From positions 1 to 35,131 of the forward strand of contig CAYOHL010000002.1 of NCBI GenBank assembly GCA_964403775.1: a DNA stretch of 35,131 nucleotides, in the 5' to 3' direction. The notes under the pieces were generated by a model that worked only from the letters and a program-made list of their open reading frames with translations, searched no databases and was not told the origin of the DNA. Within the stretch, counting starts at the first letter, position 1. Each line of letters starts with the position of its first letter. Of this stretch, positions 1-35,131 are shown piece by piece. The position numbers and the translations under genes were made by a program. The stretch is from an uncultured Methanosarcinales archaeon (GTDB lineage: Archaea; Nanobdellota; Nanobdellia; Woesearchaeales; CG1-02-33-12).

Positions 1-86
1 TTTTTATTTTATAGTCTATAATATCGGCTTAAATAATAAACCTTATAAACATGTTCATTAATTTAACTAATTAAAGAGGTGATATC

Positions 87-266
87 ATGGCAAGAGTAGG
101 AGGAAGGCATCATGATGGTTTTCCAACGTTTGCAGTTATTTTGCTTGTATTTGGAATAATATGGCTTTTAAATGATTTAAACTTAATATCCATAAGTGTC
201 CCATGGATACCCCTTGTGTTAATAATTGTGGCCGTTGGTATGATTTACAACAGGCTTATAAAATAA
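87..266 (+). CDS. small hypothetical membrane protein (59 aa, below the ORF-track cutoff)
   Basis: ATG at 87 is preceded by GAGGTGA (76-82). It translates to MARVGGRHHDGFPTFAVILLVFGIIWLLNDLNLISISVPWIPLVLIIVAVGMIYNRLIK, with two hydrophobic helices and TAA at 264-266. Confidence 0.4.
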   Translation: MARVGGRHHDGFPTFAVILLVFGIIWLLNDLNLISISVPWIPLVLIIVAVGMIYNRLIK

Positions 267-330
267 CCTAATATTGAAAAATGTAATGGGAAGCGACCAT
301 TGCCCCATAGTTCTTGAAATAATGGATTGA

Positions 331-829
331 TCAGTTTATGAGAAAAATTGTTAGGTTTAATATTGCAGCAAAAGTGACCCAAAGAAGATAAGGTATCTGC
401 AAGTAAGCTGCTATTCTGCTTACTTTTCTGAAGCTTACCACCATGGCCATTATAAAGCCCCACAATATAACTATTTCTGCAAATGCAAGCAAATAGTTAC
501 TTAATCCGAAGAATATTATAGACCATAAAAAATTTAAAAATAATTGTATTGAAAAAAGTATAAGAGAGGCTTTTACATCCGGATTCTGCATTCCTTCTTT
601 ATAAACAAGATACATCGATATTCCCATCAGTATGTAAAGCATTGTCCAGACCCGGGCCGAAAACCCATGAAGGCGGCGAGAATGATGGCTGATTAAGCTT
701 AGCATAAGTCTCCTTAAAAGGCACAGAAGATAAAGAAGTGCTTACAATCTGGCTGAAAAATCCAATAAGAACAGGAATCATAATGAGAATTGCTAAAATA
801 AGAATTCCTTTTGTATTTTTGCTTTTCAT
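331..829 (-). pseudogene. tspO: TspO/MBR (tryptophan-rich sensory protein) gene split by a 1-nt frameshift
   Basis: The N-terminal frame (ORF 599..850) reads ...YAKLNQPSFSPPSWVFGP. The C-terminal frame (ORF 331..705) continues VWTMLYILMGISMYLVY...YLQIPYLLWVTFAAILN. The frames join if one G/C is removed from CCCGGG at 651-656. The likely ATG at 829 lies 21 nt downstream of a minus-strand TATA-like box. Confidence 0.75.
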
Positions 830-850
830 GACTATATAATCCATTTTCAA

Positions 851-904
851 CTATTTAATCTTTTTGTTTAGGCCTAAGCCGAAACAAACAAAAGCCTTTA
901 AATA
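851..904. promoter_or_regulatory. divergent promoter region with two inverted TATA-like boxes
   Basis: CTATTTAA (851-858, minus-strand TTAAATAG) lies 21 nt from the tspO ATG at 829. TTTAAATA (897-904) lies 22 nt from the ATG at 927. This spacing fits leaderless archaeal transcripts. Confidence 0.5.
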
Positions 905-926
905 GTAAGGTATATTATGGGTTTTT

Positions 927-1544
927 ATGGAAGAAAAAATATTAATTGACAGGGAAACACTAAAAGCTATAGCAGTTGATACAAGAATCAACATACTCAA
1001 GATTCTTTCCAAGAAAAGCTACACCTTAAGCGATATTTCTGATATGCTCGGCCTTGGAGCATCAACAGTCAAGGAGCATTTAGACACGCTTTTGGAAGCA
1101 AAGCTTGTAAAAAAAGAGGAAACTGACAGAAAATGGAAGTATTACTCTTTAACATTCAAAGGAAGGCGCTTTATAGAGCCAAAAGAAGTCAAGGTTTTGT
1201 TTGCATTCATAACAACTTTAATAGCTGCAATAGGAACAGCACTTGTTTTTGCAAAGAGGTTCATTTTGAATGGAAGTCAAAAATTAATGGTTGCAAGTCC
1301 TGAAACAGCAAGGATTAATGCAATAATGGATACTGCAGGGGAAGAAATGTTAGCAAAAGGAGCAGAAGAGCTTCCTGCAGCTGCTCAGGAACTAGTTTCT
1401 GAAGGAGTGCATATATCATTGTCTGACCCTTCAATTATCATGTTCATAGCGCTTTTAGTGCTTATAGCTTTAAGCGCTTTTCTTTTGGGGAGTCTGCTTA
1501 AGAAGCCCCAGATTATAATAACCAAGAAAGGTGATAAAAAATGA
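927..1544 (+). CDS. ArsR-family winged-helix regulator fused to C-terminal transmembrane segments
   Basis: The N-terminus LKAIAVDTRINILKILSKKSYTLSDISDMLGLGASTVKEHLDTLLEAKLVKKEE..KYYSLT is ArsR/SmtB-like. Hydrophobic helices are VLFAFITTLIAAIGTALVFA and IIMFIALLVLIALSAFLLGSLL. Confidence 0.8.
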   Translation: MEEKILIDRETLKAIAVDTRINILKILSKKSYTLSDISDMLGLGASTVKEHLDTLLEAKLVKKEETDRKWKYYSLTFKGRRFIEPKEVKVLFAFITTLIAAIGTALVFAKRFILNGSQKLMVASPETARINAIMDTAGEEMLAKGAEELPAAAQELVSEGVHISLSDPSIIMFIALLVLIALSAFLLGSLLKKPQIIITKKGDKK

Positions 1545-2704
1545 GAAAAGAAATAATCTTAATACCAATAATAGCACTGCTTTTCATAGCAGGATGCACA
1601 ACAGAAAAGCCAATTGGCGGCGAAACAGATGAGCATGGCTGCCTTATTGCAGCAGGCTACAGCTGGTGCGAATCAAAGCAAAAATGCCTGAGAACATGGG
1701 AAGAGGGATGCCCATCTGAAAACGAGTTTGCTTGTGAAACTGATGATGACTGCATTCCACTGCCTTCTGACTGCCACCCAATGCTCTGCATAAATAAGGC
1801 ATATGAGTCAAATTATGAAAAACCAGAATTCTGCACTGAAATCTTTATGTACGAGGCAGCATACAACCCAGAGGACTGCTTATGTGTTGATAATGTATGT
1901 GTTAATAAAAACCTAGGCAGGAGTGCTGAGGATGAGGGCATTTCTCTTGAAGAGGCAATAACAATAGCAGAAGATAGTGAGTGCACTGAAAAAGGATTTT
2001 TAACAGAAGATTCATTTTATAATGAGAATACAAAAACATGGTGGATTGACCTTGAGATGAAAGAAGAACTCAAGCTTGATTACTGCAACCCTGCATGCGT
2101 TGTAAACATGGAAACAATGACAGCAGAGGTAATATGGAGATGTACAGGACCAGAAACAAATGATTTAAAGCAAAAATATGTTGATGCAACTATCTATGGG
2201 ATTGAGCTAGAGATAGAGAGGTTTCCAGATAAGATAGAATTAAAAGACGATTTAGAAAAATATAAAAATATAAATTTGCAGGATTACGAACTTCATGAAA
2301 AAAAACTAATCATTTATGAAACATCTTCCTTATTTCCTATTAAATTTAATAGTGTTCTAACCGAATCGAGATCTGGACCCTTTTATTATGTTGTAGGTAT
2401 AAAAGGAGATAATTATAGTGTTATTGAAACAGAAACAAAATATAATATAAGTTTTTATTTAGTTTATCCAAGAGATGATGGATATAATTCTTATTATGTT
2501 TATTTGGATGAATGGACATTAATAAATGATGAAAAGCAAGATTGTATGGATGCAGGAGGAGAATGGAAAACATTTCCGAATACCTGTGTTGACTCTTGTG
2601 AATACAGAAGAAATGAAGATTTGATGTGCGGTATGGCACTTACTGATGGCTGCGACTGCGGCGAAGGAATGTGCTGGAACGGCGAATCATGCGAGCCAAT
2701 ATAA
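1541..2704 (+). CDS. Cys-rich secreted lipoprotein, unknown function
   Basis: ATGA overlap with the upstream gene. Signal peptide with lipobox IAGC. Cys-rich modules at both ends (GCLIAAGYSWCESKQKC...; ...CMDAGGEWKTFPNTCVDSCEY..CDCGEGMCWNGESCEP). Confidence 0.75.
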   Translation: MRKEIILIPIIALLFIAGCTTEKPIGGETDEHGCLIAAGYSWCESKQKCLRTWEEGCPSENEFACETDDDCIPLPSDCHPMLCINKAYESNYEKPEFCTEIFMYEAAYNPEDCLCVDNVCVNKNLGRSAEDEGISLEEAITIAEDSECTEKGFLTEDSFYNENTKTWWIDLEMKEELKLDYCNPACVVNMETMTAEVIWRCTGPETNDLKQKYVDATIYGIELEIERFPDKIELKDDLEKYKNINLQDYELHEKKLIIYETSSLFPIKFNSVLTESRSGPFYYVVGIKGDNYSVIETETKYNISFYLVYPRDDGYNSYYVYLDEWTLINDEKQDCMDAGGEWKTFPNTCVDSCEYRRNEDLMCGMALTDGCDCGEGMCWNGESCEPI

Positions 2705-2767
2705 AAAAGACACTGTATAAAGAAGGGCAGCAGCTGGAGATGCAGAGGTGTTAAGATATAAATAAGA

Positions 2768-3193
2768 TTAACAACTTAAAGAAGAATCAACTGCTCTGAT
2801 AACATCATCAATTTTGTATGGCTTATCAATTTGTTCAAATTTTGCATTTTTAACTGATTCTCTTATTTCTTCTGCAATTTCCTCATCAGCCAATACAATT
2901 ACTGGTGCCTGAGCAAGCTTTAGCCAATCAATAACATCATCTTTGAAGGACTCTATTCTTTTCTTGAGGTTAGCTTGATCATAAAATAATCCAGTATCAT
3001 AAAGAACTAAACCATATTTAGCAGGATTTAGTGGATTTTTTGCAGCAGTCAGGCCTCCCATCATTTCATCTCCCCTGACAATATAATCAACTTCATGCCC
3101 CTCCTGCCTAAGCCTTGCAACTAAATCATCATGTATAGGGCTGGGCTTTTCCCTTTCTTTTTCCTGCGGCCCGCCAAACAATATATTTGCCAT
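2768..3193 (-). CDS. hypothetical protein
   Basis: Long ORF with no family recognised. The ATG at 3193 is preferred over the GTG at 3202 because a minus-strand TATA-like ATATATAAAA lies about 30 nt upstream. Confidence 0.55.
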   Translation of the reverse strand: MANILFGGPQEKEREKPSPIHDDLVARLRQEGHEVDYIVRGDEMMGGLTAAKNPLNPAKYGLVLYDTGLFYDQANLKKRIESFKDDVIDWLKLAQAPVIVLADEEIAEEIRESVKNAKFEQIDKPYKIDDVIRAVDSSLSC

Positions 3194-3310
3194 ACTATAC
3201 ACATTATTACTATGAATTTTATATATGTTTTGTTTTACTTTATGTTTATCTTTTTATTCATATATTTTTAGATAGTTATTCCAAAACAATTATTACATCG
3301 CCCATAAATA

Positions 3311-3318
3311 TTTATAAA
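3311..3318 (+). promoter_or_regulatory. TATA-like box upstream of thyX
   Basis: TTTATAAA lies about 30 nt upstream of the ATG at 3349. Confidence 0.45.
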
Positions 3319-3348
3319 GTTAAGGTCTGATTATTTTTGCGGTGGCTC

Positions 3349-4908
3349 ATGGAAAGTCCATTGGAAGTTAAATTATCTGGCTTTAATGTTGATGTTGACG
3401 GTCTAAGAGAAATAAAAAAGCTTCTTGAACAAGAAAGCCTGTCAGAAGAGGGCAGGAAAACAGCATTAGGCCTTCTTAATAACCTAACGCCTGAAACAAT
3501 ATCAGCATCAGCAGCAAGAATCTCAAGAGACCCAAGGCCAATAAATGAGCTAAGAAAAGAAGCAAGGGCTGATGTAGAAAAGGCAAGAAAATCAAACAAG
3601 GCAATAATATTCACAATGGGCCACAAGTCAGTTGCAGAGCATGCATTCTTTAATTTTGATATCAGGGGCGTTTCAAGAAGGGCTGTTGAAGAGCTTGAAA
3701 GGCCGAGGCTGCAGTCATATACAGAAAAATCACAGCGCTATATAACACTGGAATGGGATTTTGTGATTCCAAGGGAAATCCAAAAATCTTTTCTTGAATC
3801 AAGATTCATAGAGCTGATTGAGCTGCAGAATAAGTTTTATGATAATAATCTTCAAAAAATTACAGACTGGCATCATACGCAGGATTATTCTGATTTGTTT
3901 GAATCCTTGGGCTGTACTGGTAACCAGGAAAAAAGATTAAACACAATAGAAGGTCTTGGAAAAGAGGATGCAAGATACTCTTTATCACAGGCAACACAAG
4001 CTCAATTAGAATTATCAGCATCTGCAAGAAATATTGAGGTCTTGATTACAAGGTTAAGAAGCTCTGATGTTGAGGAATTCAAAGAATTGGGTGAAAAAAT
4101 ATTCAAGGAAGTAGATGGAATTGCACCTTCTGTAATAAAATACACAGAGCCGGTTGATTATTTTGCAAAGACAAGGCCAGAGCTAAAAAAGCATGTTGCA
4201 GGCTTAATCAAAAAATATAAATCTGAGGTAAGGCAGTACGCTGATGATGATGCTGATGCTGTCAGGTTATTCACCAAGCTTGATAGAGACTGCTCTATTC
4301 CTGCGGGACTGATATTCTCTTCAAGCAATCTTCCATATTACACCTGCTTTAGTTTAGTAAATCATATAAACCCCAAAGAAAAGGAACAGCTGTTAAACCA
4401 GACAATAAAATACCAGGAAAAGCATGACCCCATGCTAAGGGAATATGAGCTTGGGGAAAGGATTGCCCAATTCATTATTAGTGCAAGTTGTTTTGCACAG
4501 CTAAAAAGGCACAGGATGAATACACTCATTTCCCAGGATTACTTAACAGAACTGGGACATACATCGCCTGACTCAATAATCATGACAGGGCTGGAGGATG
4601 AGCTTGCTGAAATAATAAAAAAATCAAATGAGCTGCATGATAAGCTATTGGAGCAGGGCTTTCCAAAAGCAGTTGCAGAATATGCACTGACAAATGCAAA
4701 CAAGAGAAGAGTTCTTTTTGATGCAAACAACAGGCAAGTGCATGCAATCTGCATGGAAAGGGAAAATCCAGCAGCCCAGTGGGAGATAAGGGGGGTTATT
4801 AACACTTATAGCAGGCTGATACAAAGGGAGTCTCCGCTTACAGCAAGGGGCCTGTGCGGCAAGCATAAATTTTATGAACTCAAAAAAAGGTTATTGGATG
4901 AAAGGTAA
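3349..4908 (+). CDS. thyX: FAD-dependent thymidylate synthase ThyX, tandem two-domain (long) form
   Basis: Domain 1 has GHKSVAEHAFFNFDI..RPRLQSYTEKSQRY (ThyX signature) and ARYSLSQATQAQLELSASARN. Domain 2 has FAQLKRHRMNT.. and AEYALTNANKRRVLFDANNRQVHAICMER..AAQWEIR. Confidence 0.9.
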   Translation: MESPLEVKLSGFNVDVDGLREIKKLLEQESLSEEGRKTALGLLNNLTPETISASAARISRDPRPINELRKEARADVEKARKSNKAIIFTMGHKSVAEHAFFNFDIRGVSRRAVEELERPRLQSYTEKSQRYITLEWDFVIPREIQKSFLESRFIELIELQNKFYDNNLQKITDWHHTQDYSDLFESLGCTGNQEKRLNTIEGLGKEDARYSLSQATQAQLELSASARNIEVLITRLRSSDVEEFKELGEKIFKEVDGIAPSVIKYTEPVDYFAKTRPELKKHVAGLIKKYKSEVRQYADDDADAVRLFTKLDRDCSIPAGLIFSSSNLPYYTCFSLVNHINPKEKEQLLNQTIKYQEKHDPMLREYELGERIAQFIISASCFAQLKRHRMNTLISQDYLTELGHTSPDSIIMTGLEDELAEIIKKSNELHDKLLEQGFPKAVAEYALTNANKRRVLFDANNRQVHAICMERENPAAQWEIRGVINTYSRLIQRESPLTARGLCGKHKFYELKKRLLDER

Positions 4909-5524
4909 ACTGATTGTACTGGAAGGCGGGGAAGGATCTGGAAAATCAACCCATAAAAAGCTTCTTAAACACTATCTTAAAAACAAAGGTTATAATGTGG
5001 TTGTTACAAGAGAGCCTGGAGGAACAGGGTTATCAGAAAAACTAAGGAAAATACTGCTTTATGGAAATAATATTAATATTTGTGGTATATCAGAATTATT
5101 AATGTTTGAGGCATCAAGAGCCCAGCATACATATGAAATTTTAAAGCCAAACCTTAAACAGGGAAATCTGGTATTAACAGATAGGTTCTATCATTCCTCA
5201 ATTGCTTATCAGGGCTATGGCAGGAACCTTGATGTTAATGCAATAAAAATAATAAATTCATATGCTGTTCAGGGAATAAAACCAGACATCACCATCATAC
5301 TGGATATTCCTGTTGAAATAGGAATTAAGAGGGCAGCTGAAGCTACAGGAAAAAAACTAGATAGATTTGAAAAAGAAAAAATGGAATTTTTGGAGAGGGT
5401 AAGGCAGGGATACATAGACCTTCCTAAACTGCTTCCAGACGAGAACATAAAAGTCATAGATGCAACTCCTTCAAAAGAAAAAATATTTGAATATATTAAA
5501 TATGAAGTAGATAAAGTTCTTTAA
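4898..5524 (+). CDS. tmk: thymidylate kinase
   Basis: MKGKLIVLEGGEGSGKST (P-loop), TREPGGT, DRFYHSSIAYQG. Overlaps the thyX 3' end. Confidence 0.92.
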   Translation: MKGKLIVLEGGEGSGKSTHKKLLKHYLKNKGYNVVVTREPGGTGLSEKLRKILLYGNNINICGISELLMFEASRAQHTYEILKPNLKQGNLVLTDRFYHSSIAYQGYGRNLDVNAIKIINSYAVQGIKPDITIILDIPVEIGIKRAAEATGKKLDRFEKEKMEFLERVRQGYIDLPKLLPDENIKVIDATPSKEKIFEYIKYEVDKVL

Positions 5525-5645
5525 GCTGCAAAGAGCGCAGCATTGAATTCAGAATTCTGGCATTATCATTATTAACTTCAAAGTAATAAATTAATCAAAA
5601 GATTTATAAAGATTAGAATATCTTTATTTAATAAGGTAAACTAAA

Positions 5646-6014
5646 ATGTCAGATAATAAATCAATTGTTGATAGAGTCAAAGGTTATATTGCAGGCTCAA
5701 GAGATATTGAAGCAAGAGGAATGGCTGAATTATCACCAATGGCTATTGCAGTAATTGATAACTATGATGAGACAGATATATATTTTGATGCTAAAAGTTA
5801 TAAACTAAGAATGGAACAAGTCTGGAAAGATAGTAAAGGAAAAAACTGTTTATTTCCTCCAGCACTTGAAGGAACTGGTTTAGGGGTATTACAAGGAATT
5901 GGTAAATTTCCACAAGTTAAGGGTTATGACAAAGCTCTTGAATTTGCTAAACAACAGTTAGAACCAATTTTGGAAGAATCTCAATTTTATAAAAAACCAA
6001 TTGAACTAGAGTAA
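5646..6014 (+). CDS. hypothetical protein
   Basis: 122-aa ORF with a TATA-like TTTATAAA about 35 nt upstream. No family recognised. Confidence 0.5.
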   Translation: MSDNKSIVDRVKGYIAGSRDIEARGMAELSPMAIAVIDNYDETDIYFDAKSYKLRMEQVWKDSKGKNCLFPPALEGTGLGVLQGIGKFPQVKGYDKALEFAKQQLEPILEESQFYKKPIELE

Positions 6015-6080
6015 GAATTTGCCATAAATCATCTTATTTTTATAAAAAAATATAAAAAGACAGCCTAATTTTTGTTTCAT

Positions 6081-6428
6081 ATGACAACCCTAATAATAAC
6101 AAAATCTGCTCAAAATACAACAATTGATAAATTAGTTAGTTCAAAGTATGAAGATGTGGCTGATGATAAGCATATTTGGATTCATTTAAGCGGACAAATT
6201 GATTGGGCAGATAAAGGCTATGGTTTTATTTATAGGAACTTTAGGGGAGCTAAAAAAACACTTGGAGAAGCTCTTGACCATCTATATAGGGTAATGAATT
6301 TTTTAGGTGGTAAATGGAAATTAGAAAAATGTGAACCAAACCATATTTCTTATACCAGAGAAAATGGAAGAGAATATATTTTTCGATATAATCTGGATGA
6401 ACCAAGTATTTTTGATATAAACCATTGA
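6081..6428 (+). CDS. hypothetical protein
   Basis: ORF with its first ATG at 6081 (the track start at 6072 is TTG). No family recognised. Confidence 0.5.
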   Translation: MTTLIITKSAQNTTIDKLVSSKYEDVADDKHIWIHLSGQIDWADKGYGFIYRNFRGAKKTLGEALDHLYRVMNFLGGKWKLEKCEPNHISYTRENGREYIFRYNLDEPSIFDINH

Positions 6429-6500
6429 GTGGCAAGTTCTAATTGCATTTAACATCGCGATTACTACCTATTAATAAAACTTCACTAACAGAATAAGAAA

Positions 6501-6629
6501 TCATTTCTTTGTTGTTTTGGCCTTTGCCTTTCCTTTGACCTTTTCTGTTGTCTTCTTGGCCTTTACTGTTTTCTTAACAGCTGTTTTCTTTGGCTCGGCC
6601 TCTGCTTTCTTAGCTTCTTCTTTTTCTGC
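6501..6629 (-). pseudogene. start-less remnant of a Lys-rich C-terminal tail (42 codons plus TGA)
   Basis: The minus strand reads AEKEEAKKAEAEPKKTAVKKTVKAKKTTEKVKGKAKAKTTKK*. The codon immediately upstream is TAA and the frame contains no ATG, GTG or TTG. The DNA resembles the rpl14e 3' tail at about 8475-8535. Confidence 0.5.
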
Positions 6630-6662
6630 TTAACGGAAAAGTTAGGTTGAAATGAAATGAAG

Positions 6663-6687
6663 TCGCATAAAATACGATTTTATGCGA
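6663..6687. repeat. perfect 11-bp-arm palindrome TCGCATAAAAT-ACG-ATTTTATGCGA
   Basis: Read directly from the sequence. It lies in non-coding DNA between the tail remnant and the DUF2330-like gene. Confidence 0.8.
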
Positions 6688-6805
6688 AAGAAATAAAGCT
6701 ACTTTGATTTAACTTTATTATGTAACCTAAAGGGATAATAAAAGAAAACTTAACTATGACTTGATAACAGAAAGTATTAAATATATCTTATTAAAAAGAT
6801 GTAGT

Positions 6806-8362
6806 ATGAATAAACATTTGTCTAAACTGTTAATACTTTTTTTGATAATATCCATACTTCCTATTCCTATACTTGCCGATGGGGGATTTGTATCTGATGG
6901 GAAAAGTGATTTTTTTGCTTCTAGTCAAAATTTTGTTATAATGTGGGATCAAAATAAAGAAATCTTAGTTTTATCAACAAAAGTTGAATCTGAAAATTTA
7001 AGCAATTTTGGATGGATAATCCCTGTTAAGACAAATACTAAACCAGAAGTTGAATTAGGCAATGTCACCATATTTTATGATTTAAACAAATATTTTCAAT
7101 CGCCTCGAAAATCATCCATATTTTCAATAGGATTGTTTACTACACAAGGTATGGAATATATGGAAGGATTTGAAATCTTGGAGAGTAAGGAGTTGGGCAT
7201 ATATGATATAACTATACTTAAGGCAACTGATTCTAATAAACTATATGATTGGTTAAAAATCAATAATTTTGGTATCAAAGAGAACGCAAAACAAATTTTG
7301 GATATATACACCAATGAAAACTTCTTTTTTATCACTGTGAAAATTGACCTTCTCAATAAGTATAAAAATGAAATAAATTTTATTGATAATCAGAATTTTA
7401 TTGGAAATAGCACAGAGGATAAAATTACTAATGCACTTAGCAGTTTAAGGTATGTAAAAGGTAGAGGCTTCCTTAGTGATGCTGTTACAAAAGACATTCT
7501 TTTGAATAAACCCTACGAAGAGTCAAATATATCAAAAAATGACTTAAATTTAAGATTTAACCTACTTTCACAAACAGAATATGATGAACTACGAGAAAAA
7601 TATTACTTTGATACAAGGGTAAAAAGAACTTTTTTTGATAATGAAATTTTTTTTGATATTTGGTTTAAAAAGAATTGGAATAAGATTACGTGTTTCAATA
7701 GACCAAAGTATACTCCAATTGATAAAAAAAGAGTGAATGACAAAGACTATAAAATTATTGTATTTGAAGATAATTTGGGCACTTGTTGTTCATCATACCA
7801 TGTCCCATCATGCGATAATAATAAAATTTTAAGTCTCGATGAAATCCAAGAAATGAAAGATTTCTTTAAAGAATTTGGACCAAAAGTTTCTCAATACTCC
7901 ATAGAACTTGAAAAGCATTTACATAATAAATTTTTTGATAATGAAAATATTCAAAAGATTAGGACATTAGAAGATGTAATTTGGGGTTTAACTACAGGGG
8001 TTTCAAGTCCTTTGAAAATAGAGTTTGAGACTAATGAACCATACTACCCAATGAAGATATCAAGTATAAATGAAGGGAATGTAAGTGTTATTGGGTATGT
8101 TCTCTCAGAAGAGCCAATGAAAGATTCTACTAAATTATTGTCTACAGTCAAATCAAAAAGATTAGACACAAAAATCAAAAAAGAATTATCTGTTTTTATT
8201 GATGTTGAAAATCTTGGTTATGCAACTAAATTCAGTTTTGATGGAGCTTCATCTGAATTTGTTAGTGATATAATATTTCAAAAAATGAATGACAATGAAA
8301 AAGGCGAGTTTCTAGAAACAGAATCAATTTTCACAAGATTATTCCGTTGGTTATTTAGATAA
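6806..8362 (+). CDS. DUF2330-like secreted protein with a large AT-rich internal insertion
   Basis: Signal peptide MNKHLSKLLILFLIISILPIPILA. DUF2330-like blocks are GGF..QNFVIMWDQNKEILVLS..FGWIIPV..KPEV, GIYDITILKATDSNKLYDWLKINNFGI..FFFITVKID, and C-terminal PLKIEFETNEPYYPMKIS. Confidence 0.6.
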   Translation: MNKHLSKLLILFLIISILPIPILADGGFVSDGKSDFFASSQNFVIMWDQNKEILVLSTKVESENLSNFGWIIPVKTNTKPEVELGNVTIFYDLNKYFQSPRKSSIFSIGLFTTQGMEYMEGFEILESKELGIYDITILKATDSNKLYDWLKINNFGIKENAKQILDIYTNENFFFITVKIDLLNKYKNEINFIDNQNFIGNSTEDKITNALSSLRYVKGRGFLSDAVTKDILLNKPYEESNISKNDLNLRFNLLSQTEYDELREKYYFDTRVKRTFFDNEIFFDIWFKKNWNKITCFNRPKYTPIDKKRVNDKDYKIIVFEDNLGTCCSSYHVPSCDNNKILSLDEIQEMKDFFKEFGPKVSQYSIELEKHLHNKFFDNENIQKIRTLEDVIWGLTTGVSSPLKIEFETNEPYYPMKISSINEGNVSVIGYVLSEEPMKDSTKLLSTVKSKRLDTKIKKELSVFIDVENLGYATKFSFDGASSEFVSDIIFQKMNDNEKGEFLETESIFTRLFRWLFR

Positions 8363-8464
8363 AAAATAGATAGATTTTCTTTTAGTAAATGAAGTTAAAC
8401 CCTTGTTTTTTGATGGAGAAATAATTGATAATTATTTTATTGTTCTTTTAGCTTTTTTATCTTC

Positions 8465-8860
8465 TTAGTCTTTGGCTTTCTTAACAACTGCTTTCTTTGG
8501 CTTGGATTCTATTTTCTTAACTTTTTTTGGTTTTGCAGCAGCTTTTTCTTCCTTTTTTGGCTTTACAGCTGGTTCAGTTTTTGGCTTAGAAGTTTCCTTG
8601 GCCACTCTCTTGTTTCTCTTTGCCTTTACCTCTACCTCAACATTCTCTTTCTTAAGCTCATTCACAACATCATCATGAGAAAGGCCTTTCTTAATCTTCA
8701 AAACTTTATCCAAAGGTTCAAGATGCTTTACATTGCACTTTCTTCTTCTTGTCTGGCCGTCTATAAGGACATAATTATCATCAAGCTTATCAATAACAAT
8801 GCACTTTAGTCCAGCATCCCTTCCTGCTGTCTTTAAGCATAATCTTCCTATCTCAAACAT
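8465..8860 (-). CDS. rpl14e: ribosomal protein eL14 (L14e) with Lys-rich tail
   Basis: MFEIGRLCLKTAGRDAGLKCIVIDKLDDNYVLIDG (KOW). Usual position after rpl34e. Confidence 0.9.
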   Translation of the reverse strand: MFEIGRLCLKTAGRDAGLKCIVIDKLDDNYVLIDGQTRRRKCNVKHLEPLDKVLKIKKGLSHDDVVNELKKENVEVEVKAKRNKRVAKETSKPKTEPAVKPKKEEKAAAKPKKVKKIESKPKKAVVKKAKD

Positions 8861-9122
8861 TTTCAGCCCTTTCCTTTATTTTTATCCTCATACATTTAGA
8901 GCATAAGAATCCGCCATATGGCCTTGAGGGCCTTTTCTTTGTCTTGGCCATGTTCTGCATTTTGTATGGCCTCTCTCTTGGAACACCATGTAATTGAGCT
9001 CCGCATAGAGCGCATTCTGTCTTGGATGGCTTTCTCTTCTTGTAATGTATGACCACTTTGTTTCCGGGGAGCTTTGTGTAAACTCTCCTCATTGATCTTG
9101 ATTTGTGTTTTCCTGAAGGCAT
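8853..9122 (-). CDS. rpl34e: ribosomal protein eL34 (L34e)
   Basis: MPSGKHKSRSMRRVYTKLPGNKVV..CALCGAQLHGVP. GAGGT lies 9 nt upstream of the ATG at 9122, and a minus-strand TTTAAATA sits at 9162-9169. Confidence 0.9.
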   Translation of the reverse strand: MPSGKHKSRSMRRVYTKLPGNKVVIHYKKRKPSKTECALCGAQLHGVPRERPYKMQNMAKTKKRPSRPYGGFLCSKCMRIKIKERAENV

Positions 9123-9205
9123 TTTCTTAACCTCAAATATTATCAAAAGGGTAAAACAGCTTATTTAAAAAGCTTTTGGGAAAAATAGCCATGTATGAGA
9201 AGTCT

Positions 9206-9484
9206 TTATTCAATGTATTTTTCAATCTCATTTATCTCTCTTAATTTAGAGCTGTCTAAGCTACAGTGATTCTCTCCAGTGGATTTTTTGTTGATTAAAA
9301 TTCCTTTTTTGAATAAATCATGGATTGCTTCTTCAACAACTTTTTTGCCTCTTAAATGTTTAGGAACACAATTTTTTAAGTGAATTGTTTCTGTATGCGC
9401 TCCTCCATACTTTCTCTTGTTTTTTAACATCCTTATGATTTTTTTCTGGATGTTTCTCATTTCTATAATATCTATTCTTGCCAT
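9206..9484 (-). CDS. small winged-helix-like DNA-binding protein (paralog of 27823..28071)
   Basis: ..KRKYGGAHTETIHLKNCVPKHLRGKKVVEEAIHDLFKKGILINKK.. aligns with the 27823..28071 product (RRLYGAKHIRLERVMKSGFMPHQYGDAKKAIYSLIKKSFVVYAKK). Confidence 0.65.
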   Translation of the reverse strand: MARIDIIEMRNIQKKIIRMLKNKRKYGGAHTETIHLKNCVPKHLRGKKVVEEAIHDLFKKGILINKKSTGENHCSLDSSKLREINEIEKYIE

Positions 9485-9528
9485 AAACATAATAAAACAG
9501 ACATATATTTATAAAAGTTTGTTGCATT

Positions 9529-9550
9529 TTTGTAATACATATATTACAAA
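9529..9550. promoter_or_regulatory. operator-like inverted repeat TTTGTAATA-N4-TATTACAAA between divergent TATA boxes
   Basis: 9-bp perfect arms. It lies between a minus-strand TATA-like box (about 9507-9516) and TTTAAATA (9560-9567). Confidence 0.55.
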
Positions 9551-9597
9551 ATAGAAATATTTAAATATTAGCTCTGTTTTATAACAGTGTGATTAAA

Positions 9598-9930
9598 ATG
9601 AGGTTTCAGGATGAACCAACACTATTTAGGGAGTTGTTAGGTGATACCCCTAAAATAAGGGTTTTAGAATATTTATTAGAAGGACGCGAACTAGACCATT
9701 CTATAGGTAATATTGCAGAAGGTGCTGGGATAAACAGGGTTACATTGTTTAGAATGTGGGATGAAATAGAAAAATCCAAAATAATAATACACACAAGAAA
9801 CATAGGAAATGCTAAATTATATAAGCTTAATATGGATAACCCTTATGTAAGGATTTTAGTTGATTTGTTTGATAAAATCATAAATATTGATTTTCAGGAA
9901 GGTAAAATCAAGAAAAAGGTTATTGCATAG
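9598..9930 (+). CDS. winged-helix transcriptional regulator (paralog of 28198..28596)
   Basis: LLGDTPKIRVLEYLLEGRELDHSIGNIAEGAGINRVTLFRMWDEIEKSKIIIHTRNIGNAKLYKLNMDNPYV aligns with the 28198..28596 product. The track start at 9589 is GTG. Confidence 0.7.
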   Translation: MRFQDEPTLFRELLGDTPKIRVLEYLLEGRELDHSIGNIAEGAGINRVTLFRMWDEIEKSKIIIHTRNIGNAKLYKLNMDNPYVRILVDLFDKIINIDFQEGKIKKKVIA

Positions 9931-9938
9931 TTTAAACA

Positions 9939-10730
9939 TCATGCCACCTTCAAAACCTTTCTTAATATCATGCTAAATATTATTGAGAATATAATATATG
10001 TCCATATCCATCCAAGGCCGAACAACGGCCTTATCGGCGCATTCATCACTTTAATTGATTTCAAAGAGCTTTCATCATTTATCCTTTTTTCAGGAACAGC
10101 ATATTTTCTTTCAGTAGTTATAATCAAATCCTTTTCATATGCCCTTGCGTCATCATCAAATGAATATGCTAGAGTGTAAAGCCCTTCCGGGCCCTTGAAT
10201 TTCCAGTTTGCCATACCAACCCATTTTTCCCCCAAAAAAGCCTTTATTTTGTTTTTTTCCACAGTTTGTGTTGCGCCATTAATTATTTCCAGCTGGTTTT
10301 CAGGAATTACAGAAACAAGGCTGATATCCTTTCCCAGGCCTTCTAAATCAAATGTAAGCATTACATCAAACTCCTGTCCGGGCATTATAGGGTAATATGC
10401 CATATGGGCATTCAACCATCCAAAGATAATAATTATAGGGATAAATGTAAATATCATCGGCTTAAAAGAGTGTTTCATAAATTCAAGGTTTTTTTCCATG
10501 ACTTTTTTCTGGATTTCCATAACCTTCTGCGGGCTGTCTTTATGTTTTTTCATCTCATCCTGATAGTCTTTCATATCCTTCTTAAGACCTTTCATAACAT
10601 CTTGATTTGTTGTAAACTTGTGTATAAGAGTTATTAACAAAGTTATAACAAAAGAAATTATAATAATAGCAAATAAAGGAGACAGATTAAGCAAAGGTGC
10701 AAATATTGGGTTTAATACTGCTTCAAACAT
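9939..10730 (-). CDS. DUF106/EMC3-like membrane protein (archaeal Oxa1/YidC-superfamily) with an inserted ~120-aa domain
   Basis: TM1, then a K/E/M-rich coiled region (MKGLKKDMKDYQDEMKKHKDSPQKVMEIQKKVMEKNLEFMKHSFKPM), then TM2 and TM3. Canonical position after secY. Confidence 0.75.
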   Translation of the reverse strand: MFEAVLNPIFAPLLNLSPLFAIIIISFVITLLITLIHKFTTNQDVMKGLKKDMKDYQDEMKKHKDSPQKVMEIQKKVMEKNLEFMKHSFKPMIFTFIPIIIIFGWLNAHMAYYPIMPGQEFDVMLTFDLEGLGKDISLVSVIPENQLEIINGATQTVEKNKIKAFLGEKWVGMANWKFKGPEGLYTLAYSFDDDARAYEKDLIITTERKYAVPEKRINDESSLKSIKVMNAPIRPLFGLGWIWTYIIFSIIFSMILRKVLKVA

Positions 10731-10731
10731 C

Positions 10732-12126
10732 TTATGAGCCTCCCATGAATCTTCTCATAAGCGGGTTCATGTCCATCATGTGCTGCTTTGATATTTCCTC
10801 ATAAAGCTTGTATATTATCATAACTGCTAACAAAATTCCTGTTCCGCTGCTTAAGGCTCCAGTCAGGTCAGCCAGTGAAGCCAAAAACCCGATTGCAATT
10901 GCCCCCATTATAGTCAAGGGCTGTACATACCTGTTTAACAGCTGCTCTAAAATTCTCTGGTCTTTTCTAAAACCTGGAATTTGCAGTCCAGAAGCCATTA
11001 TCTGCCTTGCCTGGCTTCTTGCATCCATGCCAGCTGTCTGGACCCAAAAGACTGAGAATATTATACAGCCTACAATCATAAAAATCATATAAACAATAGC
11101 CTGTATAAAATCAGCAGAAACAATACTGCCCTTTATTATCTTGCTTACTATATCCGGAGATGAAAGCCATACTATAAGGCCTGACTGAGGGCTGTTTCCG
11201 ACAAAGGTTCCAAGAATTGGATAGCCCCAGTTTTGTAATAACCTTGCCCAAAGCTGTATATTTGCCATAAGGGCAGAAACAAGAATAACAGGGATAACTC
11301 CTGTATAAATAAATGATAAGGGCCATCTTATTCCATAACCTCTAATTCTGCCAAAGCTTAATGGTATCTCAATTTTCATTGCCTGCGCATACACTGCAAT
11401 TGCAAAAACAACTATTGTGGCTAGAACTGCTGCAATCATTAAGCCAGCTGTCACTGGATCTCCTGCTGCCAATGACTGGAACAAGGCAGGGATTGCGCCT
11501 GTTGCTATTCCAGGATTTAATGGTGATGGCAAAGGCGATAGTGCTCTTACAAATATTGTCTGGCTTACTCCAGCTGCTATAAACAAGGATATACCAGAGC
11601 CAAAGCCCCACTTGCTTACAACCTCATCCATAAACAAAATCAGCATTCCGCCAAGGAACAACTGGAAAACTAAAATCAGCTGTAACTGCATATACACGGC
11701 TGTTCCGGCATATTCCATTGCAGGAGCCAATCCGCCCATAAACACAAAAATAGCAGCCTCAACCATGATAATTACAATAGACAATAATTTCTGTATTCCC
11801 TGAAACCTTTTCTTGCCCTCATGGGTTGTTAAATCCATCTTCATTATTCCTGAGCCATTCAAAAGCTGCAGGATAATGGATGCAGTGACTATTGGCCCAA
11901 TACCCAAAGATATTATAGAGCCAAATTTTGCAGCAAGAACTGTTGAGAAATATTCAAACTGTGCTAATGCATTATGCCCAAGGCCAAACAATGGTATCAT
12001 TCCAAGGATAAAAAATAAAATAAGGACAATGCCTGTCCACTTTAGCTTTTCCTTAAAGGAAAGCCTTTTTTGTGTTGGGCCAGACACCTCTGGCAGATTC
12101 TCAATTAAATTATCAATAAATGACAT
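10732..12126 (-). CDS. secY: preprotein translocase subunit SecY
   Basis: 10-TM protein with a typical SecY N-terminus (LPEVSGPTQKRLSFKEKLKWT) and C-terminus. Position after rpl15. Confidence 0.95.
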   Translation of the reverse strand: MSFIDNLIENLPEVSGPTQKRLSFKEKLKWTGIVLILFFILGMIPLFGLGHNALAQFEYFSTVLAAKFGSIISLGIGPIVTASIILQLLNGSGIMKMDLTTHEGKKRFQGIQKLLSIVIIMVEAAIFVFMGGLAPAMEYAGTAVYMQLQLILVFQLFLGGMLILFMDEVVSKWGFGSGISLFIAAGVSQTIFVRALSPLPSPLNPGIATGAIPALFQSLAAGDPVTAGLMIAAVLATIVVFAIAVYAQAMKIEIPLSFGRIRGYGIRWPLSFIYTGVIPVILVSALMANIQLWARLLQNWGYPILGTFVGNSPQSGLIVWLSSPDIVSKIIKGSIVSADFIQAIVYMIFMIVGCIIFSVFWVQTAGMDARSQARQIMASGLQIPGFRKDQRILEQLLNRYVQPLTIMGAIAIGFLASLADLTGALSSGTGILLAVMIIYKLYEEISKQHMMDMNPLMRRFMGGS

Positions 12127-12164
12127 TTTAAATATTTTTTAGTTAGCGAATTTTTCAAACCAAC

Positions 12165-12947
12165 TTATTTTTTAACTTCTTTTTCTTTTGTTTCAGCTTT
12201 TTCTGCTTTTTGAGCAACAGGTTTTTCTTCTTTAGGCTTTTCCTCAACTTTTTCTGCTTTTTCAGCAACAGGTTTTTCTTTAATCTCTTCAGCTTTTGGT
12301 TTTAGTTTTTCCTGTTCTTTTGTTTCAATCTCTTCTTTAATTTCACTTGATTTTTTAGGTTTTTCTTTGATTTCTTTTTTCTCTTCTTCAGGTTTTTCTT
12401 CAGCTTCTTTTTTAATCTCCTGTTTTTCTTCCCTAACCATTTCTTCAACTTTTTCTTTAGGCTTCTCTTTTGGTTTCTCCTTAACCTCTTTGACTTTTTT
12501 CTGTTCTAAGATAATACTTCCACCAGATTTTTTAATCTTATCAATTGCTTTCTTAGAAGCATAATCGCATTTTATAATAAACTTTTTTGTAATTTTGCCT
12601 GTGCTTAAAACCTTGTTAAAGCCAAGTTTCTTTAAGTCAATAACATAAGAATCATTCTTTTTTTCAATCAGTTTCTTTGACAAAAGTGATTCAAGCCTTT
12701 GCTCAATTGTTTTTAGGTTTATTGCTTTTATCTTAACAATTATCTTCTTTGGCCTTGTAAATCCATATTTCCCAAAATATTTTGTATTCTTCCATATGCA
12801 TGGCTTTTTTGCATCACCGCGCTTTCCTGTTCCGGCCATTCCCCTGCCGCCGCGGGAGCCAGCACCTCTGTGCTTTTTCTTGGCGCCCCAGCCATGTGTA
12901 TGAGAGCCTCTCATCTTCCTGTTTTTTCTTGTCTTATAGGTTGTCAT
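12165..12947 (-). CDS. rpl15: ribosomal protein uL15 with ~110-aa K/E-rich C-terminal extension
   Basis: KMRGSHTHGWGAKKKHRGAGSRGGRGMAGTGKRGD. The ATG at 12947 follows the HD-gene stop (12949-12951) directly. Confidence 0.9.
   Translation of the reverse strand: MTTYKTRKNRKMRGSHTHGWGAKKKHRGAGSRGGRGMAGTGKRGDAKKPCIWKNTKYFGKYGFTRPKKIIVKIKAINLKTIEQRLESLLSKKLIEKKNDSYVIDLKKLGFNKVLSTGKITKKFIIKCDYASKKAIDKIKKSGGSIILEQKKVKEVKEKPKEKPKEKVEEMVREEKQEIKKEAEEKPEEEKKEIKEKPKKSSEIKEEIETKEQEKLKPKAEEIKEKPVAEKAEKVEEKPKEEKPVAQKAEKAETKEKEVKK
12286..12344. repeat. about 58-bp module shared with the rpl22 tail (22297..22354)
   Basis: TCTTCAGCTTTTGGTTTTAGTTTTTCCTGTTCTTTTGTTTCAA... is nearly identical to 22297-22354. 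It encodes ETKEQEKLKPKAEEI versus EAKEQEKLKPKAEDV. Confidence 0.8.
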
Positions 12948-12948
12948 C

Positions 12949-13557
12949 TTATTTTCCTTCAATTATTCCAAAAAAATCTTTAGTTACTTTAAAATATCTT
13001 TCTCCTAATTCTCTTCCACTTTTGGTTTGTAAATCATTGTAAGCAGCAAATGCTGTATCTTTAGCACTTTCAATAGATTCCAGAAAATCTTTTCCATACT
13101 TTGCTCTTAGATGAATTATTTTTGCAATACCGAATGGAGAGCATAAATCAATCATATCTGCATCATAAATAATTTTTGATTCTTTTGTATCTGGCCGAGG
13201 AAAATCAAATGTTCTTCCAACTTTTTTTAATTCCAATAACCAAAATTTAGCTGTAGGTGGTCCCATATGAGTTTCAATACTATGACATATTCCTTTAATT
13301 AGTTCTGGATTAGTGCCTTTTTCCTTTAGTAAATCTTCTGCAATTTTAACACCATAAGTATGATGATTTATAGGCGTGCTATCTTTATCTGATTTTCCTA
13401 TGTCATGAAGCCAGGCTGCAGTCTCTACAATCTCTTTATTTGCCCCCTCTTTTTCTGCTAGAGCCAAGGCTATTTTAACAACTTTTTTAGTATGCATATA
13501 ATTTAATTCATCTAAATTTTCCTTTACAAATTCCTTAATTTGTTTAACACCAATCAT
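12949..13557 (-). CDS. HD-domain phosphohydrolase
   Basis: H..AAWLHDIGK..HH..HSIETHMGPP..IIYDADMID (H-HD-H-D pattern). No intergenic space to its neighbours. Confidence 0.8.
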   Translation of the reverse strand: MIGVKQIKEFVKENLDELNYMHTKKVVKIALALAEKEGANKEIVETAAWLHDIGKSDKDSTPINHHTYGVKIAEDLLKEKGTNPELIKGICHSIETHMGPPTAKFWLLELKKVGRTFDFPRPDTKESKIIYDADMIDLCSPFGIAKIIHLRAKYGKDFLESIESAKDTAFAAYNDLQTKSGRELGERYFKVTKDFFGIIEGK

Positions 13558-13992
13558 TTATAATTCACCTTTTTCTAAGGATTTAAGGAATTCCAAGACC
13601 TGATGATGCAAGGAAGTTGTAAAATAATCCTTGACTTCAGTTGGTTTGACCCATTTAACTTCTTTGAATTTGTCTTTTGCTTCTTCTTTGCCTTTAATAA
13701 ATTCACAAAAATAATAAATAGATAGAAATTCCCTTTTCTCTGGATAGGTTTTTGCAAATATAATCTTTTTAACTTTAACATCAAGGTTGGTTTTCTTTTT
13801 GATTTCTTCCTTTAGATAGTATTCCAAATCATCTTTATAGCCAGGTCTTCCTCCTGGAAAACACCATATTAGTTCTTTTATGTAAGGGTCATTTTCTCTT
13901 CTTCCAATCAAAACTTTTTTGGTTTCAGGATTATAGATTATTCCCAAGCAATTTACCAAAAACACACCCCTGTCAAAATCTTTCCATTGCAT
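13558..13992 (-). CDS. Nudix-fold protein with a degenerate Nudix box
   Basis: GIIYNPETKKVLIGRR...WCFPGGRPGYKDDLEYYLKEEIKKKTNL... has the Nudix-like layout, but KK replaces the catalytic EE. Confidence 0.65.
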   Translation of the reverse strand: MQWKDFDRGVFLVNCLGIIYNPETKKVLIGRRENDPYIKELIWCFPGGRPGYKDDLEYYLKEEIKKKTNLDVKVKKIIFAKTYPEKREFLSIYYFCEFIKGKEEAKDKFKEVKWVKPTEVKDYFTTSLHHQVLEFLKSLEKGEL

Positions 13993-14472
13993 TTAAACCA
14001 TCCTTTTAATTAGGTCATTGATTTTTTCTTTTCTGTAGCCCAAGGCCCCGCTTTTAGTGAATGGGGTTTTTATGCCCTTTCTTTCAAAACCTCCTCTTGG
14101 AGGGCTTAATCTAAAATATTTTTTGTATTTTTTATTGTTAATAACTATGAATTTTTTATAGTTAATTTTTTTCTTGCTGTCAGTTTCCCTGCCTTTGAAT
14201 TCCTTTCCCCTCTTTTCAATCAAGAGCCTGTATGTTTCATCATTAATCTCGCCCCAGGTCACATAATCCTTCACCTTTCTTATCATCCCAAACATCCTGC
14301 TGTCCAAAACAACACAATAATTATTATGGTAAAGGCAGAGCATGTTAAGAGTGTCCTTTATGTCTTTCTTTATTCCTGTTACCCCCCTTATTCTTATGAC
14401 AGCCAGTTTCTTTATCTGGTTGTTTTCGCTTTTTTCTGCAGGTTTTTTTTCACTCATTTTTTTCTTCATCAC
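13993..14472 (-). CDS. rpl30: ribosomal protein uL30
   Basis: LAVIRIRGVTGIKKDIKDTLNMLCL..VTWGEIN.. Confidence 0.9.
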   Translation of the reverse strand: MMKKKMSEKKPAEKSENNQIKKLAVIRIRGVTGIKKDIKDTLNMLCLYHNNYCVVLDSRMFGMIRKVKDYVTWGEINDETYRLLIEKRGKEFKGRETDSKKKINYKKFIVINNKKYKKYFRLSPPRGGFERKGIKTPFTKSGALGYRKEKINDLIKRMV

Positions 14473-15352
14473 TCTCCTCTTTATGGATATTTGTTTTTGG
14501 TTCTTTCTTTGGCTTTTCTGTCTTATTTTCTTTGTTGGATTTCTTCTTTACAACATCAATCATGGTTTCTTCTTTGTCCTCAGGCCCTTGTTTCATGATT
14601 GCACCTTCAGCAATACTAAGATTTTTATAATATCTTTGCTGCACTCTTATTGAGCTAAGCTGCTTTAGTGCATTAAAGCATGCCATTATAAGATTTGTTT
14701 TAATCCTTGACTGCCCCTTTGTTTTTGACCATACGTCCCTGATGCCGGCCATGTCCAGAATTTTCTGGCACTCTTTTTCAATGCAAAGGCCCTTTCCTTT
14801 TGGAGCAGGCATTATCTTGATTACAGAAGAGCCGCACTTGGACTGTATTCTGAACGGGATTGAATGTGGCTCACCGCAGCTGCATTGCCATGAACCGCAG
14901 CCACGCTTAATTTTTATAATATTCAGCTTTGCATTCCTTATTGCCTTTTCCCTTGCAGGGACAGTCTCCCTGCTCTTGCCATAGCCTATCCCAACATAGC
15001 CGTTATTATTGCCAACAACAGCGTATGTTGCAAACTTTGGCTTGTTTCCCTCGCTGGTTTTCTTTTGGGTTTGCCTGAAAACGCGCCTTTGGCCACCCCC
15101 GAACTTTCCCTTTGACTGGCCTATCAGCAGCAATTCTGTTTTTAGGTCCGGAAGCAAAGCATCAACTATCTCTGGCTCAAGTATCTTTAATCCATTATCA
15201 AGGATATCATCAACTTTTGTTATCTCGCCCGACTTTACCCTTTTTCCAATTCCTGTTTTTGGGTTCCAGGCTTCCTTGTCAAAAGCAGGCTCTCTGGGGG
15301 ATTTTTTTGTTTCCTCCTCTTTTGTATTATTTGTTTTTTCTTTGGCATCCAT
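14450..15352 (-). CDS. rps5: ribosomal protein uS5 with K/E-rich N- and C-terminal extensions
   Basis: GQRRVFRQTQKKT..YAVVGNNNGYVGIGYGKSRETVPAREKAIRNAK..MPAPKGKGL. Confidence 0.93.
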   Translation of the reverse strand: MDAKEKTNNTKEEETKKSPREPAFDKEAWNPKTGIGKRVKSGEITKVDDILDNGLKILEPEIVDALLPDLKTELLLIGQSKGKFGGGQRRVFRQTQKKTSEGNKPKFATYAVVGNNNGYVGIGYGKSRETVPAREKAIRNAKLNIIKIKRGCGSWQCSCGEPHSIPFRIQSKCGSSVIKIMPAPKGKGLCIEKECQKILDMAGIRDVWSKTKGQSRIKTNLIMACFNALKQLSSIRVQQRYYKNLSIAEGAIMKQGPEDKEETMIDVVKKKSNKENKTEKPKKEPKTNIHKEESDEEKNE

Positions 15353-15354
15353 TT

Positions 15355-15933
15355 TTATACCTTCATGATCTTATCTTTTACATCGCTGAATTGCTTTTTT
15401 ACATCTTCAATATTTTTTTTAATATAGGATGAAAACTGCTTTTCATATTTTTCCCTGCTTTCTTTTCTTAGTTTTTCTGCATACTCTAAAATATGGCTTC
15501 CGTTAATCCTACCCTCTGGAGGAAAAACATTATCCTGGCATGGAATCTTCAAACCAGAATCAACAGCGCCTTTAAGGGCAGCATAAATCCTTGAGCCCTT
15601 AACATTGGAATTAAGGCCAATATCAAGGATTGCCTCTTTTATTGCCTTTTTCCTTGCCTTCTGCCCAAGCAGAAGCCCTGTTAAGTATGCACTTGGGATA
15701 TTGCTTCTGTTAAGAAGGTACCCAAATTTTACAAGCTCCTTTGAATTTGCAGACACAAGCACATTATCGCCTTCTGGCTTGTACTCAATAATCTGGATAT
15801 TGATATTGCACAATGATTTCTTGACAACCAGCCTTGGCTTTCCTGAGACAAGAAGGGCAATTCTTCTCTTATAGTTTGTTTTCTTCTCTCTTTTCCTTCT
15901 TAGCCGGACTATATGGATTTTATCCTTTATCAT
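15355..15933 (-). CDS. rpl18: ribosomal protein uL18
   Basis: RRKREKKTNYKRRIALLVSGKPRLVVKKSLCNINIQIIEY. Confidence 0.92.
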   Translation of the reverse strand: MIKDKIHIVRLRRKREKKTNYKRRIALLVSGKPRLVVKKSLCNINIQIIEYKPEGDNVLVSANSKELVKFGYLLNRSNIPSAYLTGLLLGQKARKKAIKEAILDIGLNSNVKGSRIYAALKGAVDSGLKIPCQDNVFPPEGRINGSHILEYAEKLRKESREKYEKQFSSYIKKNIEDVKKQFSDVKDKIMKV

Positions 15934-16382
15934 TTTTTCCTTGCCATATCATGCTCTTTAATGTATATTTTTATGTGTTTCCTGCTTCTGAAAAAACCGC
16001 CGTTTATTTTTGAATAAAGCATCTGGTGTGATTTTGGGGTTATTAGTTTCTTGTCTTTCAGCTCTTTGATAAAATGCCTCTGAACCCTTACTTTTATTAT
16101 CCATGCCTGCTTTCTTGGCAGTCTTGCACCATGTTTTCCCTGTCTTGAGCCAGGGCCTTTCCTCCTTCCCTTTGACTTCTGTTTTTTTATCTTGTTTGCC
16201 CTTGCCCTTGAAACCCCCCTGGACTGTTTCTTTTGAATTGCCTTGTCTTTAATCAGGCCTCCAATGTCCTTTTTTGTTATTGATTCCTTTATCTCATCAA
16301 GCCTCTCAGTGTCAAAAACAATTCTTTTCCTGCTGCATTTCAATAAATCAGCAGCAAGCCTCTTCTGGGTTTTGAGCTCCAT
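15930..16382 (-). CDS. rpl19e: ribosomal protein eL19
   Basis: LKTQKRLAADLLKCSRKRIVFD...KGRRKGPGSRQGK. Confidence 0.92.
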   Translation of the reverse strand: MELKTQKRLAADLLKCSRKRIVFDTERLDEIKESITKKDIGGLIKDKAIQKKQSRGVSRARANKIKKQKSKGRRKGPGSRQGKHGARLPRKQAWIIKVRVQRHFIKELKDKKLITPKSHQMLYSKINGGFFRSRKHIKIYIKEHDMARKK

Positions 16383-16384
16383 TT

Positions 16385-16939
16385 TTATTCAGTCTTTTTT
16401 GTCAGCAGCTTATCTTTCTCTCTTTTCTCATCTTCTTTCTTTTCTTCATCTGTCTTCTCAACCTTTTCCTCTATTGTCTTCTTCTTAGGCGCTTTTTCTC
16501 TTTCTTTTTTCCTGACTTCTTTCTCTTTTTTGAGTTTTTCTTTTTCCTCTTTGCTTTTCTTGATTTTTTCCTCAACATCCTTCAGGAATTTATCAATATC
16601 CTTAATATTAACAACATTAATGCTTTTTTTTATTGCCTGTTTCAAAATCTCAATTCTTTTCTTAAGGCCAACTGTTTTTGCAACAGCAATGCATTCATTT
16701 TTAGCGTCAATCTTTTCAATATCCCTCAATGACTTCACAATTGTTAGTTTCAGTCCAGAGCTATGCATGTTTCTTGTTTTCCTAGGGCTTCCATAGCCAA
16801 TTGAAACAATCTTGTTATAGCCTTTTTTGCTAAGCCTCATCTTTGAGTGCAGACCTTTCGGCCTCCTCCATTTGTTTCCAAGAGATGATTTCTTATGCGC
16901 ATCCTGCCTAATGAATTTTAGCTTTTTCATGATAATCAC
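16385..16939 (-). CDS. rpl32e: ribosomal protein eL32 with K/E-rich tail
   Basis: FIRQDAHKKSSLGNKWRRPKGLHSKMR..GYGSPRKTRNMHSSG. Confidence 0.9.
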   Translation of the reverse strand: MIIMKKLKFIRQDAHKKSSLGNKWRRPKGLHSKMRLSKKGYNKIVSIGYGSPRKTRNMHSSGLKLTIVKSLRDIEKIDAKNECIAVAKTVGLKKRIEILKQAIKKSINVVNIKDIDKFLKDVEEKIKKSKEEKEKLKKEKEVRKKEREKAPKKKTIEEKVEKTDEEKKEDEKREKDKLLTKKTE

Positions 16940-17481
16940 TTTATTTCCTTTCCTGCCTTTGAGACAATGTATATGCCATCCTGGAATATTCTTTTGTCCC
17001 TCCCTTTTATCTTTGTAAGCATTTCAATGCTTGCTGCTGTCTGTGCAGTCAGCTCTTTGTCAATCCCCTCGACATATACATCCTTGCCGTCTATCTTTAC
17101 CTTGACTGCAGGGCTTATCCTAATTTTTCTGGGGGTCTTTTCCCCAAGAAAATTTTTAATGGTAAAAACCTCCTTATCCATTGATACATTCATTGGGAAA
17201 TGCCCTGGGCATATTCTCAGCTTATAAATAAATGGCTCTGTTACCCCTTTTATCATGTTGTTTATGTGTGCCTTAAAGGTTCCGATTAATTTTCCCTCTC
17301 TTTTTGATGCATTCCTTGAGATTATCTTTGCTGAATCTTTATCTAAATTTATATCAATTTTTGGGCCTGCAAATTTCTTAGTTAGCTCGCCCCTAGGGCC
17401 CTTTACTTTAATCAAATGCCCCTGCTTGGTTATTTCAATCCCCTCCGGGATTTTGATTTCCTGGATGATTTCTTGTTTCAT
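16936..17481 (-). CDS. rpl6: ribosomal protein uL6
   Basis: IKIPEGIEITKQGHLIKVKGPRGELTKKF... The ATG at 17481 lies 2 nt after the rps8 stop. The track start at 17493 is TTG. Confidence 0.9.
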   Translation of the reverse strand: MKQEIIQEIKIPEGIEITKQGHLIKVKGPRGELTKKFAGPKIDINLDKDSAKIISRNASKREGKLIGTFKAHINNMIKGVTEPFIYKLRICPGHFPMNVSMDKEVFTIKNFLGEKTPRKIRISPAVKVKIDGKDVYVEGIDKELTAQTAASIEMLTKIKGRDKRIFQDGIYIVSKAGKEIK

Positions 17482-17483
17482 CT

Positions 17484-17873
17484 TTAGTAACAATATGCTA
17501 GGAGCTTTCCCCCAATATTCTTTTTCTTTGCCTCATCATTTGTCATTATGCCAAGGGGTGTTGATACAATCAGGATTCCAAAGTTCTTTGCAGGCAAGAA
17601 CCTCTTTTCAAATTTTTCATAGCCATCTTCTTTTACTGAAAATCTTGGCTTTATAACGCCACACTTGTTTATTTTGTTCAATAAGTTAATGCTTAATATA
17701 TTGCCCTTTGAATCCTCTATTTCCTTTAGTTCCCCAACATAATAGTTGTCCTTCATTATCTTAAGCACCTCCTTGATTATTTTTGATGAGGGCTTAATCA
17801 GGCATTCCTTTGTTCTTGCATTCTCCTTGCTCAGGATAGTTGATAATGCATTTGCCAATGGGTCATTTAACAT
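17484..17873 (-). CDS. rps8: ribosomal protein uS8
   Basis: MLNDPLANALSTILSKENARTKECLIKPSSK...GILIVSTPLGIMT. Confidence 0.93.
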   Translation of the reverse strand: MLNDPLANALSTILSKENARTKECLIKPSSKIIKEVLKIMKDNYYVGELKEIEDSKGNILSINLLNKINKCGVIKPRFSVKEDGYEKFEKRFLPAKNFGILIVSTPLGIMTNDEAKKKNIGGKLLAYCY

Positions 17874-17883
17874 TTTTGCACCT

Positions 17884-18114
17884 TTAGCTGTATTTTTTAA
17901 ATCCTATTTTCGTTGATATCTCTCTAAAACATTGCCTGCATAAATTTAAGCCGTATTTTCCTATATGGCCGCCTGCCCTTCCGCACCTTTCACAGCGATT
18001 CCTGCTTACTCCGCAGACTCTCTCTTTAGGAGAGCTGTGCTTTAGGAAGCGCTTTAGCTTTACAGGCTTGGCCTGCAGCTGCTTGAACACTTTTTTATAG
18101 TTGCTTACAGTCAT
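17884..18114 (-). CDS. rps14: ribosomal protein uS14 (zinc-ribbon type)
   Basis: [36 protein letters not shown]. The N-terminus is longer than usual, so the start is uncertain. Confidence 0.88.
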
Positions 18115-18627
18115 TTATTCTGCCTCTAATTCTATATTAAACTCTTTTTTCATGAAGTCAATTGACTCCTGCTTTGTTATCATATGTTTTTTTGGAATCA
18201 TTTTTTTGGCAATCCTCCTTCTCTTTATTCTAAAGCCGTTTCTTTCAAGAGTCACACAGACCTCTAATCCAATAATGCCTATTTCAGGGTCATACTTGAC
18301 TCCTGGAATATCAATATACTCTTCTATGCCAAATGCAATATTTCCGTTTTGGTCAAACTGGCTCTCTTTTAGCTTGTTGTCTTTTGCCTGCAGGAGCCTG
18401 TTTAAGATTTCTATTGCATTTTTTCTCCTTAAAGTAACCTTGCAGCCAATAGGAAGGCCTGGCCTCAAGCCCCACCCAGGAATTCTTTTTGATGTGACTG
18501 TTTTAACAGGATTTACATTTGTTATGCTCTTAAATAATTTTATGCCCTTATCTAGCTTGGTCTGGTCTTTTCCAGCACCTATGTTAAGTGTTACCTTGCT
18601 TATTTTTATGTCTCTTGACGGGTTCAT
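18115..18627 (-). CDS. rpl5: ribosomal protein uL5
   Basis: KISKVTLNIGAGKDQ..FGIEEYIDIPGVKYDPEIGIIGLEVCVTL. Confidence 0.93.
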   Translation of the reverse strand: MNPSRDIKISKVTLNIGAGKDQTKLDKGIKLFKSITNVNPVKTVTSKRIPGWGLRPGLPIGCKVTLRRKNAIEILNRLLQAKDNKLKESQFDQNGNIAFGIEEYIDIPGVKYDPEIGIIGLEVCVTLERNGFRIKRRRIAKKMIPKKHMITKQESIDFMKKEFNIELEAE

Positions 18628-18639
18628 TCTTAAAACCTT

Positions 18640-19332
18640 TTAGCTCAAGCTGATAACCGGCTTTTCCCTGCCTATAACAAAGGCAAATTTTTTTGATGTT
18701 TCAAAGCTTTCCCCTGATTCAGGTTTTAGCTTGATTATGCTGTTTTTTATCTCATCAATAACCCCTGATTCGCCCTTGTGCTTTCCCCCTGATAAATAAA
18801 CAAATGAGCCTTTTTCAAATTTCAGATGCTCTTTTATCTTCTGCTCAGGCACCTGGATTGCCAATGTATCCCCTGTCTTGTAATTGTTTTTGTCAATAAT
18901 AATATTCCTGCCATCATTTAGGTTAAGCTGAATCTTTCCTTTTTTAATAACAGTTTTTCCAACAATCTTGCAAAGCTTGATTTTTGCTTCATCTGGTTTT
19001 AGCTTGACAAGGGAAACATTGCCTTTTTTGTTTAACAAGACCCTGAAGCACTCCTTTGTTTTTGGTATATCTATTAAGTCCATAACACCAACTGGAAACC
19101 TATGGTCTTTTCTTTGTTTTCCATCCACCAGAATATCCCCTTTAGAGAGTATAACCTTAACATCTCTTGTTGTTTTTGCATAGTTTAGCATATCCCTTAA
19201 GACAAGGTTTAATGGAATGCTGTTTTTTTTGCTGTGCATGCCTGGCTTTGGTCTTGTAGCAAAGGTTATTCCTTTTCTCTTTATTTTCCATGATTTTGGT
19301 GCTGCTAATCTCTTTAAATGCCTTTTAGCCAT
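18640..19332 (-). CDS. rps4e: ribosomal protein eS4
   Basis: KRHLKRLAAPKSWKIKRKGITFATRPKPGMHS... Confidence 0.93.
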   Translation of the reverse strand: MAKRHLKRLAAPKSWKIKRKGITFATRPKPGMHSKKNSIPLNLVLRDMLNYAKTTRDVKVILSKGDILVDGKQRKDHRFPVGVMDLIDIPKTKECFRVLLNKKGNVSLVKLKPDEAKIKLCKIVGKTVIKKGKIQLNLNDGRNIIIDKNNYKTGDTLAIQVPEQKIKEHLKFEKGSFVYLSGGKHKGESGVIDEIKNSIIKLKPESGESFETSKKFAFVIGREKPVISLS

Positions 19333-19759
19333 TTTGAATCACTTTTTCTTCCTGCTTTTTGGTTTTTTTATAAGCTTCTTTTGACTTGTTTAATATTGCC
19401 ACCCTTTTTTTATCGTCTAAATTAATTTCAGTTACAACAAGATTTGAAGGGTGTACTGGATAAAATACCTTTGTTCCGTCCTTTTTTATCATTTCAACTC
19501 CAGATACATAAACTTTTGATTTTTTCAGGTCAACCCTTTCCACATTCCCTTTTTTTTTCTTGAACTGGCCCCTCAATACAATTATCTTGTCGCCCTTCCT
19601 TGGCCTAATGCTCCTTCTGTTGTATTTTTTCATTAAATCCTTTGAAAGGTGGGCAGACATGAACTTGCCTTTTATATGCAGAGGGGCATTATGGCTGTAT
19701 TTGCGCTGCTTCCTTGGCTGCTTGCTTTTTATCCAACTTCTTGAAAATTTTTTTTTCAT
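19325..19759 (-). CDS. rpl24: ribosomal protein uL24
   Basis: SIRPRKGDKIIVLRGQFKKKKGNVERVDLKKSKVYVSG (KOW). Starting at the internal ATG 19759 avoids a 40-nt overlap with rpl14. Confidence 0.9.
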   Translation of the reverse strand: MKKKFSRSWIKSKQPRKQRKYSHNAPLHIKGKFMSAHLSKDLMKKYNRRSIRPRKGDKIIVLRGQFKKKKGNVERVDLKKSKVYVSGVEMIKKDGTKVFYPVHPSNLVVTEINLDDKKRVAILNKSKEAYKKTKKQEEKVIQNG

Positions 19760-19764
19760 GGTTA

Positions 19765-20166
19765 TCACGCAATAATCCTTGCCAGCTTTGCAATATTGGG
19801 CCATCTCTCGCAGGCCTCTTTTGCTATTGCCCCCTTGAATATCGTTCCTTTTAGATTTCCCTTTTCATCCTTTAAGATTACGGCTGCATTATCCTCAAAC
19901 TTTATCCTCATTCCATCAGGCCTCCTGTATTCCTTTTTTTGCCTGACAATAACAGCCATTACAACCTGTTTGACCATATCAGGGTTTCCTCTCCTTACAG
20001 ATGCCATAACAAAATCACCAACACCTGCACTAGGCATTCTTCCCTTGACAGTCTTGGCTCCTCTTACACTAAATATTCTGATTATTTTGGCTCCTGAATT
20101 ATCACATGTTGGTATTTCAGCTCCAACTGGCAATCCCTTTGTTACTTTTGCTTTTAATGCCTTCAT
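19765..20166 (-). CDS. rpl14: ribosomal protein uL14
   Basis: MKALKAKVTKGLPVGAEIPTCDNSGAKIIRIF.. Confidence 0.94.
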   Translation of the reverse strand: MKALKAKVTKGLPVGAEIPTCDNSGAKIIRIFSVRGAKTVKGRMPSAGVGDFVMASVRRGNPDMVKQVVMAVIVRQKKEYRRPDGMRIKFEDNAAVILKDEKGNLKGTIFKGAIAKEACERWPNIAKLARIIA

Positions 20167-20167
20167 T

Positions 20168-20521
20168 TTATGATACCTTTTCAACTATGACAAAATGCTT
20201 TGTTTTGCTTATTGGCCTGCATTCCTGCACTTTAACAACATCCCCTTCTTTTGCATTAATGCAGTCCGGGTTATGTACTTGTAGTCTTGTTCTTCTTTTT
20301 TCATACCTCTCATATTTGGGTATGTACTGCCTTCTCTCTATTCCAATGGTTGCTGTCCTATGGGATTTAGCACTAACAATTTTCTCACTAAATACCCTAC
20401 CCCTTAGCCTTAAGCTGCCATGAAAAGGGCAATTTTTATCATTGCATTCCTTCTCTGGCTTTGCCAGCATTGGTTTTTTTGGCATGGCTTGTTTTTTCTC
20501 TGTTTTGTTATTCATGAACAT
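20168..20521 (-). CDS. rps17: ribosomal protein uS17
   Basis: CNDKNCPFHGSLRLRGRVFSEKIVSAK..TATIGIERRQYIPKYERYEKR. Confidence 0.92.
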   Translation of the reverse strand: MFMNNKTEKKQAMPKKPMLAKPEKECNDKNCPFHGSLRLRGRVFSEKIVSAKSHRTATIGIERRQYIPKYERYEKRRTRLQVHNPDCINAKEGDVVKVQECRPISKTKHFVIVEKVS

Positions 20522-20788
20522 TCACCCTTGTTTTATTCTCTCTTCTGGCCTTGTTGTTAATGATTTTCCATTGATTTGGATATTTTTTTCCTTAAGCTTG
20601 AATTCAAAAATACACTGGTCTTTGATTATGCTTTTTTTTCCTTTTTTTGTTTCAATTATAAACATATTTTTTGTTTCATCAATTACCTTGCCTTTAAGGC
20701 CTTTGTTAAAGCGGTTTTCTGATTCAATAACCTCTACATCTAGGCCTATTAACTCGCTCCTTGCAAGCATTTTCTTATTAAAGTTCAT
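20522..20788 (-). CDS. rnp1: RNase P protein component 1 (Rpp29/Pop4)
   Basis: ELIGLDVEVIESENRFNKGLKGKVIDETKNMFIIET. Canonical position between SUI1 and rps17. Confidence 0.85.
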   Translation of the reverse strand: MNFNKKMLARSELIGLDVEVIESENRFNKGLKGKVIDETKNMFIIETKKGKKSIIKDQCIFEFKLKEKNIQINGKSLTTRPEERIKQG

Positions 20789-21096
20789 TATCTTACATCA
20801 ATTGTCTCTTGTGAAAAACCCATCTGAACAAGGTTTTCCTTAACCCTTTGTTTGTGATCTCCCTGAAGTTCAATCTTTCCCTCTTTTGCTGTTCCTCCGC
20901 ATGCAAACTTTATTTTCAGCTTTTTTACCAGACCCTTAAGGTCAATCTCTTTTTCATCAATGCCTTCTATCACTGTATACTGCTTGCCAAACTTCTTATT
21001 TATCACATATACTTTTATCAGCTGACTTTCCTTTGCTATTGTCTCACAAACACATAGTTCTTTGGGCAGCCCACATTTAGGACATACTTCACTCAT
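20788..21096 (-). CDS. sui1: translation initiation factor SUI1 (aSUI1/eIF1)
   Basis: [14 protein letters not shown]...[32 protein letters not shown]. Confidence 0.9.
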
Positions 21097-21302
21097 TGCT
21101 TTTTTTCACCACCTTTGGTTTTTAGGACTGTCAAAATCCTTGCGACAGTTTTTTTTATTACCCTTACCTGCCCCAGGCTCTTTGGATTTGTTCCCGTGGC
21201 AATCTGGGCATTATGCTTGATCATCTCTTTTTTGAGCTCCTCAAGCTTTATCTTTAATTCCTCAGTGCTCATTGATTCAATTTCCTTGATTTTAAGTGCC
21301 AT
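21093..21302 (-). CDS. rpl29: ribosomal protein uL29
   Basis: [23 protein letters not shown]...[14 protein letters not shown]. Confidence 0.9.
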
Positions 21303-21303
21303 C

Positions 21304-22110
21304 TTAATCCTTTTTCTTTAGTTTCTTTTCAGGTTTTTTTAGTAGTTTTTTTGTTTGCCTTTTAACGGCTTTTTCACTCTCTTTTTTTGGTTTAGTTTTC
21401 CTATCTTCTTTTTCCTGTTTCTTTTTCAATTCTTCACTCGGCTTTTCTTTCTCTTTTTCTGCCTCTTCCTTAACAGGTTTTTCTTCCTTAGCTTTTTCTA
21501 TAATTTCCTGTTTTTCTTCCAAAAGCTGTATATTATCTGGCAGCTTTATGTCAGGGGGCATAATGCTTACCTTGATGCCGATAACGCCTGTTTTTATAAG
21601 AGCCTGGACCTTTGCTTTGTTTACCCCATATATTGCAATATCACCGCATTTTTTTAGATAACCTGAACAGACACGCCATGATTTTGCCCTTGCTCCAGGT
21701 ATCTTACCTGATATCACAATCTCAATTCCAAGTGCACCAGCACTCATTACCTCTTCCATTGTCTTATGCATAATGCCCTTAAACCTTGCAGTTCCGAACC
21801 TTTCCAATGATTCTGCAATTTTTCCTGCAACAACCTCTGCATCAAGGTTTATTTTGTCAATCTCGCTTATTTCTATCTGGGGATTTTCAAGCTCAAAATT
21901 ATTTTTTAGGCTTTTTGTAAGCTTTGTTATGTTCTGGCCCTTTCTTCCGACAATCAGCCCTGGGCGAGCTGCATGGATTATTATCTTTTCACCAAGAGGC
22001 GTTCTTTGGAGTTTTGTATGGCTGTAGCCAGAGCCCTTTACATTCCTGGCTATCATTTCCTGGATTTGGTATTCCTTCTTTTTTTGTGCAACAAATTGCC
22101 TTTCAATCAT
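21304..22110 (-). CDS. rps3: ribosomal protein uS3 with K/E-rich tail
   Basis: FVAQKKKEYQIQEMI..KIIIHAARPGLIVGRKGQNI (KH)..ISGKIPGARAKSW. Confidence 0.93.
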   Translation of the reverse strand: MIERQFVAQKKKEYQIQEMIARNVKGSGYSHTKLQRTPLGEKIIIHAARPGLIVGRKGQNITKLTKSLKNNFELENPQIEISEIDKINLDAEVVAGKIAESLERFGTARFKGIMHKTMEEVMSAGALGIEIVISGKIPGARAKSWRVCSGYLKKCGDIAIYGVNKAKVQALIKTGVIGIKVSIMPPDIKLPDNIQLLEEKQEIIEKAKEEKPVKEEAEKEKEKPSEELKKKQEKEDRKTKPKKESEKAVKRQTKKLLKKPEKKLKKKD

Positions 22111-22991
22111 TTTTTATCAGTCTTTTTCTCTTTTATTTTCTTAGTTTCTTTTTTCTCTGCCAATTCAAAAGCAGTTGGCACTTTTTCTTTTTCTGATTTT
22201 TCTTCTTGTTGTATTTTATCTCTAATCTCCTTGACCTTGGCCTCTATTTTTCTGTGCTCTTCTTCTTTAAGCTTGTCTTTTGACTTTTCTTTGACATCTT
22301 CAGCTTTTGGTTTTAATTTTTCCTGCTCTTTTGCTTCAACATCTTTTTTAATTTCCCCTGGTTTTTCAGGCTCTTCTTTGATTTCTTTCTCATGCTTTTC
22401 TTTAGCTTCTTGTTTTGGCTTTTCTTTAATCTCTTTTTCTTCAATTTCCTTTTTAGGCTCTTTTTTCTCTTCCTGTTCTTTGGCTGGTTTTGGTTCTTCT
22501 TTTTTGGCAGGTTCTTTTTTTGGCCCCCCCTTAATCTCTTTCTTTTCCTTCTTTTTGAGTTCTTTTTCCTCAACAACAATCTCAACATTAGTTCTTTTCA
22601 TTGCTATTCTGGTTTGTCTGCCGTAATGCCATGACTTGGGCCCCTTCTTGGCGCATATATGCACTATCTCAAGGCTTGATGCATCTAAGCCCTTGTGCTG
22701 CGCATTTGCCTCAACCAGATTTATTAATTTTAATATTTCCCTGCATGCCTTTACAGGATATTTCCCAGGGCCAATCCCGTGCTTATGGCCAGCCCCTTCT
22801 GTGAATCTTTTGAATGGAACAGGTTTTTTCATACCAATAATTTCATTTAATGTTTCCCTTGCCTTCTCAAGTTTTTTCCCCCTTATGAGATTGCATATTT
22901 CAATGCTTTTCTTTAGTGATATTGGCATTAACAGCCCAGCGGCCCTTGCCCTATGCTCATTTACCCTTGCTGAATATTTGTATTGAGACAT
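22107..22991 (-). CDS. rpl22: ribosomal protein uL22 with ~140-aa K/E-rich C-terminal extension
   Basis: ARAAGLLMPISLKKSIEICNLIRGKKLEKA..KRTNVEIVVEE, followed by a K/E/P low-complexity tail. Confidence 0.92.
   Translation of the reverse strand: MSQYKYSARVNEHRARAAGLLMPISLKKSIEICNLIRGKKLEKARETLNEIIGMKKPVPFKRFTEGAGHKHGIGPGKYPVKACREILKLINLVEANAQHKGLDASSLEIVHICAKKGPKSWHYGRQTRIAMKRTNVEIVVEEKELKKKEKKEIKGGPKKEPAKKEEPKPAKEQEEKKEPKKEIEEKEIKEKPKQEAKEKHEKEIKEEPEKPGEIKKDVEAKEQEKLKPKAEDVKEKSKDKLKEEEHRKIEAKVKEIRDKIQQEEKSEKEKVPTAFELAEKKETKKIKEKKTDKK
22297..22354. repeat. about 58-bp module shared with the rpl15 tail (12286..12344)
   Basis: TCTTCAGCTTTTGGTTTTAATTTTTCCTGCTCTTTTGCTTCAA... See the partner repeat. 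Confidence 0.8.
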
Positions 22992-22995
22992 TTTA

Positions 22996-23376
22996 TTACC
23001 TTACTGAAAGACTTGCACTTGACCTTGTGGCTCCAACACCCGGCGCATGATGTATTACTTTTTTTCTTGTCAGCACAAATTCCCCAAGATAATGGCCAAT
23101 CATCTCAGGCTGTATTAATAAAGGGATAAATTCCTTTCCATTATGGACCCTTATGTTTTTCCCAACCATCTGCGGAATAATTATTGCATCCCTGCATTCG
23201 GTTTTTATGTTATTGCCTTTCATTATCTTATCCATAAATGTTCTCTCTGATTCTGTTGCTTCTCTTTTAAGGCTCCTTCTCTGCCTTGCAGGAGCAAGCT
23301 CTGCAAAATCATTGATGCTCATTTTTTTTAGCTCTTCAAGGGTTTTTCCCCTGTAGCTGAATTCCTTTCTTGCCAT
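22996..23376 (-). CDS. rps19: ribosomal protein uS19
   Basis: [40 protein letters not shown]. Confidence 0.94.
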
Positions 23377-23377
23377 T

Positions 23378-24094
23378 TTACTTCTTCTTCCTTCCCATCC
23401 TTCTTGGATGTATTGCTCCTACTTTTCTTCCTGGAGGAGCATTTTTTGGCGCTATTGTTGGTTTTCCCTTATGTGCTGAGCTTGAGCCGCCAAATGGGTG
23501 GTCAACAGCATTCTGCGATGTTCCGGATATGCTTGGCCACAGCTTGTTTTTTGCCCTCATTGCATAAAATCTTTTTCCAGCCTTTAAAAATGGCTTTTCC
23601 TTTCTTCCGCTGCCTGCAATAATGCCGATTGTTGCCCTGCAGTTTGGATTAAACTCCTTTTGTTTTTTTGAAGGCAGCTGAACAACAACCTTATTTTTTA
23701 TCTTTGCTATAATCCTTGCAAATGCTCCAGATGACCTTACAAACTTTCCTCCATCACCTGGCTGGCCTTCAATATTATAAACCAATGCTCCTTCAGGGAT
23801 ATCCTTAAGCAAGAGCATATTGCCATTTTCTGCAGCTATTTTCTCGCCATATTCAACAACCTGCCCCACTTTTATTCCCTCAGGGGCAATCATTAGGTTT
23901 CTGATTTTATTCTCGTGTTCTAATACAGTTAATGGCGCTGAATGGCCGGCACATTTTATTATATCAATAATTTTTGCATTTAATTTGCCTTTAGAAGCGA
24001 TAAAGTAAGATGCCTTTCCTTTATACCTGAAGCTAGGCGCCCTGTATGTTGGGCCCCCTTTTCCTCTAGCCTGCTGTATAAGATTTTTACCCAC
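23378..24094 (-). CDS. rpl2: ribosomal protein uL2
   Basis: [47 protein letters not shown]. Confidence 0.96.
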
Positions 24095-24095
24095 T

Positions 24096-24353
24096 TTACA
24101 TCAACCCTAGTTGTGTTGCAATATCAATAGCTGGCGTATCATCACTCAGCTTGACATATGCTTTTTTCTCATTTCCATTTATTGTTAAATTAACTTTTAC
24201 AACCTTTACCTTGAACATCTCTTCAATTGCTTTTTTTACATCCTGCTTTTTTGCATTTCTGCTTACCACAAAAATAAGCTTGTTCTCTGACTCCATAAGC
24301 CTTACAGACTTTTCTGTTGACAATGGGTATTTGATGACTTTGTACGGCTCCAT
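24096..24353 (-). CDS. rpl23: ribosomal protein uL23
   Basis: [41 protein letters not shown]. Confidence 0.93.
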
Positions 24354-24354
24354 T

Positions 24355-25158
24355 TTACATGAATAATTTTTTATCTCCTAATTCTTTTATAGCATCCTGT
24401 GTCCAGATAGCTAACCTGCCGGGATTGGTTGATGGTGCCAACACCTTTGCATTAATTGATTTAACAATTCTCACATTAACCCCTGCTATGTTTTTTGCTG
24501 CCTTTAATAAAGCACAGTCTTTTGAAACAATGATTAATGGGCCTGCTTTGCTTTTGTATTTTCTGCCCCTTTTCTTTCCCTTTCCACTTCTAATGATTCT
24601 TTCATTAACCCTTGAAAGCTCTTTTTCAAGACCTATTTTTTTCAAAACATCTCTTACTTGCTTTGTTTTTTTCAGTGACTCAAACTTTCCTTCAATTATA
24701 AATGGATAGTTATCAGGAACAATATGGTTTTTAGCAACAAGTTCTTTTGATAGTGTTGCTGTAATTGCGCTTCTTATTGCCTTTCTTCTTTCCTTTTTGT
24801 TGATTTTCTTTGTCCAGTCTTTTCCAGCTTTAGGTGGGTGAGCCTTTCTTCCGCCAACTGTTCCAGGTGCAAAGGCCCCAACCCAGTTCATTCTTGTTCC
24901 GCGGCTGCTCATTATTTTCCTTGGAACTCTTGAAATCCCTATGCCATAGGCAGTCTTGTAATCATGCCTTCTTCTTGATAGCTTTGCAGACGCCCTTTTT
25001 CCAGCCATTGGGTCTGCTCCATAGGCCTGCCTTGCATTGCCCTGTATTGAGATAACAGCTCTCTTTATCAGGTCTGGCCTTACCTCTTCCTCAAACTGTA
25101 TAGGCATTTCCTGCTTTCCTATTTCTTCTTTTGATATATTTAATATTGGCAGTTTCAT
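24355..25158 (-). CDS. rpl4: ribosomal protein uL4
   Basis: [21 protein letters not shown]...[25 protein letters not shown]. Confidence 0.94.
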
Positions 25159-26117
25159 TTTTGAATATTAATATGCTCTATCTCAAATGTTTCTGAGTGT
25201 TTTCTTTTATGCGGCCTTATAGCATTGTTTAACCTTATAAGCCTTTTTTCAGTCCCCTGTACAGAGCCCTTTAACAGGATGTAGCTGTTCTTTACAAGGC
25301 CATAATGCTTAAATCCTGATTTTGGGTTTATTTCATTTGGCTTGTCTGAAACCTTTATTACCAGTTTATTGTAATCTGTTCTTGTGTGGTATCCTGTTTG
25401 GCCTGATTGCGGGACACGCCAGATTGCTGACTGAATCCATGGGCCAAGGTTTCCGACAGAGCGCTTCTTTTTCTCTGATTTATGTTGTTTTAATGACACC
25501 CCAAACCTCTTTATAACACCTTGCAGGCCCTTTCCTTTTGTAACAGCATGCGCATCAACTAACTGCCCTGGCCTTAATATTTCTGTTAATGTTATTTCCT
25601 TGCCAAGTTTTTCCCTTGCATAGGCAAGCTGCTGCTCTTTTGCTCCTCCAACAGCAATCTCAAAAACCTCTGGCTTTTTCTTTCCTATGCCTGTTAAGCT
25701 AGGCTGTGTATAAACCAAAAGCCTTATCTGATCATAATTTTCAGGCTCTTTTTGCTTGTTTTCTTTTTTTGGCATCAGCATCTTTCTCTTGAGGTTTTTG
25801 TCAAGGTTTTTTGTTAGTATCTGGCTGACTGCCTTTAATCCATAAGCAGTTCTCTTGTAAAACCTTATTGCAGCTGCTTTTAATGGCGGGCACTCTATTA
25901 TTGTTACTGGCCTGAATATTGATTCTCCTGGAGTCATTGAGTGAGGCCTTGTGCTTTTAATTAACAAGTGAGTCATTCCAACCTTATATCCTGCAAATCC
26001 AGTTATTTTGTTATTACTAGAGCTAGCATAATTTCTTATTCTTGGATAAGCTCGTCTAGCCCTTTTTCTAGGCCAGAACTGCATGCTTCCGTGTCTTGGA
26101 CTTCTTGCCTTTCCCAT
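25155..26117 (-). CDS. rpl3: ribosomal protein uL3
   Basis: PRHGSMQFWPRKRA..FAGYKVGMTH..VTKGKGLQGVIKRFG. First gene of the cluster. Confidence 0.95.
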   Translation of the reverse strand: MGKARSPRHGSMQFWPRKRARRAYPRIRNYASSSNNKITGFAGYKVGMTHLLIKSTRPHSMTPGESIFRPVTIIECPPLKAAAIRFYKRTAYGLKAVSQILTKNLDKNLKRKMLMPKKENKQKEPENYDQIRLLVYTQPSLTGIGKKKPEVFEIAVGGAKEQQLAYAREKLGKEITLTEILRPGQLVDAHAVTKGKGLQGVIKRFGVSLKQHKSEKKKRSVGNLGPWIQSAIWRVPQSGQTGYHTRTDYNKLVIKVSDKPNEINPKSGFKHYGLVKNSYILLKGSVQGTEKRLIRLNNAIRPHKRKHSETFEIEHINIQK

Positions 26118-26279
26118 CTTATTATACCCTAATCTGCTAAATAACCTTGAATTGCAGGTTTTAGTGCAAAAATAAGCCTTTTAATAAAGCTTTCCTTTTA
26201 GAACAAGTTTAATTGCTAAACTTTGTACTGAAAAACTTTTTTTCAGGCTTGTTTAGTGCTTTATAGTATTTAAATCCCC

Positions 26280-26326
26280 TATATACCTATTTAAATACTC
26301 TGAATGAATTCCTTTAGAGAAATAAC
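26280..26326. repeat. direct repeat copy 1 (36-nt core 26291-26326 plus 11-nt extension)
   Basis: TATATACCTAT-TTAAATACTCTGAATGAATTCCTTTAGAGAAATAAC. The core matches 27388-27423 at 35 of 36 positions. A TTTAAAT box is embedded on the minus strand. Confidence 0.85.
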
Positions 26327-26364
26327 TAGTGTTTATAAAGTTTTGTTTTTTGAATTTTACCTGT

Positions 26365-26415
26365 GTTAATGATTAACAAATCACTGTTTTATAACTTATT
26401 TTGTTAATTATTAAC
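26365..26415. promoter_or_regulatory. pair of 13-bp palindromes GTTAATGATTAAC / GTTAATTATTAAC (25-nt spacer) at the cassette 3' end
   Basis: Read directly at 26365-26377 and 26403-26415. It mirrors the pair at 27309-27360. Confidence 0.8.
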
Positions 26416-27004
26416 TAAATAGAATTACTCTTTGTTTCTTGAATGCTACATCCCACTGCTTGAAAAAGGATGTAATAACAGCTTCTTTGCCTATTGGGAT
26501 TAAAATGCTTCCTTTGCCGAGTTCTCTTCCCTTTAATTCAGCCAGAACCCCTTCTCCTTTTTTTCTGCCAAATAAAGCATATGAAAATCTAACCTTATCA
26601 GAGGCTTTTTTGTCTCTTAGTTCATACCTCATAATCAAGAAAGAATCAAAATTCAGTATATTGCTTACTGATTTCATGTTCTTAATACTAAACCCTTCAT
26701 GAATTATGTTTCTGTGTGCTCTATTGCTAAACATGTCATCGACAATTAGGGGCTCTATATGCAGATTAAGCTCAAGTTTATCTCCGATTTTTTTAATCTC
26801 ATAATCTATGTCTTCGATAAGCTTATAGTCTTTATCTCTAAATAAACTGATCAAGTCAATATCTTTTGGTTCTTCTTTACTTTTTAATGCTGAGCCAAAG
26901 ATATATACATCAACCAAGTATTTTTCCTTTTTTAACAAGTTCTGTAAGTTTCTCTTTAATTTCTTTATCTGTTGGGATTTCAATATTTGTGTTTTTAAAT
27001 GCAT
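26411..27004 (-). CDS. nucleotidyltransferase (minimal NTase/MNT-like) with unassigned C-terminal domain
   Basis: KYLVDVYIFGSALKSKEEPKDIDLISLF (GS...DxD). The roughly 110-aa C-terminal region is unrecognised. The start is uncertain because it overlaps the upstream ORF. Confidence 0.7.
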   Translation of the reverse strand: MHLKTQILKSQQIKKLKRNLQNLLKKEKYLVDVYIFGSALKSKEEPKDIDLISLFRDKDYKLIEDIDYEIKKIGDKLELNLHIEPLIVDDMFSNRAHRNIIHEGFSIKNMKSVSNILNFDSFLIMRYELRDKKASDKVRFSYALFGRKKGEGVLAELKGRELGKGSILIPIGKEAVITSFFKQWDVAFKKQRVILFS

Positions 27005-27305
27005 CTTTAATCCTCTTTTTAACCAGCTCTAATTCTTCTTTTTTCAATTCCTGAGTATAAGTTCTCCTATAAGCCGAGAATAGCTTATCAGTTATAATAT
27101 ATAATTCAGGAAACCTTAGTTTTAATATCCTGAATCTCTCAGTGTGATCTTTTGGTCTTTCACCAATTTTAGCAATGATAAAATCATCTGCTGCAAATAA
27201 AGCCTTGAAAAAATTAGAAGCAGATTCAGAACACATGCCTAATTTTTCTGCTATACAGGCTATCATATAATAATTTTTTGCTTTAGTTTTTAGATCTTCT
27301 TCCAT
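26910..27305 (-). CDS. HEPN-domain-like protein
   Basis: All-helical. NYYMIACIAEKLGMCSESASNFFKALFAADDFIIAKIGERPKDHTERF...LFSAYRRTYTQ follows a HEPN-like pattern. The ATG at 27305 lies about 25 nt downstream of the minus-strand TTTAAATA (27331-27338). The track start at 27329 is TTG. Confidence 0.55.
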   Translation of the reverse strand: MEEDLKTKAKNYYMIACIAEKLGMCSESASNFFKALFAADDFIIAKIGERPKDHTERFRILKLRFPELYIITDKLFSAYRRTYTQELKKEELELVKKRIKDAFKNTNIEIPTDKEIKEKLTELVKKGKILG

Positions 27306-27308
27306 CCT

Positions 27309-27360
27309 GTTAATAATTAACATAAACAACTATTTAAACCTTTCGTTGTTAACCATTAAC
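27309..27360. promoter_or_regulatory. pair of 13-bp palindromes GTTAATAATTAAC / GTTAACCATTAAC flanking the cassette TATA box
   Basis: Palindromes at 27309-27321 and 27348-27360 with a 26-nt spacer. The spacer contains the minus-strand TTTAAATA at 27331-27338. Confidence 0.8.
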
Positions 27361-27362
27361 AT

Positions 27363-27423
27363 TATATGCCTATCTAATTATTTCACATTAAATACTCTGA
27401 ATAAATTCCTTTAGAGAAATAAC
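27363..27423. repeat. direct repeat copy 2 (36-nt core 27388-27423; extension with a 14-nt indel)
   Basis: TATATGCCTAT-[CTAATTATTTCACA]-TTAAATACTCTGAATAAATTCCTTTAGAGAAATAAC. Confidence 0.85.
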
Positions 27424-27514
27424 GGCTCTGGTGCAACCCTAGAAAGATTTAAGAGGCTCAAGGCCTCTTTTGTTGTATATTATAAACACCTAACAACAAA
27501 AAGAGGTGAGCCCC

Positions 27515-27733
27515 ATGAGAGAATATTATCCAGACTTCTTAAACTTTATTGATGAAGCGCTTAAATTAGCAAAGAAAATTCCAAGATACTTTTCAAAGTA
27601 TAGCAATAGGATTTACTGCAATCATCAAAAGCTTTGCATACTTGTATTAATGCAGAAGCTAAAGACTACAAGCAGAGGAATAGTCTCTTGGTTAAGATCC
27701 AACTCTGAAGCAAGATATGTAAATTCTATTTAA
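27515..27733 (+). mobile_element. truncated transposase N-terminal fragment (IS4/IS5-type DUF772-like pattern)
   Basis: MREYYPDFLNFIDEALKLAKKIPRYFSKYSNRIYCNHQKLCILVLMQKLKTTSRGIVSWLRSNSEAR. It stops after about 72 aa with no DDE domain following. GAGGTGA lies upstream of the ATG at 27515. Confidence 0.45.
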
Positions 27734-27822
27734 AAAGTGAAGATTGTGTTAAAAAAGTGGGAGAAAATTAAGACTTATTTAACAAAGCTTTTTTTTGAAG
27801 AAAAATAAGTAAGATAAGGAGC

Positions 27823-28071
27823 TTAATGCCTAATGATTTCTTGTATTTCAGAGAGAAGTTCTTTATTTAGTTGTATAGCATTCTTGCTTTTCTTAGCATA
27901 AACAACAAAGGACTTTTTAATAAGACTATATATAGCTTTTTTAGCATCTCCATATTGGTGTGGCATAAATCCAGATTTCATTACTCTCTCTAGTCTTATA
28001 TGCTTGGCTCCATACAACCTTCTAGAATGCATTACTTTTAATATTGCAATTTCAAAATTATTTAGGCTCAT
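27823..28071 (-). CDS. small winged-helix-like DNA-binding protein (paralog of 9206..9484)
   Basis: See the alignment with the 9206 product. A minus-strand TATA-like ATTTATATAG (28094-28103) lies 23 nt from the ATG. Confidence 0.65.
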   Translation of the reverse strand: MSLNNFEIAILKVMHSRRLYGAKHIRLERVMKSGFMPHQYGDAKKAIYSLIKKSFVVYAKKSKNAIQLNKELLSEIQEIIRH

Positions 28072-28127
28072 AAAACTATTTTCAAAAGAATAGCTATATA
28101 AATCTGCCTCTTATTTTATGTTTAATA

Positions 28128-28155
28128 TTGGTTATTTTTTAACCAACATTGGTTA
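28128..28155. promoter_or_regulatory. operator-like triple half-site TTGGTTA-N6-TAACCAA-CA-TTGGTTA
   Basis: Overlapping perfect inverted repeats lie between the two divergent TATA boxes (28094-28103 and 28168-28175). Confidence 0.55.
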
Positions 28156-28197
28156 AAAATAGGAAGATTTAAATATAAGTTATAATTTACTATATCC

Positions 28198-28596
28198 ATG
28201 ACAAGTTTAAATGATGAAATGGGAAAATCTGTATTTTTAGAGAGTTTTGGGGACTCTTCAATAAACAGAATTTTGGACTTTTTAATAGTGTTTGATAACT
28301 TTGATTATAGTATGGTAGATATAGCTATAAAAGCAGGAGTTGGTTACTCTACTTTAAAAACATTAATAAAAGAACTATTGAGAAAGGGTTTAATCATTCA
28401 AACTAGGATTAGTGGTAAATCCAAGATGTATAAATTAAATAAAGAGAATCCTCTGGTGAAAAAATTTACAGAATTTTATTGGAACATAACAGATGAGGCT
28501 ATTGGTAAGGAAGTAAAAACACGAAAAGAGCAAAGCTCTTTTGTGCCCCAGAAACCAAAGGTTTCTGTGAAAGAAAAAATAATTGTTTCACATTAA
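28198..28596 (+). CDS. winged-helix transcriptional regulator (paralog of 9598..9930)
   Basis: FGDSSINRILDFLIVFDNFDYSMVDIAIKAGVGYSTLKTLIKELLRKGLIIQTRISGKSKMYKLNKENPLV. TTTAAATA lies 23 nt upstream of the ATG. Confidence 0.7.
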   Translation: MTSLNDEMGKSVFLESFGDSSINRILDFLIVFDNFDYSMVDIAIKAGVGYSTLKTLIKELLRKGLIIQTRISGKSKMYKLNKENPLVKKFTEFYWNITDEAIGKEVKTRKEQSSFVPQKPKVSVKEKIIVSH

Positions 28597-28610
28597 TCCT
28601 TCTATTTTGT

Positions 28611-29045
28611 TTAACTCCTTGCCCATCTTACAAGCAGATAGACAAAGGGCGTATCACAAATAGCGATTATAACTTTGATTATAAAAACCCCAAAAATTGT
28701 AGTTAAAATTGAATTTAATGGCAAGACGCCTAAAAATACAATTGAGATAAATAATATGCTATCAATTAATTGACTTACAATTGTGCTTAGATTATTTCTT
28801 AACCACAGATGTTTGCCTTTAGTCAATTTTTTCCAGAATGAAAAAGAAAAAACATCATGGGTTTGGCTTACTATATAGGATATTGCTCCTGCTATTACAA
28901 TCCTTTCACCTATCTGCCAATATGTTTGGACCCTTGTATTATCTACAGCTTTGTAAGCCTGTGCTTTGGCTTTATCCAACAAAAATTTTGTGTCATTAAG
29001 CACTTGGCTATATCCTCTAGAACTTGTTATGATTTGTTTTTTCAT
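28611..29045 (-). pseudogene. chimeric ORF: DUF1016/YhcG-type N-terminal fragment fused in frame to the C-terminal half of a YhhQ/Vut-family (queuosine-precursor) transporter
   Basis: Residues 1-50, GYSQVLNDTKFLLDKAKAQAYKAVDNTRVQTYWQIGERIV, match the DUF1016 N-terminal pattern. Residues 51-144, ..KGKHLWLRNNLSTIVSQLIDSILFISIVFLG...CDTPFVYLLVRW, match the YhhQ C-terminal pattern. Both partners are incomplete. Confidence 0.65.
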
Positions 29046-29093
29046 AGCAATACTTCTTTATAACTGCTTTATAAAATCTTGTTAGTTTTTTTC

Positions 29094-29114
29094 GGAAGAA
29101 AGAATAAGTTATTC
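29094..29114 (-). terminator. hairpin GAATAA-C-TTATTC followed by a U-rich run, downstream of the primase gene
   Basis: 13-bp perfect palindrome at 29102-29114. The minus-strand RNA continues UUUCUUCC. Confidence 0.3.
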
Positions 29115-29157
29115 GTAAGTTTTTTAGATTCTCTAAAATAATTAATATCTTATAGAA

Positions 29158-30654
29158 CTAATTTTTTCTTGTTTTTCCTTTCTTAACAGATTTTACTTTT
29201 ATTCTGCTGTAGTTGACAGGGTTTTTTATTCTGCTGCAAAGATTGTCTGGCTCGCATATTCCTATATCCTTGTAGTAAGCAGCATTATCGCAGTTTGGGG
29301 GCAGGACTTTCTTTCTGTTCCTTTTGTGGTATTTTAGCTGGCCAAGCAAACTAACCTCTCTTAATGGCTCATAATTTTTTTTGTTCCATTCTGTTAAAAG
29401 TTTTTCTATTTTTTCATAATCCCAGCCAACGCTTGTAAGGAAATTTATCAGTATGAAAGAAAACCTCTTTCTTCCGTCCTTTAACCCTAATAATCCTTTT
29501 TTTATGCATGGCGGAAAAAAATCTTCCTGAAGTGCAAATCCCAATGACACATATTCCTTTTTTTCTGCTTCAGCCCTTTCATCATATATTTTATGGTCAA
29601 AGGCCTGTATTATTAATTTTCCTGCCTCGCCCTTTTTTACATTTTTCCTGTCCAGAAACCTGAATTTAGTAATCCTCAGTGTTTCTGGTTTTGCAGAAGA
29701 TTTCTCAAAACCCAGAATTTTGTCAGGGTCAATTGGGATTGATGCAAGGCCTGATTTCTCATGCAAAGAATAAGCCATCCTATACAAATGCCTTGAAGAA
29801 ATAAGCATGGCGTCAATAAAAAGATTAACTTTTTTTCCAAACTTTTTTCCACCGCATTCCTGACATTTTTTAATTGCAGGGCCTTGAATTTTTTCCATGT
29901 AAACCTTGTCCTTGTCGCAAAGCATATACTTAACAGACTTATCTGCACTTACTGTTTTCCCGCATTTTGGGCATATAAACTCAACCTGTTTTTTGTCTTC
30001 TGGCTTTAATCTTGCACTACATTTAAGGCATATATCCTTTGTGAACTCATCAACATCTTTTCCTGTTCTTTTAAGAAAATCATTAAATTCACTGCTTTTA
30101 ATTATTTTTTTTGATAGCCCAAAGCCCTTTTCCTTGCTGTCAACATAATCTGCAAGATAACTCAAAATTCTTTTTGTTGATTCAGGAAAAAGAAGCCTTG
30201 TTTCATTATTATGCACTTTTTCTGGAAATGCCTCAAACGGAACGCCTATATGAAATCCCTTGTTGCCTGAGAACTTGCAGCTTATAGAGCTTATACCATG
30301 CTCTTTCAATGCCTTTATTATCTCGCTTGCTATAAGCTTTGTTATTTCCCAGACCTCAAAATCAATATCAATAACAAGATCCCAGCCAGTCCTTAAACTA
30401 TCAGCATCTTTTTTGCTCATAAGTGTTGTTAGCTGCAGGGGGTTTCTCCAATGCTCTTCAGAAACATGGAATGATGTAGCTCCCTGCTTTACTTGCTCAA
30501 TAATATCTGTTGGGTATTTCAAGATATCAGGTCTCTTTCCAAAACCCTTATCGCCAAACCTTGCAACTGCCTCTTTATCATGGGCAGCAAGAATTATCTC
30601 ATCCTGAACATCTTTTCTCTTGTAGTGCTTCAGAGCAGTGCTTAAACTTATCAT
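29158..30654 (-). CDS. fused archaeo-eukaryotic DNA primase: PriS catalytic domain, Zn-ribbon insert and PriL C-terminal Fe-S domain
   Basis: AEP motifs WDLVIDIDFE, FSGNKGFHIGVP and SSRHLYRMAYSLHEKSG. CxxC pairs CLKCS..CPKCG and CQECG. PriL-CTD-like FFPPCIKKGL..RKRFSFILINFLTSVGW...LPPNCDNAAYYKDIGICEPDNLCSRIKNPVNY (4 Cys). Confidence 0.85.
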   Translation of the reverse strand: MISLSTALKHYKRKDVQDEIILAAHDKEAVARFGDKGFGKRPDILKYPTDIIEQVKQGATSFHVSEEHWRNPLQLTTLMSKKDADSLRTGWDLVIDIDFEVWEITKLIASEIIKALKEHGISSISCKFSGNKGFHIGVPFEAFPEKVHNNETRLLFPESTKRILSYLADYVDSKEKGFGLSKKIIKSSEFNDFLKRTGKDVDEFTKDICLKCSARLKPEDKKQVEFICPKCGKTVSADKSVKYMLCDKDKVYMEKIQGPAIKKCQECGGKKFGKKVNLFIDAMLISSRHLYRMAYSLHEKSGLASIPIDPDKILGFEKSSAKPETLRITKFRFLDRKNVKKGEAGKLIIQAFDHKIYDERAEAEKKEYVSLGFALQEDFFPPCIKKGLLGLKDGRKRFSFILINFLTSVGWDYEKIEKLLTEWNKKNYEPLREVSLLGQLKYHKRNRKKVLPPNCDNAAYYKDIGICEPDNLCSRIKNPVNYSRIKVKSVKKGKTRKN

Positions 30655-30868
30655 AATTATATATAGAAACTGCTGTATTTAATAGTTTTTGGTTTTATAA
30701 TAGTTAGTTAGAATATAAAAACCACAAGGTTTTTATTCCAATGTAATTAAGGATTTGCGAAGCAAATCTGAAGAAGCAGCTGGGTTTAGCTTCAGACTAA
30801 AAAACAAAAGATTTAAATAGTATTAAATAATTCTATTTAATGTTAAATAAGATGAAGGAGGATGGAAT

Positions 30869-31102
30869 ATGGTATTAAAAACATTTAATGTTGGGGAAGC
30901 TGTATATAGAAAGTTTTCTGATTTTTGCAAAGGAAATGGCATTAGTATGAGTAAGCAAATAGACTTTTTCATGAGGTCTATAGTTGAAGAAGAGCCTGAA
31001 GCAAAGGGAGAATACTTGAAAAAACTTGATAGGATTAGAAAACAAAGGACCATTCATATTGGCAGTTTAGAGAACTTAAAAAAGAGATATGGACTAGAAT
31101 AA
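30869..31102 (+). CDS. ribbon-helix-helix (CopG/RelB-like) antitoxin
   Basis: KTFNVGEAVYRKFSDFCKGNGISMSKQIDFFMRSIVEE. AGGAGGA lies 6 nt upstream. The gene abuts the toxin gene. Confidence 0.7.
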   Translation: MVLKTFNVGEAVYRKFSDFCKGNGISMSKQIDFFMRSIVEEEPEAKGEYLKKLDRIRKQRTIHIGSLENLKKRYGLE

Positions 31103-31103
31103 A

Positions 31104-31364
31104 ATGTATTTACTTGATACAAAACCTGATGTAGATAAAATATTCTCTAAACTTAGTAAAAAAGATCCAAAACAACTGCGGATAATCTTCAGGAAAATTG
31201 AACAGATTGTTGAAAATCCATATCATTTTAAGCCATTAAGGGGAGATATGAAAGGAGCAAGGAGAGTGCATATTGACAAATCTTTTGTTTTAATCTATGA
31301 AATAGACGAAGAGAATAAACTAGTAAGACTTCTGGATTATGATCATCATGATAATATATATTAG
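31104..31364 (+). CDS. RelE/ParE-family toxin
   Basis: IFRKIEQIVENPYHFKPLRGDMKGARRVHIDKSFVLIYEIDEENKLVRLLDYDHHDNIY. Confidence 0.8.
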   Translation: MYLLDTKPDVDKIFSKLSKKDPKQLRIIFRKIEQIVENPYHFKPLRGDMKGARRVHIDKSFVLIYEIDEENKLVRLLDYDHHDNIY

Positions 31365-31507
31365 AATTCAGCCAGTTAAAAGCCCAGTGATTGAATATAA
31401 CAGTTATTAGTTTATTTTCCTTTCTGTAATATCATATTGTAGATTCTATCCCAGCCTTGTTTTGCTTTATGATTGCTGCTTAATAATCCTTTAATTTTGA
31501 TGAAAAA

Positions 31508-31837
31508 TCAAGTCTTTTTTCTGACTTTAAATTTTCCATCCACTTCTATTTCTCCATCTACTTTTCTGATGCACTTTAACATCTTCCAGAAACCAATCAC
31601 TAATAAAACCACAAATAAAGCATACAATATTCTCCCTAACTGTCCAGTTGATATAATTCCAGCCTCATCTAGAGTTTCAATAATATTAGATATACTAAAA
31701 ACTACCATAGCAAAAAGAAGAAAACTCCAACTAACAGCCAACTCTCCATCTGTTCTTTTTCTAACCCCAAAAGCAAACCAGAGAGCCACTAAACCCAAAA
31801 CAAGGGTTATTATCCCAACTATTACCCCTCCCATCAT
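31508..31837 (-). CDS. small 3-TM membrane protein
   Basis: Three hydrophobic helices. The start lies 1 nt after the stop of the upstream surface-protein gene. Confidence 0.6.
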   Translation of the reverse strand: MMGGVIVGIITLVLGLVALWFAFGVRKRTDGELAVSWSFLLFAMVVFSISNIIETLDEAGIISTGQLGRILYALFVVLLVIGFWKMLKCIRKVDGEIEVDGKFKVRKKT

Positions 31838-31838
31838 T

Positions 31839-33587
31839 TTATTTACCTCCTTTATATTTTATTTTTTCAGTCTTTATAAGGTCTTTTGCTCTTACTTTCT
31901 TTATTGACTTAGTTAATTTTTTTAATTCTATGTATTGGTAAAACATTAAAATAACAAAAACAACTATAACTGCTATTACTAAGTACAGTATATAGAAATA
32001 CTTTTCTATTTGTGCTGGTGTTTCAACATGAGGTTTTTCAACTACCTCAAACAAAGAACTGCTGCTGCCAACAACACCATCATAAGTTACCTTTGCATAA
32101 AGAATATAACTGCCTGGTTTTGCAGAGCTTGGAATTGTAAATCTTTTTATAAAACTGGTTCTTGTTTCAACAGCCACTGTTTCATGTTCTTTGATTATTG
32201 CCTTTCCATCTAAACCAATAATAGCGTAATCAACACTTACATCTATTAATCCAGTCCCTGCAGGATTATATAAGGTTATTTCTGCTAGTAATCCCTCGCC
32301 AGCTGCAACCTCTTTAAATTCCTCTAGGATGTTTAATTCAATATCAAAAATAGGTTGTTTTGATTCAATCTCAATTATTGTTGTGATAATAGTTTGCAGA
32401 CCACCGCCTTTAATAATGATTTTTCCAGGATAAACATCAGGCTTCTGGTCTTCAGCTATATTAAAAATTAGCTGCACACTTTGTTTTTCTCCTACTTCTA
32501 ATTTAAAACTATATTTACCAACACCAGTAGGGAAAATTACAAAATCCTTTAAATCTCCTAAATCAATAGTCATATCTAATTCTGTCTCACCAGTATTTTC
32601 AATCTCTAAAAACTCTTTTTTTGTTTCACCCTGTTTTAGCACAACCTTTATTAAATCTTTATCAACTGTAAAGTCAGAAACCTTTTCCTTAACAACAGCT
32701 CTTGTCCCTCCTCCAGCCCCTCTTGCTGGAGCAACAGGGCTTTCTTCTGCTGAATAAGCTGAGAAAGAGGTTACATTAAATATCAAGACCCCCCCAGTGT
32801 AACTTACTTTAGTGCAAATTTCTGAAGGGCATAACAAGCCATCTCTTAATATTCTTGGATTTGTAAAGTTTAAGTTATATAAGCTTAAGGTAGCTGACTT
32901 ATTAAGCTGCAGTAGTTCAGTTGTATTAATAAAAATTCTATTAAATGATATACCAGTATAAGCGCTTAGGTTAATAACCTTTCTTGGCTGCTCTCCTGCA
33001 TTCTCATTATCATCACTTATATTAATTATTTCATTAAACAGAATTTTTCCATAGCTAGTATGCTCTAGTGTCATATTGCTAATATTTTCCTGCTCTGTTT
33101 TATTTAAAGAATTAAAATCTGTTGTTATTCCAGTATAATCCAAAATAATTTTATCTCCACTACTAGTGTTAATAAAGAAGGTTATGGTCTCTGTGTTATT
33201 CAAAGACCCGGAGCTATCATTAGCAAAAATATAAAGTGTATGGCTGCCTTCATCAATTACATTAAAAGTAGTATTGCCTATTAAGGTAATATTATTGCCA
33301 TTATCTAAATTATACCAAACTTTATCCATGGTTGAATGTTTATCAGAGACAGTGTAATACAAGTAAATATTTTCTTTATAATTATAAGTATCGTTTAATG
33401 GGTAGTATATTACAATATTTGGTGGGATATTATCAACAACTGATATAGACACACTTGCTTTTTCATATACTGCTTTAATATTAATCAGAAATTTCCCAGT
33501 TATATTTAAAAAACCAGGACTGGAAACCAAGAATAAACTAACTAAAATAAAAAATATTATGATTAATATTTTGTTTTCTTTTTTCAT
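31839..33587 (-). CDS. large secreted, C-terminally anchored surface protein, sequon-dense N-terminal half
   Basis: Signal peptide, at least 15 N-x-S/T sequons in the first ~285 aa, a PVAPARGAGGGT linker, beta-rich repeats, and a C-terminal TM followed by a basic tail. Confidence 0.75.
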   Translation of the reverse strand: MKKENKILIIIFFILVSLFLVSSPGFLNITGKFLINIKAVYEKASVSISVVDNIPPNIVIYYPLNDTYNYKENIYLYYTVSDKHSTMDKVWYNLDNGNNITLIGNTTFNVIDEGSHTLYIFANDSSGSLNNTETITFFINTSSGDKIILDYTGITTDFNSLNKTEQENISNMTLEHTSYGKILFNEIINISDDNENAGEQPRKVINLSAYTGISFNRIFINTTELLQLNKSATLSLYNLNFTNPRILRDGLLCPSEICTKVSYTGGVLIFNVTSFSAYSAEESPVAPARGAGGGTRAVVKEKVSDFTVDKDLIKVVLKQGETKKEFLEIENTGETELDMTIDLGDLKDFVIFPTGVGKYSFKLEVGEKQSVQLIFNIAEDQKPDVYPGKIIIKGGGLQTIITTIIEIESKQPIFDIELNILEEFKEVAAGEGLLAEITLYNPAGTGLIDVSVDYAIIGLDGKAIIKEHETVAVETRTSFIKRFTIPSSAKPGSYILYAKVTYDGVVGSSSSLFEVVEKPHVETPAQIEKYFYILYLVIAVIVVFVILMFYQYIELKKLTKSIKKVRAKDLIKTEKIKYKGGK

Positions 33588-33603
33588 TCATCTTTTTATT
33601 TAC

Positions 33604-34704
33604 TTATTTCTTCTTTTTAAGGATAATATAGCCTAGAATTACTATTATTACTAAAAGCAGTACAACCACTGCAGTAGGAAATCCTTTTCCTTCTTCTTCT
33701 AGTGTTGGTATTTCTTCTTCTGGCAGAACCTCTTCTGATTTAACTATAACTGGAATAGATTTTGTTATACGACCAGTCGTCTGCACCATTTTCCCTTCTT
33801 CATCTGTTGATATATCCTTAAATGAAACTCCTACACTATATCTTTCTCCTGGGGAGGCATCTTCAGGCAGAGTTATGTTTTCACTAACATTAATTTCTTC
33901 TGGAATAGTTATGTTTTCAGGAACTTCTTGTGTAATATTAGTTATATTTTCTATCTCTGGTATTTCTGGAGCAGTTATGTTTTCTTTTCCTTCTGTTATA
34001 TTTGTTATATTTTCACCAAGAGCAACACTTTCATTTATTTCAGCTAAATCACTTATTGCCAAGCCAGTTACCATGCTGATTCCAGACTTCTCAAGCTTAG
34101 AGCTATCCAACACAAGCTTGTCATCCAAATAAACTTTTATGCTGCCCTCTCCCAATATCTTGCCATTTACCAAAACAGACCTTAATATGCCAATATGCTC
34201 TGGCTGCCATTCATAACTATAACTTTCATTTACCACCAAGTTTATGTCCTGTGTGTAAGACTCTTCCCCTATTCCAACAATCAAGCCGGTTATAGTTGGT
34301 TTTAAGAACAAGAAACCAAAGCCTAAAATCATAAATATCACTGCTATCATTACAACAGGAGCAATCTTTGCCTTGTTCTCCTGCTTTTTAATTTCTCTTT
34401 CACAACTATCTAAATTATGCTTATAATACCATATAGAGCTATCATATTCTTTAATCCACTGCTCTGGTGTCTTTTGCTCTAATGCCCTACTTAATTTATA
34501 ATAATATTCCTCGTAACTGATTAATCCCTGATTATACTGATTATTTAATTCCTGGACAAATCTGGCTATTTCTTTTTTGTAATGCTCGCAGAGCTGGATC
34601 TTTCTAACTAGTTCAATCCTCTTATTTTCAAGGTTCCTTAATTTATTTTGGTTTGACATTCTTTTTTCTAGCTCTTTGATAAACAGTCCAGATTGTTCTC
34701 TCAT
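33604..34704 (-). CDS. bitopic membrane protein: cytoplasmic coiled-coil, TM, extracellular domain with an ENIT sequon array, C-terminal TM anchor
   Basis: TMs are IAPVVMIAVIFMILGFGFLFL and TAVVVLLLVIIVILGYIIL-KKKK. An alternative ATG lies at 34659. Confidence 0.7.
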   Translation of the reverse strand: MREQSGLFIKELEKRMSNQNKLRNLENKRIELVRKIQLCEHYKKEIARFVQELNNQYNQGLISYEEYYYKLSRALEQKTPEQWIKEYDSSIWYYKHNLDSCEREIKKQENKAKIAPVVMIAVIFMILGFGFLFLKPTITGLIVGIGEESYTQDINLVVNESYSYEWQPEHIGILRSVLVNGKILGEGSIKVYLDDKLVLDSSKLEKSGISMVTGLAISDLAEINESVALGENITNITEGKENITAPEIPEIENITNITQEVPENITIPEEINVSENITLPEDASPGERYSVGVSFKDISTDEEGKMVQTTGRITKSIPVIVKSEEVLPEEEIPTLEEEGKGFPTAVVVLLLVIIVILGYIILKKKK

Positions 34705-35077
34705 CCCTCTTCAGCATGAGGGCAATTTCATGATAAGTTAGAGAAAATTCTTCCTTGAGGTACGAGACAATTGCCTCTAAGGCAGATAACTTAGTATTAG
34801 AGAAAATATTAACAGGAATCCAAATGAATTTGGTTTGAATAATATATTGCGTGGTTAATTCTTTTTTCTTTGCATTTTGATAAGAATGATAACTATACCT
34901 CAAATCTCTATTAATTAGTGCAGAAATTTTACGAAAACTTAGCTTTTTTCTTTCTCTTAAATAAACAATTAAAGCTTCTAAAATAGTGTATTTTCTGTTT
35001 TGGAAGATGTATATTGGAATAGAATTATGATTATCAAAATTAACGAAATTTTTAGAGATTTCACTATTTTTGATCAA
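34643..35077 (-). CDS. DNA-binding protein with two tandem sigma-70-region-4/LuxR-like HTH repeats
   Basis: The repeats are IPIYIFQNRKYTILEALIVYLRERKKLSFRKISALINRDLRYSYHSYQNAKKK and IPVNIFSNTKLSALEAIVSYLKEEFSLTYHEIALMLKRDERTIWTVYQRARKK. TTG is the only available start, and a TATA-like TTTATATAAA lies about 25 nt upstream. Confidence 0.55.
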   Translation of the reverse strand: MIKNSEISKNFVNFDNHNSIPIYIFQNRKYTILEALIVYLRERKKLSFRKISALINRDLRYSYHSYQNAKKKELTTQYIIQTKFIWIPVNIFSNTKLSALEAIVSYLKEEFSLTYHEIALMLKRDERTIWTVYQRARKKNVKPK

Positions 35078-35131
35078 ATTATACTTACAATAATCAACAC
35101 TTTATATAAATATTTTGATACTATTATTAAG

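What the first reader, a model, noticed from the sequence alone, without database searches (positions are those of the whole stretch)
26280..27423. HEPN/nucleotidyltransferase cassette framed by mirrored GTTAA-N3-TTAAC palindrome pairs and a 36-nt direct repeat, sitting on the rpl3-operon promoter
Seen directly: I noticed the 13-bp palindrome GTTAA-N3-TTAAC four times, all at the two ends of this 2-gene cassette.
- Left end: GTTAATGATTAAC (26365-26377) and GTTAATTATTAAC (26403-26415), with a 25-nt spacer. The inner copy covers the NTase stop codon.
- Right end: GTTAATAATTAAC (27309-27321) and GTTAACCATTAAC (27348-27360), with a 26-nt spacer. The spacer carries a minus-strand TTTAAATA box (27331-27338), and the inner copy covers the first ATG.
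- Reverse-complementing the right end gives outer GTTAATGGTTAAC and inner GTTAATTATTAAC. This is the same outer/inner order as the left end (12/13 and 13/13 identical), so the ends look like terminal inverted repeats.
- Just outside both ends lies a direct repeat, TTAAATACTCTGAAT[G/A]AATTCCTTTAGAGAAATAAC (26291-26326 and 27388-27423, 35/36). It extends by TATAT[A/G]CCTAT with a 14-nt indel.

A rough estimate for DNA of about one-third GC gives far less than one such palindrome per 35 kb.

Inference, two options:
- The palindromes are operators of a toxin-antitoxin-type autoregulator that were duplicated along with promoter DNA.
- The repeats are the boundaries (att-like direct repeats plus inverted protein-binding sites) of a ~1.1-kb mobile or integrated cassette. 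It would have landed between an upstream element and the TATA box of the ribosomal-protein operon.

A transposase remnant lies about 90 nt beyond the right repeat.
Basis: partly seen in the sequence, partly recalled or inferred. Interest (0 to 1): 0.8.

Follow-up and report, generated by a model that had tools for sequence, protein, structure and literature searches.

The report
Mobile HEPN–nucleotidyltransferase cassette with operator frame
A small, self-regulated toxin-antitoxin-like gene pair of a DPANN archaeon carries four copies of its own repressor-binding palindrome (two around its promoter, two around a second promoter-like module at its 3' end), and it has landed just upstream of the ribosomal-protein L3 operon at a spot where small cassettes insert repeatedly and leave duplicated host DNA.

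Summary
GTTAA-N3-TTAAC occurs exactly four times in 35 kb (0.08 expected), all at the ends of a minus-strand HEPN + minimal-nucleotidyltransferase pair. The 36-nt repeat is 35/36 identical.

**The palindromes are family-wide operators, not a local accident.**
- In 21 independent cassettes (170 kb) they sit at the same four positions and nowhere else.
- More distant relatives carry different palindromes at the same positions.
- The upstream pair brackets the BRE/TATA box.
- The downstream pair has the same geometry. In three-gene relatives it is followed directly by a histone-fold-like gene that is missing here.
- The mirrored, terminal-inverted-repeat reading is not supported across the family.

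**The cassette is a discrete mobile unit.** A 94% identical copy lies in an unrelated context. Homology between cassettes starts 0-8 nt before the distal palindrome.

**The 36-mer is native rpl3-upstream DNA.** It is single-copy in relatives that lack the cassette. The second copy is a scar of serial insertions: its 14-nt "indel" matches the 3' end of the neighbouring wHTH gene. Flanking duplications of 22-109 nt of local DNA recur at other insertion sites, and their mechanism is unknown.

Verdict: a new variant of a known kind, of moderate interest.

The parts
27348..27360 (-). P4, the promoter-distal operator palindrome (GTTAATGGTTAAC on the cassette strand) and the first conserved element of the cassette
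   Evidence: Exact match. An equivalent site is present in all 21 related cassettes. Homology between cassettes in different contexts begins 0-8 nt upstream of it.
27331..27338 (-). TATA box (TTTAAATA) of the cassette promoter, preceded by a purine-rich BRE-like GAAAGG
   Evidence: Read directly. The same AAAGnTTTAWATA motif lies between the two upstream palindromes in every relative examined.
27309..27321 (-). P3, the promoter-proximal operator palindrome, 3 nt upstream of the HEPN ATG and over the expected transcription start
   Evidence: Its centre is 39 bp from the centre of P4.
26910..27305 (-). HEPN-fold protein (131 aa), the toxin-like partner. It has no Pfam hit and no Rx4-6H motif.
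   Evidence: AlphaFold model with pLDDT 93. The best PDB fold matches are HEPN proteins: 2hsb (TM 0.72-0.75), 2q00, 1ufb, 1wol and HepT. Alignment A2 gives the conserved residues. The ORF is broken in L011, L015 and L021 while the NTase stays intact.
26411..27004 (-). Minimal nucleotidyltransferase (MntA-like N-domain) plus a ~85-aa ferredoxin-like C-terminal domain. It overlaps the HEPN gene by 95 nt in another frame.
   Evidence: Pfam Polbeta PF18765 scores 28.7 bits against a cut-off of 26.9. GS...DxD is invariant in alignment A1. The model has pLDDT 88. Foldseek hits MntA antitoxins 6m6u, 6m6v, 5yep and 8xeo at probability 1.0.
26403..26415 (-). P2, the inner 3' palindrome, overlapping the NTase stop codon
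   Evidence: In 17 of 21 cassettes a site lies -11 to +6 nt from the end of the NTase stop codon.
26378..26402 (-). Spacer of the 3' module, with a central TATA-like TTATAAAA (26387-26394) preceded by AAAATAAG
   Evidence: The geometry matches the upstream module. In L034-L037, L085, L093 and L159 the equivalent module is followed directly by the ATG of a third gene.
26365..26377 (-). P1, the outer 3' palindrome, whose centre is 38 bp from the centre of P2
26354..26364 (-). Remnant of the cassette tail. The tail is ~110 nt in L026 and L075 and was shortened here by a deletion.
   Evidence: Comparison of the window, L026, L075 and L021 downstream of P1. Homology between L021 and L026 runs 35 nt past P1.
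26327..26353 (-). Element 'A' (TCAAAAAACAAAACTTTATAAACACTA), native rpl3-upstream DNA
   Evidence: It lies directly upstream of the 36-mer in the empty sites L079, L077, L200 and L205.
26280..26326 (-). DR-L: the native 36-mer 'D' (26291-26326) plus extension 'E' (26280-26290). D contains the imperfect 22-bp palindrome CTCTAAAGGAATTCATTCAGAG.
   Evidence: It is single-copy and conserved in relatives without the cassette.
26266..26276 (-). Probable TATA box of the rpl3 operon (GATTTAAATAC), followed by a ~145-nt conserved leader
   Evidence: Alignment of six relatives. This is inference; no transcription start data exist.
27363..27423 (-). DR-R: a second copy of D (27388-27423), then 14 nt TGTGAAATAATTAG (27374-27387), then an E-like ATAGGCATATA (27363-27373)
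   Evidence: D plus the 14 nt aligns at 89% over 45 nt with the D|wHTH-gene junction of L200. The E-like 11-mer also precedes the cassette in L026, and in diverged form in L021.
26352..27788 (-). The 1,437 bp that are present here but absent from the otherwise collinear relative L200: the unverified IS remnant, DR-R, the cassette and the tail
   Evidence: L200 2371-3094 matches window 28517-27789 at 92%. L200 3090-3400 matches window 26351-26040 at 90%.
25155..26117 (-). rpl3 (uL3), first gene of the ribosomal-protein operon downstream of the cassette
   Evidence: Pfam Ribosomal_L3 at 1.6e-69.

Best explanation
The region holds a 1.0-kb, self-contained HEPN/minimal-nucleotidyltransferase (HepT/MntA-like) module of a DPANN (Woesearchaeota/Nanoarchaeota-type) archaeon.

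**What the palindromes do.** The four GTTAA-N3-TTAAC palindromes are binding sites for a sequence-specific dimeric protein encoded by the module itself.
- Two sites, 39 bp apart, bracket the BRE/TATA box. The proximal one covers the transcription start of a near-leaderless HEPN-NTase transcript. Occupancy would therefore block TBP/TFB or RNA polymerase, giving negative autoregulation.
- The other two sites, 38 bp apart, bracket a second TATA-like AT-rich spacer that starts on the NTase stop codon. This is a second promoter/operator module in the same orientation.
- In three-gene relatives the second module drives a small histone-fold-like gene. In this clade that gene is gone but the module is kept.
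- It is therefore probably still bound. It could act as a roadblock or terminator for the operon, as a looping partner of the upstream operators, or as a regulated read-out promoter facing rpl3.

**How the cassette moves.**
- The module moves as a discrete unit, from the distal palindrome to about 35 nt past the outer palindrome. It carries no recombinase of its own.
- It sits in a hypervariable spot immediately upstream of the intact rpl3 promoter region, where other small cassettes (the wHTH/82-aa pair) and IS elements have also inserted.
- The 36-nt direct repeat is native rpl3-upstream DNA (DR-L) plus a leftover duplicate from these serial insertions (DR-R).

**Shown and inferred.**
- Shown: the site conservation and covariation, the protein folds, the unit boundaries, the empty sites and the recurrent flanking duplications.
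- Inferred: who binds the sites, repression, the role of the 3' module, toxicity and the insertion mechanism.
For: **Sites.**
- Four exact palindromes against 0.08 expected.
- In 21 distinct cassettes (170.5 kb) the upstream pair is always present. A downstream site at a fixed offset occurs in 17 of 21. There are 0 exact palindromes anywhere else.
- The distal palindrome - AAAGnTTTAWATA - proximal palindrome - ATG architecture is conserved.
- Relatives below about 35% identity, and L033 at 42%, carry other palindromes at the same positions: GTTGAnnnTCAAC, TCAAnnnTTGA, GTTAAAnnnnTTTAAC, GTTGGTnnnACCAAC and GTTTAnnnTAAAC.
- A collection-wide scan for the palindrome pair returned 80 loci. Ten carry the cassette, four look like remnants or contig-edge fragments, and the rest are GTTAAC-type simple repeats.

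**Proteins.**
- HEPN fold and MntA-like NTase.
- HEPN and NTase are paired in 47 of 49 GTDB loci.
- The HEPN ORF is broken in 3 loci, while the NTase is never broken.
- Precedent: the Shewanella MNT antitoxin binds its own promoter, which carries two palindromes (PMC4621449).

**The 3' module as a promoter.** The third gene starts 0-15 nt after the outer palindrome in L034-L037, L085, L093 and L159. That gene has weak histone-fold hits.

**Mobility.**
- A 94% identical 1,014-bp copy lies between unrelated genes in L021.
- Homology edges fall at the distal palindrome in five independent pairs.
- The cassette is 96% identical to L026's, while the flanking rpl3 DNA is 85% identical and the L3 proteins 83.8%.
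- Empty sites with one A-D-E copy: L079, L077, L200 and L205.
- L200's wHTH/82-aa pair is flanked by a 62-nt duplication of A-D, 58/62 identical.
- Flanking duplications exceed all 1,892 cross-locus controls in 6 of 44 loci, and exceed the 99.9th percentile in 2 more.
Against: - No protein in the cassette has a recognisable DNA-binding domain. The NTase C-domain has only weak ferredoxin-like matches, so the binder is not identified and could be a host factor.
- The HEPN protein lacks the Rx4-6H RNase motif, so toxicity, and therefore the TA logic, is unproven.
- Spacer similarity cannot tell whether the 3' module is direct or inverted relative to the promoter. The orientation argument rests on the three-gene relatives and on purine content.
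- Four of the 21 cassettes lack the 3' sites, so the module is dispensable.
- The history of DR-R is ambiguous. It matches a wHTH-cassette junction, yet it directly abuts the E-like flank of the HEPN cassette.
- All sequences are metagenome assemblies, and no expression data were available.
Confidence: 0.7

Rival explanations
1. The palindrome pairs are the terminal inverted repeats, or recombination sites, of a non-autonomous transposon-like or integron-like cassette. A recombinase encoded elsewhere binds both ends, excises the cassette and inserts it. The flanking direct repeats are its target duplications or att sites.
For: - The sites lie exactly at both ends of the conserved unit, and homology between cassettes starts 0-8 nt before the distal site.
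- In this window the outer/inner order is mirrored, 25/26.
- Each pair can form a hairpin of -5 to -9 kcal/mol, z-scores -2.2 to -4.
- Flanking duplications are recurrent.
- L032 has a 3'-type pair directly abutting the promoter pair, like a joined-ends junction.
- L030 has tandem cassettes.
Against: - There is no family-wide mirror preference: 269 against 267 of 312. Spacers do not favour the inverted orientation.
- The upstream pair is fully explained as a BRE/TATA-bracketing operator, and the downstream pair as the promoter of gene 3.
- Duplication lengths run from 22 to 109 nt, and the duplication lies 0-182 nt from the palindromes. That is incompatible with cleavage at the palindromes or with a fixed stagger.
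- The duplicated sequences are local DNA that differs at every site, so there is no att core.
- The module is 51 bp with a promoter inside. It does not match attC (R''/L''/L'/R', 57-141 bp, only 3' of the ORF).
- No integrase or transposase was found among the window ORFs that were scanned.
Confidence: 0.12
2. The 3' palindrome pair is an antisense, inward-facing promoter/operator. It makes an antisense RNA against the NTase (antitoxin) 3' end, adding an RNA layer to the control of the module. The mirrored arrangement is then functional.
For: - TATA-like octamers are nearly symmetric.
- Read in reverse, the L029 spacer is AAAGAGG-TTTAAAATA, a good BRE/TATA.
- The mirror order holds in the window.
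- The module is retained in two-gene cassettes that have nothing to drive downstream.
Against: - The purine-rich BRE-like side lies more consistently on the forward side. In L034 and L035 the count is 6 of 9 purines forward against 2 of 9 in reverse.
- In three-gene relatives the module clearly faces outward, to gene 3.
- No transcript data exist.
Confidence: 0.08
3. The pair is not a toxin-antitoxin module. It is a two-subunit nucleotidyltransferase, with a catalytic NT domain and a HEPN-like substrate-binding subunit as in HI0073/HI0074 or kanamycin nucleotidyltransferase. It has a housekeeping or resistance role, and an ordinary host transcription factor regulates it through the palindromes.
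For: - HEPN lacks the Rx4-6H motif.
- Foldseek also hits HI0073 (1no5), the AadA/ANT(9) enzymes, and the NT+HEPN-like protein 3c18.
- An MNT-HEPN fusion is reported as conserved in housekeeping contexts in DPANN (PMC6393860).
Against: - The distribution is patchy, with different contexts in every genome.
- A near-identical copy sits elsewhere.
- Only the HEPN gene is repeatedly inactivated.
- The palindromes occur only at the cassette and travel with it, which argues for a cassette-encoded binder.
Confidence: 0.1

Closest known systems
Type VII (formerly type II) HepT/MntA HEPN-MNT toxin-antitoxin systems, e.g. Shewanella oneidensis SO_3166/SO_3165 and Aphanizomenon HepT-MntA
   Same: - A HEPN-fold protein is paired and co-transcribed with a minimal pol-beta nucleotidyltransferase carrying GS...DxD.
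- The NTase model matches MntA structures.
- Palindromes at the promoter fit autoregulation by the MNT partner, as shown by EMSA for SO_3165 (PMC4621449).
   Different: - The gene order is reversed (HEPN first), with a 95-nt out-of-frame overlap.
- HEPN lacks the Rx4-6H/RX4HXY motif.
- The NTase carries an extra ferredoxin-like C-terminal domain.
- There are four identical-type operators, two of them at the 3' end.
- Some relatives add a histone-fold-like third gene.
- The promoter is archaeal (BRE/TATA).
Integron gene cassettes, including TA cassettes of chromosomal integrons and the archaeal integrons/CALINs (recalled from my own knowledge of the literature)
   Same: - Small one- or two-gene units are bounded by imperfect palindromic sites.
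- They occur in varying contexts and sometimes in tandem (L030).
- TA genes are typical cargo.
   Different: - The sites here are 13-bp operators flanking a TATA box at both ends, not a single 57-141-bp attC at the 3' end.
- The cassette has its own promoter.
- No IntI or attI was found.
- Insertion duplicates 22-109 nt of local DNA, which integron recombination does not do.
HI0073/HI0074-type two-protein nucleotidyltransferases and archaeal MNT/HEPN pairs (AF_0298, SSO P95883, ST0689 HEPN proteins)
   Same: These are the best structural matches of the HEPN protein (2hsb, 2q00, 1wol). 1no5 and 2rff match the NTase.
   Different: - Those pairs have ~100-aa MNTs without the C-terminal domain.
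- No operator frame or mobility data have been described for them.
DPANN-specific MNT-HEPN fusion cluster cls.004259 (NEQ050) of Makarova et al. 2019
   Same: It has the same two domains in the same superphylum and is found next to housekeeping genes (PMC6393860). A few HEPN-family representatives are longer, possibly fused proteins.
   Different: - That cluster is a conserved single fused gene.
- The module here is a patchy, mobile two-gene cassette. Homology to NEQ050 was not tested.

Membership tests
HepT/MntA (type VII) HEPN-MNT toxin-antitoxin | Minimal nucleotidyltransferase with the pol-beta hG[GS]x9-13Dh[DE]h motif | tested here: met
   G37, S38, D48 and D50 are invariant or nearly so in 33 sequences. 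PF18765 scores above its cut-off. Foldseek hits MntA chains at probability 1.0.
HepT/MntA (type VII) HEPN-MNT toxin-antitoxin | Partner protein with the HEPN fold | tested here: met
   The pLDDT-93 model has HEPN proteins as its best PDB matches (2hsb at TM 0.72-0.75 and rmsd 2.0; HepT chains are also listed). No HEPN Pfam model hits the sequence.
HepT/MntA (type VII) HEPN-MNT toxin-antitoxin | Rx4-6H RNase motif, with the adjacent tyrosine that MntA AMPylates | tested here: not met
   No conserved R-x(4-6)-H exists in the 28-sequence alignment. The invariant residues are H54, R57, Y79, R80 and Y83 (PKDHTERF and YRRTY).
HepT/MntA (type VII) HEPN-MNT toxin-antitoxin | Toxicity of HEPN that is neutralised by the MNT | not testable with these tools
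   The only evidence is indirect. The HEPN ORF is disrupted in L011, L015 and L021, while the NTase is intact in all loci.
HepT/MntA (type VII) HEPN-MNT toxin-antitoxin | Autoregulation through palindromes in its own promoter | tested here: inconclusive
   The palindromes bracket the TATA box and covary with the family. Binding itself has not been tested. The precedent is.
Integron gene cassette / attC | A single 57-141-bp attC (R''-L''...L'-R', RYYYAAC...GTTRRRY) at the 3' end of a promoterless ORF | tested here: not met
   The modules are 51 bp long, lie at both ends and contain a BRE/TATA. Their half-sites match the R boxes at only 6 of 7 positions (read by eye). No attC covariance model was available.
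Integron gene cassette / attC | An IntI tyrosine recombinase and attI in the vicinity | tested here: not met
   No recombinase was found among 18 window ORFs scanned against Pfam. The rest of the genome was not seen.
IS/MITE-type transposable element | Terminal inverted repeats at the exact ends | tested here: not met
   Mirror and direct similarity are equal across 12 loci and in the spacers. The conserved unit extends about 35 nt past the outer palindrome.
IS/MITE-type transposable element | Target-site duplication of a fixed, short length | tested here: not met
   Duplications measure 22, 33, 36, 61, 98, 108, 108 and 109 nt and lie at variable distances from the ends.
Site-specific integrative element (att core shared by element and target) | The same core sequence flanks the element at every insertion site | tested here: not met
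   The flanking repeats are local host DNA that differs at each locus: the rpl3 upstream region, the HtpX 3' end, the 3' end of an HTH gene and the 3' end of a nuclease gene.

The most novel reading that the evidence does not exclude
DPANN archaea may have a recombinase-independent, or at least so far unrecognised, way of inserting small self-regulated cassettes.
- It would duplicate tens to about 100 bp of target DNA. That regenerates the target, so cassettes can stack at hot spots such as the rpl3-upstream A-D-E element, giving an integron-like cassette platform without attC or IntI.
- The multimeric HEPN-MNT complex bound to the four end-located palindromes could itself bridge the cassette ends, acting like a synaptic complex during mobilisation.
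- The retained 3' operator/promoter module could put the downstream ribosomal-protein operon partly under the cassette's control.
Probability: 0.15. Interest if true: 0.85.

Novelty: new variant of a known kind. Interest (0 to 1): 0.58.

Why it matters
**A testable regulatory code for DPANN archaea.** These organisms are uncultivated and almost nothing is known about their transcription factors. The family has a defined operator whose half-site changes across subfamilies, and the changes can be matched to protein changes.

**Two unexpected properties of a HEPN/MNT module.**
- It has an operator-framed 3' promoter module that persists after its gene has been lost.
- In some lineages it has recruited a histone-fold protein.

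**Small TA-like cassettes spread as sharply bounded units.**
- The cassette is 96% identical between genomes whose ribosomal protein L3 is only 84% identical.
- The insertions are flanked by long, variable duplications of host DNA.
- They occur repeatedly at the same spot in front of a core ribosomal-protein operon.

If the duplications reflect a specific insertion mechanism, that would be a new route of gene flow in reduced archaeal genomes.

Tried and rejected
- **Metagenome scan for the 36-mer** (degenerate at two positions): 0 hits. The JGI contigs known to carry it are evidently not in that collection, so it said nothing about copy number. I used L3 homologues instead to find empty sites.
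- **RNA searches:** Rfam gave no hits in the window and ARAGORN found no tRNA. No RNA gene explains the repeats.
- **PDB sequence searches** with both family profiles found nothing significant. Only the fold comparison worked.
- **Orientation of the 3' module.** Tests from spacer similarity and palindrome order were both uninformative or neutral. I rejected the 'mirrored TIR' as a family property.
- **attC-like reading:** rejected on length, position and promoter content. No attC model was available.
- **Hairpin folding of the modules** showed modest stability that follows trivially from repeated palindromes. It was not used as evidence.
- **'Transposase remnant' at 27506-27733:** no Pfam, NCBIfam or plasmid tblastn hit and no relative in any fetched locus. 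It remains unverified.
- **A 9-nt TTCAAAAAA 'target duplication'** at the junctions of the 1,437-bp insertion: considered and set aside. L026 and L075 show that the right-hand copy is a deletion scar inside a longer tail.
- **A simple one-step duplication of D-E by the HEPN cassette:** rejected. Element A lies only next to DR-L, and DR-R carries 14 nt of the wHTH gene end.
- **Literature searches** for flanking repeats of archaeal TA cassettes, and for a HEPN-NTase-histone operon, found nothing specific.
Full report

Yes.
- GTTAANNNTTAAC matches exactly four times in the 35,131-bp window, at 26365, 26403, 27309 and 27348. Dinucleotide-preserving shuffles give a mean of 0.08, and none of 100 reaches four.
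- Allowing one mismatch adds only four scattered sites.
- The 36-mer occurs at 26291-26326 and 27388-27423, 35/36 identical. No other copy is found even with three mismatches.
- The extension with a 14-nt insert, the minus-strand TTTAAATA box at 27331-27338 and the overlap of the inner left palindrome with the NTase stop codon are all as described.

The cassette lies on the minus strand, the same strand as the ribosomal-protein operon that begins with rpl3 (26117 to 25155).

**2. What are the genes?**

*The NTase (26411-27004).*
- It passes the Pfam Polbeta threshold and keeps the GS...DxD motif in 33 homologues.
- It models with pLDDT 88. Its N-domain matches MntA antitoxins of HepT/MntA systems at Foldseek probability 1.0.
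- It also has an ~85-residue ferredoxin-like C-terminal domain with no informative match.

*The upstream ORF.*
- Its true start is the ATG at 27305, from the homologue alignment. It has no Pfam hit.
- It models at pLDDT 93, and its best structural matches are HEPN proteins: AF_0298 at TM 0.72-0.75, SSO P95883, TT1696, ST0689 and HepT.
- It lacks the Rx4-6H RNase motif. The invariant residues are H54, R57, Y79, R80 and Y83.

*The pair.*
- The two genes overlap by 95 nt in different frames.
- The HEPN family is small: 197 representatives among 1.84 billion proteins.
- The HEPN-NTase pairing holds in 47 of 49 genome loci, essentially all from DPANN archaea.
- The HEPN ORF is interrupted in L011 (in-frame TAA), L015 (frameshift) and L021 (10-nt insertion). 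The NTase is never broken. That asymmetry is what one expects of a toxin and its antidote.

**3. The palindromes are operators that belong to the cassette family.**
- NTase homologues of 36-97% identity, in quite different genomic contexts, carry the same palindrome at the same places.
- Over 21 distinct cassettes and 170.5 kb of locus DNA, every cassette has the upstream pair. Seventeen have a site -11 to +6 nt from the end of the NTase stop codon, usually with a second site 38-39 nt further on. Not one exact palindrome lies anywhere else.
- The upstream arrangement is invariant: distal palindrome, about 9 nt of purine-rich sequence, TTTAWATA, about 9 nt, proximal palindrome, then 2-3 nt and the ATG. 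This is an archaeal BRE/TATA promoter of a near-leaderless mRNA, bracketed by two dimer-binding sites.
- More distant relatives keep this architecture but with other palindromes: GTTGAnnnTCAAC in L033, TCAAnnnTTGA in L038 and L039, GTTAAAnnnnTTTAAC in L044, GTTGGTnnnACCAAC in L046 and L048, and GTTTAnnnTAAAC in L043 and L047. Covariation of the site with the cassette is the signature of a cassette-encoded, sequence-specific binder.
- A collection-wide scan for the paired palindromes returned 80 loci. Ten carry the cassette, four look like remnants or contig-edge fragments, and the rest are GTTAAC-type satellite repeats with no promoter-like spacer.
- There is a bacterial precedent. The MNT antitoxin SO_3165 binds its own promoter, which carries two palindromes (PMC4621449).

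**4. The 3' pair.**
- It has the same geometry as the promoter pair: 38 bp centre to centre, with a central TATA-like TTATAAAA preceded by AAAATAAG.
- In the three-gene relatives (L034-L037, L085, L093, L159) the outer palindrome is followed within 0-15 nt by the ATG of a 60-86-residue protein. That protein has weak histone-fold matches and the typical ...KKAGxxRVS...GRKT... pattern.
- The 3' pair is therefore a second operator-flanked promoter in the same orientation.
- In the window's clade (53-97% NTase identity) the third gene is absent but the module is mostly intact. This argues for a retained function. Candidates are a roadblock or terminator, a looping partner for the upstream operators about 940 bp away, or a regulated promoter reading towards rpl3. 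I cannot distinguish these.

**5. The mirror-image reading.**
- In this window the mirrored order fits slightly better than the direct order (25/26 against 23/26).
- Over twelve loci the two orders are equal, 269 against 267 of 312. Spacer similarity is also equal in both orientations.
- The hairpin potential is modest and follows trivially from repeated palindromes.

I therefore do not regard the pairs as terminal inverted repeats.

**6. The cassette is a discrete, recently mobile unit.**
- L021 (GCA_964458955.1) holds a 94% identical copy over 1,014 bp. It lies between an alanine-racemase-fold gene and a methyltransferase gene, next to a tRNA-like sequence.
- Homology begins a few nucleotides before the distal palindrome. 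It ends about 35 nt after the outer one when L021 is compared with L026.
- Five further pairs of related cassettes in different contexts also begin their homology 0-8 nt before the distal palindrome.
- The window's cassette is 96% identical in DNA to that of L026. The adjoining rpl3 DNA is 85% identical and the L3 proteins 83.8%. The cassette has therefore moved between lineages more recently than those lineages diverged.

**7. What the 36-nt repeat is.**

*Native upstream DNA and empty sites.*
- I call 26327-26353 'A', the 36-mer 'D' and its extension 'E'. Together they are native rpl3-upstream DNA.
- Relatives with L3 at 82-88% identity have one A-D-E copy and no HEPN cassette: L079, L077, L205 and L200.
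- L079 runs straight from the Vut_1 transporter gene into A-D-E.
- L200 is collinear with the window through the wHTH and 82-aa genes and then runs directly into A-D-E. Window 26352-27788 (1,437 bp) is the extra DNA.
- L026 has the cassette at the same place, with a ~110-nt tail before A. L075 keeps only the last 20 nt of the NTase gene, both 3' palindromes and the tail. The rest is replaced by an rve-type IS and mobile-element genes.

*The second copy is not a simple target duplication by the HEPN cassette.*
- A is present only next to DR-L.
- The 14-nt 'indel' after DR-R (TGTGAAATAATTAG) is the 3' end of the wHTH gene. In L200 that gene end abuts a second A-D copy.
- L200's wHTH/82-aa pair is itself flanked by a 62-nt duplication of A-D, 58/62 identical.
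- The E-like 11-mer next to the distal palindrome travels with the HEPN cassette. It is identical in L026. In L021 it is preceded by the last 11 nt of D, 19/23 identical, which is better than all 849 control windows.

DR-R is therefore a composite scar of serial insertions at one hot spot.

**8. Flanking duplications are a general feature.**
- In 44 loci I compared the DNA just upstream of the promoter module with the DNA just downstream of the 3' module. The null was all 1,892 cross-locus pairs, whose maximum score was 23.
- Six loci exceed every control: L028 (108 nt, 96 identical), L035 (108, 98), L129 (98, 88), L060 (109, 86), L029 (61, 53) and the window (36, 35). Two more, L053 and L011, exceed the 99.9th percentile.
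- Where it can be read, the downstream copy is the true 3' end or promoter of a host gene and the upstream copy is a fragment.
- L030 has two tandem cassettes, each followed by the same ~40 nt.
- The duplications vary in length and in their distance from the palindromes (0-182 nt). This excludes a fixed staggered cut and an att core. The insertion mechanism is unexplained. Repair-mediated capture at staggered breaks is my inference only.

**9. Comparison with what is known.**
- The module works like a HepT/MntA (type VII) system with promoter palindromes.
- It fails one defining feature, the Rx4-6H motif. It also differs in gene order, in the NTase C-domain, in the second operator-flanked module and in the optional histone-fold gene.
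- It is not an integron cassette, an IS/MITE or an att-type integrative element by the features I could test.
- A DPANN-specific MNT-HEPN fusion in housekeeping contexts has been noted before (PMC6393860).
- I found no description of this cassette architecture or of its flanking duplications.

**10. Verdict.**
- The new elements are: the four-operator frame conserved across a DPANN family, the operator covariation, the orphaned 3' promoter module, and the recurrent long target duplications at a hot spot in front of rpl3.
- I rate it a new variant of a known kind, with interest 0.58.

Noticed in passing
window 26118-26265 (minus strand); L026, L075, L077, L079, L200 equivalents: The ~145-nt 5' leader of the rpl3 operon is about 90% conserved among relatives whose L3 proteins are only 82-88% identical. 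It folds into a predicted two-hairpin structure. There is no Rfam match and only one compensatory pair. It may be a ribosomal-protein autoregulatory leader.
   Followed up: partly
window 27823-28596; L200 2278-3160: The neighbouring wHTH (132 aa, +) and 82-aa (-) gene pair is itself a cassette. In L200 it is flanked by a 62-nt duplication (58/62) of the rpl3-upstream A-D element. An 18-bp palindrome, TTAACCAATGTTGGTTAA (window 28139-28156), lies in the divergent intergenic region. A wHTH paralogue lies at window 9619-9870.
   Followed up: partly
L034 3614-3805, L035 2662-2859, also L036, L037, L040, L048, L051, L053, L059, L064, L085, L093, L159: Many relatives of the cassette have a third gene directly after the NTase. 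It encodes a 60-86-aa protein with weak histone-fold hits (PF00808 at E 0.065; CENP-T_C). I found no description of a HEPN-MNT-histone-fold triad.
   Followed up: partly
L011 5688-6060; L015 2456-2850: The HEPN ORF is interrupted at the same place (after RRTYT) by a TAA in L011 and by a frameshift in L015. The C-terminal ~40 codons stay conserved in both. This could be coincident decay or programmed recoding.
   Followed up: no
window 28611-29045: This ORF looks chimeric. A 30-residue DUF1016_N-like N-terminus is joined to only the C-terminal two-thirds of a Vut_1/queuosine-precursor transporter. The relative L077 has a full DUF1016/YhcG gene nearby. It is further evidence that this region is a rearrangement hot spot.
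   Followed up: no
L075 1-4350: In one relative, the DNA upstream of rpl3 holds an rve-family IS with repeated ACTAATTTCGGAATT motifs and a block of mobile-element genes (DnaB-like helicase, HTH_36, RHH, PC4-like). These replace the 5' part of the HEPN/NTase cassette.
   Followed up: no
L032 2580-2690: A 3'-type palindrome pair (spacer AATAAGCCTATTTTAAGCC...) lies directly upstream of the promoter pair, and no pair follows the NTase gene. This could be a joined-ends or circularly permuted arrangement, or the remains of a tandem cassette.
   Followed up: no
window 29158-30654: A 498-aa protein combines primase small-subunit-like and large-subunit-like regions with a zinc ribbon. It appears to be a fused PriS-PriL-type primase, conserved next to this region in relatives.
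   Followed up: no
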